A DNA stretch of 30,618 bases. It comes from a virus. Its lineage: Duplodnaviria > Heunggongvirae > Uroviricota > Caudoviricetes. The number at the start of each line of letters is the position of its first letter. Position 1 is the first letter of the stretch. The notes below the pieces were generated by a model, which saw nothing but the letters and a program-made list of their open reading frames with translations, had not been told where the DNA came from and did not search any database. Shown in pieces: positions 1 to 30,618 of the stretch. A program made the translations under genes and the position numbers. The stretch lies in IMG/VR virus record IMGVR_UViG_2563366903_000024, one strand, 5' to 3'.

Positions 1-759
1 GTAATAAACCACCTGAAGCAGCACACGACGGCGTTCACGCTGAAGCCATTCGTTCTGCTGTCGATCCCATGACTGATACTCTTCCCATGCACTCATCAAC
101 GGACTGGGCTGGCCTTCAGTAACCATGGTATCGACAAAACCACGCCAGTCATCAATGGCATAATCGATAACCTGAGCCATTCCCGGAAATGTGGCTTTTG
201 CCTCATCGGTATCCATCCAGCGGCGGCGCATCAGCCAGCGGCAGTCACTTAAATCAGCCTCCCGGCTGAGCCAGTCCCAGAACACTTCATTCCGGCTGAC
301 AGTAGACACCTTAAACTCAGGCCCGAACGGATCGCTGTTCCGTCTGACCTCCACCCAGCTGAGCCCCGCTTTGATTTGTTCCGCATAGGCATCAGAACGG
401 GCTTTATTCATATTTCCAAGGCGGCAAGCATCGGCAAATTCAGCATTAATAGCTTCAGCCAGTTTTTCTGTTTCATCATCAGGATCATCTGATATCACCA
501 ACAGATCAGTCCGCGTTTTGGCCTCCATACCCAGAACACCATCAACGGTAGGCGCGATGAGGTTATGGATGGTCATCGGCTGACCGCGATCTTTCAACAC
601 CTGGAGAACTTCCGGTGGCAACTGGTCACCATCGTAATACGCACAGGCCTTGTTTGCGGCATCGCGCCATTTAGGCTGACTGTCAATATCAGAACAAAGC
701 GCCTGTAACTGGCGCTGAGAAAAACGCGGCGTGGCTCCGTTGTCGTTTTTCGTCGCCAT
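1..759 (-). CDS. Putative phage portal protein, N-terminal part (gene runs off the window edge)
   Basis: Minus-strand ATG at 759-757 opens a frame (MATKNDNGATPRFSQRQLQALCSDIDSQPKWRD...) that stays open to position 1. It lies directly after the terminase large subunit, the usual terS-terL-portal order. Identity rests on position only. Confidence 0.5.
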   Translation of the reverse strand, partial: MATKNDNGATPRFSQRQLQALCSDIDSQPKWRDAANKACAYYDGDQLPPEVLQVLKDRGQPMTIHNLIAPTVDGVLGMEAKTRTDLLVISDDPDDETEKLAEAINAEFADACRLGNMNKARSDAYAEQIKAGLSWVEVRRNSDPFGPEFKVSTVSRNEVFWDWLSREADLSDCRWLMRRRWMDTDEAKATFPGMAQVIDYAIDDWRGFVDTMVTEGQPSPLMSAWEEYQSWDRQQNEWLQRERRRVLLQVVYY

Positions 760-779
760 GGTATTAGTTTCATTTTTCA

Positions 780-2486
780 TCAGTGAGCCATCCAGTGTGT
801 GGTTCTGCGTTTATCCGTTTTCTGTTTTACCCTCACCGGCATTCTGGCGCGCATCTCCTGGGCAATCATGTAGCTCATAAGCTGATCATCAAAACAGCCT
901 TCCTGTGCATTCATGGAGCCTTTCGCGTCATAAACGTAGGTGTTCATTTCTGATAATGTGCCCGACCAGCGGATCCCCGACAGGCCGTTATTCAGCAGCG
1001 TTTTCATTCCCTCTGTCAGGACCGGTTTACTCTGGCGGGTTGTCAGCCAGCCAAGACGGGGCGTATCGTCGTCATATGCCTGGTCAAGGTGCTGTTCGTT
1101 GTAGATATAACGCGTCGGATAGAGTTCCCTGAGTTTCAGGATAACGGCATGTCCGTGATTGTTACGCTCCGGCCCCACAAACGCATTGTTGTACATACGG
1201 CAGACCTGCGCAATGAGATGAGCGAAAAGCTCCGCATCGAGATGACCAAACCAGTGAGCCACCTGCTCACCATTACTGCATCTGATGATATCCAGCGATG
1301 AGCGGTCTCCGTGCTCCAGCCCCTCAGCGGTATCCGCTCCGCATACATACTCTTCATCCGGATCCGGCAGCTCCCAGACCAGCAGATAATTCATCAGCGT
1401 CCGGTGCTGTTCGGCTTTATTCCCGTCACGCAGAGACTGCGCTTTGGTCTTCGTTCCTGTAACCGGTTCAATGTCATAAACAATCAGCGGTGGCGAACAG
1501 AATGACTCTGCCTGCAGCGTGCTTTCCGCACTGAACACCCGTCGTCCTGACGTCAGAAACGCCTCCTGTGGCGTTGAGGGAAATTCCTGCTTCATTTCCT
1601 CACGCTGTTCAGTTTCCTTGCAGATGTACCAGTGTTTCTGCTCATCGGTAAGCGTGATGTTCATTGCTTTTTCAACCGCAGAAAAATACGCTGTTTTTTC
1701 CCGTGACAGCTTAAGTCCGCTTTCCGGCACTCTGGCGCTGTATTTGAGATCCTGCCACCAGGCGTAAAAATGGAATTTATAATCCTGTGGCGTCAGCGCC
1801 AGTCCTGATGCAGTGATTTCCTGTGCCCGGTTACTCATCTCGTAAAAATCGCCACCCACACCTTCAGCAGTGGATTCATCAAAAATAATGCACTCATCAG
1901 AGACGGCATTAAGTGTACCGGTTCGCAGTTCTTTCGCCTTAGCCGGATATTTTGCGCAAATTTTGCCGTGCTCTGAGATATGCAGGCGCTGCACCGTACC
2001 TGAACGGAATGAGGTTGCCACCTGGATACTCGAGCCGTGACCAAACAGGATATAGCCACCGCTGGCTCCGCTACGACGTTCAACGATGGTGAATGAGGCT
2101 CTCAGCCAGTCAGGAAGATGATCAAACGGTACAGCAATTTTGGTGCGGAAAATTTCACTGGCAGCCTGTTTATCCTGAGCGACAATCCCGCATTTGAGAT
2201 GCGGTATGAATAATGCCTGGTCGAGAAGATAAATATCAATGGCCGTGGAAAACCCCAGCTGGCGTGCTTTCAGGATAATATTTTTATTGTGCATGCTCCG
2301 GAACAACTGGCGCTGCGCCGGTCGCATTCTGAAGGTGACCAGCTCACCTTTTTCGTTCTGTATCTTGTAGAGATGATTGAGCCGCCACCAGGGATTGCTC
2401 AGTTTTGTCATAATGAACAGACGTTGTTCGGTCTCAGTCATTTCTGACGGTTCATCACATCGCGGTTCATTCTTCCGGAATGTCAT
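780..2486 (-). CDS. terL: Terminase large subunit
   Basis: 568-aa ORF with a terminase-type ATPase motif (ILKARQLGFSTA). SD GGGGAGA lies 4 nt before the ATG at 2486. The start overlaps the terS stop by 20 nt. Confidence 0.85.
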   Translation of the reverse strand: MTFRKNEPRCDEPSEMTETEQRLFIMTKLSNPWWRLNHLYKIQNEKGELVTFRMRPAQRQLFRSMHNKNIILKARQLGFSTAIDIYLLDQALFIPHLKCGIVAQDKQAASEIFRTKIAVPFDHLPDWLRASFTIVERRSGASGGYILFGHGSSIQVATSFRSGTVQRLHISEHGKICAKYPAKAKELRTGTLNAVSDECIIFDESTAEGVGGDFYEMSNRAQEITASGLALTPQDYKFHFYAWWQDLKYSARVPESGLKLSREKTAYFSAVEKAMNITLTDEQKHWYICKETEQREEMKQEFPSTPQEAFLTSGRRVFSAESTLQAESFCSPPLIVYDIEPVTGTKTKAQSLRDGNKAEQHRTLMNYLLVWELPDPDEEYVCGADTAEGLEHGDRSSLDIIRCSNGEQVAHWFGHLDAELFAHLIAQVCRMYNNAFVGPERNNHGHAVILKLRELYPTRYIYNEQHLDQAYDDDTPRLGWLTTRQSKPVLTEGMKTLLNNGLSGIRWSGTLSEMNTYVYDAKGSMNAQEGCFDDQLMSYMIAQEMRARMPVRVKQKTDKRRTTHWMAH

Positions 2487-3318
2487 CCAGTCTCCCCGAA
2501 TTACTCATTTCATGCAGCGATGACACGATGTCACTGACAGGCGTAACAACGCCCCGACGCTGGCTGGTCAGAATATCGGTTTCCGCTCTGAGTTTATCTC
2601 TGGCAGCGTTGATTCTTTCCCGGTCAGCACGAAGTTTTGGTGCTGTTTCCGCCAGAACGTCCAGCGTCAACAATGAGCGTTCAATTGACTCGATACGGGC
2701 AATATTCCGGTCAAGGGCCTGTTCTGCTTTGAGTATTTTGTCGTACAGGGCAACACGGGTTTCCACGTCAGCCGCCTCTTTCAGGTCGGCGAACATTTTT
2801 TTCAGTGTTCCTGTTACTGAAAGTGCGCGGGCACGGGTGAACACCAGTTCATCGAACAGCACCATATCGGACGCATCATCCATGAGGTTATCTGCCTCAA
2901 GATACTTCGCATATCCACGGTGTCTCACGGCGTGGGTGTTACGGTCGCTAAACCGGGCAACGGGGTGAGGATTGCCCGATCTGCTGTTGCGTTTCGTTTC
3001 TGCCGAATTTGCGCAGTTTTTTGCGCATTTTTCATCACTGCCATCATCGCCGTAAGACTCGTCATTACTGGACTCGTCATCAGCTCCATGCGCATTTTTT
3101 TGTGCGCTTTTTTGAGTGTCAATTTGCGCACTTTTTTGCGCATTTTTCTGCGCACTTTCCTCTGTATTTTTGGGGGAGTTTTTGCGCAGTTTTATGTACC
3201 GACGAGCCGTGCCATAGCAGATATTGTTCTGTCGACACCAGTCCTGAAGTTTTATGCCAGTTCTGGCATGTTCGCGTCGGAATGCCTGCTCCAGTTTTTT
3301 CCAGTCCAGCTTTGCCAT
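2467..3318 (-). CDS. terS: Terminase small subunit (N-terminal HTH, low-complexity QKNAQKSAQ middle)
   Basis: 283-aa ORF immediately upstream of and overlapping terL. N-terminal HTH-like segment (NICYGTARRYIKL). Assignment by position and architecture. Confidence 0.6.
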   Translation of the reverse strand: MAKLDWKKLEQAFRREHARTGIKLQDWCRQNNICYGTARRYIKLRKNSPKNTEESAQKNAQKSAQIDTQKSAQKNAHGADDESSNDESYGDDGSDEKCAKNCANSAETKRNSRSGNPHPVARFSDRNTHAVRHRGYAKYLEADNLMDDASDMVLFDELVFTRARALSVTGTLKKMFADLKEAADVETRVALYDKILKAEQALDRNIARIESIERSLLTLDVLAETAPKLRADRERINAARDKLRAETDILTSQRRGVVTPVSDIVSSLHEMSNSGRLDDIPEE

Positions 3319-3619
3319 GTCACTTTCTGACGTCCTCTGTTAAAAACTGACGCATAATGACCGCTGTGATTTTTCAGAATTCACACAGCAGCGTCTTGTT
3401 TGATTGATATTTACACAATATGGTTGTTTTATCCGGTTTCTTCCACCACCGCACCGGACAGGCGGCCATGCGGGAAAACGCTCACGTTACCTGAAAACGT
3501 GGAAAGCCCGGTATGCATCGTTTTTGATTATCCCCACACACTCGCGCAGGAGGTCCAGTGTCTGGCTGAGGTCTCTGTTAATGCGGGAATACTGCGACGA
3601 TACGGCGCATCAGCAAAAC

Positions 3620-4087
3620 TTATTTCAGGCACTGAGTGCTGATATATTCCTGTGCCCCTTCCAGCTGCTTCTGCATCGTCATCAACCGCTCTCTGAGGGT
3701 GAAATAATCCCGTTCAGCGGTGTCTGCCAGTCGGGGGCCGGTTGCATTATCCACGCCGGAGGTGCCGGTGGCTTCACGCACGGTACCGGAGCAGGTGGCG
3801 TTGATCCGCAGGCGCTTACGACCAGCAGCAACATCAGCACGCAGAGTTTCATTTTCAGCTCTCGCATCGGCTAATTCCCTCGAGTATTTTGCATCGAGCG
3901 CAGCAACATCGCGCTGGCGCACCTGCATATCAGTAATGGTGGCGTTTGCCAGCTCCAGCTCTCTGGCTTTTTTATCGCGCTGCGCTTTGTAGGTGATGGC
4001 GTTATCGCGGTAATGGTCTGTTGCCAGCCACAGCGCACCACAGCCACCCGCCAGGACAATAATCACCACACGCAGAACACGGCTCAT
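3620..4087 (-). CDS. Rz: Rz i-spanin (inner-membrane spanin)
   Basis: 155-aa protein with an N-terminal TM segment and strong resemblance to lambda Rz (…[16 protein letters not shown]…DVAALDAKY…[15 protein letters not shown]…MQKQLEG…). Confidence 0.9.
3682..3867 (-). CDS. Rz1: Rz1 o-spanin lipoprotein, embedded in Rz in another frame
   Basis: 61-aa ORF wholly inside Rz. Lipobox VVSAC and proline-rich body ([30 protein letters not shown]), closely like lambda Rz1. Confidence 0.85.
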
Positions 4088-4094
4088 CTCTCTT

Positions 4095-4229
4095 TCACCC
4101 CACCAGTCCCGATAACGTCAGGACTCGCCAGGCGGTGGAAAAGAAAATGGCAACCAGCATTAGTGAAAATGAAATGCCGACAATTACACAGAGGATCTTC
4201 GCCAGCGTTATGAGTTTGTCTGACATGCT
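4095..4229 (-). CDS. Small single-pass membrane protein (44 aa) between endolysin and Rz
   Basis: ATG at 4229 preceded by SD AGGGAGGA. Product [35 protein letters not shown]… has one hydrophobic helix. Stop lies 8 nt before the Rz start. Confidence 0.35.
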
Positions 4230-4240
4230 TAATCCTCCCT

Positions 4241-4423
4241 TCACGATTTCAACGCAATGACCAGTTTTGCCAGCCCATACAGCATCGGGGACACAGCAAC
4301 ACCGACCGCCACCCACTTAATGGCAAAAGCCAGTGCTCTGCTGATGTCATCAGTTACAGGCGCTTTCAGTTCAAGGCCGTTTTTCATAGTCAACCTCAAC
4401 AGAATTCGTTTATACTTTTCCAT
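4241..4423 (-). CDS. Small hypothetical protein (60 aa) with C-terminal hydrophobic segment
   Basis: Internal ATG of track ORF 4241..4456, preceded by AGGGAG. Product MEKYKRILLRLTMKNGLELKAPVTDDISRALAFAIKWVAVGVAVSPMLYGLAKLVIALKS. Start is uncertain. Confidence 0.3.
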   Translation of the reverse strand: MEKYKRILLRLTMKNGLELKAPVTDDISRALAFAIKWVAVGVAVSPMLYGLAKLVIALKS

Positions 4424-4462
4424 GTTCTCCCTTGCCTTATCCAAGGTCAGAAACACAAAACC

Positions 4463-4492
4463 CCGCTTGCAGCCAACAAACGGGGTTTTTAC
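4463..4492. terminator. Hairpin flanked by T/A-rich runs on both strands, between endolysin and the downstream small ORFs
   Basis: aaCCCCGcttgcagccaacaaaCGGGGtt with T-rich flank on the plus strand and on the reverse complement. Stem is short and loop long, so this is weak. Confidence 0.3.
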
Positions 4493-4579
4493 TTTTATTC
4501 ACTTAGTTTTTGTCAGTTCGCAGGATTTCGTGTTATCCGTCCGTGTGAGCAAACCGCATTTTTCAGCAAAATATTCTGC

Positions 4580-5113
4580 TTATCTGTCAATTCCCCAGCA
4601 CGCCAGCGCGCTCTCCTGGTCACGCCGCGATACCTGCCCGTAACAGTTATTTGAGCGATTCCGACAGTCCCTGCCGCCGTCATATATCCATCGGCGGATT
4701 TCAGCACATCCACCTTTCCGGTCTCCGGCGTTCAGTTTCCGGTAAAACGTTGAGGTGAAGCATTTCGAAGGCCCGATGTTGTACGGACAGAATGACGCGA
4801 TCCCCGCTTTCTGGGGTTCAGTCAGTGGCAATTTGATGTTTTTCTCCACCCATGCCAGCGCCTTATCACGTTCAATGGCATTAACCTGAGCGCATTTTTC
4901 CTTCGACAACTTCATGCCCGGGACGACAGGTTTGCCATCCACCATGATGGCACCACGGCAGATGGTCCAGATCCCCGCACCATCACGGTATGCCGTGGTG
5001 TGGTTACCTTCTTTTTCGTCAAGAAACTGGTCGAGGATTTCAGGCGCAGAAGCACCTGTGGCAATCAGCGCCAGAACGGCTACCGATAAACCATAGTGGA
5101 GTTTCCTGCTCAT
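4580..5113 (-). CDS. R: SAR endolysin (phage lysozyme with N-terminal signal-anchor-release domain)
   Basis: 177-aa protein with an N-terminal hydrophobic Gly/Ala-rich segment (LSVAVLALIATGASAP) followed by a lysozyme body. Sits directly downstream of the pinholin, as in phage 21 and the DLP12 RrrD type. Confidence 0.85.
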   Translation of the reverse strand: MSRKLHYGLSVAVLALIATGASAPEILDQFLDEKEGNHTTAYRDGAGIWTICRGAIMVDGKPVVPGMKLSKEKCAQVNAIERDKALAWVEKNIKLPLTEPQKAGIASFCPYNIGPSKCFTSTFYRKLNAGDRKGGCAEIRRWIYDGGRDCRNRSNNCYGQVSRRDQESALACWGIDR

Positions 5114-5117
5114 CAGC

Positions 5118-5333
5118 TTACTCTCCCCGCGCAGCTTTGCGCCGGTCTTCTTTAATTTTGAAATACAGATTCGTCAGGTATGTCAGGAACCCCAGACACA
5201 GGCTCCCCAAAACCCCGATAGCAGCCCACTGTGACGGAGTAACCTGATCCAACCACTGTAGAAACCAGTAACCCGCACTGCCCGCAGAAGTACCATAGGC
5301 TATGCCCGTTGATATTTTTTCCATCTGATACAT
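5118..5333 (-). CDS. S: Class II pinholin, S21 family, with dual-start motif
   Basis: 71-aa protein [45 protein letters not shown]…[14 protein letters not shown], near-identical in pattern to phage 21 S. Met1 and Met4 give the dual-start antiholin/holin arrangement. Confidence 0.9.
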
Positions 5334-5363
5334 ATCCCCGCCCCGACAGACCTGTGCTACCGG

Positions 5364-5398
5364 AAATAAAAAAGGCCATCAGTGTTTTACTGATGGCC
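5364..5398 (-). terminator. Rho-independent terminator upstream of the lysis cassette
   Basis: 10-bp perfect stem GGCCATCAGT / ACTGATGGCC with 5-nt loop, followed on the minus strand by CTTTTTTTAT. Confidence 0.6.
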
Positions 5399-5409
5399 CT
5401 GCCCCGCCG

Positions 5410-5700
5410 TTACAGCATTGTGCCCGGTTCGGGTTGTGTGTCTGTCATATCCGTCACCGGTGACTCCGGCTGAATATCACCATTTTCCGTGGTGACATCT
5501 TCCGCCTGTGGTTCCGGAAGCAGTTCCGGGGATGGTTCCGGCTGTGCACCAAGCAATTCATCCAGAATTGAATCCACTTCTGCATCAAGACGCTCTTCCA
5601 GATTCTGGCGGAGTTTTTGTTTCAGGACGCTTCTGACTTCTTCAGAGCGAATGACTTCCTTCACTGCCTCAGCAGTGACCAGTTGTTTTATATCTGTCAT
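5410..5700 (-). CDS. Hypothetical acidic protein (about 96 aa)
   Basis: Start chosen at internal ATG 5700 (MTDIKQLVTAEAVKEV…). The 58-residue N-terminal extension in the track ORF has odd composition. Weak SD. Confidence 0.3.
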   Translation of the reverse strand: MTDIKQLVTAEAVKEVIRSEEVRSVLKQKLRQNLEERLDAEVDSILDELLGAQPEPSPELLPEPQAEDVTTENGDIQPESPVTDMTDTQPEPGTML

Positions 5701-5725
5701 GAGATTTTCTCGTTGAAAGGGGTTA

Positions 5726-5920
5726 TTAAGAAGGTTGTTCCGGAATGAGTGGGGCTTCTGTTTTTGCTCCGGCTGACTGAGTGGCGCTGATTTTCTCAGC
5801 GGCCCTTTTGTCAATCTGTCTGCGCCAGAAGTCGCGTACTGCCCTGTATCCACCTGAAAGAAGATACAGCACACAGACCGCCGTACAGAAGTACAGCATC
5901 ACCTGATGAATAAATGTCAT
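5726..5920 (-). CDS. Hypothetical small membrane protein (64 aa)
   Basis: ORF with a hydrophobic N-terminal half (MTFIHQVMLYFCTAVCVLYLLSGG…). No strong SD. Confidence 0.3.
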   Translation of the reverse strand: MTFIHQVMLYFCTAVCVLYLLSGGYRAVRDFWRRQIDKRAAEKISATQSAGAKTEAPLIPEQPS

Positions 5921-6055
5921 AGTTTCTTACCGTTATGGTTGACAATGAGAACTGTTTTCATTTAAAAAACCGATATACGAAAGCATCTTTTCTTTACATT
6001 CTCCATTGGGATTACCTCCGCCAGCTTCCGTTCCTGCCGCTGGCGGCTTTTTTTA

Positions 6056-8008
6056 TCATGCCGCGGCATCCGCGTTGTTCACTTCCACCTTCACACTGTC
6101 AATCAGCAGCGTATATGTCGCCGCCTTTGATATGCCTGTCAGTTGCAGTTTGTCCGCCGCCCCTGATGCCGGAGATTTCACCAGTGTGAACGGCGTCCCC
6201 CGTTTCTCATCCAGTACCGGCGTCACCTGAATGCTGTTGTTTCCGGCAAACTCAAAAGCCAGTGTGTGCCATCCGTTATCAAAGACCCCGAACGTATCCA
6301 GCTTCGCATTCGGCTTCTTGTGGTGCATCGCGTTCAGGTTCGTCGCATCCGTCTGCAGGAAGAAGGACATCAGCATGTCGTTGCCTTCCTCTGCCAGCGT
6401 CACTCCCTCCGGCAGGGACGACAACTGCCAGTAAATGCCCAGGGCAAACTGATTCGGCACCAGTGAACCCGGCAACTTAAACCGTACGCTCACACGTCCC
6501 CCCTTCTTCAGTAACTCCACTCCCTGTCCGGCTGCATCATGCTCCAGAAACCAGATGTGGTTTTCCGGTTTATTCAGTTGCAGGGCCTTACCTCCCGTAG
6601 CCCCCGCATCACTGACCACCGCTTCAGCAATGTTTTTGTTAACATTGTCTCCGCTCGCCGGTTTGTGATAATAGCGCCAGCCCTGTGATGCCAGGTCTTC
6701 GCCGGACGCCAGCAGACTCATCAGGGTTCGGTTACTGACCGGGGCTTCCGGCTCTCTCTCCGTACCTTCACCGGAGGGTCCGGTGGGCTTCACCGTATCA
6801 GGCTGTTTTCCGGTAATGAATTCAGCGGTTCTCCCGGCATGCACAAGAATCGCCGTTGCCAGACGGTCGGAAATAATCCCACGACGTGCCCATGATCCAA
6901 AATGCGTTTTACGGTCAGCCGTCGTCCAGGTTTTGGCGTCCGTTCGACCACCGGCTCCGTAATACCCAATATCCGCAACATCCGGATCTTCTGACGGCTC
7001 GTTGGTACCCACATTTCGCCCGTTTTCATCCGTCATAAACGGCACAAAGAAGATTTTTTTTGCGGATTTCGTCTTGTATGCACCATACACCGCATCGTAT
7101 TGCGAAGAATAAGTCTGCTTCCAGTAGTAGGTCGTGTCGCCACAAATCCAGGGAACCGATGACGGAGAGCCCCCGAGACACTGACCTCCGAATTCCGACA
7201 GGTCAGAACGATATTTTTCCACCATGGAATCAAACAGCCCCGGCTGACTGGCGTACGCTCCCTGTTTTAAATCAAACTCGCCCTGCATCCAGACCACTGC
7301 AAGCAGAATATTTTTAGGGTTAGCCTTCAGTGCGGCCTGAGTACGGGTAAGCAGGTCCTTGTACAGTGGCTTATCTACACCCCAGCGTGCCGAGGTCTCG
7401 CTTGCGCCGGTGGATTCGCTGAAAGTACCTTCATCGCCCGCCAAAAATGCAGAACCACCACGGCAGCACGGAACCAGAAGAATACCGGCATTCGCCGGAA
7501 TAAACGGCAACAATTTCTTCGCGATATGTAATCCCTGCCCCACGCATCCATACTGAGCTGCGCTGGCTTTCGGGTGTGAAAACTTACTCAAATCCTGAAC
7601 ATCATGCAGGCAGTGGTCCGCAGGAATAATGTCATTGTAGTTACAGGACGCACCACCCGGCGTGACAGTGCTGCGACGCGCCAGCTGTTTAATACGCGGG
7701 TCCGGACGGTCATATGTCTCCGGCAGCGGAAGCCCTTCACCATACGCCATACCGTTTGACTGCCCGGCCAGAGCGATTACGAAGTAGTATTCCGGCTCAC
7801 CGATCACTGTCTCGTTATCACCAGGTGAAGCAGGAGTGAGCACATCATTTTCACTCACGACTGGCTGAATAAATTCCGCGCCATAACCTGCTGTCGAAAT
7901 AATCGGACTGCCAAACGGCTGCCAGCCTTCCTTCAGTTTTTGTGTCAGTCGCTCCGCAAGGTCTGAAGGCGAAGCAGCCCTGACCACATCATAATGTTTA
8001 AATGCCAT
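6056..8008 (-). CDS. nanS-p: SGNH-hydrolase esterase resembling prophage NanS-p sialate O-acetylesterase
   Basis: 650-aa ORF with SD GGGAGGA before the ATG and a GQSN SGNH-hydrolase motif (ALAGQSNGMAYGEG). The N-terminus (MAFKHYDVVRAASPSDLAE…) matches my recollection of the large ORF downstream of stx in Stx phages. Confidence 0.7.
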   Translation of the reverse strand: MAFKHYDVVRAASPSDLAERLTQKLKEGWQPFGSPIISTAGYGAEFIQPVVSENDVLTPASPGDNETVIGEPEYYFVIALAGQSNGMAYGEGLPLPETYDRPDPRIKQLARRSTVTPGGASCNYNDIIPADHCLHDVQDLSKFSHPKASAAQYGCVGQGLHIAKKLLPFIPANAGILLVPCCRGGSAFLAGDEGTFSESTGASETSARWGVDKPLYKDLLTRTQAALKANPKNILLAVVWMQGEFDLKQGAYASQPGLFDSMVEKYRSDLSEFGGQCLGGSPSSVPWICGDTTYYWKQTYSSQYDAVYGAYKTKSAKKIFFVPFMTDENGRNVGTNEPSEDPDVADIGYYGAGGRTDAKTWTTADRKTHFGSWARRGIISDRLATAILVHAGRTAEFITGKQPDTVKPTGPSGEGTEREPEAPVSNRTLMSLLASGEDLASQGWRYYHKPASGDNVNKNIAEAVVSDAGATGGKALQLNKPENHIWFLEHDAAGQGVELLKKGGRVSVRFKLPGSLVPNQFALGIYWQLSSLPEGVTLAEEGNDMLMSFFLQTDATNLNAMHHKKPNAKLDTFGVFDNGWHTLAFEFAGNNSIQVTPVLDEKRGTPFTLVKSPASGAADKLQLTGISKAATYTLLIDSVKVEVNNADAAA

Positions 8009-8186
8009 GAATCCTCCCGGCCGGGATAGTGGGTTGAATCAGATAAGGACTGACTGAAGTCTGAAAATACAAAAGACAACTGCCAGTAAAAACGAAAAGG
8101 CCGCGCAGTTGCGCAGTCTCATCACCATCGGGTATTATTCACACGGTGAATAATCGAAACTCACTTTCTTTGTTTTATTCCTTGCC

Positions 8187-8215
8187 GCTCGCGCCTCCCG
8201 GCGCGGGCTTTTTTT
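8187..8215 (+). terminator. Rho-independent terminator on the plus strand (antisense to the late genes)
   Basis: GC-rich stem GCTCGCGCC / GGCGCGGGC with tccc loop, followed by a run of 7 T. Confidence 0.5.
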
Positions 8216-8221
8216 GCATGT

Positions 8222-8250
8222 AAAAAGGCCCCTGCGATGAGGGGCCTGAG
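8222..8250 (-). terminator. Rho-independent terminator downstream of the RM specificity gene
   Basis: 8-bp stem AGGCCCCT / AGGGGCCT with 6-nt loop, followed on the minus strand by TTTTTAC. Confidence 0.45.
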
Positions 8251-8618
8251 AGTATTACCTGGTTTCAGTTAACTGCATAGTGCCGGGTGCCTCCCGGTGA
8301 GTTCAGCCCGGTGCCACCGAACCCGCGTCTTTCACATTGCCTGTGACATTAAAAATGCCAGCCCGCACCAGCCGCCCCGCCGCTGAGGGGGATTCACCAT
8401 GCGTTGCGATTTTTAACAAATTCACCGCCAGCCAGACAATCATCAACTTGCTGAATTGTGAGGTATTTAAAAATTTCCCCGATTAACTGATACCCTGCTA
8501 ACCACCTGTTGTTTTCTTTTTCAGCAACAAAAAAGCCCGCTCATCGGCGGATTCGGCTGCGTGGCAATGTAACCATTCTTATCATGATATGAGGATTTTT
8601 ACGATTGTAAAATGTTTT

Positions 8619-9713
8619 TTAACTGACACCAGAATCATCATAACCGCGACTTGTTATAGCTTGCCTGTATGCGTTCATTTTGCGTTCTGCGTACTGGACA
8701 ACATCTTTAATGACAAGCTTATGAACAACTGAAATAAGGTCATTTATATAACAAAAGTCAGGTGACTTATTTTTCACTGGCAACCAAATAACATCGTTCT
8801 TAATTTTTCTATTACTAACACTATCCCCCCATGAATATTTATGTGAAATAGACCTATAAATACATGAAATAATGCCCAAATAAGCAAACTTTGTCCTTCC
8901 ATCCTCATTGTTAACATAGAGTCGCAAATTATGACTGTCGTTTGAAAAAAAGTCTCGCTCCTGATAAGTTACAACGAATGTCTTACCACCAATAAAAATA
9001 CAGTTCCCTTTTTCCAAGAGTGAGTCATCATAGGCGATATAAGAACTAACAGAGTTATTATCACGGCTAGCACAAAGATAAGGAACATCCCCACTATTTT
9101 CTATGATGTCTCTAGACAATATGTTTCCTGTATTGCACACTGAGAATAACTCAGTAACAGGAAAGCCTGAAAATTCAATATTTTTAAAATGTTCCAGGAT
9201 AAGATAATCTTTTTCCGTTAGTTGGTAATCACTCAGCCCAGCAGCTATCAGGTATGCTTCCAGCTCTTCTATATGGGCCGCTTCCAGCTCTTCTATATAA
9301 TTATCCATAAAAAACCAGTCAATTTCATTATTTTTCACTGGTAATGAGATGAAATATTCTCCATCTCTGAGTTTGGAACTCGATAACTGTTGACCATAAT
9401 TAAAACGCCCCTTTAAAGCTTTATTAATCATACTGGCAACATACAGTCCGCGCTTTGCATTAAAGTCGGACTTACTTGATTTTAATGTAAGAACATGCAC
9501 CTTCATTTCTACGCTGGCACAATAAGGATGATAAAAAGCATCTCCAAAAAAATTAACGCTTATAAAATTTTCATAATGCCTTGCATCATCCATAAACTCG
9601 GTATCAAACTCTCCGATGATACCGTTTTGATCGCTCTTTGCTGAAACACGTTTGATTTTGCCTGGTTTTAATCTTCCTGAGGAGATAAGCGAGCCTGTGC
9701 TCACATAGAACAA
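8619..9713 (-). CDS. HsdS-like specificity subunit (two target-recognition domains around a helical spacer)
   Basis: 364-aa protein with two-fold internal architecture: each variable half ends in a similar segment (ISLPVKNNEIDWFFMDNYIEELE and IWLPVKNKSPDFCYINDLISVVHKL) followed by a predicted helix. Apparent TTG start with AGGA upstream, 60 nt after the methyltransferase stop. Confidence 0.5.
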   Translation of the reverse strand: MFYVSTGSLISSGRLKPGKIKRVSAKSDQNGIIGEFDTEFMDDARHYENFISVNFFGDAFYHPYCASVEMKVHVLTLKSSKSDFNAKRGLYVASMINKALKGRFNYGQQLSSSKLRDGEYFISLPVKNNEIDWFFMDNYIEELEAAHIEELEAYLIAAGLSDYQLTEKDYLILEHFKNIEFSGFPVTELFSVCNTGNILSRDIIENSGDVPYLCASRDNNSVSSYIAYDDSLLEKGNCIFIGGKTFVVTYQERDFFSNDSHNLRLYVNNEDGRTKFAYLGIISCIYRSISHKYSWGDSVSNRKIKNDVIWLPVKNKSPDFCYINDLISVVHKLVIKDVVQYAERKMNAYRQAITSRGYDDSGVS

Positions 9714-9772
9714 ATCGCCAATCCTGAACTCTCCCCACTCAACGCTTCTTAATTTATCGCTGAGCGGGGAAT

Positions 9773-11734
9773 TTACTTTCCCGCAAAATTGTTTTCACCT
9801 TGTTTTTTCAGTAATTGCGAGACCTCCCATGCAAGGTAATCACCTACCGTCTTTTTGAAATCCTCCAGCGTTGGCCTAGCATCTACTGGCCTGGTCTGAT
9901 TCCAGTCCTCACCACTATCAGGATCGATTGTTCCCTCAAAATATTCATCCTCCGTAAAGATATTAAGGCAACCTTTCCCGAAGTGAACCAGATCCACAAC
10001 CTCCTGATAACGCTCTTTTGCACGATCGGCATCAACAAGATTGTTTCTTGCCTTTTTGCGATTAGAGCGAGCGTAGCCGTCATTGGAAAAGTCGATAAAC
10101 TTAACAGCCTGTTTCGCGTTATGCGGAATTTTTACCTGAAAAACGTAAATGTACGTCTGAACGCTTGATTTACCAATAAACAGATCCGCAGGCATTTTGA
10201 TGCTTGCCAGCAAGGTATTTTCCTTGAGTATTTTTTTGTTGTACTCCGTAGCCTTTCCTGTGCCAGCTGAACTCTGGATAATCACTGCAGCATAGCCTTT
10301 ATCCATCATCGACAGCGCCTTCTGCACGAAAATCATGCCGTTACCTTTAGCTGAATACGGAGGATTGAGAATAAATGCGTCCGCAGGGAATTTTTCTCCT
10401 GTTTTCCCAAATCCATACTTGCCGTCAAAATCGGCCAGCGAGTCTTTATTGAGGATATTCGAGCTACCATCCCCCATCAAAATCATATTCAGGATGGCCA
10501 GCATATAAATACTGGATAACACCTCAAGGCCAAGAAGCTGTTCAGCCTTGATTTGCGCTTCCTTAAGTTGTAGTTCGTTCGGTGAGTGAATATTTTCTCT
10601 GGCGTCAATGAGCATTTCATTCATTGCAGCCACAAGCAATCCCGCAGAACCTGTAGCAAAATCCCACACATAGGAATCTTTGTTTACTCTGGCGAGTCGT
10701 GCCAGCAATGTGGCAACATAAGGTGGTGTCAGAACGACGTCATTGAGCTTGTCCTGCGTAAATCCAAGCCAGCGATACATCTCATTAAACAGTTTGCCCG
10801 TAAAATCGGTGGTCAGTCCAATTTTGTAATACTCCCCAAGATCATCAACAACTTTAACAAACACGCGCTTTAACTGGCTTTCACCGTTGACTGGTTTGTT
10901 AATGTTTTCAGTCCACAGCGTATTTTGCAACGAGCGCAAAATCATTTCTCTTTTTGTTTCAGGAACAGCTTTCAGCCTTAAAAAATTCCTTATTTTCCTG
11001 AAAATAATATCACCATCACGCAAGTCCTCCTCCGTTGAAGAGGTCAGTTCTTTTTTATCCAGCGGTGCTAACTTTCCCGGAATCCCCAACGTTGCAATAA
11101 CGGTAGCCACAACAAGGTAAACACGATCGCTTTCACCAAGCCCCTTTTCATTCTGGTAAATATCGTTATTCAGACGGGAAAGTCGCGTGTCTATCTCTTC
11201 CTCTTTGCTGGCCTTGATTTTTTCCAGTTCTTCGGGAGGAAGATTAAGCAGCTTTATCTTGTTGAGAAATCCATCAACATTTTTGTCAGCAAGGAACGAT
11301 AAGTCGGTGAATTCACCAACCTTCTGTCCGGCTCCTAAATTATTCTTTGATACGTACCACACGCCGATTTCATGATGCAGTTCGCCTGTACCATCATCGC
11401 GCCAGCCGGTCATACCAATAGCAATAATATCAGGGTAATTGGTGAACTGAAGAAGTGCGTTGGCATAATGGACTGCGCCATTCACCGCGTATCCATTAAT
11501 ATTTTTAAAATTCCATTCTTTTCTGGCATCTTTGTTCTCAATAATACCGTTGCTGCCAAGTCTGATAAGCCTGTCCTTGTAGCCTTTATACTCGATGAGA
11601 ACGGGATACTGCTTGCCGTATTTGTCCTTAACAAGGAGTTTTACGTCGGGACGATTACCGCCTGCGCCGCCATTTTTCGAAAAATAAGCGTCCAGTGCGT
11701 TATCGATCTCTCCGTTAAGTGATGCATTCTGCAA
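9773..11734 (-). CDS. N6-adenine DNA methyltransferase with N-terminal PD-(D/E)xK-like region (BcgI-A-like); body ORF currently out of frame with its ATG
   Basis: 653-codon ORF with AdoMet motif (VWDFATGSAGLL) and catalytic NPPY motif (ILNPPYSAKG). N-terminal third has a possible nuclease motif (RPD…x16…EYK). No ATG near its 5' end; the frame is open upstream through the 7-nt repeat tract. Confidence 0.7.
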   Translation of the reverse strand: MQNASLNGEIDNALDAYFSKNGGAGGNRPDVKLLVKDKYGKQYPVLIEYKGYKDRLIRLGSNGIIENKDARKEWNFKNINGYAVNGAVHYANALLQFTNYPDIIAIGMTGWRDDGTGELHHEIGVWYVSKNNLGAGQKVGEFTDLSFLADKNVDGFLNKIKLLNLPPEELEKIKASKEEEIDTRLSRLNNDIYQNEKGLGESDRVYLVVATVIATLGIPGKLAPLDKKELTSSTEEDLRDGDIIFRKIRNFLRLKAVPETKREMILRSLQNTLWTENINKPVNGESQLKRVFVKVVDDLGEYYKIGLTTDFTGKLFNEMYRWLGFTQDKLNDVVLTPPYVATLLARLARVNKDSYVWDFATGSAGLLVAAMNEMLIDARENIHSPNELQLKEAQIKAEQLLGLEVLSSIYMLAILNMILMGDGSSNILNKDSLADFDGKYGFGKTGEKFPADAFILNPPYSAKGNGMIFVQKALSMMDKGYAAVIIQSSAGTGKATEYNKKILKENTLLASIKMPADLFIGKSSVQTYIYVFQVKIPHNAKQAVKFIDFSNDGYARSNRKKARNNLVDADRAKERYQEVVDLVHFGKGCLNIFTEDEYFEGTIDPDSGEDWNQTRPVDARPTLEDFKKTVGDYLAWEVSQLLKKQGENNFAGK

Positions 11735-11802
11735 CTTGTAATCAAGCCTGTAAGATTTAAGCCATGAGTTCGCCAGTTCGGTAATTTCCGGCTCAACAGA
11801 TT

Positions 11803-11931
11803 TTACAGACTTTCTTGATTTACTGCTGGTCGCTGGTCGCTGGTCGCTGGTCGCTGGTCGCTGGTCGCTGGTCGCTGGTCGCTGGTCGCTGGTCGCTGGT
11901 CGCTGGTCGCTGGTCGCTGGTCTGGCAGCAT
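11803..11931 (-). other. Leader ORF from the RM gene's true ATG through the heptanucleotide tract to a premature stop (OFF-phase product)
   Basis: SD AAGGA lies 7 nt upstream of ATG 11931-11929. Translation reads MLPDQ(RPATSDQ)n through the repeats and stops at TAA 11805-11803, in the 0 frame versus +1 for the methyltransferase body. Confidence 0.6.
11825..11922 (-). repeat. Perfect tandem heptanucleotide repeat, 14 copies (GCTGGTC on plus, GACCAGC on coding strand)
   Basis: Counted directly: 98 bp of uninterrupted 7-nt periodicity between the ATG at 11931 and the methyltransferase ORF body. Confidence 0.95.
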
Positions 11932-12105
11932 AAAATCATCCTTTTATGAAAATCAACGTTTTTTGAGCACTCGCACACAAAAAATTACCGCATTGGTTGC
12001 AACGACAACCTGCATTTTGCGGAGCATATGACAAATAAAGTACGGGTGCGTTGAGGATGCCAGACACATCAGAGGTGGCGGGAGATTACTCCCCTGCCTG
12101 GTCTC

Positions 12106-12261
12106 TTACTTCTCAGATTCGTAGTCTACGAAGACAGCGACCTCCGTCTGGCCGGTTCGGATTCGTACCTCGCAGAAGTCTTTCCTCGTTACCAGTGCTA
12201 TCACTACGACGGTAATACAGATGACGATCAGGGCGATTAACATCGCCTTTTGCTGCTTCAT
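12106..12261 (-). CDS. hok: Hok/Gef-family type I toxin (small membrane peptide)
   Basis: Unlisted 51-aa ORF MKQQKAMLIALIVICITVVVIALVTRKDFCEVRIRTGQTEVAVFVDYESEK, very like E. coli Gef/HokC. SD AAGGAG before the ATG. Confidence 0.8.
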   Translation of the reverse strand: MKQQKAMLIALIVICITVVVIALVTRKDFCEVRIRTGQTEVAVFVDYESEK

Positions 12262-12431
12262 AGCCTACTTCTCCTTGCCTTTCGGCACGTAAGAGGCTAA
12301 CCTAAGTTTGTAAGTCATAGATTTGGCCTCAGATTAATGTTAAGCGTCCTGCAAGACGCGTAATGTTAACTGGGGCTTTTCTCTGTCTGCCTTACGGCTG
12401 CATGCCCGAGGCAGACAGCCTCAAGCACCCG

Positions 12432-12464
12432 CAGCTATTCTACAGTAAAAACTCGCGCTTTCAA
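12432..12464 (-). promoter_or_regulatory. Sigma70-like promoter immediately downstream of Q (candidate late promoter pR' or hok promoter)
   Basis: Minus strand TTGAAA (12464-12459), 16-nt spacer, TAGAAT (12442-12437). The -35 overlaps the Q stop codon. A 10-bp inverted repeat (12383-12392 / 12409-12418) follows. Confidence 0.4.
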
Positions 12465-12886
12465 TTTCCCGCACGTCCGGCAAACTGACTGGCCTGTGAT
12501 CCTGATGGTTCACGCTCAACGTACCTGTCCATTTCCAGCTTTACTCCCTGCATGATCAACATCCCCTCAATAATACCTTCTGCTTTTTGCAGTACCCGCC
12601 CGGCCCAGCAATCAGAGCGCCCATGCTTACGGCCCAGTGACATAAGCGTCATCCCGAACACATAATAATCATACAGAAAATCATGCAAATCGCTGTTGTT
12701 GACGTTCAGTTGCGCCATGCAATTGCTGATAATCAGCGCATCGTCATCGGTACACTGAGGCCGTGATTTAACCTTTGACGGGATCAGCCCCTTAAATCCG
12801 GCGGCAATGGGCGACCAGCTCACATCCTCATGATTATTGGCCACCCATGCGCCCCAGCGTTCAAGCACCTGCTGAATATCACGCAT
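12461..12886 (-). CDS. Q: Late-gene antiterminator Q (phage 21 / DLP12 QuuD type)
   Basis: Protein [45 protein letters not shown]… closely resembles E. coli QuuD. Start at ATG 12886 with SD AAGGGGAAAG, overlapping the NinH stop by 8 nt; the longer track ORF start is rejected. Confidence 0.8.
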
Positions 12887-13079
12887 CAGAGTCTTTCCCC
12901 TTATCCCATCCACGGTGAACCATAAGGACACCGTTGACGACGGCGTGCCGTTTGCCTTCTTTATCACCGACATATTTTCTGACCGTAGCACGATTACAGT
13001 TCAGTTTTCGTGAAACTTCAGTCATATTGCCTCGTGCCTGGATAAGCAATTCCGGTATTGTTTGAATTGTGGCGTTCAT
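12879..13079 (-). CDS. ninH: NinH-like DNA-binding protein
   Basis: 66-aa protein [37 protein letters not shown]…[14 protein letters not shown], like lambda NinH. Confidence 0.8.
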
Positions 13080-13438
13080 ATGTTCTCCAGTTCGGTGATT
13101 TTTATCCCCACTCTACCGCCAGGCACTTTCACGCCGCGAATTACGCGAATGTCATCGAATTGCTCGTCGTCTTCCGCAAATCCGGCGTGGATAAGAGAGT
13201 CGAGTAAACCTTTCAGGATGTTATCGAGGTCGCGACGGCGGGAATCTGGTGGTTCAGCAATAATTGTGATGCGAAGTCGTGATTTAGTGAAAATGTCTAA
13301 TCTGAGTTGCCGGATGATTTGCTGTACGTCTTTTCGGTATTTCTGGCCTTTATCGCTGATGTAGTACTGGCTTCCCCGTCTTCGCCAGTAGGTATTCACC
13401 GTCGGCGGCCAGGGAAGCACAAACTCATATTCATTCAT
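13076..13438 (-). CDS. rusA: RusA-family Holliday junction resolvase
   Basis: 120-aa protein with RusA hallmarks (LPWPPTVNTYW…, DSRRRDLDNILKGLLDSL). Overlaps neighbours by 4 nt at each end. Confidence 0.85.
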   Translation of the reverse strand: MNEYEFVLPWPPTVNTYWRRRGSQYYISDKGQKYRKDVQQIIRQLRLDIFTKSRLRITIIAEPPDSRRRDLDNILKGLLDSLIHAGFAEDDEQFDDIRVIRGVKVPGGRVGIKITELENI

Positions 13439-13728
13439 GACTTAATCTTCCCCTCCTTCAGCAATATCGCCAGCGTCCTGATCACGCCTTCCAGGTGGTA
13501 AAGTCTGGCGTCGTTGTTGTCGAGAATGCGAGTACGGCGATCGATTTCATTATGGCAGTCACTACAGGCCCATGCAGCCAACAGATCATCTGGCTTTGTT
13601 CCCGTTCCGCAAATTCCAGCCATTCGGTAATGCGCCAGAACTGTAGTTTCAGGGTTGCCATTGCATACGCCATAAATCCGTACCTGGCATTCTCTGCCGC
13701 GCGCTTCTTTGCGTAGGTTTGTCATCAT
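13435..13728 (-). CDS. YbcO-like protein (DUF1364, cysteine-rich putative nuclease)
   Basis: NLRKEARGRECQVRIYGVCNGNPETTVLAHYRMAGICGTGTKPDDL…CSDCHNEIDRR resembles DLP12 YbcO. Start at ATG 13728 with SD GAGGAA. Confidence 0.7.
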   Translation of the reverse strand: MMTNLRKEARGRECQVRIYGVCNGNPETTVLAHYRMAGICGTGTKPDDLLAAWACSDCHNEIDRRTRILDNNDARLYHLEGVIRTLAILLKEGKIKS

Positions 13729-13748
13729 CTTATTCCTCATGCAGTAGG

Positions 13749-13940
13749 CTATCCGGAGTGACAATTAAATCTTGCTCGACGCCTTAGCCACCGGATATCC
13801 CACAGGTGAGCCGTATAGTTGAAGGTTTTAACATCAGATTCTTTGGGGACTGGCCTGGGTTTATTTCGGGAGCGTTTGGTTGGAAGGTAATTGCAGTTTT
13901 CACAGACGATATCGGTGATGCTTCGTCGCTGTCGTCTCAT
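13749..13940 (-). CDS. ninE: NinE-like protein
   Basis: 63-aa [57 protein letters not shown]…, like lambda NinE. Confidence 0.75.
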
Positions 13941-14347
13941 TCATACCTCCTGTCGGTAAATCTGACACCCTGATCCACAGCCCAGGAAGTTGTGTACTCA
14001 ATCAGGCTTGCCATACGCTTCACGCTCATTTGCGCACTGCTTTCGCGGATATTGACGTATTCACCTTCAAGACCTGGCAAAACATCAGCTTCCTGTTTTG
14101 TCGCCACGGCATGACCGCTGATTAACAAAACTTTCCACTGTTCTGGTTTTAGCCACCTGCCGCACCACTTAACCTGGCGGGATATATCAGCGACCATCGC
14201 GTGAAATTTTGCATTTTGAGCGAGATTACGCTTGTAATCGGTGATACGGATCGTAACGGGTTTGTCTTTATCGAGAGTTGTTGCAAGGATGGCGTTAATG
14301 GCGAATTGTTGCTGCTGCTTACTTCGGAGGAAGATAGTCTGGTTCAT
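13937..14347 (-). CDS. ninB: NinB / Orf-family recombination protein
   Basis: 136-aa protein with NinB-like core (…[32 protein letters not shown]…). 4-nt overlap with ninE. Confidence 0.7.
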
Positions 14348-14401
14348 TATTCCCTCTCACTGGATTTTCCCAACAAAAAAGGAGCCGAAGCTCCTTTGGT
14401 T

Positions 14402-15094
14402 TCAGAATTCAAATTGTCTTGCTCTTAGTTGCGCCAGCATACTTCTGGCCCTGTGCACCGTATAGTTGGCGGGATCAAGTTTTGCTGCTTCGCGGAGCAA
14501 TGTGTCGCGAGTCCGGTTGGTTATATGACGAGTTTCGTAGGCCAGATCAAACAGCTTTCCATAGTAATCAGAGTTCAGTTCTCTCATGACGGGGTATAGC
14601 TGTTTACTGAGTTGTTGTGCTTTTTCCATCCAGAGTTGCATGTAACAAAGGAGGATGATTTCCTCGGCTGTGAATTGTGGCTGAATCTGCGGCTGCTGTT
14701 CGGTTGGTGCTGTTTTTCCCTGGCTGAAATAGCAGTCTTCCAGTTTTTCGAACACTTCCCACGCCTGATCGGTTTCTAGCATTTTGGCGTGACGGGCTGC
14801 GCCTCGTTCTGTCCAGAGGATGAGGGAGCGGGTTTTTGGGGAAATTTGTAACCCTCTTAAAGATGGTTGCAAATTTTGCGACTCGTTTAAAACTAGTCGC
14901 AAATTTCTGAGTTCATCACCAACAGCTTTAAAGAAGTGCTTTCCCTCAATAAACCGAGATTTATTTTCATGGTGATTCTGCTGTATACGGATTGTTTCTG
15001 TTCCATAAAGGCGGGCAAGCAACTCAGTTGTGATTACCGGAATCTGGTTATAGGTAACAGGGGAAAGGTTTTTGACAGAGATTTGAACAGTCAT
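14402..15094 (-). CDS. Antirepressor-like protein (ORF6N/KilA-type N-terminal domain)
   Basis: 230-aa protein whose N-terminus (…VTYNQIPVITTELLARLYGTE…NKSRFIEGKHFF…) fits the ORF6N antirepressor pattern. Confidence 0.55.
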   Translation of the reverse strand: MTVQISVKNLSPVTYNQIPVITTELLARLYGTETIRIQQNHHENKSRFIEGKHFFKAVGDELRNLRLVLNESQNLQPSLRGLQISPKTRSLILWTERGAARHAKMLETDQAWEVFEKLEDCYFSQGKTAPTEQQPQIQPQFTAEEIILLCYMQLWMEKAQQLSKQLYPVMRELNSDYYGKLFDLAYETRHITNRTRDTLLREAAKLDPANYTVHRARSMLAQLRARQFEF

Positions 15095-15261
15095 AACGAC
15101 CTCGCGTTTCGATAATTTTTACCTCACCACCTTCAGGTGCTAATCATCGTGGTGGCGAACTGTGCGGGGTTAGCACTACCGGTCGAAACATCCGGCGAGC
15201 CTTTCGGCTCCCCCACACAGCCCGCCATAAATCGCGAATGTGACTGTGCCTAGCGCATAAA

Positions 15262-15286
15262 AAAACCGCCAGCGCGGTTATGCACC
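15262..15286 (-). terminator. Hairpin plus T-run on the minus strand
   Basis: AACCGC-cag-GCGGTT stem followed on the minus strand by TTTTTTT. Which transcript it ends is unclear. Confidence 0.3.
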
Positions 15287-15411
15287 GTTTCGATATCCGG
15301 GGTGCTAATCCCGACGCCAGATTTTGCTGGCGTGCGAAGAATATAATCCCGGATATGTGTTGTCGTCAACATACCTTGAATGTATATAACAAATTTGTTA
15401 TGTTTACTCTC

Positions 15412-15741
15412 ATGAACTACATTATCGAATACTACAGTGACGAGGTTGAAGCTGAGATCCTTTCTCTTCCTGAGACCTTACAAGCCCGGTACATTCGGTA
15501 CACGGAGAAAATGCGTATTTACGGAGCTAATCTTGGTTCCCCGCATACAGAGGCATTTGGCGACGGTTTGTTTGAAATCCGCCTTAAGGGCTCGGAAGGC
15601 ATAGGGCGTGTTTTTTACTGCACGCTAAAAGGAAAGCGAATCATTATGTTGCATAGCTTTGTAAAGAAAACGCAAAAAACTCCACCTGCCGAGCTTAGAA
15701 AAGCTGAAACCAGAATGAAGGAGGTTAAGCATGACTGGTAA
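15412..15741 (+). CDS. Type II toxin, HigB/RelE-like addiction-module killer family
   Basis: MNYIIEYYSDEVEAEILSLPETLQARYIRYTEKMRIYGANLGSPHTEAFGDGLFEIRLKGSEGIGRVFY…IIMLHSFVKKTQKTPPAELRKAE fits the phage-derived killer-protein family. Toxin-first order and 11-nt overlap with the next gene. Start (15412 vs 15400) uncertain; no clear SD. Confidence 0.65.
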   Translation: MNYIIEYYSDEVEAEILSLPETLQARYIRYTEKMRIYGANLGSPHTEAFGDGLFEIRLKGSEGIGRVFYCTLKGKRIIMLHSFVKKTQKTPPAELRKAETRMKEVKHDW

Positions 15742-16039
15742 ACGTACCCCACCTACCATGACACACGATGAAATGGTAGAAAAAATGTTGTCTAACCCCG
15801 CAGTAAAAGCAGAATACGACGCCATCGCCGACGAGTTCGCACTGCTTGATGAAATGCTGGCAGCACGAAAAGAAGCTGGCTTAACCCAGGCTGAAGTTGC
15901 CGAACGTATGGGAACAAAAGCGACTGCGATCACCAGAATGGAAAGCAATCTTGCATCAGGTACAAGCGGCCCATCATTTGCCACACTGAAAAAATTCGCC
16001 CGTGCTACAGGGAAAAAACTCCAGATCCGCTTCGTTTAA
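15731..16039 (+). CDS. HTH (XRE-like) antitoxin partner, HigA-like
   Basis: 102-aa protein with HTH segment (LTQAEVAERMGTKATAITRME) directly after and overlapping the toxin gene. Confidence 0.65.
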   Translation: MTGKRTPPTMTHDEMVEKMLSNPAVKAEYDAIADEFALLDEMLAARKEAGLTQAEVAERMGTKATAITRMESNLASGTSGPSFATLKKFARATGKKLQIRFV

Positions 16040-16093
16040 CTCTCCACTACCGCGCCGTCATTCTGGCGGCGCTTTACCCCAGAGAAATATCAA

Positions 16094-16339
16094 TCACCGG
16101 ATTACCACATCCCACTCCGGCTCCTGCCATCTCAAATCCGGTGAATCATTTCTCTCAGGAATAACCATTACGTCCTTTTCCCTTCGCTCCCTTTCTATCG
16201 CCATCACAGCCAATGCTGTAACCATGATGTATTTTTGTTCGTCGGTTCCTGTTTCATAACGACGCATGAGGGTAAACTCGGGGCGATCAGTAACCTCAAT
16301 GATTTCGTTAATTTCTTTAATTTCGCGAGGAATATCCAT
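16094..16339 (-). CDS. Hypothetical small acidic protein (81 aa)
   Basis: ATG at 16339 preceded by GGAG. Fills the gap between the TA pair and the zinc-ribbon gene; its start codon overlaps the divergent start of the next gene within CCATGG. Confidence 0.35.
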   Translation of the reverse strand: MDIPREIKEINEIIEVTDRPEFTLMRRYETGTDEQKYIMVTALAVMAIERERREKDVMVIPERNDSPDLRWQEPEWDVVIR

Positions 16340-17012
16340 GGGTTTAGTCTCCTTTGATATCACATGCCCGCACTGTTTAAAAGAGCGAGCTGTTATTGAG
16401 GCATTTGCCGAAAAACAAATTGAAAAAACACCTTTTTTTAACGTCGCTTTTGTATGCAGAAGTTGTCATCGAGGAGGTGTTGCTATTGTTGAAATCCCAT
16501 CAGACCACTATCACGGTCCCATGGCGGAAAGCCAGAAAAAAGACCTCGATATTCTGATTTCAGGAAATAGCCAGTACCGTTTCCGCAAGATCTATCCTGT
16601 GGTCAAAAAAATTACCGCACCAGAATATACGCCCCCGGTTGCAGACCGTACTTTTGTTGAGGCAAAAGAGGATTTACAGAGGAGGCGGTACGACACAGTG
16701 GTTATTCTTTGTCGCAGAGTCCTCGATATCTCCACGAAAAAACTGCTCGGCGATGAAGCAGGAAAAGAATCGCTGTCGCAACGTATTCAGATGATTTACA
16801 AAAAAGGCCTGATCACTGAACAGATGAAGGAATGGGCTCATATTGTACGAATTGATGCCAATAAAGCAGTTCATACAGATGAAGTTTTCACACCAATTGA
16901 GGCAAGCCAGATCCTGAGTTTTACCGAAATGTTTTTAGTCTACGCCTTCACTCTGCCTGCAATGGTGGAAGCCAGACGTGAACAAAAAAGATCAGATTCA
17001 GCCTCTATATGA
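16338..17012 (+). CDS. Zinc-ribbon protein with C-terminal helical domain resembling DUF4145
   Basis: 224-aa protein with SD GAGGAA. N-terminal CPHC…(26)…CRSC zinc-ribbon pattern. C-terminal region (VVILCRRVLDISTKKLLG…IQMIYKKGLITEQMKEWAHIVRIDANKAVHTDE) matches my recollection of the DUF4145 pattern. Confidence 0.5.
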   Translation: MGLVSFDITCPHCLKERAVIEAFAEKQIEKTPFFNVAFVCRSCHRGGVAIVEIPSDHYHGPMAESQKKDLDILISGNSQYRFRKIYPVVKKITAPEYTPPVADRTFVEAKEDLQRRRYDTVVILCRRVLDISTKKLLGDEAGKESLSQRIQMIYKKGLITEQMKEWAHIVRIDANKAVHTDEVFTPIEASQILSFTEMFLVYAFTLPAMVEARREQKRSDSASI

Positions 17013-17044
17013 ATCACTTTTCTGAACACGTAAGCCCCCGTCAT

Positions 17045-17476
17045 TCACGACGGGGAGAACATCAATCCCTCTGCACTCCCTCGCCAGAATGCCAGCACAC
17101 GCTGCATCGTTTCGCTGTTACGGCACTCGCGACAAATTGTGTTGTAGCGTCTGTCGTAGCGCCGTATTTCCCCATCTGGTAATGCCCGGATAAGGTCTGG
17201 ATCAACGACAACCGGTTTCTTCGACTTTGCCCTTGAGAGTTTTTTGCGGGCATTTTGCCAGTCCTTACGAGCCTGTTCAGACGGGAATACTCCGTAACCG
17301 GAATTGTAAACATCACCACTGGCGGCCAGCTCCATGCATAAACGACCGACAGACGCATGACTGACACCAATTTCATCCGATAACTGCCGAATCGTGCCTC
17401 GTCCGTTAAGGCGTACGAATTCCACGATCAGCCCCTTAATTTTTTCCCGCTCTTCTGGTGTAAATGCTCTTGTCAT
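17045..17476 (-). CDS. Hypothetical protein with winged-helix-like segment
   Basis: Start at ATG 17476 with SD GGAGGTG (MTRAFTPEEREKIKGLIVEF…). Function unknown. Confidence 0.45.
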   Translation of the reverse strand: MTRAFTPEEREKIKGLIVEFVRLNGRGTIRQLSDEIGVSHASVGRLCMELAASGDVYNSGYGVFPSEQARKDWQNARKKLSRAKSKKPVVVDPDLIRALPDGEIRRYDRRYNTICRECRNSETMQRVLAFWRGSAEGLMFSPS

Positions 17477-17491
17477 AAGCACCTCCGGAGA

Positions 17492-18262
17492 TCACTTTGT
17501 TGTCGGTGAATGAACCGGAATATCAGCAATCGAACTGAAAATATCCCGGTGTTTATTCAGCTCCCGCAGCGCGGCGCAGACTCGCTCCCACTTCTGAACA
17601 TCACTTTTCGCCCTGCGCAGCGCCAGGTTTGCCCTGCGCAGGGACGGAAAAATCAGCTCATCTGCTTGCGTTTCGGTAAACGATGGCAACGACTGCACAA
17701 TGTCCGCCACAGTTTCTGTTTTAATTTCTTCCTGTGTTGCGGCTTCCCGGACTGGTAACGCAGCACCTGCTGGCTGAGGAAAGGCCTTACCATCATTTTC
17801 CGTTACCGGCGCGGTTTTCGGATCTGCTGGTAAATTACCCCCCGGCATGCAGTAACGAAATTTACCGTTCTGATTAACGCGTGCCAGCCGCCCCGTTGCG
17901 GTTACCACCGCCAGCGTGGAAGCAACCTTGCGAGTGGTAACTCCGAACTTACCCGCTATTTCTTCACAGGTTTTAGCACCATCCTGACCGATAAACTCAA
18001 TCATCATGTCTGCGGTAACTTTTGGAGCAACCTCTTCGGTTACCACATCCAGCGCTTCAGGTTGTAGTGCCTGCCCTTCGGTTACCCCGGCTTCACCTTC
18101 GACAGCCAGAAACCAGGTGTGACCCGTTTTATCAACAACGCCATTTTTTTTGAGTTCCCACAGTTCGTTGAGAACTTCTTCACGGCTGATATCAAGCCGC
18201 GCCGCCAGTTCAACAGAATTGGCTTTTCCCATCGCTTTCAGTGCATGCAATACGGTTTCCAT
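17492..18262 (-). CDS. Hypothetical prophage protein with N-terminal winged-helix-like domain
   Basis: 256-aa ORF (METVLHALKAMGKANSVELAARLDISREEVLNELWELKKNG…) between the replication genes and the nin region. Confidence 0.5.
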   Translation of the reverse strand: METVLHALKAMGKANSVELAARLDISREEVLNELWELKKNGVVDKTGHTWFLAVEGEAGVTEGQALQPEALDVVTEEVAPKVTADMMIEFIGQDGAKTCEEIAGKFGVTTRKVASTLAVVTATGRLARVNQNGKFRYCMPGGNLPADPKTAPVTENDGKAFPQPAGAALPVREAATQEEIKTETVADIVQSLPSFTETQADELIFPSLRRANLALRRAKSDVQKWERVCAALRELNKHRDIFSSIADIPVHSPTTK

Positions 18263-18287
18263 CGAAAATTTACCTCGTCAAAAATTC

Positions 18288-19028
18288 TCACATACCCTGA
18301 CGTCCAACGTTTGACCGCCAGCTCTCCCAGTTAAAATTCACCCAACGACCACCGTTCATGGTCATCCGGTCCATAATCCTCTCACCAAGAAGCGTGCTCA
18401 TTGCGGCATGATTCAGGTTTGTCAGCATCCCGACACTGCGCAGTGATGCCGTCCGGCGGTCAACAATCTGGTGCAGTACCACCTGCTCGTTTTTCGTCTC
18501 ACGCTGGATGCCAATTTCGTCAAGAACCAGGAGGTCCACTTCGCACAGTTCACGCAAAAATTTTTCCCCTGACAGTCCGTCGTCATAGCTGGCATGTAAC
18601 GCGCTCATCACATCCGCCACGGTGACCACTATCACGGATTTACCGGCCTTCAGCAGACGATTACCCACAGCCGCCGCCAGATGATTTTTTCCGGTTCCCG
18701 GATTCCCGCTGAACACGAAGTTTGTATAACCGGTCATCAATTCATCGGCAATGGATTTCGCCTGGCTCAGAGCATGGCGCTGACCGTCGTTCTGCACCCG
18801 GTAGTTCCCGAATGAGCACTTCCTGTGAAGCGGCTGGATGCCCGCACGGTTCAGGATTTTTTCAACCCGCGCCTGATGATTCAGGCGGTTAATTTCCTCG
18901 CTGCGCTTACGGCCCTCAGCCAGTTGCCATTCCCGCCATTCGTCGGTCGTCCGGAACGGTGCTGCCACGTGCGGTGGTGCCAGACGGCGCACCCGTTCAA
19001 GAATCCCTCCAGTCGAAATGTTTTTCAT
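18288..19028 (-). CDS. DnaC-like replicative helicase loader (IstB-like ATPase)
   Basis: 246-aa protein with Walker A (FSGNPGTGKNHLAAAVG) and Walker B (DLLVLDEIG), directly downstream of the O-like initiator. Confidence 0.85.
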   Translation of the reverse strand: MKNISTGGILERVRRLAPPHVAAPFRTTDEWREWQLAEGRKRSEEINRLNHQARVEKILNRAGIQPLHRKCSFGNYRVQNDGQRHALSQAKSIADELMTGYTNFVFSGNPGTGKNHLAAAVGNRLLKAGKSVIVVTVADVMSALHASYDDGLSGEKFLRELCEVDLLVLDEIGIQRETKNEQVVLHQIVDRRTASLRSVGMLTNLNHAAMSTLLGERIMDRMTMNGGRWVNFNWESWRSNVGRQGM

Positions 19029-19034
19029 GGCTGA

Positions 19035-20117
19035 TTACCCCCTGAAACCCGGCGGAATTTCGGTGTCCGGTTCAGAAATGTGATTCACGCAACGCAGGCT
19101 GACTGCGCCAGCCTTCGGCAGCGACCACGGATTTTCGAAATTCCTGTTCGGGCCAAAAAACGTCGATGCCTGCTGAACAAATTCAGTTCCCGCTTTCCCG
19201 GTAGCCTCCAGGTATCTTGCGTAACGCCTCACGCCATCCAGCACGACATCCGGTGACACCCCTTCGCGTAATCTGGCCCTCCAGGCATTGAACGCGGATT
19301 TCTTCGGGTTTGCCCCTGCCCGATGCGGATATTCACGCCAGACCCGTTCGAACACGTCAGGATAATCAACTCGTCCCGCAGACGGTCCCGGCATCGCCCG
19401 GGTTAACCCAATCGGCTTCCCGCTCATCGCGGAATCGGCTTCAGGCTGCTGCGGTTGGCGTTGTTGCTCCGGTTCGACGATCAGCACCTGCTGCACACAA
19501 CGCCCGGAATCTGCTTCCGGTGTCGTGCCAGCTGGTCCTGGACGTTCAGTCAGAACAGGACAAAAATCCCCCTGCGGGTCCGTGGCGATTTTTTCGCCAT
19601 GGACCAGAAGGGTTTTATCCCTTTCCTGTTCTTGTTCCTGTTCCTGTTCTTGGCTTGAAAGAGGCTCTGAAGGGGCTTCAATTTTCCGACATGATTCACG
19701 TCTGACATCCAGGTGGAAATCATCCTTATATCTATCATAAAAGGATGATAAAAAAGGATTTTCCAGCAACACGGAATATTCATTTCTTACCCCAGCACAA
19801 CGGTTATCGCCAGGTTTCAGCGATTCACCAACCTGCCATGCTGCCATTTCATGCACCCATACAACCTCAGAATCATGGTCATAGCTGCAAAAACCAGCCT
19901 CGCAAGCCATTTGAAGCCCCTTAGAAGCCCCTTCAGGATCAAGTCCGGTTTCGTGAGCAATGTACAAAACAGGCAGGTAATAAAGGCCCAGCATATTGGA
20001 ATGAGGCGAGGTCATCATATACAACGCCACTACCATACATTCCGGACCAGACTTCCTTAGTTTTCTCCCTGTTTCGCCTAACCAGAACTGAGGTGAAATT
20101 GTTGCGTAATTACGCAT
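19035..20117 (-). CDS. Replication initiation protein (O-like position; acidic linker with (QE)n; DnaT-like C-terminal region)
   Basis: 360-aa ORF between cII and the DnaC-like gene. Internal low-complexity linker (SSQEQEQEQEQERD…QQRQPQQPEAD). Assignment by position and architecture. Confidence 0.6.
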   Translation of the reverse strand: MRNYATISPQFWLGETGRKLRKSGPECMVVALYMMTSPHSNMLGLYYLPVLYIAHETGLDPEGASKGLQMACEAGFCSYDHDSEVVWVHEMAAWQVGESLKPGDNRCAGVRNEYSVLLENPFLSSFYDRYKDDFHLDVRRESCRKIEAPSEPLSSQEQEQEQEQERDKTLLVHGEKIATDPQGDFCPVLTERPGPAGTTPEADSGRCVQQVLIVEPEQQRQPQQPEADSAMSGKPIGLTRAMPGPSAGRVDYPDVFERVWREYPHRAGANPKKSAFNAWRARLREGVSPDVVLDGVRRYARYLEATGKAGTEFVQQASTFFGPNRNFENPWSLPKAGAVSLRCVNHISEPDTEIPPGFRG

Positions 20118-20370
20118 AGTCCCCTCGCATACAAGATTTACTCCATACCGCAGACGGTCCCGGTATCTCCCGGGTTAACCCAATCGGCTTCAGGCTGCTG
20201 CGGTTGGTGTGACTGCACATTGGTGTGACTGCACATCTTCACAGACGGTCCCGGTATCTCCGGGTTAACCCAATCGGCTTCAGGCTGCTGCGGTTGGTGT
20301 TGTTGCTGGCGAAATTCTTCCAGATGTGGCAGAATTATTCCCGTGTATTGCTCCATGCCCTGCCTGAATA

Positions 20371-20667
20371 TCAGATGTTCATCAGGATTTGCTCAGAACG
20401 TCCGGCCCCAACCGGACGTTTTTTATTTGCATGAACGTTAATGGCATGCTGGAAAGCCCGGCTGATCGGACTGATATCAGATGCCATCTGGAACGCGCAT
20501 AAAATCGCCGCGATGTATCGCCAGTCGGTACGACTGACCTTCGATTCATGGCAGCCAATCATCTTCGCCAGTCCCCTTTGCGTCAGAGCTGACAGGTTGA
20601 TAAGTAAATCCGTTTCAGCGCGATCGATATCGCGCTGTGACAGTTTGCTGTAACTTGTTTGTGACAT
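20371..20667 (-). CDS. cII: CII-like transcriptional activator
   Basis: 98-aa protein whose C-terminus (…NVHANKKRPVGAGRSEQILMNI) parallels lambda CII (…TNKKRPAATERSEQIQMEF). Lies downstream of cro. Confidence 0.75.
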   Translation of the reverse strand: MSQTSYSKLSQRDIDRAETDLLINLSALTQRGLAKMIGCHESKVSRTDWRYIAAILCAFQMASDISPISRAFQHAINVHANKKRPVGAGRSEQILMNI

Positions 20668-20735
20668 TTGTTAATTTTCCTATATTGATATGGGGTTAAG
20701 CGGCAATCCCCAATGGGTTTGCCACTGATGTTTGC

Positions 20736-20776
20736 TCACCCTGTTAGAGGTGAACGACCAGCAATGTTAAAGAGCG
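20736..20776 (-). promoter_or_regulatory. nutR candidate (boxA plus boxB hairpin) between cro and cII
   Basis: Minus strand CGCTCTTTAACATTG (boxA-like, same core as the nutL copy) followed by an imperfect hairpin with loop CTAAC. Confidence 0.5.
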
Positions 20777-20783
20777 GTGTTAC

Positions 20784-21008
20784 TTATTCAGCCTGGTTCG
20801 GATGAGGAAACAGGTGCGGTAAGTCCGGGCGAATTTCGTAAGCCTTAACCTGACCATTGGTGGCATTAACGATAGCGAAAACTTTTTCAGGAGAAACTTT
20901 TCCGCCTCGCAACCATTTATGAACAGCGGGCTGTGATACGCCGCAATCAGCTGCAAGTCGTTTTTGACTGCCAACAATATTCAAGGCTCGCTGAATCACT
21001 AAATTCAT
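20784..21008 (-). CDS. cro: Cro-like repressor
   Basis: 74-aa HTH protein (MNLVIQRALNIVGSQKRLAADCGVSQPAVHKWLRGG…) divergent from cI. SD AGAGGT before ATG 21008. Confidence 0.7.
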   Translation of the reverse strand: MNLVIQRALNIVGSQKRLAADCGVSQPAVHKWLRGGKVSPEKVFAIVNATNGQVKAYEIRPDLPHLFPHPNQAE

Positions 21009-21044
21009 GAGCATACCTCTACAGCAAATAAAGCATAACCAAAA

Positions 21045-21107
21045 ATAACATGAGTTATACACCAGGGCAATAACAATTGTTGTTTTACTTTTGATAACCG
21101 TGGTTAT
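21045..21107. promoter_or_regulatory. OR operator region (pR/pRM) with ATAAC/GTTAT inverted-repeat half-sites
   Basis: Inverted repeats ATAACatgaGTTAT (21045-21058) and ATAACCgtGGTTAT (21094-21107), plus palindrome AACAATTGTT, in the cro-cI divergent intergenic region. Confidence 0.55.
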
Positions 21108-21118
21108 AGATTACAGGT

Positions 21119-21826
21119 ATGAAAACATTCGCAGAAAGACTAAATGCCGCCATGAGTTCAGCCGGGTTGTCACAAGCACAACTTGCAGACATGGTGGGGG
21201 TATCACAACCAGCCATACAAAAGATGTCATCTGGTAAAACAACCGGATCACGTAAAATGGTCGAATTAGCCAACGCGTTAAGAGTTCGCCCTGAATGGCT
21301 AAGCTCTGGTATAGGGTCAATGAGACCACAGAGCGCAGAAGAGCCATCTAATGCTCGGGAATCATCTTTAAAAGCTATCGCCTGGGATGATCATCAAAAT
21401 GATAATGACGAATTTGTTACGCTCCCCCTTCTAAATATTTCACTTTCAGCTGGCGGAGGAAGTTGTGCATTGGAGGAGTCCGCAGAATTCTCTCTAGTTT
21501 TTAGGCGCTATTACCTGAAAAAAATGGGAGTTCCAGAAAAAGCGGCAAAGTTGGTCAGGGTTGTTGGGCAAAGCATGGAGCCAACACTCCATGATGGTGA
21601 TGTGGTGGGGGTAAACACGCAAGATACGAGCATCAGGGATGGTAAAACATATGCAATTTGCCAAGCTGATTTGTTAAGGGTAAAAACGCTCATAGCCACG
21701 CCAACATCGGTAATTATCAGATCGATAAACCGCGAAGAGTATCCTGATGAAGTAATGAACAGAGAAGAATTCTACAAAAACGTAAGAATCATAGGGCGAG
21801 TGTTCTGGTCATCACATAGCTGGTAA
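21119..21826 (+). CDS. cI: CI repressor (HTH plus LexA-like S24 peptidase domain)
   Basis: 235-aa protein with N-terminal HTH (LSQAQLADMVGVSQPAIQKM) and C-terminal autocleavage region (…GQSMEPTLHDGDVVGV…). Confidence 0.9.
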   Translation: MKTFAERLNAAMSSAGLSQAQLADMVGVSQPAIQKMSSGKTTGSRKMVELANALRVRPEWLSSGIGSMRPQSAEEPSNARESSLKAIAWDDHQNDNDEFVTLPLLNISLSAGGGSCALEESAEFSLVFRRYYLKKMGVPEKAAKLVRVVGQSMEPTLHDGDVVGVNTQDTSIRDGKTYAICQADLLRVKTLIATPTSVIIRSINREEYPDEVMNREEFYKNVRIIGRVFWSSHSW

Positions 21827-21950
21827 TCAGACTCCAACTGAACTTTTGCTATAAGAACACTCACGAAGAACGGCCTTTTATTGTGCTCAATACCACCGAT
21901 GGTAAACCATTCGCCAAGTAGCCAATTCATAAAATGCCATTTCTAAATCC

Positions 21951-21976
21951 CCCGGCTCCAGTGCCGGGTTTTATTT
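21951..21976 (+). terminator. Rho-independent terminator downstream of cI
   Basis: CCCGGC-tccagt-GCCGGG stem-loop followed by TTTTATTT. Confidence 0.6.
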
Positions 21977-21978
21977 AC

Positions 21979-22200
21979 TTAATTACACAGTCGCATATCC
22001 TGAAGTAACACATCTATAGCTAACTTCACAGCGAGATCATCCAATTCATCATGGTGAAGCACTCGGATCATTCCCGCAATAGCATCTGCTGAAATAGCTT
22101 CCCCAGTAGCAATAACCTCAAGCAACGACACCCCTAGAATTTCGACTACCCGCTGGTGCAACACACCAAATTCCCCTTCGATTAACATGCAATCACCCAT
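21979..22200 (-). CDS. Hypothetical 73-aa protein between cI and pL/N, antisense to cI
   Basis: ATG at 22200 preceded by SD GGGGGAAAGG (MGDCMLIEGEFGVLHQRVVEILGVSLLEVIATGEAISADAIAGMIRVLHHDELDD…). No family recognised. Confidence 0.45.
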   Translation of the reverse strand: MGDCMLIEGEFGVLHQRVVEILGVSLLEVIATGEAISADAIAGMIRVLHHDELDDLAVKLAIDVLLQDMRLCN

Positions 22201-22261
22201 AACAATCAGCCTTTCCCCCTTGAAAATATCACGCGGATACCACAAAAAATAAAATATTTTT

Positions 22262-22337
22262 GTTATCAGTCATTTATAACGTTTTTCATAAAATGATAAA
22301 TATAGTTATTGCACAACCAGATAACTTAGGTTATCTT
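22262..22337 (+). promoter_or_regulatory. OL/pL candidate: operator half-sites overlapping a sigma70-like promoter directed toward N
   Basis: ATAACttagGTTAT (22321-22334), same half-sites as OR. TTGCAC (22309-22314), 17-nt spacer, TATCTT (22332-22337). Confidence 0.4.
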
Positions 22338-22383
22338 CAATTCAACAGCAGGACGCTGGAAGCCAAACGGAACAGATTGGCCG

Positions 22384-22423
22384 GCTCTTTAACATTGATG
22401 GACTCTCAACCTAACCGTTGAGA
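22384..22423 (+). promoter_or_regulatory. nutL candidate (boxA plus boxB hairpin) upstream of N
   Basis: GCTCTTTAACATTG (boxA-like) followed by hairpin TCTCAAC-ctaacc-GTTGAGA, about 110 nt before the N start. Confidence 0.55.
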
Positions 22424-22533
22424 CCAAAATCTAAGTGGTTTTGGGGATGACGCGAATTTCAGTTGCAAGGCCGCGATCGAGAAGAAAAACACCTCGACGC
22501 GTCATACACCAAAGCCACTTAAAGGAGACCATC

Positions 22534-22773
22534 ATGGTAACCATAATCTGGAAAGAATCCAAAGGTACGGCAAAAAGCCGCTATAAAGCTCGCAGGGAAG
22601 AACTTATTGCAGAGCGGCGCAGTAGTGAAAGACTGACACGGAAGATTGCGCTAAAGATCTCTGGTTGCGTCGGAGCAGACAAAGCAGTATCACTCGGAAG
22701 CCTTCGCTGCAAGAAGGCAGAAGAAGTCGAGAGTAAACAGAACCGTATTTACTACCGCAATACCACGCAGTGA
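22534..22773 (+). CDS. N: N antiterminator (phage 21 N type)
   Basis: 79-aa protein MVTIIWKESKGTAKSRYKARREELIAERRSSERLTRKIALKISGC… resembling phage 21 N. SD AAGGAGA before the ATG; nutL upstream. Confidence 0.8.
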   Translation: MVTIIWKESKGTAKSRYKARREELIAERRSSERLTRKIALKISGCVGADKAVSLGSLRCKKAEEVESKQNRIYYRNTTQ

Positions 22774-22845
22774 AATGGGTGTGACTTGCTCAGGCCGCCA
22801 GAAACAACGCGGAAAATCAATTCCGGCTTATTACGATTGAGGTTA

Positions 22846-23130
22846 ATGATGAAGTTCAAATTGAACGATGAAGTTAAATGGTCAAGCTCATCAAACGGTG
22901 TAACGAAGGTAAAAATCGGGTTTATCGTCGAGGTGATTCCTCCTGGTGTCAACGTAAAAAAATTCGAACTAGGCCGTCTGCTAGATGCACCTGGCCTTCC
23001 GAGGAAAGAAGAGAGCTATATAGTTTGTGTAGGTTCAAGACCCGGATCTCGTGCCAAGCCAAAATATTACTGGCCGCGAGTTAATAACCTGCGTCGATTA
23101 CAACAAAAAACTTGCGCCCTTAAAACTTGA
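22846..23130 (+). CDS. Hypothetical protein (94 aa), early-left operon
   Basis: ATG at 22846 with GAGG upstream (MMKFKLNDEVKWSSSSNGVTKVKIGFIVEV…). Confidence 0.4.
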   Translation: MMKFKLNDEVKWSSSSNGVTKVKIGFIVEVIPPGVNVKKFELGRLLDAPGLPRKEESYIVCVGSRPGSRAKPKYYWPRVNNLRRLQQKTCALKT

Positions 23131-23267
23131 AATTCTTCAGGCCGCCGGAAAAATGCAGCTTAAACTGGACGAATTCATCGACTGTATGGATGAAATGAAT
23201 AAAGCAGTTCAGAAGCTTAAAGAGCTGACCGCCTGATATTAATAAATTGCAACTACCGGAGTTAACT

Positions 23268-23627
23268 ATGAATGAAACAGAACTGAAGCACATTATCGCC
23301 CTGCTTCTGGAAGATGCCAGACAGGTTTATCGACTTAGCCCAAATTTCGCAACGCAGGAACGCATCCGGATAGCGGAAACAGCACTGAAACAGGACAATG
23401 GAAACGGCATATCCAAATTTAGCGCCGCCAGTGAAAATGAAGTAATAGAAATAAACAGCAATATCAGCGACAGTTGCGTCGCTTACAGCCACCAAATAAT
23501 TCGTGTAAGTGCAAGAATAATGGAAGTGATGGCAAGTGAGCTTGAAAAGAACAACATCAAGCCCACTGATTGTTGTTTAAGAACCGTAATGAACGTTATT
23601 TATTACTCGATGTTCCGAAGTCGCTAA
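23268..23627 (+). CDS. Hypothetical protein (119 aa), early-left operon
   Basis: ATG at 23268 with GGAG upstream (MNETELKHIIALLLEDARQVYRL…). Confidence 0.45.
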   Translation: MNETELKHIIALLLEDARQVYRLSPNFATQERIRIAETALKQDNGNGISKFSAASENEVIEINSNISDSCVAYSHQIIRVSARIMEVMASELEKNNIKPTDCCLRTVMNVIYYSMFRSR

Positions 23628-23805
23628 CAGCGTCGAGTTTTTCATTAAAAAATGATTCAAATGCATCGTAAAATACGGCAATAGCACCGCCCTTATCTAC
23701 CGCGGCAGGAACTGCCTTTTGAGGTATATCTTTCTCCCTGAATTGTGTGTTGTAGGTATCGACAGCCAGCCGCATCAGAAACATCACTTTTTCTTCTTGT
23801 GTCAT
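23596..23805 (-). CDS. Hypothetical protein (69 aa), opposite strand
   Basis: Track ORF only. Overlaps the 3' end of the preceding plus-strand ORF. Confidence 0.25.
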   Translation of the reverse strand: MTQEEKVMFLMRLAVDTYNTQFREKDIPQKAVPAAVDKGGAIAVFYDAFESFFNEKLDAVSDFGTSSNK

Positions 23806-24029
23806 AAACTCACTCTCCTTACGGGGTTTGTAGTTGAGGAGTTCTCCACGGGTGAGGTGGAGATCGTGCGCCGGACACGGGTAAGTTCCGGCACTCTCAG
23901 TTTACTGAACAGACATTACCCTGAAAGCCAGGGTACAACACGAAAGTGCACGGCGAAGACTCTTTCCCATTGAAGGCTTGTCGTTAGATTTCTTCGACCG
24001 TGCGCTTCCGGTTGTGAATAACAACATTG

Positions 24030-24085
24030 CTGTGTGTAGCCCTTGGCGGACATCGGTTTGCCGATTGCTGATGTCCGCCCTTTTT
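24030..24085 (+). ncRNA. DicF-like small RNA candidate ending in an intrinsic terminator
   Basis: Lies in a 440-bp ORF-free stretch of the pL operon. 10-bp stem GGCGGACATC / GATGTCCGCC (24045-24054 / 24070-24079) followed by CTTTTT. Sequence (CUUGGCGGACAUCGG…UGCUGAUGUCCGCCCUUUUU) resembles E. coli DicF as I recall it; 5' end undefined. Confidence 0.4.
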
Positions 24086-24261
24086 AAAGTGAATTTTGTG
24101 ATGCGGTGAATGCGGCTATGCGCACGCGGAACAGTTAAACCGACAGGATGTCACGGAAAGTCATCGTCCCCTGACCCGGCGTTAGTTGTTAACTGGTTAA
24201 CGTCACCTGGAGGCACCAGGCACCGCATCAACAAAGTTCATTTGTGAAAATGGAGATAATT

Positions 24262-24483
24262 ATGATTGCTCATCACTTCGGAACTGATGAAATACCACGT
24301 CAGTGCGTGACGCCTGGCGATTATGTTCTTCATGAAGGTCGGACATATATCGCTTCAGCAAACAATATTGAAAAGAGAAAACTCTATATTCGTAACTTCA
24401 CAACAAAAACATGCATTACCGACTGCATGATTAAAGTTTTCATCGGGCGCGATGGCTTACCCGTAAAAGCAGCGTCGTTGTGA
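24262..24483 (+). CDS. Hypothetical protein (73 aa)
   Basis: ATG at 24262 with GGAGA upstream ([32 protein letters not shown]…). Confidence 0.35.
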
Positions 24484-24566
24484 CGAGTAATAAAATACAC
24501 CTTCCATATCTGTAACAGACAAGCCGAAATAAAACCGCATTAATTATCAATCACGGAAAAATCAAA

Positions 24567-24953
24567 ATGAAAGAACTTGCGCAAAATGAAATATTTTCCG
24601 AAACCAGTCCTGATGCAATAAATGAACTCAAAGAAATTGCAGAACGCATCAGTAAAATATGCAAAGAATACAAAATCGACTTTGTATTTTCTTTTTCAGT
24701 GCTTACAGAAGTTGGAAATAACGAATATAAGGACAGCCGTTTTGTTTTATGTGGGTTAAATGGCAAAACACCAAGCCCATATATTCATGCTGCACGTGAA
24801 GTTGTCAGAAGCAACATTGGAGTACAACAAATCCATACACTTGCACAGGCTCTTGAGTTTGCAAGAGAAAATTCTGAGTGCGACTGCCCTGAATGCCAGC
24901 ACGAAAAGGGAAAAACAACTCACAAAACAGCAAACCAGGCAACCTTCCACTGA
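24567..24953 (+). CDS. Hypothetical protein (128 aa) with C-terminal Cys/His cluster
   Basis: Track ORF with CDCPECQHEKGK near the C-terminus. Followed by an 8-bp hairpin (AAATCCGG…CCGGATTT). Confidence 0.4.
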   Translation: MKELAQNEIFSETSPDAINELKEIAERISKICKEYKIDFVFSFSVLTEVGNNEYKDSRFVLCGLNGKTPSPYIHAAREVVRSNIGVQQIHTLAQALEFARENSECDCPECQHEKGKTTHKTANQATFH

Positions 24954-25060
24954 AATAAAAATCCGGCAGCGCAGGCTACCGGATTTCTCCCTGCGTCACC
25001 GTATTCGGAGAAATCAGACAAAGGGCCGCTAATTCTAATCCAGCCAGAGGTTTAAATACA

Positions 25061-27133
25061 ATGAGCGCTGATAAACAGACTTTTGCACTACACTGCGAAG
25101 CAAAAAACGATAAAGTCAGAAAACGCCTTGGCATCAAAGGCGGTTTTTTCTGGACCGAGGCCAGAAAACTTTCTGTCGCAGTTTCCCGCTGCATTGCAGC
25201 CATGGACGATGCAGGCTACGACGAGGATGATTTCAAAAAACCCGTTCGCGTAAATTTCCCCGTCGTGAATGACCTTCCACCGGAAGGCGTGTTTGATACT
25301 GAATTCTGCAACCGCTATGAAAAAGGCGGTAACGATAGCATCACCATGATGGCTATCCCCTTCGATGACAACATCAACGGTGAAGATGCCACAACTGCTG
25401 GCGATGACAACGATAACCTGGACGGAACTATTCCGGATGATGTGGAGAAAAGCGAATCCCCGGACAGCGACGATGACTGTTCTGAGTGTGAAATTCCCGT
25501 CGCCACTCTGAGCCTTACTCATCGCTTCCTTCACCTCTTCTTATTCAGCAAAGATGAAGATGGAAAATACCGGCATCATGCCACACCAGAACAACGCAAT
25601 AACGTGATCCGTATGGAGATGGACACAGAGGACAGTTACCTTCAGAGCCTGCTTACTGCTGTGCGCGCCGCGCATCATGAACTGGATAAACTGACGAACT
25701 ATCACCTTAGTCGCCTGGCTGAATCTGTAGGGAAAGCATTCCCCCACTCTGCAAATCATCGCATCAGCCCGGCTGAATTCGACAAGTTCATTTCCACCTG
25801 GATGAAAACTGACTACCTTGATCAGGGCCTGCTGACAAAAGAATGGCAGAACGGAAATTATGTTTCAGGCATTACCCGTACGCCTTCCGGTGCTAACGCT
25901 GGCGGCGGAAATATTACCGATCGTGGTGAAGGATTCAAACATGATAAGACATCACTCGCACGAGATGTAGCCACCGGCGTTCTGGCCCGTTCAATGGATG
26001 TGGATATTTATAACCTGCACCCAGCACACGCAAAACGCGTTGAAGAAATCGTGTCAGAGAATAAGCCGCCCTTTTCTGTTTTTCGCGACAAATTTATCGC
26101 CATGCCCGGTGGGCTGGATTATTCCCGCGCCATTGTGGTGGCTTCCGTGAAAGAAGCACCAATCGGCATTGAGGCCATCCCGGCACGCGTGACTGAATAT
26201 CTCAACAAAGTGTTGACCGAAACCGATCACGCTAACCCGGATCCGGAAATCGTGGAAATTGCCTGCGGTCGCTCATCAGCACCGATGCCGCAGCGCGGAA
26301 CAGCAGAAGGAAAACATGGCGATGAAGAAAAGCAACAAGCATCGGACACAATGGCTAATGAACAGGCAGCGCCTGAATCAGTGGAAGAAATTCCAGTTAA
26401 ACATAATGAGGACACGCAATCACTGGAAAATGTCTCATCTGTAGAAACGAAATACCAGGAACTGAGGGAGGAACTCAATAAAGCCAGGGAAAACATCCCC
26501 CCAAAAAATCCAGTCGATGCCGACAAATTACTGGCTGCCTCGCGTGGAGAATTCGTTGAAGGCATCAGTAACCCTGCTGATCCGAAGTGGGTGAAGGGGA
26601 TCCAGACTCGCGACACTGAGGACCAGAATCAGTCCAAAGTGGAACAAATTGCCCCAGAAGCGGGACAAAACAGCCCGGATACGCAACAAAACGGGCCAGA
26701 AGAGCAACAGCCAGGGCCAGTAGCGCAACCGGAGCTGGAAAAAAACTGCCGCGTCTGTGGTCAGACTGGCGGGGGTAACTGCCCTGACTGTAGTGCGGTA
26801 ATGGGCGATAGCACTTACACAGAAACTTTTGGAGAAAATGACGCCGCTGATGGAGAAGACTCAGCACAAACTGAGGAGAAGATCATTCAGGAAAACTCTG
26901 TTGATGCCGCTCAGGAGGGCGAAACCGTTGTTCAGAACGAGCCAGGCAGTGATACGTCCGGCGATGACGCCAATTCTGAGCCAGTAACTCTCGACTGGAA
27001 AAGACAGCTCGTGATTGCCGCCGTCTATGGTTTGTGCGCCAACCCCGCATGTATAGCCACAGCGCCAGCAATCCCTGATATCGCCATCATGATTGCCAAC
27101 AGGCTTGAAAATTTCGGAGGTGATAAATCATGA
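25061..27133 (+). CDS. Large acidic hypothetical protein (690 aa) immediately upstream of gam
   Basis: Long ORF with SD, Asp/Glu-rich low-complexity tracts, a CxxC…CxxC cluster ([15 protein letters not shown]) and a 4-nt ATGA overlap with the gam start. Confidence 0.6.
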
Positions 27134-27426
27134 ATGCCTGGCTTATCCCCGATCGCATTGAAGAGCAGTCATGGGCACGACACTACCAGCAAATTGCCCG
27201 TGAAGAAACTGAAGCTGAGCTGGCAGACGACCTGGAAAAAGGTCTGCCCCAACACCTGTTTGAATCGCTATGCATCGATAATCTGCAACGTCACGGGGCC
27301 AGCAAAAAAGCTATTTCCCGTGCATTTGATGACGATGTCGATTTTCAGGAACGCATGGCAGAACACATCCGCTACATGGCTGAAACCATCGCCCGTCACC
27401 AAATTAATATTGATTCAGAGGTATAA
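27130..27426 (+). CDS. gam: Gam (RecBCD inhibitor), short form
   Basis: 98-aa protein near-identical in pattern to the C-terminal 98 residues of lambda Gam (…QSWARHYQQ…EAELADD…[15 protein letters not shown]…LQRHGASKK…). Confidence 0.9.
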
Positions 27427-27431
27427 AACGG

Positions 27432-28217
27432 ATGAGTACAGCACTCGCAACGCTGGCAGGGAAGCTGGCTGAACGTGTCGGCATGGATTCTGTCGACCCA
27501 CAGGAACTAATCACCACTCTTCGCCAGACGGCATTTAAAGGTGATGCCAGCGATGCGCAATTTATCGCATTGTTGATCGTCGCCAACCAGTACGGCCTTA
27601 ATCCCTGGACGAAAGAAATTTACGCCTTCCCTGACAAGCAGAACGGCATCGTTCCGGTGGTTGGCGTTGATGGCTGGTCCCGCATTATCAATGAAAACCA
27701 GCAGTTTGATGGCATGGACTTTGAGCAGGACAATGAGTCCTGTACATGCCGGATTTACCGCAAAGATCGCAATCACCCGATCTGCGTTACCGAGTGGATG
27801 GATGAATGTCGCCGCGCACCATTCAAAACCCGCGAAGGCAGAGAAATCACCGGACCGTGGCAGTCGCATCCCAAACGGATGTTACGGCACAAAGCCATGA
27901 TTCAGTGTGCTCGCCTGGCCTTCGGATTTGCTGGCATCTATGACAAGGATGAAGCCGAGCGTATTGTCGAAAATACTGCATATACTACAGAACGTCAGCC
28001 GGAACGCGACATCACCCCGGTTAACGAAGAAACCATGTCGGAAATTAACGCCCTTCTTACTTCCATGGAAAAAACGTGGGATGACGACCTGTTGCCGCTC
28101 TGTTCCCAGATTTTTCGCCGCAACATTTACACATCTTCAGAACTAACACAGGCTGAAGCTGTGAAGGTTCTTGGATTCCTGAAACAGAAAGTCACAGAGC
28201 AGAAGGTAGCAGCATGA
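27432..28217 (+). CDS. bet: Bet (Red beta single-strand annealing protein)
   Basis: 261-aa protein essentially matching lambda Bet as recalled ([66 protein letters not shown]…). Confidence 0.95.
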
Positions 28218-28894
28218 CACCGGACATTATCCTGCAACGTACAGGGATCGACGTGAGAGCTGTCGAACAGGGGGATGATGCGTGGCACAAATTACGGCTC
28301 GGCGTCATCACCGCTTCAGAAGTTCACAACGTGATAGCAAAACCCCGCTCAGGAAAGAAATGGCCTGACATGAAAATGTCCTACTTCCACACCCTGCTGG
28401 CTGAGGTTTGCACCGGTGTGGCTCCGGAAGTTAACGCTAAAGCGCTGGCCTGGGGAAAACAGTACGAGAACGACGCCAGAGCCCTCTTTGAGTTCACTTC
28501 CGGCGTGAATGTTACTGAATCCCCGATCATCTATCGCGACGAAAGTATGCGCACCGCCTGCTCTCCCGATGGTTTATGCAGTGACGGCAACGGCCTTGAA
28601 CTGAAATGCCCGTTTACCTCCCGGGATTTCATGAAATTCCGGCTCGGTGGTTTCGAGGCCATAAAGTCGGCTTACATGGCCCAGGTGCAGTACAGCATGT
28701 GGGTGACGCGAAAAGATGCCTGGTACTTTGCCAACTATGACCCGCGTATGAAGCGTGAAGGCCTGCATTATGTCGTGGTCGAACGGGATGAAAAATACAT
28801 GGAGGTTTTTGACGAAATGGTACCGGAGTTCATCGAAAAAATGGATGAGGCACTGGCTGAAATTGGTTTTGTATTTGGGGAGCAATGGCGATAG
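28214..28894 (+). CDS. exo: Exo (Red alpha 5'-3' exonuclease)
   Basis: 226-aa protein matching lambda Exo ([44 protein letters not shown]…). 4-nt overlap with bet. Confidence 0.9.
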
Positions 28895-28932
28895 CCGTAG
28901 CAACGAGGTGCAAATGATATGACAGTTAAGGA

Positions 28933-29193
28933 ATGCTACCTGTGTTCGTTCTGATCCAGCGCGGGCAGTCCTTCGTCGACGCCAACAACTATCCGGTTCA
29001 AGTCTGCAAGGTAACGCTGACACAGGTGATCTTCCGAAGGCTGGATGGGAGAACCAGAGCCGCATCAATTAACTCATTTAATGCAGAATTTGAGCGAATC
29101 GATCACAACGAACTACATATGATTAAAGCAGAAATTGAGAAGGAAAAGCATATTGCCAGCCTTCGAAAAATGCGCCGCATATCAATCAACTGA
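28933..29193 (+). CDS. Hypothetical protein (86 aa)
   Basis: Track ORF between exo and xis. SD is badly spaced. Confidence 0.25.
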   Translation: MLPVFVLIQRGQSFVDANNYPVQVCKVTLTQVIFRRLDGRTRAASINSFNAEFERIDHNELHMIKAEIEKEKHIASLRKMRRISIN

Positions 29194-29227
29194 CAACCGC
29201 CTTCGGGCGGTTTTTAATGGCGAAAAT

Positions 29228-29599
29228 ATGGATTCACACAGTATCACCCTCAAAGAGGCCTGTAAGTTTCTCAAGATATCAAGGCCAACAGCTGTTAACT
29301 GGATACGAACGGGCCGACTACAGGCAACCCGAAAAAATTCTTCCGGTAAAAGATCACCTTATCTCACAACCCGGCAAGCCTGCATTGCAGCACTTCATTC
29401 ACCGCTGCATACTGTCCAGGTGAGCGCGGGTGATGGCATAACAGAGGAAAGAAAATGTCACTCTTCCGCAGAGGTGAAATATGGTACGCCTCGTACTCGC
29501 TCCCGGGCGGGAAGCGAATTAAGGAGTCTCTTGGCACAAAGGACAAGCGGCAAGCTCAGGAGTTGCACGACAAGCGAAAAGCAGAACTCTGGCGAGTAG
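29228..29599 (+). CDS. xis: Excisionase-like HTH protein
   Basis: ATG at 29228 ([36 protein letters not shown]…) has the excisionase/AlpA-type HTH pattern and lies directly upstream of int. The 3' end overlaps int in another frame; true stop uncertain. Confidence 0.5.
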
Positions 29600-30618
29600 A
29601 CAGACTGGGGGATATGCCAGATGTCACTTTCGAAGAAGCCTGCCTGAGATGGCTTGAGGAAAAAGCCGACAAGAAATCCATCGATTCCGATAAATCCAGA
29701 ATCGCATTCTGGATTGAGCATTTCGAGGGAATAAGGATTAAGGATATATCGGAGGCAATGATCTACTCAGTTATCAGCAAAGCGTATAACCGAAAAACAA
29801 AGGAGAGATGGAAGTTGCAGGTGGAGGCTGCATTAAGAAAAGGGAAAGAACCACCAGCCTATATACCTAAATCGGTGAGCACGCAAACAAAAGCAACACA
29901 CCTGGCAATGATCAAGGCTATTCTGCGCGCCGCAGAGCGAGACTGGAAATGGCTTGAAAAAGCACCTGTAATCAAAATACCTGCCGTAAAAAACAAACGC
30001 GTGAGATGGCTGGAAAAAGAAGAAGCCAGGAGACTCATTGATGCATGTTCTGATCCCCTGAAATCTGTAGTTAAATTTGCACTGGCAACTGGCCTGAGGA
30101 GATCAAACATTATTAATCTGGAGTGGCAACAAATCGATATGCAGCGACGTGTTGCCTGGGTAAACCCTGAAGACAGTAAGTCAAACCGCGCTATTGGGGT
30201 CGCACTGAATGACACTGCCTGCAAGGTGTTGCGTGATCAAATAGGCAAACATCACCGCTGGGTGTTTGTTTATACCACTGCTGCCAGAAGGCCTGACGGG
30301 ACAATGACACCAAGCATCAGAAAGATGCGCCTGGACTATAACACATCGTGGTTAACAGCATGTCGTCGGGCAGGAATTGAAAATTTCCGTTTTCATGACC
30401 TCCGCCATACCTGGGCCAGTTGGTTAATTCAGTCAGGTGTACCACTGTCAGTACTTCAGGAAATGGGCGGCTGGGAGTCTATCGAAATGGTGCGTAGGTA
30501 CGCACACCTTGCACCTAATCATTTGACAGAGCACGCGAGGAAAATTGACGACATATTGGGTGACGATGTCCCAAATTTGTCCCACCATGAGGTTTTTGAG
30601 GATGCAAAGAAAGCATAA
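29455..30618 (+). CDS. int: Tyrosine integrase (phage integrase family)
   Basis: 387-aa protein with SD GAGGAAAG and catalytic-domain motifs (…[11 protein letters not shown]…, …[10 protein letters not shown]…). Stop codon is the last 3 nt of the window. Confidence 0.9.

Follow-up and report, generated by a model that had tools for sequence, protein, structure and literature searches.

The 30,618-nucleotide viral stretch analysed here (hereafter the window) carries on its minus strand what is probably an accessory ('moron') gene cassette of a prophage, which encodes a BcgI-like Type IIB restriction-modification enzyme under two layers of translational control. Translation of the RM subunit would start at ATG 11931 and continue across a hypermutable (GACCAGC)n tract, in which gain or loss of a 7-nt unit by a slipped-strand event would bring the enzyme in or out of frame with its start codon. 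At the 3′ end of the RM frame, a fraction of ribosomes would slip by −1 at the heptamer G_GGA_AAG and enter the frame of the specificity subunit S. One mRNA would then yield two products, RM by itself and an RM~S fusion, the latter of about 1068 aa not counting the repeat-encoded leader. RM homologues 70–73% identical occur in at least 564 species representatives, and we lean toward viewing them as a widespread mobile Type IIB family in which S is made solely as a −1 frameshift extension of RM, with tract toggling placed on top in Enterobacteriaceae.

Table 1. Positions of the features of the module in the window.
Feature	Position	Strand	Remarks
Promoter-like site TTGAAA-16-TAGAAT	12437..12464	minus	consensus scan, 10/12 matches; just past the Q gene
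Translation start region	11929..11945	minus	AAAAGG, then ATG-1 (11939-11937), then ATG-2 (11931-11929)
Heptanucleotide tract (GACCAGC)x14	11825..11922	minus	TRF: 14.0 copies, 100% matches, score 196
RM coding sequence 3′ of the tract	9773..11824	minus	683 codons + stop
RM-side ORF as first called	9773..11734	minus	653 aa, from TTG
Putative nuclease catalytic motif P29-D30...E48-x-K50 (653-aa numbering)	11585..11650	minus	invariant in homologue alignments
MTase motif I, DFATGSAG (SAM-binding)	10640..10663	minus	from translation; invariant in homologue alignment
MTase motif IV, NPPY (catalytic)	10355..10366	minus	from translation; invariant in homologue alignment
Slippery heptamer G_GGA_AAG	9776..9782	minus	ends with the two final sense codons of RM; abuts TAA 9775-9773
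RNA hairpin	9732..9770	minus	13 bp; 5 nt 3′ of the heptamer
S reading frame	8619..9782	minus	−1 relative to RM; open for 387 codons from the heptamer
S-side ORF as first called	8619..9713	minus	364 aa
Terminator-like hairpin + T-run	8536..8551	minus	consensus scan; ~70 nt past the S stop codon

Both minus-strand ORFs of the initial annotation, of 653 and 364 aa, were recovered (Table 1). Its description of them as a two-gene pair holds in that both frames are present, but the second 'gene' lacks its own start codon and is linked to its partner through a frameshift-type signal. Similarly, the 653-aa ORF is real but is not the whole protein: homologues without the repeat have N-termini that align with the 30 codons separating the tract from TTG 11734, so the ORF is a mechanical truncation of a protein that begins further upstream and whose size is not 653 aa.

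RM displays an N-terminal PD-(D/E)xK-type nuclease region, joined through a helical connector to a gamma-class N6-adenine methyltransferase. The methyltransferase motifs named earlier are found in the translation, VWDFATGSAGLL at residues 356–367 and NPPY at residues 457–460 of the 653-aa ORF; motif I precedes motif IV, which is the gamma-class order, and RM matches Pfam N6_Mtase at 4e-21. The nuclease motif that had been suggested as a possible PD-x(n)-ExK is also present, as RPD(29–30)...LIE(48)YK(50) in the same ORF, and its residues are invariant across homologues; the corresponding region, residues 5–57, matches Pfam VRR_NUC weakly and below the cut-off (0.0033). At the level of sequence, a nuclease domain and a gamma-class N6-adenine methyltransferase thus appear to share one polypeptide. 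Among the REBASE-derived PADLOC profiles, RM matches REase_MTase_IIG at 6e-228 and a 637-position profile at 2.6e-44, and in a deposited phage record the protein is named 'BcgI alpha chain-like'.

S is laid out as TRD1-CR1-TRD2-CR2, visible in the alignment, with the two TRDs separated by conserved helical regions as in Type IIB enzymes. The duplicated HsdS-like architecture seen earlier is borne out by Pfam Methylase_S, which matches in two stretches (1e-19), and by the PADLOC profile Specificity_II, a Type II specificity profile of 341 positions (9e-21). Profile searches, which the initial annotation had proposed as a check, therefore placed both proteins in methyltransferase or specificity families, and together with the IIG/IIB match of RM, the invariant PD..ExK and the lack of HsdR they uphold its BcgI-like Type IIB reading. 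The sequence evidence supports this assignment, an RM subunit and an S subunit with two TRDs, as the central reading of the locus. No HsdR/Res translocase gene was found beside the pair in E. coli prophages, Neisseria, Nitratifractor or Lachnospiraceae. A classical three-gene Type I system, which had already been doubted, was rejected: hsdR is absent in every context examined, RM carries an extra N-terminal domain, and its score against NCBIfam hsdM is 36 bits versus a cut-off of 243.

It could be argued that the module is a phase-variable methyltransferase alone, either a 'phasevarion' regulator or an orphan Type I-like M+S pair, whose N-terminal domain does not restrict. NCBI annotates RM as an 'HsdM family methyltransferase', and phase-variable methyltransferases serve as regulators in other species. 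The best structural matches of an AF2 model of RM are Type I HsdM subunits, the model being of low confidence (pLDDT 55.6); the same model aligns with the RM subunit of BsaXI over 614 columns (E 8e-5). A HMMER search by sequence returned no solved structure, the similarity to BsaXI being too low. In addition, in 25 gonococcal strains no methylated motif was detected for the BcgI-like NgoAVIII (PMC6789123). Nevertheless, we regard a methyltransferase without restriction as distinctly improbable: RM has about 680 aa, whereas the HsdM chains among the structural matches have 424–529 residues, the extra N-terminal domain keeps its PD..ExK invariant over a vast phylogenetic range, the REBASE-derived profiles group RM with RM fusion enzymes (see above), and the copy in the window shows no visible inactivating changes. 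As a BcgI-like enzyme in its ON state, the module would presumably, by analogy with the family, methylate a bipartite site in the lysogen and cut unmodified incoming DNA.

At the junction between RM and S, the heptamer directly precedes TAA and is separated by a 5-nt spacer from a 13-bp hairpin, which has its 5′ arm at 9770-9758, loop at 9757-9745 and 3′ arm at 9744-9732. We compared 82 such junctions from very diverse bacteria and found an in-frame X_XXY_YYZ heptamer in 81 of them, mostly GGGAAAA (45) or GGGAAAG (32), with AAAAAAG and AAAAAAA twice each; in 75 junctions it adjoins the stop codon. The conservation is one of nucleotides: the glycine codon of the heptamer is GGA in 71 of 71 cases, and the wobble base before the heptamer codons equals X in 72 of 72, although the codon to which it belongs specifies L, S, E, P, A or Q. 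The window hairpin has an MFE of −23.3 kcal/mol (z = −5.9), and none of 200 shuffled sequences folds as well. Across 72 sequences, 97.9% of cells are paired versus 35–50% in slid controls, an apparent conservation that is inflated by the shared descent of the sequences and by the V-E/K-W-G codons, which also constrain the 3′ arm. Compensatory changes occur in 4–5 pairs, neither the paired percentage nor the covariation score was reached by any of 500 shuffles, and RNAalifold recovers the same helix.

The −1 frame is open across S for about 365–400 codons. In the linker of the 72 sequences, the −1 frame contains a stop codon in 0 of 72, compared with 40 for the 0 frame and 64 for the +1 frame, and a loop codon is leucine in all 72, with all six leucine codons in use. 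From these patterns, amino-acid selection evidently acts on the −1 frame ahead of any start codon. In the window, no ATG, GTG or TTG precedes the conserved N-terminal motif of the S frame, VEWGEFRIGD; the first candidate starts are TTG 9713 at the end of this motif and GTG 9704 just beyond it. The junction hence combines a nucleotide-conserved 0-frame heptamer, a covarying structure within 5–9 nt downstream, and a long −1 ORF that appears selected at the protein level and lacks an initiation site, which are the marks of a −1 frameshift site. These comparisons lead us to infer that S is produced by −1 frameshifting.

Alternatively, ribosomes might not shift at all, and S could be made separately, by termination-reinitiation or from a weak or non-canonical start with the hairpin gating initiation, to form an ordinary two-subunit BcgI-like complex. 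Such a mechanism has precedents, as hsdM and hsdS of EcoKI are translationally coupled by a 1-nt overlap (PMC3510504) and BcgI and BsaXI are described with separate subunits. Moreover, an in-frame ATG lies ahead of the S motif in 17 of 81 loci, in six of them as the overlapping GGGAAAATGA stop/start typical of coupling; some hosts could therefore start S conventionally, and termination-reinitiation might extend beyond them. In 48 of the 81, however, none of ATG, GTG and TTG occurs ahead of the V[EK]WG motif, and most loci have AUA or GUA at the stop. Coupling would also leave unexplained why the X_XXY_YYZ pattern is kept (GGA always, wobble base equal to X across six amino acids), why selection on amino acids reaches into the linker, ahead of any start, and why another variant has A_AAA_AAG as a replacement, while heptamer, spacing and hairpin match the layout of known −1 frameshift sites. 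We hold separate production of S to be unlikely.

Variation among relatives bears on the frameshift reading as well. In the E. coli prophage variant just mentioned, both elements are exchanged, the heptamer for A_AAA_AAG and the hairpin for another one with unchanged spacing, and a 46%-identical relative has A_AAA_AAA and a hairpin. A 44%-identical relative, in which S lies in the +1 frame with an ATG of its own, lacks both heptamer and hairpin. Natural in-frame RM~S fusions also exist among the relatives, one of them 71% identical and with the same linker. The closest parallels are lambda gpG/gpGT and dnaX, in which a heptamer with a downstream structure likewise gives two products with a common N-terminus; they belong to other gene classes, and here the heptamer abuts the 0-frame stop. 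The lambda site reportedly uses G_GGA_AAG as well (Levin et al. 1993). This heptamer is highly shift-prone in E. coli, and the lambda G/GT frameshift serves to set a molar ratio (PMC5009743). We found no description of a frameshift at the RM-S junction in the open-access literature searched, and a 2016 recoding review and the GeneTack survey contain no restriction-modification example. If our reading is correct, recoding would fix the ratio of RM to RM~S and would be a case new for restriction-modification systems.

The second layer of control lies at the other end of RM, whose only start codons sit upstream of the 7-nt tract. ATG-2 follows ATG-1 at a distance of 8 nt and in another frame, and it alone has a normally spaced Shine-Dalgarno-like AAGGA. 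The tract lies within the coding sequence directly after ATG-CTG-CCA, 9 nt past ATG-2, and translates as (DQRPATS)n in all frames, so that RM may carry up to about 280 residues of this repeat. With the 14 copies of the window, the tract is out of frame with both ATGs, and the ORF from ATG-2 ends after 42 aa. Because the enzyme frame then has no start codon, the window allele would be OFF, with the uncertainty that the count may have been collapsed by short-read assembly.

We compared the window with 17 near-identical E. coli and phage loci of 16–120 copies. Over these 18 loci, the copy numbers are 14, 16, 31, 54, 56, 58, 64, 65, 76, 79, 83, 89, 91, 93, 99 and 120, while the tract flanks are 99.4–100% identical across nine genomes and one phage; seven genomes and one phage match the locus at 100.0%. 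The enzyme frame is in phase with ATG-2 in four loci, with ATG-1 in seven and with neither in seven. An in-frame tract of a unit length not divisible by 3, with a copy number that varies among near-identical loci and shifts the reading frame, is on sequence grounds a classic contingency locus, and the differences between strains point to on/off switching. The initial annotation had implied a phase-variable ('ON-phase') allele but had left the tract itself undescribed. Since S would depend on translation of RM, a single tract would switch cleavage, methylation and specificity together.

The window could of course hold a dead frameshifted gene, in which case differences in tract length would be assembly noise and there would be no switch. 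The 14-copy allele is indeed out of frame with both ATGs, and short-read assemblies break or collapse the tract; many short-read IMG/VR contigs stop within it. This explanation is hard to reconcile with perfect tracts of 16–120 copies in the 17 near-identical loci, which come from complete genomes, or with RM and S frames that are intact in 14 of these, a shortened S being found in the other three. Furthermore, leader and tract are kept in divergent E. coli and IMG/VR variants at ~85% identity, and all three frame states are well represented. We therefore think a dead gene highly improbable.

Comparison with characterized enzymes offers a possible rationale for two products from one mRNA. Like BcgI and BsaXI, the module pairs an RM subunit, composed of an N-terminal nuclease and a gamma-class N6A methyltransferase, with a two-TRD S and has no translocase; its sizes, ~683 and 375–385 aa, are near the 637 and 341 positions of the PADLOC profiles. 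The published stoichiometry of BcgI and BsaXI is (RM)2S (PMC3874165, PMC11997821), and one RM with one RM~S would have this composition. The published descriptions with which we compared the module report no frameshift signal, repeat tract or prophage location for these two enzymes, and unlike in them, S here lacks a start codon and is tied to RM by a −1 frameshift-type cassette. The predicted RM~S product has the architecture of the single-chain Type IIB/IIG enzymes AloI, CjeI, PpiI and TstI. These, like the EcoKI HsdM-HsdS fusion, are permanent fusions, whereas free and fused forms would here come from one mRNA. For AloI and CjeI, a puzzling stoichiometry of 1RM:2TRD has been noted (PMC3874165), which a combination of free RM and RM~S would avoid. 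The artificial EcoKI HsdM-HsdS fusion ('Type IMS') is functional and in vitro requires extra free M (PMC3510504), which parallels the RM and RM~S composition proposed here. The family could then represent an extant intermediate form that links two-subunit enzymes (BcgI) to single-chain ones (AloI/CjeI).

For the tract, the nearest counterpart is the phase-variable Type III Mod M.Eco131I of STEC, with a CAGCGAC[n] tract whose length differs between strains and is collapsed in short-read assembly (PMC5909438). Both genes encode an N6A methyltransferase, occur in the same species and carry the same 7-nt unit at their 5′ ends. M.Eco131I differs in its Type III Mod class and its leader, and its primers are absent from the window. 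Its tract has 26 copies in the annotated ORF of the reference strain (PMC5909438), versus up to 120 here. Neither of two published surveys of phase-variable Type I and Type III systems includes the present locus among its entries. If the proposed mechanism holds, a single 7-nt tract that reaches 120 copies would turn cleavage, methylation and specificity on and off at once in Enterobacteriaceae prophages.

The module differs from its flanks in G+C content (0.36–0.43 versus ~0.5). As the initial annotation had placed it, it is located between Q and a nanS-p-like esterase, flanked upstream by a Q-family antiterminator and a hok/gef gene and downstream by a SASA/nanS-p-type esterase. The term 'stx-equivalent slot' is imprecise, because in an Stx2b prophage the module lies between Q/hok and the tRNA-stx2b cluster and so coexists with stx. 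Judged by its consensus match, the site just past Q is likely to be a late (pR′-type) promoter for the module, and no lysogen-active promoter was identified for it. Outside the Enterobacteriaceae, NgoAVIII of Neisseria gonorrhoeae is described as an RM and S pair of the BcgI-like kind (PMC3874165, PMC6789123), and RM homologues of 72% identity with the same heptamer and hairpin are found in Neisseria species.

Both open reading frames of the module, which pairs a restriction and methylation subunit gene (RM) with a specificity subunit gene (S), are present where the initial annotation had placed them, and the motifs it had claimed for the methyltransferase and the nuclease (VWDFATGSAGLL, NPPY and an N-terminal RPD...LIEYK) are all found in the translation. 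The Pfam searches it had proposed matched the 653-aa ORF to N6_Mtase (4e-21) and the 364-aa ORF to Methylase_S (1e-19, in two stretches), and gave a sub-threshold VRR_NUC match at residues 5-57 of the former. With PADLOC, RM matched REase_MTase_IIG (6e-228) and a second profile of 637 positions (2.6e-44), and S matched Specificity_II, a 341-position profile (9e-21). A Type I remnant was ruled out: there is no hsdR, the NCBIfam hsdM score of RM is 36 bits versus a cut-off of 243, and an additional nuclease-like domain is present. The R-M family is already known; it is BcgI-like, and a phage record annotates the protein as such. Searching the PDB by sequence with the RM protein and a seven-sequence profile returned nothing at E <= 1. 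The AlphaFold2 model of RM, built from a 25-sequence alignment, was poor (pLDDT 55.6) because the homologues in the alignment are too alike to inform it; its Foldseek matches were Type I HsdM, BrxX and BsaXI, which, at TM-scores of only ~0.2, lend weak support. The G+C content of the module is 0.36-0.43 versus ~0.5 around it.

Features of the module and its immediate neighborhood in the window
Feature	Position	Strand	Remarks
Hok/Gef-family toxin ORF	12106-12261	minus	51 aa, between Q antiterminator and module
Two ATGs, 8 nt apart and in different frames, ahead of the tract	11929-11939	minus	sequence
Tract, perfect (GACCAGC)x14	11825-11922	minus	tandem-repeat scan
RM ORF as called	9773..11734	minus	653 aa from TTG
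Heptamer G_GGA_AAG	9782-9776	minus	adjoins RM stop codon
13-bp hairpin	9770-9732	minus	starts 5 nt after heptamer; -23.3 kcal/mol, z = -5.9
S ORF as called	8619..9713	minus	364 aa
8-aa unit IEELEAAH/IEELEAYL x2	9249-9296	minus	S residues 140-155, central helical region; alignment

The length of 653 aa first assigned to RM did not hold. RM homologues are 676-686 aa long, with N-termini (M-x-K..S-I/V-EPNIADLANGWLKSYKLDYKLEQ) to which the 30 window codons between the heptanucleotide tract and TTG 11734 can be aligned; the 653-aa ORF is therefore a truncation caused by mechanical ORF calling. Sequence and comparison together establish the family identity and the true coding start. Ahead of the tract, the sequence reads AAAAGG-ATG-ATTTT-ATG-CTG-CCA, and the tract itself is open in all three frames with a product that is always (DQRPATS)n. 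Since the two ATGs are in different frames, two of the three repeat phases yield a full-length ORF. ATG-2 (11931) has a normally spaced AAGGA, and ATG-1 (11939) lacks spacing to the purine run; the arrangement may point to three expression levels (high, low and off) instead of a simple on/off switch. With 14 copies, the ORF from ATG-2 ends after 42 codons and that from ATG-1 after 39, so the enzyme frame is left without a start and the window carries an OFF allele.

Copy numbers in 18 loci, including the window, were 14, 16, 31, 54, 56, 58, 64, 65, 76, 79, 83, 89, 91, 93, 99 and 120. Four loci, phage PhiR12_3 among them, have 83 copies; the counts in three O111:H8 strains of related studies are 56, 83 and 58. 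Strains G8 (99 copies), DETEC-S792 (54) and 48 (120) carry in-frame alleles, and G6/7 (83) an OFF allele. All 18 tracts are perfect except two, each with a single interruption. The enzyme is in frame with ATG-2 in 4 loci, with ATG-1 in 7 and with neither in 7, and the in-frame alleles encode a predicted protein of 726-966 aa. Comparison of these sequences establishes a hypervariable in-frame tract with three frame states, which would switch within populations by slipped-strand events. The variant locus L009 has ATA in place of the upstream ATG. Exact matches to five tandem units in IMG/VR showed the same leader-tract-RM arrangement as the window in 18 of 24 cases, and the window's count of 14 could be an assembly collapse, because many of these contigs stop within the tract. 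Such collapse has been described by Atack et al. for the STEC Type III mod gene with CAGCGAC[n] (PMC5909438). That gene and the module have the heptamer repeat in common, but the gene itself is different: the primers published for it are absent from the window, and the enzyme class is another, which rules out identity. Besides this mod gene, the module is the sole repeat-controlled methyltransferase locus that we encountered in E. coli. Among versions of the module, only those of E. coli and Salmonella-like prophages have the tract, which is absent from 80 homologues of other taxa, and a protein-database search with (DQRPATS)9 for other genes with such a leader gave short fragments only. Two Lachnospiraceae loci (L040 and L041) have a small HTH_3 gene (5772-6008) overlapping the RM start and a RhuM-family gene after S; the HTH_3 gene resembles the controller proteins of some R-M systems, whereas the E. 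coli prophage version has the tract instead. Other tandem repeats in the window are 12- and 24-nt TTTGCGCA-type units at 3008-3158 and two copies of a 16-nt unit at 20204-20236.

At the junction between RM and S, S has no evident start. S homologues begin M-L-E-x-VEWGEF-x-GDLF, and the window S has a matching N-terminal motif, RSVEWGEFRIGDLF, ahead of which there is no ATG, GTG or TTG; the earliest such codons in S are TTG 9713, at the motif's end, and GTG 9704, just past it. Relative to RM, S is read in the -1 frame, which opens at 9794. The last RM codons are ...GCG GGA AAG TAA, and G_GGA_AAG is therefore a canonical X_XXY_YYZ slippery heptamer. None of 200 shuffles folded as well as the hairpin that follows it.

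A scan of GTDB species representatives gave at least 564 relatives, the best 80 of which are 70-73% identical and belong to Bacteroidota, Clostridia, Gamma- and Betaproteobacteria, Campylobacterota, Spirochaetes, Lentisphaerae and the candidate phyla Gracilibacteria and Saccharibacteria. Combined with E. coli variants and Neisseria, Nitratifractor and Lachnospiraceae loci, these 80 provided 82 junctions, 81 of which contain an in-frame X_XXY_YYZ (GGGAAAA 45, GGGAAAG 32, AAAAAAG 2, AAAAAAA 2). The heptamer adjoins the stop codon in 75 junctions and lies one codon earlier in 5. Codon, linker and hairpin statistics refer to 72 distinct aligned junctions, which are related by descent. Among these, the heptamer Gly codon is GGA in 71/71, and the preceding codon (L, S, E, P, A or Q) ends in G in 71/72, the lone exception being CTA, which accompanies an A_AAA_AAA heptamer. 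Between heptamer and motif, stops occur in 0/72 junctions in the -1 frame, 40/72 in the 0 frame and 64/72 in the +1 frame, and one unpaired loop codon specifies Leu in 72/72, with all six Leu codons used. The absence of -1 stops and the invariant Leu indicate translation in the -1 frame 5' of any start codon. This frame is open for ~365-400 codons, which is the whole of S, and the +1 frame is shut within 6-16 codons. No canonical start codon precedes the V[EK]WG motif in 48 of 81 loci; an ATG does so in 17, six of these as GGGAAAATGA, and from the sequence a conventional S start is clearly possible in some loci.

The hairpin is conserved as well. In a gap-free alignment, columns 14-24 pair with columns 40-50, and 97.9% of the cells are paired versus 35-50% with the partner slid, the 3' arm being also protein-constrained. 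Double changes are found in four hairpin pairs, pair 21-43 is UA in 29, CG in 22, UG in 17 and GC in 1, and 0 of 500 shuffles matched the observed paired percentage or covariation score. An independent RNAalifold prediction also arrived at this helix (-19.1 kcal/mol). At the level of sequence and comparison, conservation of the heptamer, the hairpin and the -1 ORF is established. A second E. coli prophage variant (~85% identical; L009-L012, L026 and L035) reads ...GAA AAA AAG CAG/TTG TAA, that is, A_AAA_AAG, with a different G+C-rich hairpin at equal spacing and the -1 frame open into S, an apparent functional replacement of the junction elements. A relative at 46% identity combines A_AAA_AAA with a hairpin; both elements are missing from one at 44% identity, in which S is in the +1 frame and possesses its own ATG. 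The cassette with heptamer and hairpin is also seen in candidate-phyla-radiation genomes of Gracilibacteria (L054, L111) and Saccharibacteria (L101). Identity of ~70% across phyla implies that the RM-S family has been transferred horizontally on a large scale and that its sequence is unusually tightly constrained.

We propose that -1 ribosomal slippage at the heptamer would yield RM together with an RM~S fusion. Transcriptional slippage, the alternative to a ribosomal event, seems unlikely: most loci have an A-run of just 3-4 nt, which by established knowledge is too short for it. G_GGA_AAG is reported to be highly shift-prone in E. coli, and a frameshift sets the product ratio of lambda G/GT (PMC5009743). 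BcgI-like enzymes are 2RM:1S (PMC3874165), BsaXI is (RM)2S by cryo-EM (PMC11997821), and the 1RM:2TRD composition (TRD, target recognition domain) of the single chains AloI and CjeI was called a mystery (PMC3874165); RM and RM~S from one mRNA would directly give (RM)2S. Natural in-frame fusions exist in Algoriphagus (L083, 895 aa), in a Bacteroidetes locus (L081, 862 aa, linker ...IPLKEKIKNVEWGEY) and in P0129 (983 aa, 71% identical, two TRDs), and many relatives at 34-49% identity are ~840-960 aa with one TRD or 1046-1186 aa with two. In EcoKI, the HsdM C-terminus adjoins the TRD start, and an engineered HsdM-HsdS fusion was active in vivo and required added free HsdM in vitro (PMC3510504). 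In the ON state, a bipartite site would be methylated and restriction active, and because S depends on RM translation, a single tract would toggle all activities at once.

In the open-access papers searched, we found no description of an E. coli prophage Type IIB locus under repeat control or of a programmed frameshift joining R-M subunits. If true, the frameshift would make R-M enzymes one of the few bacterial gene classes that use -1 recoding, explain simply how the subunit stoichiometry is fixed and how two-subunit Type IIB enzymes gave rise to single-chain ones, and account for S being split, truncated or pseudo-flagged by annotation pipelines in this family. The tract could make clonal populations heterogeneous in methylation and in their uptake of phages and plasmids, and is systematically miscounted in short-read assemblies. 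In RefSeq loci L002-L012 and L122-L126, the NCBI pipeline mostly places the RM start downstream of the tract, frequently breaks S up or marks it as a pseudogene, and opposite the tract annotates a spurious 'YXWGXW repeat-containing protein' or 'hypothetical protein'; the tract and the missing S start codon explain these artefacts.

S itself varies. The 8-aa unit, present twice in the window, occurs three times in variants L009 and L010, and its number could alter the spacer length of the recognition site, as with repeats in Type I S subunits. Several genomes have RM and the first half of S in common with the window and then diverge (window ~8400-9248) through replacement or truncation of TRD2, the -1 frame being open for just 133-227 codons in L011, L012 and L026; specificity half-sites are therefore exchanged or lost between prophages. 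The window TRD2 closely resembles that of Lachnospiraceae L040.

The window is 100.0% identical across aligned pieces to Escherichia phage PhiR12_3 (from ECOR13) and to several E. coli chromosomes, in which the gene order is NinG, NinH, Q, hok/gef, module, SASA/nanS-p-type esterase, holin, lysozyme, Rz and terminase. Among 5426 complete E. coli genomes, no more than 22 contain at least 80% of the module; carriers include O111:H8 STEC, EPEC strain E110019 and several commensals isolated from human faeces in Germany and Chile. The host elements are lambdoid prophages, one of them an Stx2b phage. The initial annotation had assigned the module to an stx-equivalent slot; in strain 04-00955, it lies between Q/hok and the tRNA-stx2b cluster and hence upstream of the stx slot, with no replacement of stx. 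The window contains no tRNA genes. A consensus scan of the window found no sigma-70-like promoter immediately 5' of the start codons; sequence scanning predicts a promoter-like site directly after Q and terminator-like hairpins after S. The Hok/Gef ORF carries a frameshifted annotation in some related prophages.

What the first reader, a model, noticed from the sequence alone, without database searches (positions are those of the whole stretch)
9257..9298. 24-bp tandem duplication inside the predicted helical spacer of the specificity subunit
The 18-nt sequence CTTCCAGCTCTTCTATAT occurs twice with a 24-nt period, giving the in-frame peptide duplication IEELEAAH-IEELEAYL between the two variable halves. 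In Type I S subunits (EcoR124I vs EcoR124II) the copy number of a short in-frame repeat in the central helix changes the spacing between half-sites of the recognition sequence. A second, recombinational route to altered specificity could therefore exist alongside the ON/OFF tract.
Basis: partly seen in the sequence, partly recalled or inferred. Interest (0 to 1): 0.5.

Follow-up and report, generated by a model that had tools for sequence, protein, structure and literature searches.

The report
Copy-variable spacer repeat in specificity gene
A 24-base unit present twice in the connecting helix of a prophage restriction enzyme's DNA-recognition subunit occurs one to four times in otherwise identical genes of other strains, so it probably acts as an adjustable ruler that changes which DNA sites the enzyme recognises.

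Summary
An exact 19-nt repeat with period 24 (9256-9274 and 9280-9298) encodes IEELEAAH-IEELEAYL on the minus strand. It forms 16 of the 25 residues of the helix joining the two target-recognition domains of an HsdS-like subunit. The host system is not classical Type I. It is a BcgI-like Type IIB enzyme (fused nuclease-methyltransferase plus S subunit, no HsdR) in the late region of a lambdoid prophage, and it is switched OFF here by a (GACCAGC)14 tract. Two units is the ancestral, family-wide state, not a recent duplication. The units evolve in concert. AlphaFold extends the helix from 25 to 41 residues in a 4-unit allele. A change in recognition-site spacing, as in EcoR124I/II, is inferred and not shown; BsaXI helix truncations that left the spacer unchanged are a caveat. 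In passing: the S frame has no start codon and lies -1 to the RM frame, behind a G_GGA_AAG slippery heptamer, the stop codon and a conserved hairpin with compensatory base changes. This cassette recurs in 14 diverged lineages and suggests programmed frameshifting to an RM-S fusion.

The parts
9273..9296 (-). Repeat unit 1, ATAGAAGAGCTGGAAGCGGCCCAT = IEELEAAH. This is the unit that is added or lost in other alleles.
   Evidence: The 3- and 4-unit alleles contain exact extra copies of this 24-mer.
9249..9272 (-). Repeat unit 2, the terminal unit, ATAGAAGAGCTGGAAGCATACCTG = IEELEAYL. Its first 17 nt are identical to unit 1.
   Evidence: It is the only unit left in 1-unit alleles (L299, L301).
9243..9317 (-). 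Central helix CR1 of the S subunit (model residues 153-177, DWFFMDNY-IEELEAAH-IEELEAYL-IA). It links TRD1 to TRD2.
   Evidence: AlphaFold2 model, pLDDT 92.3, helix H153-177. The 4-unit allele gives H136-176, 41 residues.
8619..9782 (-). S (specificity) reading frame, TRD1-CR1-TRD2-CR2. The conserved N-terminus (GKVNSPLSDKLRSVEWGEF) begins at the slippery site. The first canonical start codons are only at 9713 (TTG) and 9704 (GTG).
   Evidence: Pfam Methylase_S twice. PADLOC Specificity_II. Foldseek matches HsdS structures 1ydx, 1yf2, 7bst_A and BsaXI 8w0p_C.
9330..9737 (-). TRD1, the variable N-terminal target-recognition domain (approximately model residues 13-147).
   Evidence: Other alleles replace this half while keeping the repeat and TRD2 (H21-H23).
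8769..9173 (-). TRD2, the C-terminal target-recognition domain (approximately model residues 201-334).
8649..8756 (-). C-terminal helix CR2 (model residues 340-375, 36 aa). It is the expected antiparallel partner of CR1, and its length does not change with unit number.
9776..9782 (-). G_GGA_AAG, a canonical -1 slippery heptamer formed by the last two sense codons of the RM gene (inferred frameshift site).
   Evidence: C_CCA_AAG, G_GGA_AAG and A_AAA_AAG are the most efficient -1 motifs in E. coli (PMC4066793).
9732..9770 (-). Hairpin of 13 bp (arms 9770-9758 and 9744-9732) that starts 5 nt after the heptamer (the family-conserved 11-bp core starts 6 nt after it). Inferred frameshift stimulator.
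   Evidence: RNAfold -25.8 kcal/mol, z = -5.5. Conserved in 14 lineages with 98% of cells paired and 3 compensatory pairs.
9773..11824 (-). RM subunit: PD-(D/E)xK nuclease fused to a gamma-type N6-adenine methyltransferase. The frame stays open up to the heptamer tract.
   Evidence: PADLOC REase_MTase_IIG, E = 6e-228, profile positions 36-717 of 721. Pfam N6_Mtase plus a weak VRR_NUC hit. Motifs RPD..IEYK, DFATGSAG and NPPY are visible in the translation. A phage record calls it 'BcgI alpha chain-like'.
11825..11922 (-). (GACCAGC)14 ON/OFF tract inside the 5' end of the RM gene. With 14 copies both upstream ATGs (11939-11937 and 11931-11929) are out of frame, so the gene is OFF.
   Evidence: Related loci carry 8 to 120 copies.

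Best explanation
The two 24-bp units are a length-variable module of the CR1 helix. CR1 connects the two target-recognition domains of the S subunit of a prophage-borne, BcgI-like Type IIB restriction-modification enzyme. The units share 17-19 identical nucleotides, so unequal crossing-over or replication slippage can add or remove whole 8-codon units without breaking the frame. Natural alleles with 1 to 4 units show that this happens repeatedly. Each unit lengthens the helix by about 12 A and turns it by about 80 degrees, so TRD2 is displaced relative to TRD1. The same two half-sites should then be recognised across a different number of unspecified base pairs. By analogy with EcoR124I/II, where 4 residues correspond to 1 bp, I expect about 2 bp per unit. 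What is shown: the repeat, its position in the helix, the allelic series, concerted evolution of the units, and the predicted helix extension. What is inferred: the change of specificity and its size. The effect can only appear when the (GACCAGC)n tract puts the RM gene in frame. In this window the gene is OFF.
For: Exact repeat in frame. It lies in the central helix of a high-confidence HsdS-like fold.

Allelic series:
- The window-type gene has 2 units in 18 complete E. coli genomes and 3 units in 2, with no other difference.
- The 4-unit allele shows 0 mismatches over 486 + 654 nt outside the repeat.
- A second TRD1 background has 1, 2 and 3 units.
- Salmonella has 2, 3 and 4 units with 367/367 identical residues outside the repeat. 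Microcystis has 2 and 3 units.
- 3- and 4-unit alleles occur on both the N and D variants of one residue, so there was more than one event.
- Among the 120 best homologues, 84 have 2 units, 18 have 3, 4 have 4 and 14 or fewer have 1.

Concerted evolution: synonymous codon choices differ between lineages but are shared by the units within a lineage.

Structure: AlphaFold predicts one uninterrupted helix of 41 residues in the 4-unit allele against 25 in the 2-unit protein, with CR2 unchanged.

Precedent: two versus three TAEL repeats in CR1 give GAA N6 RTCG versus GAA N7 RTCG in EcoR124I/II, and engineered hybrids obey the same rule (PMC3874165).
Against: - No methylome or cleavage data exist for any allele, so the specificity change is untested.
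- In the Type IIB enzyme BsaXI, deleting 8 to 32 residues of CR1 in a half-S subunit left the N5 spacer unchanged. The authors doubt that helix length alone sets the spacing (PMC9159934). Those were C-terminal truncations of a homodimerising half-subunit, not insertions between two covalently linked TRDs.
- CR2 does not change length, so extra units must alter the coiled-coil register. The pTM of the 4-unit model falls from 0.74 to 0.64.
- Two units predominate, so other numbers could be transient or mildly deleterious.
- With only two copies the switching rate must be far lower than that of a true simple-sequence contingency tract.
Confidence: 0.6

Rival explanations
1. The length polymorphism is tolerated and neutral. 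The helix is a flexible tether, TRD spacing is set by the RM subunits and the DNA, and unit number does not change the recognised sequence.
For: BsaXI CR1 truncations kept the N5 spacer (PMC9159934). CR2 length is constant while CR1 varies from about 17 to 41 residues, which a rigid two-helix ruler would not easily accommodate.
Against: The units are kept nucleotide-identical within lineages across very distant taxa, and the same kind of change recurs in at least six backgrounds. The homologous change in EcoR124I/II does alter specificity. The helix is predicted rigid and continuous with pLDDT of 85 or more.
Confidence: 0.2
2. Unit number modulates activity rather than specificity. Only two units give a productive (RM)2S geometry, so other numbers weaken or inactivate the enzyme. 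That would make the repeat a second, slower OFF switch or an attenuator of a self-toxic nuclease.
For: Two units is the overwhelming ground state (84 of 120). A prophage nuclease is potentially harmful to its host. Inter-domain confidence is lower in the 4-unit model. The locus already carries an ON/OFF tract, and decayed copies exist, such as a 1-bp deletion in strain E110019.
Against: 1-, 3- and 4-unit alleles are found in many isolates, with intact reading frames and with RM genes in the ON frame. Examples are L002 (3 units, ON), L005 (3 units, ON) and L006 (3 units, ON). In EcoR124 both the two- and three-repeat forms are fully active.
Confidence: 0.15
3. The repeat is a chance similarity or an assembly artefact.
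For: Tandem Repeats Finder did not report it.
Against: No comparable repeat appeared in 200 shuffles. The same arrangement is present in dozens of independent complete genomes, viral contigs and a deposited phage genome. The peptide repeat is conserved across phyla.
Confidence: 0.01

Closest known systems
EcoR124I / EcoR124II (and EcoDXXI, EcoPrrI): Type IC HsdS with TAEL repeats in CR1
   Same: A short in-frame tandem repeat sits in the first conserved helix between the two TRDs. Copy number differs between otherwise identical genes, through unequal crossing-over. In EcoR124 this changes the spacer from N6 to N7 (PMC3874165).
   Different: Here the unit is 8 residues (24 bp), not 4 (12 bp). 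The observed range is 1-4 rather than 2-3. The S subunit serves a Type IIB nuclease-methyltransferase fusion, not HsdM plus HsdR. The gene is carried on a temperate phage. No recognition sequences are known.
BcgI and BsaXI: Type IIB (RM)2S restriction-modification enzymes
   Same: An RM polypeptide with an N-terminal PD-(D/E)xK nuclease and a gamma-type N6-adenine methyltransferase, plus a separate HsdS-like subunit with TRD1-CR1-TRD2-CR2 (PMC3874165; PMC11997821).
   Different: No sequence-level match to solved structures. CR1 is much shorter than in BsaXI (25 versus 42 residues). An SSR ON/OFF tract lies in the RM gene. The S frame lacks its own start codon. Unit-number polymorphism has not been described for Type IIB S subunits in the literature searched.
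NgoAV and other phase-variable Type I systems with repeats in hsdS or hsdM
   Same: Repeat-length changes in R-M genes switch expression on or off, or truncate S to a half-subunit. Related alleles of this locus (L007-L009) carry an 8-nt GGACTCGC tract just after CR1 that toggles a half-S against a full S.
   Different: Those are frameshifting simple-sequence repeats. The 24-bp unit is always in frame, so it changes protein length and not expression.
dnaX, IS3/IS911 and phage tail chaperone G/GT: -1 programmed frameshifting (relevant to the side observation)
   Same: An X_XXA_AAG heptamer, a short spacer and a stable hairpin. Two products share one N-terminal part (PMC4066793).
   Different: Here the frameshift would join an enzyme to its specificity subunit. 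The zero-frame stop codon directly follows the heptamer. Neither the 2016 recoding review (the first 300,000 of its 429,602 characters were searchable, PMC5009743) nor my literature search turned up any frameshift in an R-M system.

Membership tests
Classical Type I R-M system (HsdR, HsdM, HsdS) | A separate HsdR helicase-nuclease subunit encoded with the system | tested here: not met
   No such gene lies next to the locus in any of 10 annotated E. coli contexts. None of the 56 annotated features in the 41-kb stretch examined of phage PhiR12_3 (whole record 72 features, 62 kb) is an HsdR.
Classical Type I R-M system (HsdR, HsdM, HsdS) | HsdM is a methyltransferase without a nuclease domain | tested here: not met
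   The TIGR00497 hsdM model scores only 36 bits against a cutoff of 243. The protein matches REase_MTase_IIG end to end, E = 6e-228, and has an N-terminal RPD...IEYK motif.
HsdS-like specificity subunit (Methylase_S fold) | Two TRDs separated by a central helix, followed by a C-terminal helix | tested here: met
   PF01420 matched twice, E = 2.8e-24. AlphaFold pLDDT 92 with helices H153-177 and H340-375. Foldseek probability 1.0 to 1ydx, 1yf2, 2y7c, 7bst_A and 8w0p_C.
Type IIB (BcgI-like) R-M enzyme | A single RM polypeptide with a PD-(D/E)xK nuclease and a gamma N6-adenine methyltransferase, plus a separate two-TRD S subunit | tested here: met
   PADLOC REase_MTase_IIG and Specificity_II. Motifs RPD..EYK, DFATGSAG and NPPY. 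Depositor's note 'BcgI alpha chain-like'.
Type IIB (BcgI-like) R-M enzyme | (RM)2S stoichiometry, and cleavage on both sides of a bipartite site | not testable with these tools
   This needs purified protein or cleavage mapping.
EcoR124-type spacer-length variation | An in-frame tandem repeat inside the CR1 helix | tested here: met
EcoR124-type spacer-length variation | Copy-number differences between otherwise identical S genes | tested here: met
   1 to 4 units with 0-1 other differences.
EcoR124-type spacer-length variation | [quoted passage not shown] | not testable with these tools
   No methylome data were found for any allele.
Simple-sequence contingency (phase-variable) locus | A long tract of a short unit whose length changes shift the reading frame | tested here: not met
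   This applies to the 24-bp repeat: it has two copies and is always in frame. The neighbouring (GACCAGC)n tract does meet the feature, with 8-120 copies and ON or OFF frames.
-1 programmed ribosomal frameshift cassette (side observation) | A zero-frame X_XXY_YYZ heptamer, a 5-9 nt spacer, a downstream structure, and a -1 ORF without its own start codon | tested here: met
   Synthesis of the fusion protein itself could not be tested.

The most novel reading that the evidence does not exclude
The repeat would be one layer of a multi-layer diversity generator carried by temperate phages. Layer one is an ON/OFF heptamer tract. Layer two is a 1-4 unit helical ruler that resets half-site spacing. 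Layer three is exchange of TRDs at the repeat. Layer four, in some alleles, is an 8-nt tract that toggles a half-S against a full S. All layers would be expressed through an obligatory -1 programmed ribosomal frameshift, so that S is made only as an RM-S fusion and the RM to RM-S ratio is fixed. I found no description of recoding in any restriction-modification system, yet the cassette is conserved from E. coli phages to Helicobacter, Microcystis, Apibacter and Sulfuricurvum.
Probability: 0.45. Interest if true: 0.85.

Novelty: new variant of a known kind. Interest (0 to 1): 0.6.

Why it matters
If unit number sets the spacer, one phage-borne enzyme family can produce a series of specificities (the same half-sites at N, N+x, N+2x and so on) by a single recombination step. 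That would change which incoming DNA a lysogen restricts and which host sites are methylated. The natural allelic series of 1 to 4 units, identical elsewhere, is a ready-made experiment. It can address an open structural question raised for EcoR124 and BsaXI: how the length of one helix of the S coiled coil translates into base pairs. It would also give a simple handle for engineering Type IIB specificities. The start-less S frame behind a top-efficiency slippery site matters for two reasons. These genes are currently mis-annotated as split or pseudogenes. A frameshift would also be a new way to set subunit stoichiometry in an R-M enzyme.

Tried and rejected
- Tandem Repeats Finder at minimum score 30 did not list the repeat. 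The repeat finder and a k-mer scan did.
- Sequence searches of S and RM against PDB chains found nothing. Only the fold search placed S.
- NCBIfam gave no family for S and only sub-threshold hsdM and MAD2 hits for RM.
- The literature leads did not help. The one full-text hit for GACCAGC with phase variation is a PCR primer. M.EcoGIX, listed for O111 strains, is a plasmid single-strand methyltransferase and unrelated. The O111 methylome paper does not list this locus. The pR' region paper does not mention it. The survey of repeats in Type I genes does not cover it.
- The degenerate pattern GAAGAGCTGGAAGCNTAYYTG was too loose for the genome and metagenome collections. The viral scan was useful.
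- The 1-bp shorter allele of strain E110019 was checked as a possible natural RM-S fusion. Its deletion lies in the 3' part of S, not at the junction.
- The RM-S junction is invariant in all 16 other copies of the window-type allele seen, so it gives no information by itself. More distant relatives were needed.
- I considered TTG 9713, GTG 9704 or ATT 9722 as the real S start. I think these unlikely, because they would remove a conserved, confidently modelled N-terminal helix and beta-strand. I cannot exclude them.
Full report
OBSERVATION. The + strand carries GCTTCCAGCTCTTCTATAT exactly twice, at 9256-9274 and 9280-9298, with period 24. On the minus strand the two units are in codon register. 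Unit 1 is 9296-9273, ATA GAA GAG CTG GAA GCG GCC CAT (IEELEAAH). Unit 2 is 9272-9249, ATA GAA GAG CTG GAA GCA TAC CTG (IEELEAYL). Both lie in the ORF 8619..9713(-). The repeat finder reports the pair. A k-mer scan shows that the only other short-range direct repeats of 15 nt or more in the window are the heptamer tract at 11825-11922 and a 16-nt pair at 20204. None of 200 shuffled windows had any.

WHAT THE GENE IS. The ORF has two Methylase_S stretches (PF01420, E = 2.8e-24). An AlphaFold2 model built on 79 homologues has mean pLDDT 92.3. It shows TRD1, a central helix at residues 153-177, a short helix, TRD2, and a C-terminal helix at 340-375. The two units occupy residues 160-175, which is 16 of the 25 residues of the central helix (CR1). 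Foldseek matches Type I HsdS structures (1ydx, 1yf2, EcoKI 2y7c, EcoR124I 7bst_A) and the S subunit of the Type IIB enzyme BsaXI (8w0p_C), all with probability 1.0.

The upstream ORF, 9773..11734(-), is not a plain HsdM.
- It matches the PADLOC model REase_MTase_IIG over its whole length (E = 6.4e-228, profile positions 36-717 of 721).
- S matches the PADLOC model 'Specificity_II'.
- The hsdM equivalog model scores far below its cutoff.
- The translation shows RPD...IEYK (a PD-(D/E)xK motif, with a weak VRR_NUC hit), DFATGSAG and NPPY.
- A deposited phage genome with an identical S gene annotates the RM protein as 'BcgI alpha chain-like'.
- No HsdR is encoded nearby in any of ten annotated contexts, nor in the 41-kb stretch of that phage that was examined.

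The system is therefore a BcgI-like Type IIB enzyme, an RM fusion plus an S subunit. It sits between the Q antiterminator and hok on one side and the nanS-p-like esterase and lysis genes on the other, in a lambdoid prophage. In Stx phages this is the position of stx.

Megablast of the S gene against 5,426 complete E. coli genomes found 20 full-length matches. Eighteen have two units. Two (SCU-104 and JNEC-KY173) are 24 bp longer and differ in nothing else; they carry three units. The protein database adds a 4-unit allele of the same gene. At the DNA level it has 0 mismatches in 486 + 654 nt outside the repeat. 3- and 4-unit alleles occur on both variants (N or D) of one polymorphic residue, so there was more than one event.

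Other backgrounds show the same variation.
- A second TRD1 type joined to the same TRD2 occurs with 1 unit (P0015; L299 and L301 at DNA level), 2 units (L004) and 3 units (L005).
- A third TRD1 type has 3 and 4 units (L006, P0016, P0014).
- Salmonella has 2, 3 and 4 units with 367/367 identical residues elsewhere.
- Microcystis has 2 and 3 units with 344/348 identical residues elsewhere.
- Twelve IMG/VR viral contigs of this lineage have 2 units ten times, 3 units once and 4 units once.

THE TWO-UNIT STATE IS ANCESTRAL AND HOMOGENISED. Among the 120 best of 3,035 homologues, 84 have two units, 18 have three, 4 have four, and at most 14 have one. The typical peptide is IAELEAER-IAELEAYL, in Helicobacter, Pasteurella, Elizabethkingia, Apibacter, Sulfuricurvum, Microcystis and others. 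So this is not a recent duplication in this gene. At the nucleotide level, lineages differ in synonymous codon choice but the units within a lineage agree. Examples are ATAGAAGAGCTGGAAGC here, ATAGAGGAACTTGA(G/A)GC in L006, GTCGCCGAGCTTGAGGCT in L282 and ATAGCGGAGCTGGAAGC in Apibacter. That is the signature of concerted evolution through repeated gain, loss or conversion. In a few lineages the units have drifted apart (Sulfuricurvum, L264).

STRUCTURE WITH MORE UNITS. The 4-unit allele is predicted (pLDDT 90.9) with a single uninterrupted central helix of 41 residues (136-176). That is exactly 16 residues more than the 2-unit protein. CR2 is unchanged at 36 residues. The pTM drops from 0.74 to 0.64. 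The tools return no coordinates, so I could not measure the TRD-TRD distance.

MECHANISM. The closest precedent is EcoR124I/II. There, two versus three TAEL repeats in CR1 change GAA N6 RTCG to GAA N7 RTCG, and engineered hybrids follow the same rule (PMC3874165). By helix geometry (my inference), 8 residues add about 12 A and a net 80 degrees. Scaled from EcoR124, where 4 residues give 1 bp, I expect about 2 bp per unit. The 19-nt identity provides the substrate for unequal crossing-over or slippage. With two copies the rate must be much lower than that of the heptamer tract. It is nevertheless at least comparable to point substitution over 1.1 kb, since alleles differ by the indel alone.

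There are caveats.
- No methylome is available.
- In BsaXI, truncating CR1 of a half-S subunit by 8-32 residues left the N5 spacer unchanged (PMC9159934).
- CR2 is not adjusted, so the coiled-coil register must shift.
- This copy is OFF (see below).

I put 0.6 on the full explanation, 0.2 on a neutral tolerated polymorphism and 0.15 on an effect on activity rather than specificity.

CONTEXT: THE ON/OFF TRACT. (GACCAGC)14 at 11825-11922 lies just after two ATGs (11939-11937 and 11931-11929) that are in two different frames. Two of every three tract lengths are therefore ON. With 14 copies both frames stop soon after the tract, so the RM gene is OFF here. Related loci carry 8 to 120 copies (mostly 23 to 120). 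L002, L003, L005, L006 and L007 are ON. L001, L004, L008 and L009 are OFF.

SIDE OBSERVATION: A PROBABLE -1 FRAMESHIFT JOINING RM TO S. The S frame is open from 9794. It encodes a conserved N-terminus (GKVNSPLSDKLRSVEWGEF) that the model folds with confidence. There is no ATG, GTG or TTG before 9713. The RM gene ends GCG GGA AAG TAA. The S frame is -1 relative to it and reads GGG AAA GTA AAT. So a canonical G_GGA_AAG heptamer (9782-9776) sits directly before the stop codon. The 11-bp hairpin core conserved across the family begins 6 nt after the heptamer; in this window the stem extends to 13 bp (arms 9770-9758 and 9744-9732), so only 5 nt separate it from the heptamer (-25.8 kcal/mol, z = -5.5).

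The same layout recurs in 14 diverged lineages: E. coli phages, six IMG/VR viral contigs (L280, L282, L283, L287, L288, L290), two further loci from public assemblies (L264, L267), H. pylori, Microcystis, Apibacter and Sulfuricurvum.
- The heptamer is G_GGA_AAG or G_GGA_AAA in most, and C_CCA_AAG in H. pylori, where the encoded residues differ.
- The S-frame codon that overlaps the stop is GTA or ATA in twelve lineages, ATG in one and GTG in one.
- In some lineages stop codons in the S frame lie immediately before GGG AAA.
- RNAalifold finds the hairpin. 98.1% of cells pair, against 37-55% when the partners are slid. Three pairs show compensatory changes. The covariation score exceeds all 500 shuffles.

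A second RM type in E. coli uses A_AAA_AAG, then one codon, TAA and a different 11-14 bp hairpin. Its -1 frame encodes the conserved KKAVNSRLAELEREF. One relative (L286) is an in-frame RM-S fusion with the junction ...ALGKIDS..., and it has lost the hairpin.

C_CCA_AAG, G_GGA_AAG and A_AAA_AAG are reported as the three most efficient -1 motifs in E. coli (PMC4066793). An engineered EcoKI M-S fusion is functional but needs additional free M (PMC3510504). That fits a mixture of RM and RM-S giving an (RM)2S-like complex. I found no report of frameshifting in any R-M system. The fusion product itself is not shown. Reinitiation at a near-cognate codon, or an N-terminally truncated S, are the alternatives. 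If the frameshift is real, the heptamer tract controls RM and S together.

OTHER VARIATION AT THE LOCUS. Alleles that share TRD2 and the repeat but carry a different TRD1 have their homology breakpoint at the repeat (H21-H23). Alleles with a different TRD2 carry an 8-nt GGACTCGC tract just after CR1. It yields either a half-S (L007, L008) or a full-length S (L009, P0038, P0045).

VERDICT. The finding is real. It is a new variant of a known kind: an EcoR124-style spacer repeat, but with an 8-residue unit, a 1-4 unit range and concerted evolution, in a phage-borne Type IIB S subunit. The functional consequence still needs a methylome experiment.

Noticed in passing
window 9732-9782 (minus strand); related loci L264, L267, L278, L280, L282, L283, L287, L288, L290, L294-L297: The S frame has no start codon and is -1 to the RM frame. 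The RM gene ends in the slippery heptamer G_GGA_AAG followed by TAA, and a 13-bp hairpin follows 5 nt after the heptamer (its family-conserved 11-bp core 6 nt after it). The heptamer, spacer and hairpin, with compensatory pairs, are conserved in 14 diverged lineages. This suggests programmed -1 frameshifting that makes an RM-S fusion.
   Followed up: yes
L276, L277, L289, L006 (RM type 2 junctions); L286: A second RM type uses A_AAA_AAG, then one codon, TAA and a different hairpin (AAACTCCCG.../...CGGGAGTTT). Its -1 frame encodes the conserved KKAVNSRLAELEREF. L286 is a natural in-frame RM-S fusion (one extra A in GGGAAAAA) that has lost the hairpin. It could also be a homopolymer sequencing error.
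   Followed up: partly
window 11825-11939: A (GACCAGC)14 tract follows two ATGs that lie in two different frames, so two of three tract lengths are ON. 14 copies is OFF. Related loci carry 8 to 120 copies (up to 840 bp), which is unusually long for a phase-variation tract and would encode a (DQRPATS)n N-terminal tail. PGAP annotates an artefactual 'YXWGXW repeat-containing protein' on the opposite strand and starts the RM gene at an internal TTG.
   Followed up: partly
L007, L008, L009, L012, L013 (alleles with a different TRD2): An 8-nt GGACTCGC tract (three units encode GLADSRTR) lies immediately after the central helix. Depending on its length, S is either truncated to a half-subunit (L007, L008) or full length (L009, P0038, P0045, P0054). 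This is a second, frameshifting switch that is absent from the window.
   Followed up: partly
window 9249-9312 versus hits H21-H30: Alleles with a different TRD1 or a different TRD2 share only the repeat region with the window gene. The repeat therefore also marks the recombination breakpoint for TRD exchange.
   Followed up: partly
window 8619-9713 and L001, L003: PGAP splits this S gene into a C-terminal CDS that starts at the ATA of unit 1 plus a 'partial' pseudogene. Older records start it at ATT 9722. Both look like consequences of the missing start codon.
   Followed up: partly
window 12106-12261 (minus strand): A Hok/Gef-family toxin ORF (MKQQKAMLIALIVICITVVV...) lies between the Q antiterminator (12461-12991) and the RM gene. 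It is frameshifted in some related prophages.
   Followed up: no
window 8009-8618: There are no tRNA genes in the window (ARAGORN found 0). Related prophages carry an Ile-Arg-Arg tRNA cluster and a truncated methyltransferase remnant between S and the esterase gene, or stx2 in L008.
   Followed up: no
window 3008-3158, 19623-19649, 20204-20236: Other tandem repeats reported by TRF: the 12-nt unit TTTGCGCA(G/C)TTT in two blocks, TTCCTG x4.5, and an exact 16-nt pair TTGGTGTGACTGCACA.
   Followed up: no

Follow-up and report, generated by a model that had tools for sequence, protein, structure and literature searches.

A heptanucleotide tract as a probable phase-variable switch of a prophage Type IIB restriction-modification gene in Escherichia coli

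A tract of 14 perfect GACCAGC units at the 5′ end of a prophage restriction-modification (RM) gene is very probably a slippage-prone coding repeat that serves as a stochastic ON/OFF contingency switch of the A subunit of a Type IIB RM system. The tract lies in a stretch of 30,618 nucleotides from a Caudoviricetes genome (IMG/VR record IMGVR_UViG_2563366903_000024), hereafter referred to as the window. It had been singled out in an initial annotation, made from the sequence alone, as a candidate phase-variable switch, and this proposal is supported by comparison of copy numbers, by the N-termini of homologues, by dN/dS and by the conserved arrangement of start codon and tract. The locus combines several of the marks by which phase-variable genes are recognized, i.e., a perfect repeat in the reading frame, a non-triplet unit free of stop codons, length polymorphism, and both ON and OFF alleles in nature.

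Results

The repeat tract and its reading frames

The features around the start of the gene are as follows.

11939..11943, minus strand: Shine-Dalgarno sequence AAGGA, 7 nt (TGATTTT) 5′ of the ATG at 11931; read from the sequence, the same in four allele families
11937..11939, minus strand: another ATG, in the third frame, overlapping the Shine-Dalgarno sequence with zero spacing; a weak alternative start or non-functional; read from the sequence
11923..11931, minus strand: ATG (11931-11929), the probable true start, with leader codons CTG CCA (11928-11923), giving MLP; invariant across allele families
11825..11922, minus strand: heptanucleotide tract, 14x GACCAGC, coding for the heptad DQRPATS in each phase; TRF and regular expression
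11803..11805, minus strand: TAA closing the 42-codon open reading frame of ATG 11931 at 14 units (OFF); ORF 11803..11931 and its translation
11735..11824, minus strand: conserved N-terminal coding segment SSKSRKSVKSVEPEITELANSWLKSYRLDYK, from the tract to the first in-frame start candidate, where the nuclease domain has its first helix and strand; homologue alignment, PADLOC and AlphaFold (AF2)

A single array was detected by TRF, at 11825-11922 (period 7, 14.0 copies, 100% matches, score 196, no indels), and a regular expression recovered the same 14 perfect GACCAGC units on the minus strand (11922..11825). On that strand the order is AAGGA, TGATTTT, ATG, CTGCCA, the tract and then AGTAAATCAAG, so that both the repeat count and the position of the ribosome binding site and ATG in front of it were correctly read in the initial annotation. 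A chance origin of 14 perfect tandem 7-mers in 30.6 kb can be excluded by calculation (about 4^-91 per position). The unit length is not divisible by three and all six frames of the tract are open. The codons are GAC CAG CGA CCA GCG ACC AGC on the coding strand and GCT GGT CGC TGG TCG CTG GTC on the other, none of them a stop, in agreement with the earlier reading that no frame of the repeat is closed. Since 7 and 3 are coprime, the same seven codons are read in every phase, and thus DQRPATS is encoded in all three phases. Open reading frames annotated on the opposite strand of the tract as “YXWGXW repeat-containing protein” were rejected as genes, as their length merely tracks that of an array with six open frames. 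A Chi-like role was also considered, for the plus strand, (GCTGGTCG)n, matches Chi at 7/8 positions; nothing further was found in its support.

The frame of the enzyme body (position mod 3 = 1) is open from the TGA at 11938-11936 across the tract to the stop at 9773, and its first ATG, GTG or TTG in the ORF list is TTG 11734, with none between the tract and this codon. The body is therefore open through the tract without a start of its own nearby, as had been proposed. The frame of ATG 11931 ends at the TAA at 11805-11803 after 42 codons, again as proposed, and that of ATG 11939, which is also the frame of GTG 11978, closes at the TAA at 11822-11820. ATG 11931 and TTG 11734 are 197 nt apart (197 mod 3 = 2), and the earlier arithmetic is right in that ATG 11931 would join the body at 15 or 12 units. 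At 13 units the frame of ATG 11931 meets the TAA at 11822-11820; the immediate stop predicted for 13 copies thus holds for this codon, but whether the gene would be OFF is uncertain, since ATG 11939, which had been overlooked, would match the body frame at 13 or 16 units. The 14-unit allele of the window is OFF for both ATGs, provided that the assembly has counted the repeat correctly.

A Type IIB enzyme in a lambdoid prophage

The tract precedes two RM genes.

9773..11734, minus strand: RM A subunit body as usually annotated (TTG start, 653 aa), a PD-(D/E)XK nuclease plus a gamma-class N6-adenine methyltransferase; Pfam, PADLOC, motifs and dN/dS
8619..9713, minus strand: specificity (S) subunit with two target-recognition domains, start codon uncertain; Pfam and PADLOC

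The gene had been described as a methyltransferase. An N6-adenine methyltransferase domain is indeed present (Pfam N6_Mtase, 5e-21), and it belongs to a fused nuclease-methyltransferase A subunit that is accompanied by a separate S subunit: there is a weak N-terminal match to VRR_NUC/PD-(D/E)XK, PADLOC assigns residues 10-675 of the 683-aa post-tract translation to REase_MTase_IIG (3e-232), and the downstream product matches Methylase_S in two stretches (Pfam, 1.3e-19) and Specificity_II (PADLOC, 9e-21). In an alignment of 35 homologues, P59-D60, E78-Y79-K80, D388-F-A-T-G-S-A-G (DFATGSAG) and N487-P-P-Y are invariant, among which D60 and E78-x-K80 are the nuclease motif residues. No helicase or HsdR-type motor gene adjoins the A and S genes, whose neighbors are hok and a phage esterase gene. 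In NCBIfam only hsdM and MAD2 were matched, both below threshold, and no solved chain matched the A subunit in a sequence search of the PDB. The AlphaFold model of the A subunit is mediocre (mean pLDDT 66, pTM 0.46), and its confident N-terminal part alone was taken as evidence. The best Foldseek hits were Type I HsdM subunits, BsaXI (Type IIB, full length) and BpuSI (Type IIG); the match to BsaXI covers about 685 columns with E values of 4e-9 to 2e-8 and low TM-scores. The RAST annotation of phage PhiR12_3 names the gene “BcgI alpha chain-like.”

Judged from these matches, the A and S genes form a BcgI/BsaXI-like Type IIB RM system, with restriction and modification on one polypeptide. The likeness consists in an N-terminal PD-(D/E)XK nuclease joined to a gamma-class N6-adenine methyltransferase and in a separate HsdS-like subunit with two target-recognition domains. 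Type IIB enzymes of this kind cut both DNA strands to either side of a bipartite site, as the enzyme of the window may do. Neither BcgI nor BsaXI is known to carry a repeat tract.

The genomic setting is given by three further features.

12437..12991, minus strand: antiterminator Q gene (12991-12461) and pR′-like promoter match (12464-12437); Pfam Phage_antitermQ 1e-47 and promoter scan
12106..12430, minus strand: hok toxin gene (12261-12106) and sok RNA region, directly 5′ of the RM gene; Pfam HOK_GEF 7e-22, Rfam RF01794 118 bits at 12256-12430
8008-6056, minus strand: DUF1737/SASA esterase (phage esterase), after the S gene; gene order

Along the minus strand the genes run NinB, Ant, RusA, Q, the pR′-like match, sok/hok, RM-A, RM-S, esterase, holin and endolysin, and the window holds no tRNA genes. 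The window is a lambdoid prophage, in which the RM pair sits between Q/hok and the lysis genes, the slot that holds stx in Stx phages; the hok segment shares 95% identity with those of 933W, Sakai and further Stx phages. A plasmid-borne locus was considered and rejected, as the plasmid search matched the hok part alone. The pR′-like match (TTGAAA-16-TAGAAT, 10/12) is the sole candidate source of transcription that the promoter scan found upstream. The scan and inspection of the spacer by eye gave no convincing sigma-70 consensus promoter between hok and the start codon; thus transcription of the RM genes may depend on upstream promoters, including pR′/Q.

Copy number among related loci

A 711-nt query across the locus gave full-coverage matches in 29 complete E. 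coli genomes, mostly at 99-100% identity, although the matches are between 728 and 1456 bp long; in the matches H81-H94 the flanks are 100% identical. Units were counted in 25 loci, i.e., in 24 of the 29 complete genomes and in phage PhiR12_3, giving 16, 23, 23, 30, 31, 50, 54, 56, ~57, 58, 64, ~65, 65, ~73, 76, 79, 83 (four times), 89, ~92, ~94, 99 and 120. Prophage contigs of IMG/VR have 9, 9, 9, 16, 19, 34 and ~102 units, and one NCBI contig (L174) has 3. Invariance of the repeat number had been named beforehand as an observation that would speak against a switch; instead, the number runs from 3 to ~120, with arrays of up to ~840 bp, in a set of 34 loci from E. coli and phages that are almost identical in their flanks. 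Differences are also found among close relatives: the near-isogenic Symbioflor isolates G1/2, G6/7 and G8 have ~92, 83 and 99 units, three O111:H8 strains 56, 83 and 58, three OkiPb (Okinawa bovine) strains 23, 30 and 23, and UCPROB-001 and UCPROB-002 have 76 and 83, respectively. The cause of this length variation would be slipped-strand change of the unit number.

Sorted by phase, the 34 loci comprise 14 that are in frame with neither ATG, 11 that match the first ATG and 9 that match the second (ATG 11939 is in the body frame in 11/34). This spread is indistinguishable from one third each, and in-frame alleles are not enriched. It shows free movement between phases; neutral drift would give the same result, and selection is not implied. 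Some phase calls are unsure, because 1-3-nt irregularities in 7 of 26 long tracts may be long-read errors. A count of exactly 83 recurs in four records of different origin; this speaks against an extremely high mutation rate, or else for shared ancestry. The tract is 93-100% pure across diverged alleles, while the flanks of the allele families are only 79-92% identical; continual slippage or homogenizing unequal exchange would yield such purity. A Salmonella enterica contig starts with ACCAGC followed by the conserved post-tract sequence, and therefore the locus occurs in Salmonella too.

These counts bear on whether the gene is “currently OFF,” as had been stated. The tract of the window is out of frame with both ATGs, and the statement depends on a correct repeat count in the assembly. 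It is possible, although we consider it unlikely, that the count of 14 and hence the OFF state are an assembly artefact and that the tract of the source strain is longer or heterogeneous. The complete genomes counted all have 16-120 units (median ~65), many short-read contigs break off inside the tract, and an array of 98 nt is roughly what a k-mer graph would be expected to leave of a longer one after collapse. Against this, there are alleles short enough to be covered by short reads (3, 9, 16 and 19 units), and the window crosses the tract with unique sequence on both sides. An artefact of this kind would concern the present state alone and not the nature of the element.

Translation probably begins upstream of the tract

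In homologues without a repeat, which are 72-73% identical over their full length, the initiator Met stands just before S(I/V)EPNIADLANGWLKSY, a segment that aligns to the residues 5′ of TTG 11734. The Neisseria homologue starts MTQASKKSNKSIEPNIADLANGWLKSY (longer: MTQASKKSNKSIEPNIADLANGWLKSYKLDYRLEQ), the Providencia homologue MARLQSVEPNIADLANGWLKSY (longer: MARLQSVEPNIADLANGWLKSYNLDYKLEQ) and the Methylophilaceae homologue MAQSIEPNIADLANGW (longer: MAQSIEPNIADLANGWLKSHKLNYKLEQ). The post-tract reading of the window is SSKSRKSVKSVEPEITELANSWLKSYRLDYK-L(TTG)-Q, with about 25 conserved residues before the sole possible internal start. Since the repeat-less homologues start 5′ of the first internal start candidate, translation must begin upstream of the tract. 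Consistently, N19, W21, L22, L27 and Y29 are invariant in 35 sequences and all lie 5′ of TTG 11734. The PADLOC family profile begins to match at residue 10 and so spans the pre-TTG residues. Furthermore, AF2 predicts a helix at 11-24 and a strand at 29-31 (pLDDT 82-91 for residues 11-40), ahead of the strands that bear D60 and E78-x-K80.

The tract might alternatively be an untranslated leader or spacer, with the enzyme made from a downstream start at TTG 11734 and with a tract length that is neutral or tunes transcription or mRNA stability, and a downstream start is what the initial annotation had held would count against the switch. The 653-aa TTG product is what PGAP and RAST annotate in most genomes, the PHROG profile phrog_13671 begins at the TTG 11734 residue, and the phase distribution looks neutral. 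Nevertheless, the 30 codons 5′ of the TTG are conserved with repeat-less homologues whose Met is further upstream; they are covered by the family profile and are confidently predicted to fold into a helix and a strand of the nuclease domain. TTG 11734 has no Shine-Dalgarno sequence, and it is missing from a second allele family, in which annotators use a 569-aa start within the nuclease domain; the annotated starts thus look like artefacts of OFF alleles. In contrast, the Shine-Dalgarno sequence, ATG 11931 and CTGCCA in front of the tract are invariant in four diverged allele families, which share 79-99% identity over the 160 nt on the upstream side and 79-92% over the 300 nt on the downstream side. 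An untranslated leader is therefore improbable.

Translation from upstream of the tract is further borne out by proteins already in the databases; the absence of a protein difference between alleles had been named beforehand as speaking against a switch. P0004, P0006 and P0009 start MLP(DQRPATS)n fused to the body, and P0010 starts MILCCQTS(DQRPATS)n, likewise fused to the body. The PGAP annotation of the 16-unit allele of strain 04-00955 starts 5′ of the tract, and in the 3-unit allele of L174 the second ATG is in frame and reads MLPDQRPATS into the body. The other upstream codon, ATG 11939, is ATA in two loci (L009 and L154). Taken together, ATG 11931 is probably the real start and ATG 11939 at best a weak alternative, as judged from these alignments.

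The gene is maintained under selection

In three comparisons between alleles, dN/dS of the body was 0.054 (dS 1.30), 0.058 (dS 0.56) and 0.20 (dS 0.09), which indicates strong purifying selection on the gene body, at dN/dS of about 0.05. The body (~677 codons) is open in all alleles examined. The S gene is intact as well, and its target-recognition domains differ between alleles, which fits an RM system that is functional and varies its specificity.

It is hardly credible that the gene was inactivated by a neutral, unstable VNTR and is now a decaying prophage pseudogene with functionless length variation. In favor of this view, repeat-based switches are rarely used in E. coli, neither ATG is in frame in 14 of the 34 alleles (23 are out of frame if ATG 11931 alone is counted) and in-frame alleles are not in excess, but the body is intact in every allele with dN/dS of 0.05 at dS of up to 1.3, the S gene is kept with target-recognition domains that vary by allele, tract, Shine-Dalgarno sequence and ATG persist across allele families and the tract also in Salmonella, and a pseudogene would gather stops and tract impurities where the tract is stop-free in all frames.

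Discussion

How the switch would work

Under the reading we favor, a contingency switch in the coding sequence, translation would start at ATG 11931, behind a good Shine-Dalgarno sequence, and would proceed through MLP and (DQRPATS)n into the conserved N-terminus of the enzyme. Each 7-nt unit gained or lost would shift the frame, such that one copy-number class in three joins ATG 11931 to the enzyme, and another class may do so for the weak ATG 11939. OFF alleles would lose the enzyme activity. As restriction and modification reside on one polypeptide, a frameshift would silence both together, and the OFF state would thus be safe for the cell. The expected outcome is stochastic, heritable and presumably, within a clone, reversible ON/OFF expression of a prophage-encoded defense or epigenetic system. 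The ON enzyme would bear a disordered N-terminal tail of heptads of variable length. Tails of up to ~280 residues are unusual on an enzyme.

Comparison with known systems

The closest precedent is neuO of the E. coli K1 prophage CUS-3, which codes for a polysialic-acid O-acetyltransferase and has been termed a “mobile contingency locus” (PMC3046976). It carries a 5′ heptanucleotide VNTR, AAGACTC, in 2-93 copies 2 nt after the start codon, and is ON only at copy numbers divisible by three; the N-terminal RLKTQDS tail of NeuO is disordered, and activity rises with the number of heptads (PMC3046976). Both loci are in E. coli prophages and have a heptanucleotide VNTR in the 5′ coding region, one ON class in three, and three units to one heptad. 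They differ in the repeat and its peptide (AAGACTC/RLKTQDS in neuO, GACCAGC/DQRPATS here), in the product (an acetyltransferase versus an RM enzyme), in the phage (P22-like versus lambdoid) and in the place of the tract, which begins 2 nt after the ATG in neuO and 6 nt after it in the window. The locus lacks the features of the neuO/poly-psi family, namely an AAGACTC unit that gives RLKTQDS at the N-terminus of a hexapeptide-repeat O-acetyltransferase, and neuO is an analogue without sequence homology rather than a relative.

Repeat length also switches methylation in the phase-variable Type III mod and Type I hsdM/hsdS genes of Haemophilus, Neisseria, Helicobacter and Streptococcus suis, among others (PMC5909438, PMC7383803). 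In these genes, as here, a simple-sequence repeat lies in the coding region of a DNA methyltransferase and changes in its length shift the frame. However, their units are mono- to penta-nucleotides, and they are chromosomal genes of host-adapted pathogens with separate restriction subunits, whereas the gene of the window is Type IIB, with restriction and modification on one polypeptide, a 7-nt unit, far longer arrays and a prophage location. The main text of a survey of repeats in Type I systems mentions neither E. coli nor a GACCAGC unit (PMC7383803). In Cj0031 of Campylobacter jejuni, a phase-variable Type IIG RM enzyme (PMC4889913), a fused restriction-methyltransferase is likewise switched whole by a repeat tract, with both activities lost together. 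Its tract is homopolymeric G, and it is a single chain with its own recognition domain, without an S subunit and not prophage-borne.

The two ATGs in different frames upstream of the repeat (11931 and 11939) recall another system. In lic1 (licA) of Haemophilus influenzae, reportedly described by Weiser et al. in 1989, a tetranucleotide tract is said to lie behind ATGs in two frames, with strong, weak or no expression. The window differs in that its ATG 11939 abuts the Shine-Dalgarno sequence, is mutated to ATA in two alleles and is a putative start.

In the open-access literature searched, no report was found of GACCAGCGACCAGC, of its complement or of DQRPATS, and nothing relevant was found on MLVA, PhiR12/ECOR13 or RM genes of lambdoid prophages. 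The switch mechanism is well known, and the locus itself does not seem to have been described.

A possible wider role of the repeat

A broader and rather doubtful idea is that GACCAGC/DQRPATS recurs in Enterobacterales as a 5′ switch module, perhaps a portable one, of enzymes that modify DNA, possibly with effects beyond ON/OFF. In a 28-mer scan of species-representative genomes, a GACCAGC tract was found 2 nt after the ATG of an unrelated EcoRI-family adenine methyltransferase in Pectobacterium. Most of the remaining hits were to tracts of unrelated genomes with high GC content (Planctomycetota and others), so the GACCAGC unit by itself is not diagnostic. A search with the repeat peptide gave 7 weak hits, under low-complexity suppression. 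If there is such a module, two start codons could yield three expression levels, and the length of the heptad tail could tune enzyme activity, as in NeuO. Subpopulations defined by methylation (a phasevarion) would then be possible in EHEC/EPEC lineages. If a cell with unmethylated DNA switched to ON, breaks and SOS induction could follow, perhaps coupling the enzyme to the induction of its own prophage.

Implications

Phase variation in E. coli is the textbook case of DNA inversion or Dam methylation, not of repeat slippage, and neuO is, to our knowledge, the one well-studied repeat switch in this species. If our reading is correct, the tract would be a second prophage-borne heptanucleotide switch, here over a defense and epigenetic system. 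It stands out for its occurrence in E. coli and Salmonella, for its carriage by a lambdoid prophage in the stx slot, for an enzyme of the Type IIB class and for its array length. The gene would be systematically mis-annotated, with truncated products from TTG or internal starts and with a PHROG profile that derives from truncated proteins, and the tract breaks short-read assemblies. As near-isogenic public genomes are in different phases, the hypothesis can be checked in existing PacBio or ONT data. One such set consists of G8 (99 units), which matches the frame of ATG 11931, G1/2, which matches that of ATG 11939, and G6/7 (83 units), which matches neither; in another, the O111:H8 strain 7-58 72A contrasts with 7-15 45A and 7-32 9A.

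The locus is found in EHEC/EPEC serogroups (O111:H8, strain E110019), in the probiotic Symbioflor strains and in Salmonella. If the tract is a switch, populations of lysogens would mix restricting and non-restricting cells, a form of bet-hedging between phage defense and DNA uptake, and this would bear on phage therapy, on plasmid spread and on the interpretation of methylomes.

Tract length in related loci

Exactly 83 perfect GACCAGC units were counted in four records of different source (L001, L010, L014 and L017), and the sister loci of these records carry 31 to 99 units.

Records with exactly 83 perfect units
Phage PhiR12_3 of ECOR13
Symbioflor G6/7
O111:H8 7-32 9A
UCPROB-002

Read on the + strand, the tract (window 11825-11922) is (GCTGGTCG)n, which matches E. 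coli Chi, GCTGGTGG, at 7/8 positions and is repeated head to tail. Two other repeats were detected in the window by TRF: a 12/24-nt repeat, TTTGCGCA(C/G)TTT, at 3008-3032 and 3089-3158 (within 3008-3158), and a 16-mer, TTGGTGTGACTGCACA, in two perfect copies at 20204-20236.

Gene calls at and near the tract

ORFs on the opposite strand over the tract (window 11815-11949, + strand, and CDSs in the related loci L003-L019) bear the RefSeq label "hypothetical protein" or else "YXWGXW repeat-containing protein". We rejected these as genes: all six frames of the tract are open, which makes the ORFs artefacts, and across L003-L019 their length follows tract copy number. On the coding strand, the PHROG profile phrog_13671 for the protein of window 9773-11734 starts at the TTG residue (residue 31 of the query), so the truncated OFF-state annotation is now part of the family model. 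Annotations of several genomes carrying the restriction-modification locus (L008, L009, L012 and L023) give the adjacent hok gene a frameshift; the window copy (12106-12261) is intact.

Diversity of the S subunit

S subunits were compared among the window (8619-9713), the 3-unit NCBI contig L174 (4696-5775) and the Salmonella locus L173 (2109-3221). Those of different alleles have central and C-terminal conserved regions in common and differ in their recognition domains, the N-terminal target-recognition domain being different between the window and L174. The Salmonella S subunit shows only 31% identity. A duplicated spacer motif, EELEA(A/S)HIEELEA, is present in the S subunits of both L174 and L173.

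Coding repeats in other genera

Seventeen copies of GACCAGC, encoding DQRPATS as in the window, were observed in Pectobacterium carotovorum DSM 30168 (L035, NZ_FQWI01000003.1, 6506-6650). This array begins 2 nt after an ATG preceded by a strong Shine-Dalgarno sequence, AAGGAGA, and runs in frame into the coding sequence of an EcoRI-family adenine methyltransferase (PF13651, E = 1e-130) that is unrelated to the restriction-modification enzyme of the window. The repeat is absent from about 120 homologues of this methyltransferase elsewhere, and the NCBI protein start for the Pectobacterium gene is a non-ATG codon directly past the tract.

Among the Neisseria homologues, an in-frame SNK repeat distinguishes P0097 from P0046 at the same N-terminal position (MTQASKKSNKSNKSNKSIEPN vs. 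MTQASKKSNKSIEPN). Repeat expansion is thus tolerated at the extreme N-terminus in Neisseria as well.

Follow-up and report, generated by a model that had tools for sequence, protein, structure and literature searches.

A probable hokW-type hok/mok/sok cassette in an island between the antiterminator gene Q and the late promoter of a Q933-family prophage

The hok/mok/sok (parB) locus of plasmid R1 is a post-segregational killing system built from a stable toxin mRNA that is locked by pairing of its 5′ and 3′ ends, a leader ORF, mok, whose frame differs from that of the hok gene it overlaps, and an unstable cis-antisense RNA, Sok. Among chromosomal relatives, hokC (gef)-mokC-sokC of E. coli K-12 is followed by IS186, and its 3′ end with the fold-back element fbi is missing. 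The phage-borne system hokW-mokW-sokW of the Stx2 phage 933W and the Sakai prophage Sp5 (AF125520; Takada et al. 2021, PMC8621323) has been characterized experimentally: HokW was reported to be 44% identical to R1 Hok, and both the toxicity of hokW and its neutralization by Sok were shown (PMC8621323). Upon Sp5 induction sokW disappears and HokW is seen about 1 h before endolysin, while deletion of the hokW-sokW locus halves phage release (PMC8621323). In 933W, hokW lies near the end of the record beside tail-fibre genes, on the strand opposite to the Q-stx genes.

A second point of reference is the late control region of 933W-like phages, in which Q933 is followed by a pR′-qut-tR′ block that overlaps the Q stop codon. 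The GenBank features of 933W (AF125520) place pR′ at 20666-20693, qut at 20707-20714 and the terminator at 20726-20748, with both pR′ and qut marked as putative. Here we analyzed a 30,618-nucleotide stretch of viral DNA (IMG/VR record IMGVR_UViG_2563366903_000024), referred to below as the window, which carries a Q gene of the same family and the same late block. Unlike in the 933W-like arrangement, the block of the window stands 3.85 kb away from Q, separated from it by an inserted hok/sok cassette and restriction-modification system. No tRNA genes are present in the window, and a stx gene was not detected among its ORFs downstream of pR′.

The first gene after Q (stop codon at 12463-12461) is a 51-codon ORF at 12261-12106 on the minus strand, encoding MKQQKAMLIALIVICITVVVIALVTRKDFCEVRIRTGQTEVAVFVDYESEK. 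It is preceded by a Shine-Dalgarno (SD) sequence, AAGGAG (12276-12271, minus), located 9 nt 5′ of the ATG. The peptide matched the full Pfam HOK_GEF profile (PF01848, positions 1-42) with E = 7.1e-22 and 77 bits against a cutoff of 22, and it is 92% identical to HokW of 933W/Sp5 (47/51 residues) and 82% identical to K-12 HokC. A PADLOC scan of Hok gave no match to any model and the NCBIfam Hok matches fell below their curated cut-offs, so the family call is based on Pfam and Rfam. This evidence is far beyond chance, and the locus is a genuine hok/sok-type toxin-antitoxin cassette, which bears out the initial annotation of a Hok/Gef-family ORF with an SD sequence directly downstream of Q. That annotation also described the ORF as unlisted, which holds for the ORF track available to it but not for RefSeq, where the identical peptide is WP_000813244.1, ‘Hok/Gef family protein’.

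Upstream of the ORF, the promoter scan returned a single σ70-like site between 11700 and 12600, TTGAAA-16-TAGAAT (12464-12437, minus), which matches the consensus at 10 of 12 positions and whose −35 element contains the Q stop codon TGA. The number of such sites is not above chance (1 found versus 0.7 expected); the promoter is credible by its position, because its −10 element sits 7 nt before the conserved 5′ end of the hok mRNA, GGGUGCUUGAGG, at 12430, which coincides with the start of the Rfam model. This arrangement of −10 and start site is kept in hokW and in K-12 hokC, while the −35 lies in lineage-specific sequence. The distance to the hok ATG is 169 nt from the start site (G12430) and 176 nt from the −10, in agreement with the earlier description of a promoter that overlaps the Q stop about 170 nt 5′ of the ORF. 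The perfect 10-bp inverted repeat that had been noticed between promoter and ORF is also present, formed by CTGTCTGCCT (12383-12392) and AGGCAGACAG (12409-12418); it lies within repeat I1 and constitutes the first hairpin of the hok leader.

An Rfam search for hok/sok elements, suggested at the outset, assigned positions 12430-12256 (minus) to RF01794 (‘sok’) over the full model (1-157) with 118.4 bits, a gathering score of 59 and E = 1.2e-26. The orientation of this match is that of the hok sense strand and its end falls in the hok AUG; it supports a conserved Sok-target leader and does not directly support an antisense transcript. The 5′-terminal tac element of the leader (12430-12419) pairs with fbi (CCUCAA-C-GCACCC, 12056-12044, minus), which lies in repeat I6 and is conserved in hokW, in both the minimum free energy (MFE) and centroid folds of 12430-12036 (z = −6.1); this pairing rests on folding, with no covariation signal because the available sequences are nearly identical. 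In the fold of a 3′-truncated hok mRNA, considered for tac-ucb refolding, the 5′ end re-pairs locally, although details of a single-sequence MFE structure are unreliable. A weak candidate terminator, a CCGCA...UGCGG hairpin followed by UAAUUUUUU, is located at 12022-11979 (minus), outside the hokW-homologous region, and was not called on this strand by the terminator scan.

On the opposite strand, a predicted sok promoter, TTGCCT-17-TAACCT (12275-12303, plus), could be read from the sequence. It is a weak consensus match (7/12) that the promoter scan did not call, yet it is identical in 933W, and primers YO-421/YO-422, used to mutate the sokW ‘−10’, target the same AGGTTA/TAACCT element (PMC8621323). 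The predicted Sok RNA (12310-12385, plus) maps onto the annotated sokW and sokC through the alignments, and both annotations put the Sok 5′ end at window position 12310. It would consist of a single-stranded 5′ tail and a long hairpin followed by CUUUUCUCUG, a U-rich tail ending near 12385, with a folding energy of −29.4 kcal/mol (z = −5.3), and it shows complementarity to the SD and the start codon of mok. At the sequence level, a predicted cis-antisense Sok unit with its own promoter, 5′ tail and terminator hairpin is present.

The mok leader ORF, homologous to mokW and mokC, spans 12318-12265 (minus) and comprises 17 codons (MTYKLRLASYVPKGKEK); it starts with the ATG at 12318 behind an SD sequence, GAGG, at 12330-12327 and ends at TAG 12267-12265, 3 nt, or two codons, before the hok AUG. 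The mok frame and a Sok-like RNA had been left open in the initial annotation and are now placed by homology to mokW/sokW and mokC/sokC.

Overall, the cassette is most similar to hokW-mokW-sokW, with 91% nucleotide identity over 12443-12036, that is, from the −10 through fbi, and the two share the leader hairpins, the sok promoter and hairpin, tac and fbi. They differ in the −35 region, by a 10-nt indel, and in the sequence 3′ of fbi, including the candidate terminator, which is unrelated. Their placement differs as well: in contrast to hokW, hok of the window lies directly after Q and is co-directional with the early-right operon. K-12 hokC shares the −10, the start site, tac, the first hairpin, the mok start and the position of the Sok 5′ end, whereas an 18-nt extension of the Sok hairpin is found in the window and hokW but not in sokC. 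In both 933W and K-12, mok runs in frame into hok, giving a Mok-Hok fusion, while mok of the window stops at TAG. Compared with R1, the architecture is the same and the mechanism is presumably the same by analogy, but the cassette resides in a prophage and its mok shares the frame of hok and terminates immediately ahead of it. Taken together, the locus very probably represents a complete hokW-type hok/mok/sok type I cassette with its own promoter, situated in an island between Q and pR′.

The Q protein of the window (12886-12461, minus) is 141 aa long, belongs to the Q933 family (Pfam Phage_antitermQ, 1.1e-47; RefSeq WP_001204831.1) and shares 69% amino acid identity with Q of 933W and a distant match with the Q21 structures 6P18 and 6JNX. 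The last 16 Q codons are lineage-specific, and the Q tails align to 933W weakly as protein and not as DNA; such a tail may reflect read-through of Q into foreign DNA, a possibility with no bearing on the identity of the cassette. DNA homology to more distant Q933-family relatives stops at about 12509 and resumes at about 8626, and by this criterion the ~3.9-kb segment in between (~12509 to 8627) is an inserted island that separates Q from its cognate pR′-qut-terminator block. The block itself, aligned to AF125520, occupies 8611-8529 (minus) and comprises pR′ (TTTACA-16-TATCAT, 8611-8584), a conserved initial transcribed segment (GATAAGAATGGTTACATTGCC) and a terminator at 8551-8529 (CCGCCGATGAGCGGGCTTTTTT). 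The promoter and initial transcribed region are identical to 933W at 49 of 53 positions, with 4 substitutions, and the block is followed by nanS-p, DUF826, lysozyme and Rz.

A late block was located in 27 IMG/VR loci whose Q933-type Q has 144 aa, and there it begins 12 nt ahead of the Q stop. Among loci with a 141-aa Q, all those with enough flanking sequence (12 NCBI loci, one of which is the same place as L002, phage PhiR12_3 and 6 IMG/VR loci) instead have the block 3.8-4.5 kb downstream of Q, where it follows the specificity gene of the island at a distance of 8 nt. The hok leader begins 31 nt after the Q stop in 17/17 IMG/VR loci with a 141-aa Q. Diverged late blocks follow the 126-aa and 135-aa forms of Q; loci with a 121-aa Q had no recognizable 933W-type block within 6 kb, so the pairing of Q with the block is limited to the 141-aa and 144-aa forms and, in diverged state, to the 126-aa and 135-aa forms.

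Beyond hok/sok, the island contains a hypervariable 7-nt repeat, a BcgI-like restriction-methylase gene and a specificity subunit gene. The restriction endonuclease-methyltransferase (9773-11734, minus) is of type IIG/IIB and was identified by PADLOC (REase_MTase_IIG, 6.4e-228, spanning profile positions 36-717 of 721) and Pfam (N6_Mtase). The specificity subunit (8619-9713, minus; PADLOC Specificity_II, 9e-21; Pfam Methylase_S) ends 8 nt before the pR′ −35, where the late block begins. Between hok and the restriction-methylase gene lies a perfect tandem repeat, (GCTGGTC)x14, at 11825-11922. Loci that otherwise hardly differ from one another carry anywhere from 3 to 120 copies of it, against 14 in the window.

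The repeat reads (CCAGCGA)n on the minus strand, just upstream of the restriction-methylase gene, and many IMG/VR contigs end within it. Two minus-strand ORFs, 11931-11803 (ATG 11931) and 11978-11820 (GTG 11978), cross it as (DQRPATS)n; in the window neither start shares the reading frame of the enzyme body, and in L014 the GTG frame is fused to the enzyme, giving a 718-aa product. From these sequences the repeat looks like the driver of a phase-variable restriction-modification system. On the opposite strand, RefSeq ORFs over the repeat (L002, 6470-7036; L008, 3955-5165) are labelled ‘YXWGXW repeat-containing protein’ and ‘hypothetical protein’, and the equivalent repeat ORF of PhiR12_3 is labelled ‘EmrB/QacA’; the opposite-strand ORFs across the repeat are almost certainly artefacts.

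RefSeq places the identical Hok peptide directly after Q (WP_001204831.1) in several E. coli genomes, O111:H8 strains among them, and phage PhiR12_3 has the same Q-hok arrangement with a Hok peptide that differs at one residue. The exact peptide was present in 2426 blocks of the assembly collection, and in all ten contexts listed for it the gene order was Q, Hok, methylase, specificity subunit. Two relatives, L015 (9576-10156) and L020 (9476-10156), carry the same Q-hok-methylase-specificity island together with a 315-aa RIP-family ORF about 0.5 kb after the pR′ block; judging by its length, this ORF is probably Shiga toxin 1 subunit A.

Two further groups of Rfam matches were recorded in the window. 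An STnc100 match of 149 bits (8216-8432, minus) lies about 100 nt downstream of the late-block terminator and ends in its own terminator at 8247-8226; in the Stx phage L004 the equivalent region is found after stxB and before nanS-p. Matches to C4 antisense RNA, the a1/b1 targets and isrK (15148-15346, minus) lie directly upstream of an ORF6N/P22_AR_C antirepressor gene (ORF 14402-15094). This region looks like a c4-ant module in the style of P1/P7; isrK was first described in the Salmonella prophage Gifsy-1.

A working model of the cassette can be outlined. Judging by sequence and homology, the promoter at 12464-12437 would give a hok mRNA of about 400-450 nt starting at 12430, and in the predicted fold of the full-length RNA the 5′ tac pairs with fbi (12056-12044) at the 3′ end. 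The convergent plus-strand promoter at 12275-12303 would produce a Sok of about 75 nt, complementary to the mok ribosome binding site and start codon. By analogy with R1 hok/sok and Sp5 hokW-sokW, this Sok would in a lysogen block translation of mok and hence the coupled translation of hok; upon loss of Sok, Hok would enter the inner membrane and the cell would be killed or lysed. As pR′ lies downstream of hok, late transcription modified by Q would not traverse the toxin gene. The only sense phage transcription able to enter hok would be read-through of the early-right operon (nin genes, Q) after induction, and it should do so because the terminator scan predicted no minus-strand terminator between Q and hok; such read-through would run against sok transcription. 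Read-through of this kind is consistent with the timing of HokW in Sp5.

The promoter at the Q stop occupies the canonical position of pR′, and it had been suggested that pR′ and qut should lie there, with the toxin under late or Q control; as an alternative, the promoter might belong to hok itself. The first suggestion, under which the site would be pR′ or otherwise Q-responsive and Hok a late, Q-controlled product, can point to its position, to the lack of any other predicted promoter in 11700-12600, and to a −35 that, as in 933W, starts 44 nt past the final conserved codons of Q (GAGCGTGAA) and is followed by a 16-nt spacer. We nevertheless consider it very improbable. The hok promoter and start region is identical to pR′ and the initial transcribed region of 933W at only 16 of 68 positions and the tail preceding the −35 at 13 of 44 (12517-12437 versus 933W 20613-20693), both of which are at chance level; the hok module itself supplies the −10 and the transcribed sequence, which are also kept in hokW and hokC, whose loci have no relation to Q; and an intact 933W-type block stands at 8611-8529, before the lysis genes, as in all relatives with enough flank. 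The motif GATAAGARTGGTTAC is found exactly once in the window, at 8569-8583, and is absent near hok, behind which lie the repeat and the restriction-modification system and not the late genes. Descent of the hok promoter from pR′, considered on account of the common offset, was rejected with the same chance-level identity, and we treat the 44-nt offset as a coincidence. A pR′ in the 106-nt spacer after hok (12040-11935) was also rejected: the spacer matched PhiR12_3 only, contained no predicted promoter and folded with z = −0.6 against shuffled sequences. Since the late promoter is 3.85 kb further downstream, hok probably has its own promoter, as the second suggestion held.

Whether the hok module with its own promoter is still active, and what it serves, admits two further readings. 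The mok TAG is present in 24/24 loci of the sublineage with 99% identical Q (23 distinct places, L002 and L017 being the same place), versus CAG in 120/120 other IMG/VR hok loci sampled; CAG is also the codon in the sister sublineage, which has a Q protein of 87-88% identity. In that sister sublineage hok is frameshifted by a T insertion in 4/7 loci (L008, L034, L038 and L039), a nonsense codon, TAG, occurs at hok codon 4 in 2/24 loci of the 99% sublineage (L032 and L033), and one hok copy is marked as a frameshifted pseudogene in RefSeq. Thus, hok at the Q-proximal site was inactivated at least twice in sister lineages, and the site appears to tolerate or favour its inactivation. These losses, together with the truncated hokC of K-12, would suit an attenuated or inactive relic, like most chromosomal hok loci of K-12, in which the mok nonsense codon uncouples hok and neither toxin nor role is left. 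We regard this as possible but unlikely for the window, since the Hok ORF is intact there, as are tac, fbi, the Sok hairpin, both SDs and both promoters, and the exact peptide is very widespread in the assembly collection. A stop codon 3 nt before an AUG with its own AAGGAG SD is, moreover, a classic layout of termination-reinitiation coupling; with the mok TAG, coupling of hok would need this route, or may be weakened.

For an intact cassette, the main role could also be addiction or defence and not help with lysis, in that it would stabilize the adjacent restriction-modification island, or the prophage, through post-segregational killing, or make infections by other phages abortive. The constant linkage of hok/sok to the restriction-methylase and specificity genes in this lineage points in this direction, as do the other cargo, including a type II toxin-antitoxin pair, that relatives hold in the same place and the inhibition of T4 by R1 hok/sok, as cited in PMC8621323. 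We judge such a main role to be unlikely, given that no PADLOC model matches Hok and that the sole direct data on the closest homologue indicate help with lysis and phage release.

The cassette is already known, since RefSeq annotates the exact peptide beside Q and its relative hokW-sokW has been tested experimentally. Our literature search found no report of hok between Q and a late promoter, and the additions made here are modest, namely the nonsense codon in mok and an island between Q and pR′ that combines a toxin-antitoxin cassette with a restriction-modification system. For annotation, the promoter at the Q stop should not carry the label pR′, as the real late promoter is 3.85 kb downstream behind the island; this matters for any comparison or cloning of pR′ regions from Stx-like phages, given that the same island separates Q from stx1 in some Stx1 relatives.

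Biologically, the locus is one more setting for a known toxin-antitoxin family and implies no new mechanism. In other relatives the slot between Q and pR′ holds a higB/higA type II toxin-antitoxin pair (L006, 3479-4144) or a 197-aa ORF (L005, 3530-4123), and in both the pR′ block resumes right after the insert. We put forward only tentatively, and with considerable doubt, that the Q-pR′ junction of Q933-family phages is a recurrent cargo slot which receives early-right read-through transcription on induction, ahead of the late genes, and that hok is repeatedly attenuated there. If true, the repeated attenuation would suggest that early-coupled expression of Hok is costly, and such expression could adjust the timing of lysis and, in L015 and L020, the Stx1 relatives with this island, the release of toxin.

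Follow-up and report, generated by a model that had tools for sequence, protein, structure and literature searches.

A HigBA-class toxin-antitoxin operon and a probable RAZR-like zinc-ribbon/HEPN RNase as neighbouring accessory modules in the nin region of a lambdoid E. coli prophage

Two swappable accessory modules were found side by side in the nin region of a lambdoid E. coli prophage. The window (the whole stretch of viral DNA analysed, 30,618 nt, IMG/VR record IMGVR_UViG_2563366903_000024) most probably combines two unrelated units here: a toxin-antitoxin (TA) operon of the HigBA class (15371-16045) and a module built around a RAZR-like zinc-ribbon/HEPN RNase (16046-17033). The plus-strand genes of both lie between ninB and the replication genes and are antisense to the early-right operon of the phage. 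A RefSeq E. coli prophage is 99.7% identical to the window and the phage record PhiR5_2 is 99.6% identical. This very prophage family may have been tested by Brenes and Laub in 2025 (Cell Host Microbe). A first-pass annotation, made from the letters of the sequence, had described three plus-strand genes flanked by minus-strand phage genes. All of these ORFs and flanks are present and all three genes are on the plus strand, but they are not contiguous, as a minus-strand gene of 81 aa separates the TA pair from the DUF4145 gene. The interpretation given in that annotation is supported overall, and its parts belong to known kinds and are not unprecedented.

On the left, the minus strand encodes NinB (13937-14347) and Ant (14402-15094; ORF6N + P22_AR_C). 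Next to Ant and outside the cassette, a minus-strand region (15148-15369) carries c4-a1b1, IsrK and C4 antisense RNA (Rfam matches RF01695, 75.1 bits; RF01394, 75.8 bits; RF03163, 46.9 bits) with a promoter-like site, TTGACG-18-TATATT (15369-15340), detected by the standard promoter scan. The region serves the control of the downstream Ant gene. A promoter and terminator pair left of the cassette had been considered as a nin-region terminator and was dropped because Rfam identifies it as c4/IsrK control of Ant. On the right, also on the minus strand, lie a DUF977/Ren-like gene (17045-17482), a DUF1627 gene (17492-18262) and a DnaC-like loader (18288-19028).

The toxin of the first module (15412-15741, plus strand; ATG at 15412, stop at 15741) is a 109-aa protein of the Gp49/HigB-type RelE/ParE superfamily. 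It matches Pfam Gp49 (PF05973; E 4.6e-27, 94 bits, profile positions 2-90 of 90), phrog_2523 (E 2.6e-42) and HigB of PDB entry 6AF3 (6AF3_A, E 7e-5). PGAP places the start of the RefSeq twin further downstream (window position 15511, 76 aa). This short start was discarded in favour of 15412, since the Pfam match begins at profile position 2 and a toxin copy in locus L004 (73% identical) conserves the full 109 aa and is annotated at that length. The antitoxin (15731-16039, plus strand; 102 aa) consists of an N-terminal extension and a C-terminal Xre HTH (residues 44-98); it is detected by Pfam HTH_3 (E 3.6e-11) and matches HigA of the same PDB entry (6AF3_B, E 1.4e-3). The two ORFs overlap by 11 nt and the antitoxin has a strong Shine-Dalgarno sequence (AAGGAGG, 15718-15724). 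With a RelE/ParE-superfamily toxin encoded first, an adjacent HTH antitoxin and coupled genes, the pair belongs to the HigBA class of type II TA systems. The HigB/HigA-like pair seen at first pass is thus confirmed by both HMMs and by both chains of 6AF3, so the call is also backed by a solved homologous complex.

HigBA of S. pneumoniae (PDB 6AF3/6AF4) shares with the window pair the toxin-first order and a toxin of the Gp49/RelE fold, as well as the layout of the antitoxin, in which a toxin-binding segment at the N-terminus precedes an Xre HTH at the C-terminus. It differs in that sequence identity is low, as the E-values given above reflect, and in that the window pair sits in a phage cassette slot. 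HigB2/HigA2 of Vibrio cholerae is also toxin-first, with a Gp49/RelE-fold toxin and an Xre-HTH antitoxin. The toxin is expected to be a ribosome-dependent mRNA endonuclease which the HTH antitoxin would hold in check, its N-terminal extension binding the toxin. The HTH would repress the operon, probably at a perfect 16-bp palindrome, ATAACAAATTTGTTAT (15386-15401), which was read from the sequence inside the cassette, 11 nt 5' of the toxin ATG, and is a candidate operator. A candidate promoter of the operon (TTGAAT-17-TATGTT with a TG extended -10; 15376-15404, plus strand) reached 8 of 12 matches in a lenient scan and was under the threshold of the standard scan. Such a promoter would predict a leaderless or near-leaderless toxin mRNA. 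A GC-rich hairpin (16052-16072; RNA fold -19.1 kcal/mol, z -5.07) lies at the junction of the two modules, with UUUACCCC after it; the hairpin may be a weak terminator for the TA operon. A 26-nt stretch with this hairpin is retained in the Stx2a phage L020, which itself lacks the second module.

The TA operon lies in an exchangeable cassette, the whole swapped segment being 15371-16045. Homology in blastn to five related loci (L002, L003, L018, L019, L020) ends at 15369-15371 and restarts at 16042-16051, and in these loci other TA families fill the slot between the same flanks. At least five TA families were found between the same junctions, and the slot contents in the sampled loci are TA modules. 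The defence hotspots of temperate phages P2 and P4 (Vassallo et al. 2022, PMC9519451) are likewise fixed positions at which conserved flanks enclose unrelated, mutually exchangeable accessory or defence cassettes. The slot described here differs in its position in lambdoid phages, with the c4/isrK-ant promoter on one side and the nin genes on the other, and no description of it was found in the literature examined. As this slot beside the c4/isrK-ant region turns over TA modules in lambdoid and Stx phages, it is a convenient place to seek new cargo in medically relevant Stx phages.

A reading of the TA pair as only an addiction or stabilisation cassette or as decaying selfish cargo, with no part in phage exclusion, is given a chance somewhat short of even. 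Orphan antitoxins and a 71-nt relic of the 3' end of the window antitoxin occupy the slot in other phages, which indicates turnover and decay. PADLOC called no defence system: it returned partial or weak domain matches only (NsnC, capH), the toxin covering just positions 233-283 of the 293-position NsnC model and the antitoxin matches being to generic HTH domains. Full-length matches to all components of the known PADLOC multi-gene systems (e.g. Menshen NsnC, CapH-regulated) were not found. However, both genes are intact and full length in the window, their slot adjoins a likely defence gene, and there are repeated reports of prophage TA modules aborting infections. The pair may have a defence role, although to our knowledge most TA modules have no demonstrated one.

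The second module, comprising the 81-aa gene and the zinc-ribbon-HEPN gene (16046-17033), moves as one unit between phage backbones. It is 96% identical over exactly 16042/16046-17033 in L004 and L019, where the neighbouring genes differ (BRO-N, Roi). The module is present in 36 of 5426 complete E. coli genomes, and its G+C content is 43-45% vs 50-54% in the flanking replication genes. In other prophages, HEPN-family homologues are likewise placed antisense between ninB and the O/P or DnaB genes. Since the TA segment is replaced in related phages and the second module is rare, these genes are not core in all related prophages. The accessory status proposed at first pass therefore stands, but the single inserted island does not: the two modules are exchanged independently of each other and a minus-strand gene separates them.

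That all three plus-strand genes nevertheless form one cooperating defence island or operon, in which the TA pair regulates or feeds the HEPN protein, is very unlikely. They do share a strand, and no convincing sigma-70 promoter was found 5' of the HEPN gene, nor did the standard and lenient scans, applied to the window and to nine distant loci, give a site conserved in position. With no good promoter for the HEPN gene and a weak U tract in the hairpin 3' of the antitoxin, read-through from the TA promoter is conceivable. Yet the TA and HEPN segments have separate, sharp exchange junctions and the HEPN module is seen with five different TA families. In other genera it occurs without any TA, directly adjoining ninB, and conversely L018 and L020 lack the HEPN gene but have an occupied TA slot.

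The 224-aa protein (16338-17012, plus strand; Shine-Dalgarno GAGGA at 16327-16331), carried by the RefSeq twins as WP_032144013.1, is a candidate RAZR-like abortive-infection RNase. Its C-terminal part matches DUF4145 (PF13643; E 3.9e-9, 36.9 bits, Pfam cut-off 23.1), a HEPN RNase domain sometimes fused to zinc ribbons. Conservation marks a Cys4 zinc-ribbon core (16365-16469, plus strand): its cysteines C10, C13, C40 and C43 do not vary among 34 homologues, and a full-length Klebsiella RAZR homologue has CPYC...CLCC at the aligned positions. This region has weak profile matches to RPB9-type ribbons (e.g. 1QYP), and in the AF2 model beta strands flank both CxxC pairs. The zinc ribbon and the DUF4145-like domain assigned at first pass thus both hold.

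The AF2 model (pLDDT 90.1) has the four-helix up-down HEPN fold with an R-x(n)-H motif, which places the protein in the HEPN superfamily. The predicted catalytic motif, R171-IDA-N175-KAV-H179 (16848-16874, plus strand), lies around a loop (173-177) with pLDDT below 50. R171, N175 and H179 are invariant in the 34 homologues and align with R146...H154 of RAZR; their strict invariance argues for catalysis. A PDB search with the single 224-aa sequence gave no match. The best matches of Foldseek against PDB were 7AE6 and 5YEP, both weak HEPN matches; the RAZR entry was not returned by this search. The RAZR paper compared RAZR with these same structures (PMC13017515).

RAZR (PD-T7-4; Zhang et al., Nature 2026, PMC13017515; PDB 9Y9C), a ring-activated zinc-finger RNase from E. 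coli, is a validated defence protein that needs R146 and H154 for defence. It is activated by ring-shaped phage proteins, cleaves single-stranded RNA non-specifically, aborts infection, and works without an antitoxin (PMC13017515). The 224-aa protein is a distant relative of RAZR. The RAZR chain 9Y9C_OA came up only when the family profile was used, in a match that aligns the R..N...H motif, and hhalign of the window family against the RAZR family gave 90.6% probability (E 1.3e-6, 109 columns). BLASTP aligned the protein to the full-length Klebsiella homologue with 27% identity over 104 aa (E 8e-6) and a collinear layout. The homology seen in these comparisons covers the linker and the HEPN part. 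Both proteins are single polypeptides (211 aa in RAZR, 224 aa in the window) with the same order of parts, namely a Cys4 zinc ribbon, a proline-containing linker and DUF4145/HEPN, and with the same R-x3-N-x3-H motif (R146/H154 vs R171/H179).

The PADLOC check that the first-pass annotation had suggested for the region did not come out in its favour, as no system was called with confidence: the window protein matched the PD-T7-4 model PDLC04109 below any calling threshold (E 0.0022, 15.5 bits, residues 85-183 only). The model is matched by 15 of 34 family members, the best at E 2.8e-7. The profile-profile probability indicates a sister family of RAZR.

Several features set the window protein apart from RAZR. 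Its zinc-finger domain exceeds that of RAZR by about 35 residues and contains an additional helix and two additional strands, and the C-terminal helix-loop-helix tail of RAZR is absent. In the linker, which in RAZR packs on the HEPN domain, P87, P95 and P99 align with RAZR prolines and the remainder differs. The RAZR residues of higher-order oligomerisation (D179, D180, R184; V21) are not retained in a comparison made at the level of sequence. Among them, the inter-dimer salt-bridge residues D179/D180/R184 are replaced by hydrophobic Y202/A203/L206 (motif VYAFTLP), so ring-templated 24-mer activation cannot be assumed. The genomic setting differs as well: the window gene, paired head-to-head with a small gene, belongs to the nin region in lambdoid prophages, whereas the Klebsiella RAZR homologue lies behind an integrase, on the same strand.

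DS-38 (HEP2, WP_001313577.1), a zinc-finger + HEPN defence protein from DefensePredictor, is likewise an accessory single-gene system of E. coli; according to its authors it aligns with PD-T7-4 in the HEPN domain only and works differently (PMC13092281). Identity of the 224-aa protein with DS-38 was rejected by accession (WP_032144013.1 vs WP_001313577.1) and by the 1101-bp cloned region of DS-38. From the HEPN-MNT toxins (5YEP, 7AE2/7AE6) and prophage HEPN defences such as HepS of Gifsy-1 (9OIK) the window protein differs in having no MNT partner, another sensor domain and a motif spacing of Rx7H where Rx4-6H is canonical.

In the most probable mechanism, the 224-aa protein would be made in the lysogen and be inactive alone. 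The zinc ribbon would act as the sensor, joined by the proline-rich linker to a C-terminal HEPN RNase with R171/N175/H179. Binding of a protein of a superinfecting phage to the zinc-ribbon domain would put HEPN dimers into the active arrangement, and non-specific RNA cleavage would then stop translation and abort the infection. The first-pass idea of phage exclusion gains real support for this gene, because DUF4145 is a HEPN RNase domain and its combination with a zinc finger is the RAZR/PD-T7-4 architecture.

It is very unlikely that the protein instead serves the phage's own cycle as a regulatory or nucleic-acid-binding factor whose HEPN motif has no part in abortive infection. PHROGs labels the family (phrog_1305) 'DNA binding protein', zinc ribbons often bind nucleic acids, and the position beside the replication genes is constant in many lambdoid prophages. 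Against this, the gene runs antisense to the early operon, is missing from most related phages, Stx2a phages included, keeps a strictly invariant active-site R, N and H, and has a defence RNase as its closest characterised relative.

Should the 224-aa protein be a defence protein, RAZR-type zinc-finger sensing coupled to a HEPN RNase would extend to a second, large and so far unannotated family, with 206 clusters (50% identity) at E <= 1e-30 and 1411 at E <= 1e-10, which PADLOC models miss in the window. The larger zinc-finger domain and the different putative oligomer interface could test whether ring-templated activation is general or whether the same two-domain plan was adapted to other triggers.

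The 81-aa gene (16094-16339, minus strand; ATG 16339-16337, AAGGAG at 16354-16349) is oriented with the early-right operon. Its product matches phrog_8371, of unknown function (E 1.4e-55), and this is the sole match, with none in Pfam, NCBIfam or PADLOC. The protein has a three-helix core (residues 1-58; AF2 pLDDT 85-91 for residues 1-50) and a disordered tail, and its fold has no Foldseek match (all E > 2). A word-indexed protein search found close E. coli homologues only; distant homologues were identified by reading loci. The start codons of the 81-aa and HEPN genes are both in CCATGG (16336-16341), with CATG as the core. The plus-strand ATG is at 16338-16340, so it shares 2 nt with the minus-strand ATG. 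The overlap of divergent ATGs noted at first pass is thus real, and RefSeq annotates the same 2-nt overlap in the 99.7% identical prophage. The CATG overlap recurs in ten other loci (L005, L006, L007, L008, L012, L025, L026, L028, L029, L030). Strict co-occurrence of the two genes was rejected, as each is found without the other.

This arrangement might be taken as a self-contained toxin/neutraliser pair or a lysogeny/lysis switch that serves prophage maintenance or the development of the phage itself and not the exclusion of other phages; this is unlikely. Of 16 distant loci, 10 retain the head-to-head CATG overlap with a phrog_8371 homologue, the range being E. coli to Paraburkholderia, the two genes travel together between backbones, and HEPN toxins with small partners are common. 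However, the 81-aa gene occurs without the HEPN gene in L018 and about 12 E. coli genomes, and the HEPN family without the 81-aa gene in L009, L010, L016 and L023. A divergent orientation is atypical for type II TA pairs. RAZR needs no antitoxin (PMC13017515).

The start-codon overlap with a small early-operon gene also raises the question of how a prophage spares its own induction from an abortive-infection enzyme. One speculative answer, to which a modest chance is given, is that the head-to-head pair is a built-in switch with which the prophage could carry the RNase and still spare its own lytic cycle. The HEPN gene alone would be expressed in the lysogen. On induction, early transcription driven by pR would cross the whole HEPN gene antisense and end in the 81-aa gene. 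The 5' end of the 81-aa mRNA would be complementary to that of the HEPN mRNA, including both Shine-Dalgarno sites and both starts, and antisense pairing would silence the RNase at the RNA level. A further role of the three-helix protein might be to neutralise the RNase or to hide the trigger protein of the phage itself. If true, the defence gene would have a phage-encoded partner dedicated to self-immunity. The head-to-head arrangement is kept from Enterobacterales to Burkholderiales.

The window is a lambdoid prophage. A RefSeq copy 99.7% identical to it is integrated at ynfG in E. coli UPEC-245U, with the usual minus-strand gene order of cII, O-like, DnaC-like loader, DUF1627, DUF977/Ren-like, NinB, NinE, RusA, NinH, and Q. 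As described in the first-pass annotation, three plus-strand ORFs are found between NinB (13937-14347, minus strand) and Ant (14402-15094, minus strand) on the left and the replication-side minus-strand genes on the right, flanked there by DUF977/Ren-like (17045-17482, minus strand). The first two, of 109 aa (15412-15741, plus strand) and 102 aa (15731-16039, plus strand), overlap by 11 nt and form a toxin-antitoxin (TA) pair, and the third (16338-17012, plus strand) encodes a 224-aa zinc-ribbon and DUF4145 protein. Between the pair and the 224-aa gene lies an 81-aa ORF (16339-16094, minus strand). The three plus-strand genes had been suggested to form one inserted accessory island. Their accessory status holds, since the TA slot is swapped among related prophages and the second module is rare (36 of 5426 complete E. 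coli genomes), but the single island does not: there are two cassettes with separate junctions, the TA pair (15371-16045) and the 224-aa gene with its 81-aa neighbor (16046-17033).

The DUF4145 assignment of the 224-aa protein is correct: the protein scores above the Pfam threshold. DUF4145 is a HEPN family, in some cases fused to zinc ribbons (Anantharaman et al.). Residues C10, C13, C40, C43, R171, N175, and H179 are among those invariant in 34 homologues (37-71% identity). The family is a large one, with 206 clusters (50% identity, E <= 1e-30), and most of these span almost the full length of the profile. AlphaFold models the protein with high confidence (pLDDT 90.1). The N-terminal part, around both CxxC pairs, is rich in beta strands; it is followed by an additional helix with two strands and then by a linker rich in proline, and the C-terminal domain is helical. 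The sole low-confidence stretch (pLDDT <50) is the loop of residues 173-177 (16854-16868), between the predicted catalytic R171 and H179. This would be consistent with an active site that becomes ordered only upon dimerisation or activation.

The closest characterised system is RAZR (formerly PD-T7-4), a Cys4 zinc-finger domain joined to a DUF4145/HEPN RNase, whose 24-mer wraps around ring-shaped phage proteins (the T7-type portal, SECphi27 Gp77) and aborts infection by subsequent non-specific RNA cleavage. RAZR requires R146 and H154, and its specificity is determined by the zinc-finger domain (PMC13017515). The 224-aa protein matches the PADLOC PD-T7-4 model only weakly (E 0.0022); of its 34 homologues, 15 match this model (best E 2.8e-7). 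A search with its family profile retrieved 9Y9C_OA, the RAZR chain, and aligned the R..N...H motif. When the RAZR family alignment was rebuilt starting from the 9Y9C_OA fragment, hhalign matched the two families with 90.6% probability (E 1.3e-6, 109 columns). In Klebsiella, a RAZR homologue whose full-length sequence was taken from its locus is collinear with the 224-aa protein in CPxC, CxxC, linker prolines, and HEPN motif (BLASTP: 27% identity over 104 residues). However, the window family has about 35 additional residues after the second CxxC, lacks RAZR's C-terminal tail, and has hydrophobic residues in place of the inter-dimer D179/D180/R184. It is therefore treated as a sister family and not as a PD-T7-4 member. 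This family probably works like RAZR, and the DUF4145 gene can be tied to a characterised mechanism, though only as a divergent sister of RAZR. Phage exclusion, suggested in the first-pass annotation, is a reasonable reading of the accessory genes. The protein is not identical with DS-38, another E. coli zinc-finger and HEPN defence protein.

The ATGs of the 81-aa and 224-aa genes share two bases within CCATGG (16336-16341), an overlap noted in the first-pass annotation and likewise annotated by RefSeq in the 99.7% identical copy. Both genes have good Shine-Dalgarno sequences, each located within the first codons of the opposite gene. Among 16 loci from other genera with distant HEPN homologues (36-53% identity), a minus-strand gene of 58-73 aa starts at the same CATG, on its complementary strand, in 10: Enterobacter, Symbiopectobacterium, Tatumella, Rosenbergiella, Photorhabdus, Serratia, Proteus, Yersinia (two loci), and Paraburkholderia. 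All five small genes tested match phrog_8371 (E 8e-11 to 3e-4). Most of the 10 loci have the pair placed with the O/P or DnaB genes on one side and ninB on the other, and wherever this was checked ninB directly adjoins the small gene. Exceptions are L009, L010, and L016, which carry a 212-aa subfamily, as well as L011, L023, and L013 (a degenerate copy).

The start-codon overlap with a small early-operon gene is thus deeply conserved. For the 81-aa protein, a three-helix bundle and a disordered tail are predicted, and fold and family searches with it gave no match. The transcripts of the two genes must be complementary over both ribosome-binding sites, and transcription from pR passes antisense through the HEPN gene; on these grounds, a minority hypothesis proposes the pair as a candidate device for induction-dependent shut-off or self-immunity. 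The 81-aa gene has an imperfect inverted repeat of 30 nt (16074-16103/16135-16164; 77% complementary, arms 31 nt apart) across its 3' end.

The second module (16046-17033) is present at 96% identity in the related prophages L004 and L019, amid different neighboring genes. Phage phiSTEC1589-Stx1c (L018) retains the 81-aa gene alone, with the homology break exactly at CATG; an unrelated 166-aa minus-strand ORF, without a match in a family search, occupies the place of the HEPN gene. About a dozen complete E. coli genomes have the small gene without the HEPN gene. Deposited phages with the HEPN gene are PhiR5_2, PhiR12_3, Shigella Stx phages 75/02 and POCJ13, a Klebsiella phage, Burkholderia phages, and phage Cartapus. 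In L009, L010, and L016 (match 4001-4639) the 212-aa zinc-ribbon-HEPN gene adjoins the small terminase subunit gene, outside the nin region, and the head-to-head small gene is absent. In Pantoea (L023) the homologue is flanked by an HNH gene and the lysis cassette. The HEPN gene thus occupies at least three prophage positions.

The TA pair, correctly described in the first-pass annotation as HigB/HigA-like, belongs to the HigBA class and is an ordinary module of that class within a cassette hotspot. The 109-aa protein covers the entire Pfam Gp49 profile (PF05973, E 4.6e-27), the Pfam search places an Xre HTH at residues 44-98 of the 102-aa protein, and the two proteins match one chain each of S. 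pneumoniae HigB-HigA (6AF3; E 7e-5 and 1.4e-3). The toxin-first order, gene coupling, and antitoxin N-terminal extension all fit this class. In PADLOC, both proteins gave partial or generic matches only. In the RefSeq copy PGAP starts the toxin at an internal ATG (16262-16492, window 15511-15741; 76 aa). This removes 33 N-terminal residues covered by the Gp49 profile and is also contradicted by the diverged L004 copy (73% identical), which has a conserved N-terminus and is annotated as 109 aa. A weak promoter (TTGAAT-17-TATGTT, extended -10) contains a perfect 16-bp palindrome (15386-15401), which is a plausible candidate operator.

In blastn comparisons with related prophages, left homology ends sharply at 15369-15371 and restarts at 16042-16051. 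The slot contains a RelE/ParE toxin and HigA in L003, a RelE-like protein and HTH_3 in L019, and diverged Gp49 and HTH followed by an orphan HigA in L004. The L018 slot (2347-2995) has a TumE toxin (PF20126, E 2e-14) with an HVO_A0114-type wHTH partner, both annotated only as hypothetical proteins in the record. In an O22:H8 prophage and Stx2a-converting phages (L002, Stx2a phage L020) it holds an orphan ParD, a small lipoprotein-like ORF, and an orphan HigA. Directly upstream of this orphan HigA gene lies a 71-nt relic of the antitoxin 3' end (L002 3216-3286, L020 3179-3249, window 15971-16041; 94-96% identical), which is evidence for serial cassette replacement and orphan antitoxins.

The DNA directly left of the TA cassette (15148-15369, minus strand) is a P1/P7-type antirepressor control region upstream of Ant. 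A strong promoter-like site (TTGACG-18-TATATT, 15369-15340) precedes the Rfam elements c4-a1b1 (c4 a1/b1 targets, 15294-15346), IsrK (15259-15333, terminator 15264-15287), and C4 antisense RNA (15148-15232), all on the minus strand; the TA slot thus starts immediately upstream, at the -35 box. At the junction between the two modules there is a GC-rich hairpin (16052-16072; -19.1 kcal/mol, z -5.07). Elsewhere on the minus strand, at 12256-12430 and 8216-8432, Rfam matches sok antitoxin RNA (118 bits) and sRNA STnc100 (149 bits); the sok match implies a hok/sok type I TA locus in the prophage.

Follow-up and report, generated by a model that had tools for sequence, protein, structure and literature searches.

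In phage lambda, the origin of replication consists of four 18-19-bp sites bound by the O protein together with an AT-rich region, and the lambda record annotates these iterons at 39034-39118, inside the O gene itself. Accessory initiator sites also occur outside initiator genes, as in the oriL and oriR boxes of SPP1, which are bound by G38P, and in the incA control iterons of P1. Phage recombinases and annealases of the RecT class recombine short, diverged homologies (PMC3945230). We describe here a stretch of 30,618 nucleotides, hereafter the window, in which part of a phage initiator gene recurs between that gene and cII.

The window belongs to a lambdoid, Stx-phage-like prophage that carries an integrase, a recombination module with a RecT-family annealase and a YqaJ exonuclease, and the genes cI, cro and cII. 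On the minus strand, cro (20784-21008) and cII (20371-20667) are followed by a small ORF of 72 amino acids (20138-20356) on the cII side of the initiator gene, by the initiator gene itself (19035-20117, 360 amino acids), by an IstB/DnaC-like loader gene downstream of it (18288-19028) and then by a DUF1627 gene. The original prediction had noticed in this region an element of about 60 bp, present once within the O-like gene and twice upstream of it. This was borne out by the repeat search, which returned a stretch of 41 nt with 100% identity (20170-20210 versus 20260-20300), a stretch of 49 nt with a 92% match (19376-19424 versus 20148-20196) and a 30-nt repeat family at 19379, 20151 and 20242. 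Such matches are far above the chance expectation for 3.5 kb. An oop-like intrinsic terminator (20395-20422, plus strand) lies antisense to the 3' end of cII. As it is homologous to the oop terminator of lambda, the position taken up here by the upstream array can be located in lambda, where it is only about 30 bp of spacer.

The element measures about 60 to 93 bp depending on the copy, and all three copies are on the minus strand. The intragenic copy, the putative source, lies at 19376-19468, within the stretch of the initiator gene that codes for the linker, and encodes ...QQRQPQQPEADSAMSGKPIGLTRAMPGPSAG...; the two others are situated between cII and the initiator start. The proximal copy (20148-20207), nearest the start codon, reads CCCGGG and its homology to the gene reaches ...GTCTGCGG. 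The distal copy (20242-20307), which reads CCGGG, is shorter by one base; to the left, as seen in gene orientation, its homology to the gene continues through GCAACAAC. Because of this single base, the two upstream copies are 91 nt apart when measured at one side and 90 nt at the other. The element, in gene orientation, reads CAACCGCAGCAGCCTGAAGCCGATT followed by GGGTTAACCCGGG(A/C)GAT(A/G)CCGGGACCGTCTG. Between these halves the intragenic copy has 23 extra bases, inserted between two AATCGGCTTC repeats (GAAGCCGATT in gene orientation) and missing upstream, so that GAAGCCGATT occurs twice in the intragenic copy, 23 bp apart, and once in each upstream copy. The junction between the upstream repeats is made of two tandem 16-bp units, TTGGTGTGACTGCACA on the plus strand, at 20204-20235 of the minus-strand array; the original prediction had the coordinates of the element copies right and placed these units at 20196-20227, 8 nt off. 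The element, the heptamer GTGAAGA and two 16-bp units together form a repeated unit of 90 bp, and internal units lack one G in every case (CCCGG instead of CCCGGG). A unique leader (20308-20370, minus strand) runs from the cII stop to the array and recurs neither in the rest of the window nor in any of 130 fetched loci; searches by blastn-short of the window and all loci likewise gave no match for the source of this 63-nt leader or of the 16-bp units. By eye only, a possible ATGGAG microhomology was also seen between the start and the end of ORF 20138-20356, on which we base no claim.

The same arrangement was found with 98-100% identity in phages POCJ13, 75/02 Stx, PhiR5_2 and phiSTEC1589-Stx1c, which were independently sequenced and resemble the window base for base save for one or two substitutions. 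Of 5426 complete E. coli genomes, 78-82 have it too, O104:H4 strains among these, as do about 30 IMG/VR contigs. Four phages, some 78 E. coli genomes and these contigs together rule out an assembly artefact of a single isolate, which the original prediction had named as a possible refutation. In a scan of one genome per species the element was present in no other species, its sole match, in Candidatus Electronema, being due to chance. When 69 further distinct genes with an N-domain of this family were compared with their own upstream regions, nothing but true iterons was shared between the two, and the closest relatives (L016-L025, about 70% amino-acid identity) are devoid of any upstream copy. 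Within E. coli, genomes with this N-domain allele and genomes with the array were equal in number (78 and 78), at least one unit was present at every inspected locus, and no array-less close relative was found among the complete genomes.

The comparison with related prophages, which the original prediction had recommended, was performed by searching related loci for the 16-bp unit and for both halves of the element, and it revealed an array of variable size. Two units are the majority state (the window, the four phages and 25 IMG/VR stretches), six loci have a single one (L005, L012, L096, L099, L111 and L112), and three are found in L009 and in the locus of protein P0001. The array of L007 consists of three 113-bp units, the 23-bp insert included, and one variant, P0002 (88 aa), has extra 16-bp units. 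Deletions between neighbouring GAAGCCGAT repeats were seen in L008, in L016 and in the window's own upstream copies. In the L006 prophage, everything between one upstream copy and the intragenic copy is deleted; the N-domain of the initiator is gone and RefSeq lists the gene as a pseudogene. CCTGATGCC is the state of every copy in L007, the three upstream ones as well as the intragenic one, as against CCTGAAGCC in all copies of the window lineage. Such lineage-specific states, common to upstream and intragenic copies, indicate that the copies exchange sequence. The locus thus displays the three features of a minisatellite, namely head-to-tail identity, polymorphism of unit number, and concerted evolution with repeat-mediated deletion.

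On this basis, we consider it probable that the upstream copies are a scar, specific to one lineage, left by the ectopic duplication of initiator linker DNA and since kept and resized by homologous recombination, and that they are not an origin. The original prediction had offered a recombination scar as an alternative, and the copy-number polymorphism, the deletion derivative L006 and the restriction to one lineage fit it well. We propose that the first copy originated once, by illegitimate or unequal recombination. Since then the array has most likely been a 90-bp minisatellite, which passes between one and three units by homologous recombination or slippage, as the natural variants show. 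Occasional gene conversion keeps the upstream copies similar to the intragenic one, as seen in the one diverged lineage L007, and recombination with the intragenic copy at times deletes the intervening 772 bp and kills the initiator, as in the single prophage L006. The array itself would be carried passively and transcribed in the pR-type early-right operon, with an unconstrained short ORF as its product. Since the array and its source copy bracket both the N-domain and the candidate origin, the last upstream copy could not be removed by homologous recombination without them, and its universal retention would consequently require no function.

In the initiator, residues ~1-140 form a winged-helix N-domain, which is followed by a linker of low complexity and by a C-domain whose C-terminal tail is DnaT-like. 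The structure model of the N-domain is a winged helix with a pLDDT of 89. The initiator gave no match in Pfam even at E <= 10, Phage_rep_O (Lambda O) included, so that the term 'O-like' can refer to its position and role only and not to its family. The sole match in a search of NCBIfam and Pfam was the DnaT-like tail, and the PHROG assignment was phrog_1701, 'DnaD-like helicase loader'. The gene combines what is expected of a winged-helix origin-binding initiator: a DNA-binding fold, phased repeats with an AT-rich region and, adjacent to it, a predicted loader gene. An alignment of homologues placed the intragenic copy between two conserved domains, in agreement with the linker location given by the original prediction. 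The element belongs to a module made of the linker and the C-terminal domain, found as ~82% identical DNA in Escherichia phage Tritos and in L008. The N-domains of Tritos and L008 are of the 'replisome organiser' type and differ from that of the window. Other phased repeats, TGTCACG, go with the different N-domain; in L130 they form one group of five (2636-2684) and one of three (2906-2944). About 60 nt of the linker in the window lineage are read in a different frame from that of relatives, a 1-nt deletion being compensated by a 1-nt insertion. Judged from these sequence comparisons, the linker is the least constrained part of the module.

For the origin itself, we fetched 80 loci with relatives of the initiator and used the 72 non-identical genes for motif counts. 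A motif common to the family, AAGGGGCTTC, with the extended consensus T(C/T)GAAGGGGCTTC and an 11-bp phase, was found in nearly all homologues (amino-acid identity of 49-98%) at gene nt ~+184/+195. It recurs at about +427 to +473, and many loci have a third pair at -39/-28. It has 304 instances within -60..+500 of the 72 genes, compared to 17 over the 343 kb that flank them. The orientation of the second cluster varies, being inverted in 50 loci and direct in 20, and with it the peptide changes between EAPSEPL-like and EGASKGL-like. In the window, candidate cluster 1 (19910-19936, minus strand) consists of two 11-bp-phased CTGAAGGGGCTTCTAAGGGGCTTC in gene orientation and occupies codons 62-68 (EGASKGL), within the part coding for the N-domain. 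Candidate cluster 2 (19656-19682, plus strand) consists of a good copy and a degenerate one, has in the window lineage the opposite orientation to cluster 1, and is located at the boundary of N-domain and linker, with a (GAACAG)n run after it. The repeat search also returned the two clusters as inverted repeats I1/I4, and TRF detected 11-bp phasing at 19913-19933 only. They flank an AT-rich minimum, a candidate unwinding region, at 19700-19799 (GC of 0.37 over 100 nt, falling to 0.27 over 60 nt near gene nt 332), inside which a 13-nt inverted repeat lies at 19719-19749.

A codon alignment of 62 genes gave a normalised synonymous entropy of 0.5-1.0 at conserved residues and of 0-0.3 only at codons 62-68, where the usage was GAA 100%, GGG 98%, GCT 89%, AAG 100%, GGG 92% and CTT 94%. 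Synonymous entropy so close to zero indicates selection at the DNA level. Residues 61-73 form the helix in recognition position of the model, and the iteron pair would thus sit inside the codons of that very helix. The origin is most likely formed by the paired AAGGGGCTTC clusters with the AT-rich dip between them (19656-19936), which the winged-helix N-domain would read; we infer both binding and origin firing at these clusters. The search for iterons and an AT-rich element called for by the original prediction has yielded candidates, outside the duplicated element. A literature search, of incomplete coverage, returned no description of the array element or of the AAGGGGCTTC iterons.

Nucleotide diversity (pi), computed over 24 haplotypes, was 0.001 in the unique leader, 0.002 in the array, 0.006 in the C-domain, 0.007 in the N-domain, 0.013 in the intragenic copy, 0.027 in cII, 0.028 in the rest of the linker and 0.082 in the loader gene. 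No other part of the module is as poor in diversity as the leader and the array, and the segregating sites (5/230 versus 13/420), which are few, did not differ significantly. Such low diversity is not the signature of free decay; recent origin, hitch-hiking or gene conversion could be its sources in the array. Together with the positions of the copies around the candidate origin, at similar distances from cluster 1 on the upstream side (212 bp) and from cluster 2 on the downstream side (188 bp), it led us to keep a minority probability for a functional role. The repeats flanking the origin, or a peptide that mimics the linker, might tune replication of this phage group by binding the C-terminal, DnaT-like module of the initiator or a host factor, and the number of units, from one to three, would then be a heritable setting for how strongly the initiator is expressed or the origin fires. 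The low diversity and the frame-preserving length of the 90-bp unit are compatible with this proposal, to which we assign a small chance of being correct.

An equally narrow place has to be given to a real small protein encoded by ORF 20138-20356, which would be a mimic of the initiator linker competing for a partner or a protease, or would serve translational coupling from cII to the initiator start. All four phage records list the ORF, as hypothetical, and it has a PHROG of its own, phrog_2751, with 18 unique codons followed by repeats. It shares the frame of the initiator in the common segment QPQQPEAD. Owing to the 90-bp unit and the 1-nt deletion of internal units it remains open as the array grows, with 42, 72 or 102 amino acids for one, two or three units. 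It ends 20 nt before the initiator start, and in two frames its stop falls within 20 nt of the initiator ATG or overlaps it. Against these points, homologues form only 10 clusters in 5.8 billion proteins, all from E. coli, with lengths of 42, 46, 51, 58, 62, 72, 76, 88 and 102 aa and in several frames; the clusters are alike over their first ~29 residues and then split by unit number and frame. The natural variants P0004, P0008, P0009 and P0010 switch frame or are truncated, and the ORF of L007 stops after 41 codons. Between the window and L007 all four substitutions in the 18 unique codons, a small sample, change the amino acid. Searches of Pfam and NCBIfam returned no family, orphan phrog_2751 remaining the only assignment, and the Shine-Dalgarno context is weak. 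The ORF thus has neither the wider homologues nor the stable length and frame of a conserved gene. As the original prediction had supposed in calling it an artefact, it appears to be largely a by-product of the copies, and we regard a functional product as unlikely.

The original prediction had reasoned that the linker copy, by its position, marks the origin iterons, and that the upstream copies could be extra sites for initiator binding or replication control. As such they would be accessory iterons, titrating or 'handcuffing' the initiator, or a second origin. The near-symmetric position of the copies around the candidate origin is in line with this proposal, and the low diversity of the array also counts for it. 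In addition, GAAGCCGATT, present in each copy, matches the inverted iteron GAAGCCCCTT at 8 of 10 positions, and all seven occurrences of GAAGCCNNTT in the 30.6-kb window fall within 19410-20281, as against an expectation of 1.3. Some relatives have true iterons just upstream of the start codon (-39/-28), which indicates that upstream sites do exist in the family. Yet both mismatches between GAAGCCGATT and GAAGCCCCTT hit the invariant GGGG/CCCC core, and four of the seven GAAGCCNNTT occurrences are copies of each other. We scored the element with a PWM built from the 304 family iterons, matches with at most one mismatch, which makes the score partly circular: it reached at most 0.4 bits, compared to 19-24 bits for the three iterons of the window. 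The element was consequently rejected as an iteron of the AAGGGGCTTC type. Three properties of iterons are also lacking, as it has no short repeats in helical phase, does not co-vary with the N-domain and is not constrained at the DNA level. It is AAGGGGCTTC that follows the N-domain; the element is missing from most of the 72 homologues of that domain, or cannot be aligned in them, and it accompanies the C-terminal module even behind a different N-domain with other phased repeats. The indels and frame changes of the linker copy do not speak for DNA-level constraint either, none of the 69 other family members has upstream linker copies, and copy number is free to vary from one to three. The element is probably not an initiator-binding site, as far as its sequence allows us to judge, and additional initiator sites in the array are quite improbable.

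A role of the array as a cis-regulatory RNA or DNA element (sequence upstream of the promoter of an oop-like antisense RNA, an RNA structure by which translation of the initiator is controlled, or a signal in transcription that affects origin activation) agrees with its location relative to the oop-like transcript (the array is on the promoter side, and the terminator is conserved with lambda), with its low diversity and with the short palindromes GGGTTAACCC and CCCGG-N6-CCGGG in the unit, but we hold it to be very unlikely, given the lack of any sigma-70-like promoter in or beside the array on either strand, a folding of the sense RNA no better than that of shuffled sequences (z = -0.27 over the whole region of 276 nt, -1.81 over a single unit), the absence of any Rfam family at threshold and a free variation in copy number that speaks against a dosage-sensitive element. 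The promoter scan of 19000-21200 detected a single weak site, in cII, and an oop-like promoter was not located by eye; at E <= 1, Rfam returned only a sub-threshold AgvB match on the oop-like terminator.

The duplication of the linker, which remains our preferred reading, would offer a natural example in which an unconstrained part of a modular phage initiator is duplicated, resized and occasionally turned against its own gene by repeat-mediated deletion. The number of units is a potential typing marker for this replication module, which is related to Stx phages and also present in E. coli O104:H4 genomes. For annotation, some caution is advisable, since phrog_2751 and 'hypothetical protein' entries between cII and the initiator are probably by-products of the repeat. 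The architecture of the origin appears to be a more useful lead than the duplicated element: the probable origin of a widespread initiator family without Pfam match is now placed at AAGGGGCTTC iterons, in codons of the predicted recognition helix.

How far the locus resembles described systems depends on which of its parts is compared. With the iterons of the lambda origin the element has in common that it is a repeat in the middle of an initiator gene, after cII and before a helicase-loader gene. Unlike them, it is a single long segment without phased internal repeats, and neither co-variation with the N-domain nor DNA-level conservation is observed; the likeness of lambda ori in this gene is to be sought in the AAGGGGCTTC clusters at 19656-19936. 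The oriL/oriR boxes of SPP1 and incA of P1 resemble the array in that a sequence of the initiator gene is repeated outside the gene, near the origin. There the repeated unit is the binding site of the initiator, whereas here it is devoid of the family iteron motif, and where relatives of the window initiator have sites upstream, these are the true iteron, unlike the array. Initiators of the replisome organizer type (TRITO_36 of Tritos and WP_411005389 of E. coli OkiPb01711) share the linker and C-domain, a homologue of the element and the layout of iterons in two clusters; they differ by another N-domain, by TGTCACG iterons and by having no linker copies upstream. The array also resembles the VNTR-type tandem duplications of temperate phages, which are driven by RecA or annealases (PMC3945230), in its head-to-tail units, in its polymorphism of one to three units, in the concerted evolution of its copies, in one deletion between dispersed copies and in the presence of a RecT/YqaJ module in the same phage. 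It departs from usual VNTRs in that the unit would come from the linker of the phage's own initiator and, together with its source copy, brackets the N-domain and the candidate origin.

Repeats of AAGGGGCTTC in 11-bp phase were found within the initiator gene in two clusters, at window positions 19910-19936 (cluster 1) and 19656-19682 (cluster 2), and at the equivalent positions of the related loci L010-L089. The phased repeats are kept in 72 homologues of this winged-helix initiator, which belongs to no Pfam family, and cluster 2 occurs in both orientations among the homologues. Residues 61-73, the predicted recognition helix, are encoded by the stretch that contains cluster 1, and comparison of the homologues revealed near-zero synonymous variation at codons 62-68 of the gene. 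The two iteron clusters are probably the true origin. Cluster 2 is directly followed by a (GAACAG)n run (19618-19655) encoding QEQEQE. This run has the same place after cluster 2 in nearly all members of the initiator family, irrespective of host GC content, and its unit number differs between close relatives, giving initiator genes of 358, 360 or 362 aa. In one IMG/VR relative (L015:2685-2717, gene nt 184-216), cluster 1 contains three iteron copies versus the usual two. The additional 11 bp shift the reading frame of the initiator, of which an ORF of only 103 aa remains. Slippage of the iterons thus inactivates their host gene in this relative.

The last 25 residues of the initiator (336-360, window 19035-19110; CVNHISEPDTEIPPGFRG...) show a weak similarity to the C-terminal end of DnaT, a primosomal protein of E. 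coli, both in NCBIfam and in PDB chains 2ru8, 6aep and 9zbt (E about 0.01). The similarity suggests that the phage initiator recruits the helicase or its loader by mimicking the DnaT tail. Haplotypes that are otherwise nearly identical differ far more in the DnaC/IstB-like loader gene (18288-19028) than in any other part of the module: its nucleotide diversity (pi) is 0.082 compared to at most 0.028 elsewhere, which places a mosaic boundary at the initiator/loader junction. Downstream of the replication module lie accessory genes for a DUF4145 protein (16266-17012, on the opposite, + strand), a 653-aa protein with an N6-adenine methylase domain (9773-11734, - strand) and a DUF1737/SASA-esterase/DUF6645 protein (6056-8008, - strand), the last being typical for Stx-phage late regions. 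An oop-like antisense unit occupies 20363-20424 (+ strand); its intrinsic terminator, on the strand opposite the 3' end of cII, is homologous to that of lambda oop. The only Rfam match, full-length to AgvB, was sub-threshold (20.5 bits versus a 56-bit cut-off), and no promoter was recognisable for this unit.

Alignment of window 19390-19450 with the Escherichia phage Tritos locus (L130:2370-2440) showed that about 60 nt of the linker are read in a shifted frame in the window lineage, owing to a 1-nt deletion followed by a 1-nt insertion when compared with both Tritos and the related locus L016, so that the second GAAGCCGATT specifies KPI in place of EAD. This compensated frame shift provides direct evidence for a lack of constraint on the linker peptide of the initiator. 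The Tritos initiator is of the replisome-organiser type and has its C-terminal module in common with the initiator studied here. It carries its own phased repeats, (T/C)GTCACG(A/C), in five and three copies (L130:2636-2684 and 2906-2944), in the same two-cluster layout as in the window's initiator gene.

Follow-up and report, generated by a model that had tools for sequence, protein, structure and literature searches.

The open reading frame (ORF) that lies antisense to cI at positions 21979-22200 of the window (the whole stretch of 30,618 nucleotides analysed here) is a real gene. It occupies a fixed position in the immunity regions of related prophages, it is accompanied by conserved promoter-like elements and by a terminator, and a homologous allele is transcribed in lysogens. 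We give about an even chance to the reading that it is one allele of an OL-flank cassette encoding an acidic small protein that is made in the lysogen and acts by binding to another protein; both the expression of the window allele and this mode of action are what we infer from the comparisons set out below. Few pieces of DNA have been studied as much as the cI-OL-pL region, and many lambda relatives carry a conserved small gene there. In the literature that we searched we did not find the fixed position of this gene at the boundary of a cargo hotspot, nor the existence of two alleles of the cassette and the retention of its flanks in lambda, nor the lysogen expression of one of the alleles, nor the YmgB-like fold predicted for the product. 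As a sequence it is not new, since it is already catalogued in PHROG as a hypothetical protein.

The small gene in its immunity region

The window is a lambdoid prophage, whose immunity region is 99.5% identical to those of the Stx phages PA28 and 06-3462 and of a set of Stx1a phages; the same 401 bp of the locus were found in 50 of 5426 complete E. coli genomes. Its plus strand corresponds to the leftward direction of lambda. A cII-like gene (20371-20667) and cro (20784-21008) are encoded on the minus strand, and a pattern search found three OR operators matching ATAACnnnnGTTAT, at 21045, 21070 and 21094. The cI-type repressor (21119-21826, plus strand) was identified through the Pfam domains HTH_3 and Peptidase_S24, through phrog_4 and through the repressor annotation in PA28/06-3462. 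It is followed by an empty rex slot (21827-21950), that is, the site at which relatives carry cargo, and by a hairpin CCCGGC-N6-GCCGGG (21951-21968), detected by a terminator scan and by RNA folding, which is common to cI and to the convergently transcribed small gene. On the other side of the small gene, the same operator pattern was found at 22321-22334 with no mismatch, at 22296-22309 with one and at 22276-22289 with two, the last being a weak OL3 candidate. Reading of the sequence by analogy with lambda yielded a candidate pL (TTGCAC-17 nt-TATCTT, 22309-22337, plus strand), not called by a strict promoter scan, which overlaps the two best OL operators and diverges from the small gene. A nutL-like region (22384-22423, plus strand), likewise read from the sequence, consists of a boxA-like GCTCTTTAACA and a hairpin at 22404-22423, and its homologue in mEpX1, HK629 and phage 21 carries the annotation Nut boxA. 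The first gene of the pL operon, encoding an N-type antiterminator (22534-22773, plus strand), matches phrog_271 (E 5.9e-21) and is annotated as N in PA28. A search of Rfam over positions 21700-22700 found no RNA family.

An antisense ORF of 73 aa at 21979-22200, on the strand opposite to cI and ending beside the cI terminator, had been pointed out by a sequence-only reading of this DNA, and both the sequence and the ORF list bear this out: the ORF runs on the minus strand from an ATG at 22200 to a TAA at 21979-21981, and its stop codon is 10 nt away from the hairpin. The same reading placed its start just inside the OL/pL region; the ORF does lie between the cI terminator and OL/pL, but the operators are at least 76 bp from the ATG. 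A Shine-Dalgarno-like GGGGGAAAGG (22210-22219, minus strand) is readable 5' of this ATG, the AAAGG within it being 9 nt ahead of the start codon. Two further in-frame starts exist. TTG 22245 would give a product of 88 aa and is unlikely to be used, because it lies upstream of the predicted -10 element (see below). ATG 22188, with GGTGAT just 5' of it, gives 69 aa and is the start adopted by RefSeq/PGAP (WP_024166114.1), whereas GenBank uses ATG 22200 for phage 06-3462. With ATG 22188 the protein agrees in N-terminal length with the other members of the phrog_3946 family, and sequence comparison thus makes it the better fit to the family; both ATG codons are retained here as candidate starts.

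The length of the ORF alone does not make it remarkable, since spurious ORFs of 60-130 aa occur by the dozen in the window. It is conservation that lifts it above chance. The ORF matches phrog_3946 over its full length (E 5.6e-30, 104 bits, profile positions 2-67 of 67), and E. coli genomes annotated by PGAP contain the identical product of 69 aa as the hypothetical protein WP_024166114.1. A word-indexed search with the window protein retrieved only near-identical E. coli sequences and a clade of 66% identity, tblastn against phages found relatives of 32-49% identity in P22-like Salmonella phages and in Klebsiella phages, and a search seeded with a Salmonella protein returned at least 440 clusters, all the source names listed being Enterobacterales genera. 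The phrog_3946-type family is nevertheless narrow, since a profile search over 1.84 billion representative proteins gave just 61 clusters at 50% identity, nearly all of them of about 67 aa. In a sample of 45 distinct coding sequences, the median dN/dS (pairwise Nei-Gojobori) was 0.11 over the 630 pairs with dS of 0.05-1.5, and 99.7% of these pairs had values below 0.5. These sequence comparisons identify the ORF as a genuine gene under strong purifying selection. The sequence-only reading had proposed homology as a check and a lack of conservation in related prophages as the finding that would speak against the ORF; the search for homologues points the other way.

Searches of Pfam, NCBIfam, PADLOC and PDB sequences with the ORF or with its family gave nothing usable, and several phage records leave the gene without annotation. 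No description of it was found in the literature searched on DUF2767 (see below), on small ORFs of lambdoid immunity regions and on the epsilon34 genome, the paper on the latter leaving the gene unannotated. The gene is dispensable, as it is absent from lambda and apparently from P22 (no match to the small protein by tblastn against phages), and it is frameshifted in some E. coli alleles. An alignment of the alleles places the site of the frameshift at GGGGTG (22129-22134, minus strand), where an uninterrupted run of G7-G8 shifts the frame in other alleles; the frameshifted or truncated protein calls P0004-P0007 agree with this.

A fixed position beside a variable cargo slot

The sequence-only reading had regarded the ORF as cargo equivalent to rexAB. 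Besides rexAB, HK022 nun and 933W stk are further cargo of the cI-pL slot. Known cargo is expressed from pRM on the cI strand and varies from phage to phage, being cotranscribed with cI as in the case of lambda rexAB and BTP1 bstA (PMC7067206). The small gene shares with rexAB and BstA the interval of the lambdoid map and, by analogy with the BTP1 allele described below, a likely expression from the prophage. It differs from them in lying on the other strand, where it converges on cI with a terminator in between, in having its own predicted promoter, and in being conserved and located beside the cargo; instead of a mosaic content, the same small gene is found next to differing cargo or to none.

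Indeed, the arrangement N(-)/ORF(+)/cI(-) was found in 66 of the 87 loci carrying a family member (80 of them from IMG/VR). The remaining 21 loci, which showed cI only (8), N only (2) or neither (11), do not contradict this arrangement, and they are contig ends or carry N/cI regulators too divergent for the seed proteins. The relative of 66% identity (P0009) has the same N/ORF/cI order. In five annotated phages (MG40, S149, S107 and two Klebsiella phages) the gene adjoins N/pL, is divergent from N and lies on the strand opposite to cI; S149 is identical to ST104 in this region. What varies is the interval between the small gene and cI, which measures 153 bp in the window and from 67 to 2126 bp in relatives, and which holds BstA in MG40 and S107 (PADLOC, E 1e-124 and 1e-99), a P63C-domain protein in S149 and a ParA-like ATPase in one Klebsiella phage. 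A single cluster of the small protein (at least 90% identity, 49 loci) was associated with seven cI types, three N types and cargo gaps of 408-2126 bp. No co-variation of the small gene with the cI type, the N type or the cargo was seen, and the small protein matched none of the PADLOC defence-model families at E up to 10.

Since it is the interval between the small gene and cI that receives the variable cargo, the small gene is not cargo of the rex type but a fixture of the OL side, separate from that slot, and the equivalence with rexAB does not hold. From the point of view of annotation, this implies that the small-gene cassette, and not OL, forms the pL-side boundary of the hotspot for defence cargo downstream of cI.

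Flanking elements, a probable second allele and its expression in the lysogen

The upstream regions of the family loci, across immunity types, have in common a block (A/G)ATTTATTTTT, followed after about 15-18 nt by a TGn-extended -10 that reads TGCCATACT, TGCGATACT, TGTTATGCT or TGATATGCT; this TGn + (T/C/G)AT(A/G)CT-type element recurs in a constant position at nearly all the loci of the family, and a CAAAAAAC stretch usually precedes the ribosome-binding site. In the window, an AT-rich block ending in ATTTTATTTTTTG (22244-22262, minus strand), which carries the conserved ATTTATTTTT motif, occupies the -35/UP position; 13 nt further on comes TGATATTTT (22223-22231, minus strand), the predicted extended -10 and a conserved element of the TGn type. 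These elements suggest that the small gene has its own promoter, composed of the AT-rich block and the extended -10 and directed away from pL, and from the position of the latter we infer a transcription start near 22216. The -10 (TATTTT) and the -35 region of the window are weak, and a strict TTGACA/TATAAT scan did not call a promoter for the small gene.

The OL operators lie at least 45 bp upstream of the predicted -10 and do not overlap the predicted promoter, the centre of the weak OL3 candidate at 22276-22289 lying some 66 bp upstream of the predicted start. The promoter block is constant across at least seven cI types, whereas the operators differ among them. An inspection by eye revealed no LexA box near the predicted promoter, such as a control of the antirepressor type would involve. 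At the other end of the gene, the hairpin at 21951-21968 is a strong intrinsic terminator for cI on the plus strand, where it is followed by TTTTATTT; on the minus strand the U-tract is poor, so that for the small gene it is leaky at best.

Both flanks have counterparts in lambda. The ATTTATTTTT motif abuts OL3 in relatives and in lambda, and the lambda interval from OL3 to tImm (NC_001416, 35652-35825) contains a ATGAATTTATTTTTT block 16 bp from OL3 (it reads ATATGAATTTATTTTTT) and a TGAGGCAAAGAAAACCCGGCGC..GCCGGG hairpin (tImm reads TGAGGCAAAGAAAACCCGGCGCTGAGGCCGGG). The alignment of the flanks between lambda and relatives scores 43-45, against a maximum of 24 for shuffled sequences. The AAAACCCGGC..GCCGGG hairpin is invariant in the window, lambda, MG40 and one Klebsiella phage, and sequence comparison identifies it as homologous to tImm. 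Between the two flanks, lambda differs in having about 110 bp with no ORF and with no significant similarity to the gene; the idea that this middle part is a decayed version of the 5'UTR and start codon of the window was discarded, local alignments being no better than shuffles. As judged by these alignments, the homology with lambda is therefore limited to the flanks. The Intestinirhabdus alba prophage L092 has a lambda-type OL3 (TATCACCGCAAATGGTTA, 17 of 18 bases identical) and an intact DUF2767 gene between these same flanks. Since lambda retains the AT-rich block without an ORF, part of the conservation of this block may serve pL instead of the small gene. Giladi and co-workers are said to have found, in 1990 and 1992, that the lambda block binds IHF and stimulates pL, and we take it to be the IHF/UP region for pL.

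DUF2767 was encountered in the Salmonella phages BTP1, ST160 and SE1, which match MG40 only over 83 bp comprising the promoter, the 5'UTR and the first codons (94-95% identity). Downstream of this point BTP1 carries a different small ORF (BTP1_037/STMMW_03522), located between n and bstA, which is annotated as 56 aa long and reaches 69 aa when read from the conserved GTG start. From this GTG, BTP1_037 is a full-length match to PF10965, that is, DUF2767 (E 4.5e-34, 116.8 bits). Genes of the DUF2767 type have the same position and the same flanks in Yersinia, Serratia, Brenneria, Citrobacter, Klebsiella and other genera. They resemble the window-type gene in site, strand, promoter block, hairpin and length (about 67-69 aa), and differ from it in sequence to such an extent that HMMER does not connect them: the window protein has no match to PF10965 at E up to 10 (gathering threshold 20.7 bits), and just 1 of 30 family members touches the model, at E 0.032. 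The comparison of profiles by hhalign gave a probability of 25-41% (E 3e-4 to 8e-4) over the collinear positions 12-43, with a score of 22.3 versus a mean of 10.2 and a maximum of 17.1 for column shuffles. From these sequence data, the phrog_3946 type and DUF2767 are probably divergent alleles of one ancestral gene. The E. coli Rac genes ydaG/ydaF were considered as DUF2767 genes at the same position and discarded, as they lie on the racR strand and ydaF belongs to DUF1391. No paper mentioning DUF2767 was found in the literature searched.

The Salmonella allele provides data on expression. STMMW_03522 was detected at 16.8-53 TPM in all 17 conditions in which the D23580 lysogen was analysed, and it remained at 18-53 TPM while N and cro fell to 4-11 (Owen et al. 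2020, PMC7067206, Table S5). In the same table, the values for STMMW_03522, N and cro are 18, 4.0 and 4.5 in late stationary phase, 53, 6.1 and 11 in InSPI2 medium, and 52, 10 and 8 in macrophages. Since its TPM values track neither N nor cro, the expression of STMMW_03522 is uncoupled from pL/pR and consistent with a promoter active in the lysogen; these values refer to a different allele in Salmonella and come from RNA-seq of whole populations, in which this prophage is frequently induced spontaneously. By analogy, the product of the window allele is probably made in the lysogen too. The suggestion of the sequence-only reading that expression is coupled to the operators is disfavoured by these values as well as by the lack of overlap between the operators and the predicted promoter.

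Predicted fold and possible functions of the product

The small protein is very acidic, with a pI of 4.2-4.3 and a net charge of -9 to -11 in the family (4.3 and about -9 for the window protein). Structure prediction, one of the checks put forward by the sequence-only reading, gave a confident three-helix model (pLDDT 86.8, pTM 0.72; helices at residues 3-28, 34-44 and 52-62) when AlphaFold was run with an alignment of 30 sequences; with 18 similar sequences the model was poor (pLDDT 60), so that only the former was usable. The best Foldseek match of this model is 2oxl (probability 0.96), every other match being at 0.2 or below, and the model has the three helices of the YmgB fold; a search of the viral structures of BFVD with the same model found nothing. 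The Pfam model of YmgB (PF10798) matched none of the 30 family members at E up to 10, which is weak evidence, because this model scarcely picks up YcgZ (24.9 bits) and does not find YmgA. The comparison of profiles by hhalign gave a probability of 1-4% for the family against AriR alone or its orthologues, 55% against YcgZ alone and 65% (E 6e-5, score 28.5) against a profile that combines AriR with its K-12 paralogues YmgA and YcgZ, all of them two-component-system connector proteins of E. coli; with this connector profile, 200 column shuffles gave a mean of 9.0 and a maximum of 18.3, and the reversed profile gave 11.2. The corresponding probability for DUF2767 was 0.9%. The predicted model thus suggests a YmgB-like fold, and the profile comparisons make the family plausibly a remote relative of the connector proteins, although small three-helix folds recur by convergence.

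YmgB/AriR (PF10798, 2OXL) is known as a homodimer (PMC3509220, PMC10704370), which, as does YmgA, activates the Rcs phosphorelay (PMC3509220), and which binds SpoT directly, at its TGS/helical domains, thereby raising ppGpp (PMC10704370). Compared with YmgB, the phage protein is 15-20 residues shorter at the N-terminus, and in a tentative alignment the SpoT contact R74 is not retained, falling on a conserved Val of the phage family. The genes are organized differently as well, since those of YmgB and its partners form a four-gene operon controlled by BluR and the phage gene stands alone in the immunity region. The chromosomal ycgZ-ymgA-ariR operon is a direct neighbour of prophage e14 and has been suggested to be of phage-associated origin (PMC3509220).

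On the basis of these data, we propose that the cassette is a fixture of many lambdoid prophages of Enterobacterales, located beside OL on the side of cI. It would consist, in order, of the AT-rich block, the extended -10, the ORF and a bidirectional hairpin of the tImm type that also ends the cI operon. Its product would be a three-helix protein, very acidic and about 69 aa long, distantly related to DUF2767 and more remotely to YcgZ/YmgA/AriR, probably produced continuously from the prophage. Such a protein would most likely work in the manner of the connector proteins, by binding and modulating a conserved partner. A mode of action based on protein binding is suggested by the fact that Pfam and the AlphaFold model revealed no enzymatic, DNA-binding, membrane, nuclease or NTPase features, and the lack of co-variation with cI specificity, N type and cargo makes a target in the host, or a conserved one in the phage, more likely than an immunity-specific one. 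As the partner, a regulator of the host is more probable than a phage protein tied to one immunity type.

Different functions might be imagined for the small gene. Its location within about 100 bp of OL, divergent from pL, could mean that it is an early gene kept silent in the lysogen by cI acting at OL and turned on together with pL upon induction or infection, with a lytic role such as host takeover or anti-defence. Small acidic proteins of phages often act by inhibiting host proteins; moreover, only a few bp would separate RNA polymerase bound at the predicted promoter from the weak OL3 match, and OL-OR loops formed by cI could affect the gene. We consider this reading unlikely, since no operator overlaps the predicted -35/-10, the promoter block conserved across at least seven cI types with differing operators is not immunity-specific, and the BTP1 allele is still expressed when N and cro drop. 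Equally doubtful is a modulator of the genetic switch that would tune prophage stability or induction by binding a conserved phage component, the candidates being the S24 C-terminal domain of cI, its interaction with RecA and the N/Nus machinery. The gene is always embedded in the immunity region, the acidic helical protein predicted here would be suited to binding, and there is a precedent in RexA, which has recently been reported to bias the lambda switch (bioRxiv 10.1101/2021.04.19.439022; PMC11077077). This is difficult to reconcile with the lack of co-variation with cI or N type, with the loci at which N went undetected and with the presence of the family beside repressors of about 127 aa that match only cro/HTH seeds and not cI seeds (L080-L082).

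A role in superinfection exclusion or defence, similar in function to that of rexAB, Nun or BstA though exerted by a smaller protein, would agree with the position of the gene at the border of a known cargo hotspot (PMC7067206), with BstA next door, and with its probable expression in the lysogen, for which the BTP1 allele provides the analogy. It appears quite unlikely to us, given that the gene is not variable and coexists with diverse cargo or with none, that it lies on the strand opposite to the cI operon from which known cargo is expressed, that no PADLOC model matches it and that the protein is devoid of membrane, nuclease or NTPase features. It might also be argued that selection acts in cis, the transcription or the DNA elements serving pL, OL or the cI terminator (possible mechanisms being supercoiling between the two divergently oriented promoters, a protein bound to the AT-rich block or interference with read-through) and the peptide being secondary; lambda does keep the AT-rich block and the hairpin without the ORF, and the flanks are conserved between BTP1-type and window-type ORFs that are very different. 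The dN/dS of 0.11, indicating strong selection on the amino-acid sequence, the confident fold prediction and the length and helix pattern kept between both types of allele leave this idea little probability. Hardly any is left for a chance antisense ORF without a product: the frequency of ORFs of this size in the window, the unannotated phage records and the frameshifted alleles might point in that direction, but the comparative data (a conserved family under the selection described above, with a confident predicted fold) effectively refute it.

A more far-reaching and rather improbable reading is that the OL-adjacent gene is a lysogen-expressed member of the connector superfamily, linking the prophage to the stress responses of the host via SpoT/(p)ppGpp or Rcs. 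If the relationship with YmgB/AriR were functional, prophages including the PA28-type Shiga-toxin phages would influence the stress response of their host or their own induction. The physiology of the lysogen (acid tolerance, biofilm, capsule) or the threshold of induction would then be altered, and the chromosomal ycgZ-ymgA-ariR operon beside e14 would descend from a phage cassette of this kind.

Allelic variation in and around the small ORF

The small ORF embeds a homopolymer hotspot (GGGGTG, 22129-22134, minus strand), and the comparison of its alleles revealed differences in the length of the G-run. In the Stx phages PA28 and 06-3462 the site is an unbroken G7, which remains in frame and changes Val-Ser to Gly-Ala. 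In E. coli 2014C-3338 one additional G throws the small gene out of frame, so that it goes unannotated; frameshifted or truncated products (P0004-P0007) are also recorded in other assemblies. This variation could stem from on/off switching driven by slippage, from decay of the gene or from errors in sequencing.

Upstream of the small ORF, the near-identical IMG/VR relatives (L008-L023) exhibit few substitutions (22262-22295), and these are clustered within and immediately beside the weak OL3 match (for example, ATGAAAAACGTTATAAATGACTGATAAC versus ATGGAAAGCGTTATAAATGGTTGATAAC). Among the same relatives, the promoter block and the 5′UTR of the small ORF do not vary.

Concerning the alternative allele, the deposited product of the Salmonella phage BTP1 (BTP1_037; locus at LT714109 27867-28076; STMMW_03522 in the D23580 lysogen) is 56 aa long and begins at an internal ATG. 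A conserved GTG lies 39 nt upstream of the annotated ATG and gives a 69-aa protein that matches Pfam DUF2767 from end to end; the annotated start is probably wrong.

Content of the immunity region in relatives and in lambda

The rex/bstA cargo slot, which extends from cI to the terminator common to cI and the small ORF (21827-21950, 124 bp), is empty in the window prophage, and in relatives it holds up to about 2 kb of content. The lambda spacer between OL3 and tImm (NC_001416, 35652-35825) retains both flanks of the small-gene cassette and lacks the ORF; the small gene was either lost in lambda or never present there. The Intestinirhabdus alba prophage shares with lambda a lambda-type OL3 but harbors the small gene.

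Mosaicism of the early-left operon and repeats in the replication region

The window N gene (22534-22773, plus strand) carries one T more at 22757 than E. coli DETEC-S792 (CGCAAT-ACC versus CGCAA-ACC), so that N stops at 79 aa instead of 101 aa. From about 22730 on, the PA28-type N (112 aa) is entirely different in sequence, and this point marks a mosaic junction within N. Downstream of N, a 93-aa gene (22849-23130, from the ATG at 22849) matches phrog_11941 (E 3.9e-45), a family with no assigned function; its absence from the PA28 arrangement is a further sign of mosaicism in this operon.

Within 19035-20360, a TTCCTG hexamer repeat (19623-19649) encodes a (QE)n run in the replication-initiator-like ORF (19035-20117). 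The region directly upstream (20138-20356) embeds a 16-bp direct repeat (20204-20236), as well as repeated units coding for a QQPEAD…PGPS peptide. These may represent origin iterons.

Follow-up and report, generated by a model that had tools for sequence, protein, structure and literature searches.

A probable KilS-type small RNA in the dicF slot of a lambdoid prophage of Escherichia coli

Introduction

Several described RNAs bear on the locus analyzed here. DicF (Rfam family RF00039) belongs to the dicBF operon of the Qin prophage and lies between immunity-side genes and a division-inhibitor gene, dicB. Its 5' seed, UUUCUGGUGACG, pairs with xylR and pykA, and its 3' region, UUUUACUCCGUGACUGCUCUGCC, pairs with the ftsZ ribosome-binding site (PMC5069750). 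For KilS, K-12 is the only strain with an annotation; the RNA is absent from Rfam and from the RefSeq annotation of other strains. In MG1655, the noncoding RNA gene kilS (b4833, 98 nt, 1418502 to 1418405) is part of the Rac prophage and lies directly upstream of kilR. KilS was predicted from Hfq RIL-seq and verified by northern blotting, which detected it in the wild type but not in an hfq deletion, with accumulation in stationary phase (Bar et al. 2021, PMC8175672). The same source gives its transcription start at 1418502 (transcription start sites of Thomason et al.) and an RNase E site at 1418471, nt 32 of the RNA, directly 5' of AUUGCUG. Three RIL-seq partners were reported in all, of which yncL was reproducible, and no validated target (PMC8175672).

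RprA is encoded in the core genome and controlled by Rcs and Cpx. Its processed form, made by RNase E, consists of the last 47 nt, starts A-AUUGCUG, and regulates narP by itself (PMC9262595). STnc100/PasD RNAs (RF02076) are prophage RNAs located next to the late-gene antiterminator Q. Our literature search found no paper linking KilS to DicF or RprA, and the only paper found to name KilS (PMC8175672) mentions neither.

Here, we describe a lambdoid prophage whose early-left operon contains a locus for a small RNA, probably an allele of KilS. In the literature searched, three points appear to be new: KilS and DicF as alternative cassettes of one slot, the modularity of seeds and hairpins, and the identity of the KilS seed with the start of processed RprA. 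All three are findings at the level of sequence, and the functional reading attached to them is speculative.

Results

Genomic context of the locus

The window, that is, the whole stretch of DNA that was analyzed (30,618 nt, IMG/VR record IMGVR_UViG_2563366903_000024), derives from a chromosomal lambdoid prophage of E. coli. A search with 451 of its bases gave 100% identity to strain ES5 and 99.3% to outbreak strains of O104:H4. A plasmid origin (P1-like or conjugative), suspected from matches to C4, isrK, and sok, was rejected, the window being a chromosomal lambdoid prophage. Five Rfam families matched at their gathering scores in the whole window (STnc100, sok, isrK, C4, and c4-a1b1), none of them at 24030-24085; the true STnc100, with 149 bits, is located downstream of Q.

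Features were transferred from the RefSeq annotation of the identical ES5 chromosome (position in that record, L001, plus 17849 gives the position in the window) and are collected in Table 1. According to the ES5 annotation, the plus strand carries a LexA-type cI repressor, several small genes, an N-like antitermination gene, two hypothetical genes, the gap that holds the element, kil, recE, gam, bet, exo, and int. The Q antiterminator, the lysis genes, and the terminase are encoded on the other strand. The genes from the cI-like repressor to int, including the N-like antiterminator, are thus all on the plus strand, and the term "pL-operon strand" used in the preliminary description is therefore right. 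The same description spoke of an ORF-free stretch of 440 bp; the interval proved to be slightly longer and contains no RefSeq feature, with only unannotated ORFs of at most 84 amino acids each in a mechanical ORF list. Its coordinates for the candidate, 24030-24085, correspond to the likely processed RNA less the first 4 nt.

Table 1. Features at and around the small-RNA locus, in window coordinates
Feature	Position	Strand	Basis and remarks
N-like antitermination gene	22136..22519	+	Upstream, same operon; PGAP "transcriptional antitermination N peptide" in ES5 (L001 4287-4670)
Gap without annotated genes	23806..24261		456 bp; between a minus-strand hypothetical CDS (ends 23805) and kil; free of RefSeq features
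Full-length equivalent of K-12 KilS, 92 nt	23994..24085	+	Aligned to MG1655 kilS; presumed 5' end, from the K-12 transcription start (PMC8175672 Table S6)
Small 5' hairpin CGACCG / CGGUUG	23995..24014	+	Minimum-free-energy and centroid fold of 23994-24088
Probable RNase E site AAC-AUU, cut before 24026	24023..24028	+	A/U-rich context kept; precedents in K-12 KilS and processed RprA
Single-stranded seed AUUGCUGUGUGUAGCCCUU, 19 nt	24026..24044	+	Unpaired in centroid structures; first 14 nt = RprA nt 60-73
Intrinsic terminator	24045..24085	+	13-bp stem, 9-nt loop, C + U5; identical hairpin behind a different seed in Shigella phage 75/02 Stx
Structured kil leader, STnc100-like	24081..24250	+	Long-range closing helix, 24081-24108 with 24225-24250
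kil (KilR-type FtsZ inhibitor), 73 aa	24262..24483	+	PGAP "kil" with note on Rac prophage Kil; PHROG 294 "Kil protein for bacterial septation inhibition," E = 8e-36

Terminator and RNA architecture

In the terminator, the stem arm GGCGGACAUCGGU (24045-24057) pairs with GCUGAUGUCCGCC (24067-24079), and the C plus UUUUU tail occupies 24080-24085. A 73-nt stretch containing it folded at -25.9 kcal/mol, compared with -14.6 ± 2.8 kcal/mol for 200 dinucleotide shuffles (z = -4.0), none of which reached as low a value. The strong intrinsic terminator claimed previously is thus borne out. It is present on the plus strand only, the reverse strand having no T run. A consensus terminator scan, which accepts loops of 3 to 8 nt only, did not call the hairpin at 24045-24085 because its 9-nt loop exceeds the 8-nt ceiling. 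Upstream, the conserved sequence GUGCGCYUCCGGUUGUR lies inside the small 5' hairpin and is 93% conserved across 21 distinct alleles.

The extended -10 element of K-12, TGTTAAATT, reads CGTTAGATT in the window, with TG changed to CG and a 3-nt deletion, and a promoter scan found no site upstream. Whether the window allele has a promoter of its own is uncertain from its sequence, and supply by read-through from pL is possible.

Downstream of the terminator, the kil leader folded at -63.6 kcal/mol (z = -4.2), with 0 of 200 shuffles as good. The 5' arm of its closing helix is the sequence in which RNase III generates the 72-nt form of DicF (PMC5069750), and the near identity of this part of the window to Qin suggests that the leader may be cleaved by RNase III as well. 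The pattern used to collect homologous leaders fixed the 5' arm, an ascertainment bias that makes covariation in this helix unusable as support. On the STnc100 model, the leader scored 31 bits at 24082-24276, short of the gathering score of 47. At the same leader position, Qin scored 34.4, phage 75/02 32.9, and Rac 28 bits. This likeness belongs to the neighboring kil leader and not to the small RNA.

The element aligns with KilS of K-12

Positions 23994-24085 aligned end to end with K-12 KilS, with 69 of 99 columns identical (70%). The differences were concentrated in the hairpin interior and in the first six bases; the 14-mer that starts the seed, AUUGCUGUGUGUAG, was identical in the two RNAs. 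Homology thus extends along the length of the RNA and includes the seed block. The position agrees as well, as the element is encoded on the same strand directly upstream of kil, with an intrinsic terminator within the kil leader. In our view, the leader of the toxic kil gene probably harbors a KilS allele, in the slot that is held by DicF before dicB in Qin-type prophages. On this assignment, the hairpin and the seed tail make the element a rare variant of KilS, and KilS itself is a diverged sibling of DicF. The most likely function of the element is that of a base-pairing small RNA whose terminator also shields toxic kil.

Pairing with yncL was predicted to involve CAUUGC/UGUGUGUAGU and positions -38 to -17 of the yncL leader. 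The predicted energy was -20.8 kcal/mol for K-12 KilS, a value attained by 5 of 100 shuffles, and -18.9 kcal/mol for the window allele (14 of 100 shuffles); for the window seed, the pairing is suggestive only. Duplex-energy predictions with full-length RNAs returned long interrupted duplexes and are meaningless. When the reverse complement of the seed was searched across the window with up to three mismatches, it matched only the seed itself, and no target was found within the prophage. The Pas small RNAs (bioRxiv 10.64898/2026.05.13.724894), considered as another possible identity, were rejected; they belong to late regions near Q and the lysis genes, and neither DicF nor kil is mentioned in their description.

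The seed coincides with the most conserved block of RprA

The first 14 nt of the window seed are identical to nt 60 to 73 of MG1655 RprA, a match that is not significant alone (BLAST E = 1.1 at E. coli genome size). K-12 KilS has 16 nt in common with RprA (E = 0.078 at the same size). In two sister alleles, L089 and L108, the exact match grows to 20 nt (ATTGCTGTGTGTAGTCTTTG, nt 60 to 79), with an E value of 3e-4 at genome size for L089; extended upstream, about 31 of 35 positions are identical to RprA. Judged by these alignments, the RprA match is significant at the level of the family only, through the sister alleles. The shared block lies at an equal distance 5' of the terminator stem in KilS-type RNA and in RprA, and it coincides with the run that the Rfam RprA consensus prints in upper case, the best-conserved part of that consensus. 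In processed RprA and in K-12 KilS alike, the block starts at a 5' end made by RNase E; the window reads AAC-AUUGCUG at 24023-24029. As a whole, the element is not a member of the RprA family: a permissive search with RF00034 gave 29.7 bits (E = 0.23) at 23978-24089, short of the gathering score of 70.

These matches raise the possibility that the RNA is a phage mimic of RprA, with a seed that originated from the conserved 3' block, or came to resemble it by convergence, and that regulates or competes for the targets of processed RprA, independent of Rcs and Cpx. Such a reading would extend the assignment to KilS and does not exclude it. The 20-nt match of the sister alleles, the common spacing and processed end, the conservation of the block within RprA, and the ability of processed RprA to act on narP by itself (PMC9262595) all speak for it. 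The window allele, however, shares 14 nt only, with the next 5 nt different; the known pairings of E. coli RprA (hdeD and the narP translation initiation region) use mostly nt 30 to 70, upstream of the block or merely overlapping it; and the block could serve recognition by RNase E or Hfq instead of target choice. On balance, we regard mimicry of RprA as possible but somewhat unlikely.

Seeds and hairpins are exchanged as separate modules

A phage Tritos record with annotated DicF matched the flanks of the query. A 27-mer taken from the conserved downstream flank was used to scan viral contigs and retrieved at least 120 loci; together with the window, the ES5 locus, and phage Tritos, 120 scan loci formed a sample of 123 copies of the slot, for which 75 to 95 nt of upstream sequence were parsed. 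The canonical DicF seed was the most frequent among the 123 copies listed, with about 65 copies. The seed class of the window, AACRACAYUGCUGUGUGUAG, was the second commonest (about 40 copies), and several rarer seeds made up the remainder. Among the matches listed, the KilS-type seed was joined to at least five hairpin classes, namely, those of K-12 KilS (28 copies), canonical DicF (4 copies), and the window (4 copies) and two others. Conversely, in Shigella phages 75/02 Stx and POCJ13, the window hairpin is preceded by CCAUGUAUCAAUAUCCUCUUU, an unrelated seed, and the breakpoint falls precisely at UUGGCGG. The 5' seeds and terminator hairpins thus recombine as separate modules. In the 21 distinct alleles with a KilS seed, mean pairwise identity was 93% for the seed 14-mer and likewise 93% for the conserved 5' region, compared with 61% for the hairpin interior. 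This pattern fits selection on the single-stranded 5' part, with a hairpin that needs only to fold.

The type of seed followed the downstream gene. Among the matches listed, the DicF seed occurred with dicB in 57 of the 60 copies with a readable downstream gene, and the KilS seed occurred with kil in 34 of 41; the copies are phylogenetically nonindependent and the two elements lie about 200 bp apart, so this is an observation and not a test. The KilS seed also occurs with another, longer hairpin, GGCGGUACC...GGUACCGCC, in the early regions of prophages from members of the genera Citrobacter, Serratia, Rahnella, Mixta, Trabulsiella, and Superficieibacter. The pattern used for this cross-genus scan was loose (18 specified bases with a variable gap) and returned mostly chance matches, of which a filter for a following terminator left at least 10 loci, and the species distribution is accordingly incomplete. 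In Citrobacter murliniae, the seed is located downstream of a cI-type repressor, among phage genes.

Taken together, we tentatively propose that the dicF/kilS slot is a recombination-driven cassette site, at which temperate phages of Enterobacterales combine 5' seeds and terminator hairpins anew, and that the window seed was copied from the best-conserved block of RprA and is laid open by RNase E at the equivalent point. The prophage would thereby switch on, or compete with, part of the RprA program together with Kil, independent of envelope-stress signaling. We consider this proposal possible but less likely than not, well short of the confidence with which the element can be assigned to KilS.

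Proposed mechanism and the role of the terminator

In the mechanism that we propose for a KilS-type RNA at this locus, transcripts would arrive via the early-left operon, to which a weak local promoter near 23985-23990 possibly adds. Transcription would end at the terminator at 24045-24085, keeping kil silent, until N antitermination after induction allows read-through. A cut by RNase E at AAC-AUU (about 24025/24026) would free an RNA of about 60 nt with AUUGCUGUGUGUAG at its 5' end, followed by the terminator hairpin and the U tail, as is typical of Hfq-dependent small RNAs. In the read-through RNA, the U tract and the next 23 nt are predicted to pair with the segment that immediately precedes the kil ribosome-binding site. 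The resulting long helix would be a likely RNase III substrate, as for dicF, and cleavage would separate the small RNA from kil mRNA just upstream of the Shine-Dalgarno sequence. The freed RNA would act in trans through pairing of its seed with host mRNAs. For the window allele itself, the analysis shows what the locus is, how it folds, and where it is conserved, whereas its processing, its binding to Hfq, and its targets are proposed. The evidence for Hfq dependence, for the start of transcription, for a site of RNase E cleavage, and for yncL as a partner comes from the K-12 ortholog.

An alternative explanation is that the element serves merely as a terminator or attenuator with a structured leader guarding kil and that the short RNA is a by-product without a role in trans. 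Kil is toxic, and a pL operon would be expected to rely on a terminator that N overrides. The few RIL-seq partners, the lack of a validated KilS target, and the nonsignificant predicted target pairing of the window allele (14 of 100 shuffles) point in the same direction. A terminator of this kind would not account for a single-stranded block of 14 to 20 nt that is maintained at 93% while the adjoining hairpin swaps among five classes, nor for the retention of this block across genera with a different hairpin. Moreover, the K-12 RNA is stabilized by Hfq and forms chimeras with yncL (PMC8175672). We therefore judge it unlikely that termination is the sole role of the element.

Relation to DicF

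The preliminary description had presented the locus as a DicF-like small RNA in the early-left operon of a lambdoid prophage. The location holds: the element ends in a terminator and occupies the dicF position of Qin-type prophages, in the early-left operon upstream of a division-inhibitor gene, with both flanks homologous. These flanks correspond to the ydfC-dicF-dicB intergenic regions of phage Tritos and K-12 Qin over about 215 nt on the 5' side and about 170 nt on the 3' side. They enclose a central cassette of about 190 nt that includes DicF in Tritos and Qin, compared with about 58 nt in the window, and the gene behind the slot is dicB in Tritos and Qin but kil in the window. In DicF, RNase E makes the 5' end, and intrinsic termination or RNase III makes the 3' end; of the corresponding sequence features, the window has the terminator, an RNase III-site sequence near identical to that of Qin, and an RNase E-type context.

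The resemblance of the RNA itself to DicF, also part of that description, is weak but real at the base of the hairpin and the tail, where UUGGCGG...CCGCCC is retained, and does not extend to membership in the family. The Rfam covariance search that had been suggested as a check found no DicF match in the window at the gathering score of 48 bits, which formally is one of the two outcomes named as refuting that description. The other, the lack of a stable small transcript, is contradicted by northern blots of the K-12 ortholog, a stable RNA that depends on Hfq (PMC8175672). A permissive search of 701 bases (23700-24400) placed a DicF match of 29.5 bits (E = 2.4e-4) at 24031-24080. As a control, canonical K-12 dicF reached 76.7 bits on the same model, and K-12 KilS, with 39.1 bits, also remained below 48. 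Alignments placed AUUGCUGUGUGUAGCCCUU where DicF has its 5' seed, in agreement with the earlier remark that the seed differs from that of K-12 DicF, and CAUCGGUUUGCCGAUUGCUGAUGUCC where it has UUUUACUCCGUGACUGCUCUGCC. With both of these pairing segments exchanged, the repression of ftsZ and metabolic mRNAs by DicF-type RNAs cannot be ascribed to the locus. The sole remaining complement to ftsZ is the 6-nt loop sequence CCGAUU, which matches AAUCGG just upstream of the ftsZ Shine-Dalgarno sequence. A duplex-energy test with processed RNAs on the ftsZ leader had no discriminating power, as even true DicF was equaled by 14 of 100 shuffles. Judged by these comparisons, the element is not a member of the DicF family, though it lies in the dicF slot.

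A divergent DicF ortholog that represses ftsZ translation and the metabolic targets of DicF would fit the common slot and flanks, the GGCGG...CCGCCCUUUUU hairpin base, the subthreshold Rfam match, the loop complementary to ftsZ, and a downstream gene that likewise encodes an FtsZ inhibitor, but we consider it very improbable given a score below the gathering score and below that of canonical DicF, the absence of both the ftsZ-pairing segment (PMC5069750) and the xylR/pykA seed, and a duplex-energy test that gives no support.

Distribution of the alleles

The window allele (70 nt) was found in 66 of 5,426 complete E. coli genomes, 52 of them with at least 80% coverage; all copies were chromosomal and unannotated, and O104:H4 is among the strains that carry it. 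The K-12 KilS allele was present in 1,534 of the same 5,426 genomes, and canonical DicF was present in 3,975, with 6,700 copies.

Discussion

The right label for the element is KilS-type and not DicF, and ftsZ, xylR, and pykA should not be assigned as its targets. The exchange of modules, the seed type that tracks the division inhibitor, and the match to RprA render a poorly characterized small RNA directly testable. These patterns also supply naturally occurring seed swaps with which the evolution of phage regulators of host genes can be studied; GUCCU, GUCUU, GCCCUU, and GAAGUACC are natural variants of the seed. If the proposed connection is true, KilS-type RNAs would give a prophage access to the RprA program, switching it on or competing with it, without the envelope-stress signals of the host.

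In comparison with known systems, STnc100/PasD RNAs resemble the kil leader by a closing helix and the UCACCNGGAGGCACCNGGCACC motif. They differ from it in that the leader lacks a separate terminator and continues into the ribosome-binding site of kil. RprA shares AUUGCUGUGUGUAG at the processed 5' end and the spacing to the terminator hairpin. The window RNA, in contrast, contains neither the 5' hairpins of RprA nor its rpoS-pairing sequence GGAAAUCCCC, and its terminator, genomic context, and control are different, as are the 5 nt that follow the shared 14.

With DicF, the element has in common the slot between immunity-side genes and a division-inhibitor gene, the flanks, the hairpin base, the tail, the downstream helix in which RNase III makes long DicF, and the general logic of a small RNA followed by a division inhibitor. 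The DicF locus differs by about 130 extra nt upstream of the RNA, by dicB as the partner gene, and by another 5' seed and another 3' region. The closest likeness is to KilS of the Rac prophage of K-12 (Bar et al. 2021, PMC8175672) and includes position, strand, the conserved 5' region, the AUUGCUGUGUGUAG seed, the RNase E context, the GGCGG/CCGCC stem base, the U tail, and a structured downstream leader. Within this framework, the window allele has an uninterrupted 13-bp stem with the loop UUGCCGAUU, whereas K-12 KilS has a bulged stem with a 19-nt interior; the seed tail is GCCCUU in the window and GUCCU in K-12 KilS, so that two seed positions differ; and the first 6 nt and the -10 region of the window are of the dicF-locus type and not of the Rac type.

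Exchange of seeds and hairpins between genomes

The UGCUGUGUGUAGUCUU seed, common to the sRNA of the window, was found joined to a longer terminator hairpin, GGCGGUACC...GGUACCGCC, in other Enterobacterales. This hairpin encloses a conserved core, in which AAGGGGGA resembles a Shine-Dalgarno sequence and is accompanied by an AUG (GAAGAUAAUGUUCU). The element combining this seed with the long hairpin lies, in Citrobacter murliniae, in a prophage early region, 3' of a cI-type repressor. The window's own hairpin also occurs behind an unrelated seed. Stx phages 75/02 and POCJ13 carry the exact hairpin and the kil leader, with 97% identity from UUGGCGG on, and the recombination breakpoint in both is the junction of seed and hairpin.

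Features in the window and in compared loci (L-numbers denote loci compared with the window; bit scores are from Rfam)
Feature	Position	Strand	Remarks
STnc100 RNA	8216-8432	-	full-length, 149 bits; downstream of Q gene
Q antiterminator gene	9623-10057	-	upstream of STnc100
sok antitoxin RNA	12256-12430	-	118 bits; nin region
HigB/HigA-type pair	~13147-13730	+	annotated; near sok RNA
C4 antisense RNA, isrK, c4-a1b1 target element	15148-15346	-	75, 76, and 47 bits; clustered
Hypothetical gene, WP_000189936.1	23596-23805	-	69 aa; annotated
ORF-free stretch 5' of sRNA	23830-23990	+	~85% identity to ydfC-dicF spacer of phage Tritos
Hairpin UCUCCAC/GUGGAGA	23843-23863	+	in ORF-free stretch
Hairpin GCCGGA/UCCGGC	23870-23892	+	in ORF-free stretch
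Hairpin UACCCUG/CAGGGUA	23917-23935	+	in ORF-free stretch
Structured kil leader	24082-24276	+	large domain directly 3' of sRNA terminator; closing helix of ~27 bp
45-aa ORF, MRLCARGTVK...	24110-24247	+	inside kil leader
UGCUGUGUGUAGUCUU seed with longer hairpin	L182, 6440-6530	-	likewise L144, L146, L148, L179, L203, L228, L244
Window's hairpin behind seed CCAUGUAUCAAUAUCCUCUUU	L249, 1460-1560		Shigella phage 75/02 Stx; POCJ13 likewise
Conserved ~240-aa protein, start MLNVAIENQNGWNYSAPAPHKTGAG	~165-190 nt after slot		L006, L025, L041, L048, L051, L056, L067, L070, L087, L114

Three well-formed hairpins lie 5' of the sRNA, all within the ORF-free stretch. The conserved noncoding region starts where the minus-strand gene for WP_000189936.1 ends; this gene sits midway in the plus-strand early-left operon.

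Other RNA elements in the window

The STnc100 RNA looks like a late-promoter leader RNA. It lies within a frameshifted DUF6645 pseudogene annotated by PGAP (6670-8605), a call that may partly be an artifact. In the nin region, the sok RNA implies a hok/sok-type toxin locus; it is flanked by two ORF6N-domain genes, one intact and the other truncated. At the border between the DUF977 and DUF1627 genes, the C4/isrK/c4-a1b1 cluster represents a P1/P7 immI-type antisense control module within a lambdoid prophage.

The kil leader and downstream genes

The kil leader contains the UCACCUGGAGGCACCAGGCACC motif and scored 31 bits against the Rfam STnc100 model, which is below threshold. Across loci, its flanks are almost invariant, and its central hairpin is hypervariable in both sequence and length. 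The frame of the 45-aa ORF remains open in some other loci (L025 and L108) although the leader center varies. This ORF lacks a convincing ribosome-binding site and is probably noncoding.

In approximately 10 of the 123 copies of the slot (the dicF/kilS site of the early-left operon), the structured leader is followed not by kil or dicB but by the gene for the conserved ~240-aa protein, which is thus a third alternative cargo of the slot. The same structured leader element is present in both K-12 prophages compared, 3' of dicF in Qin and 3' of kilS in Rac.
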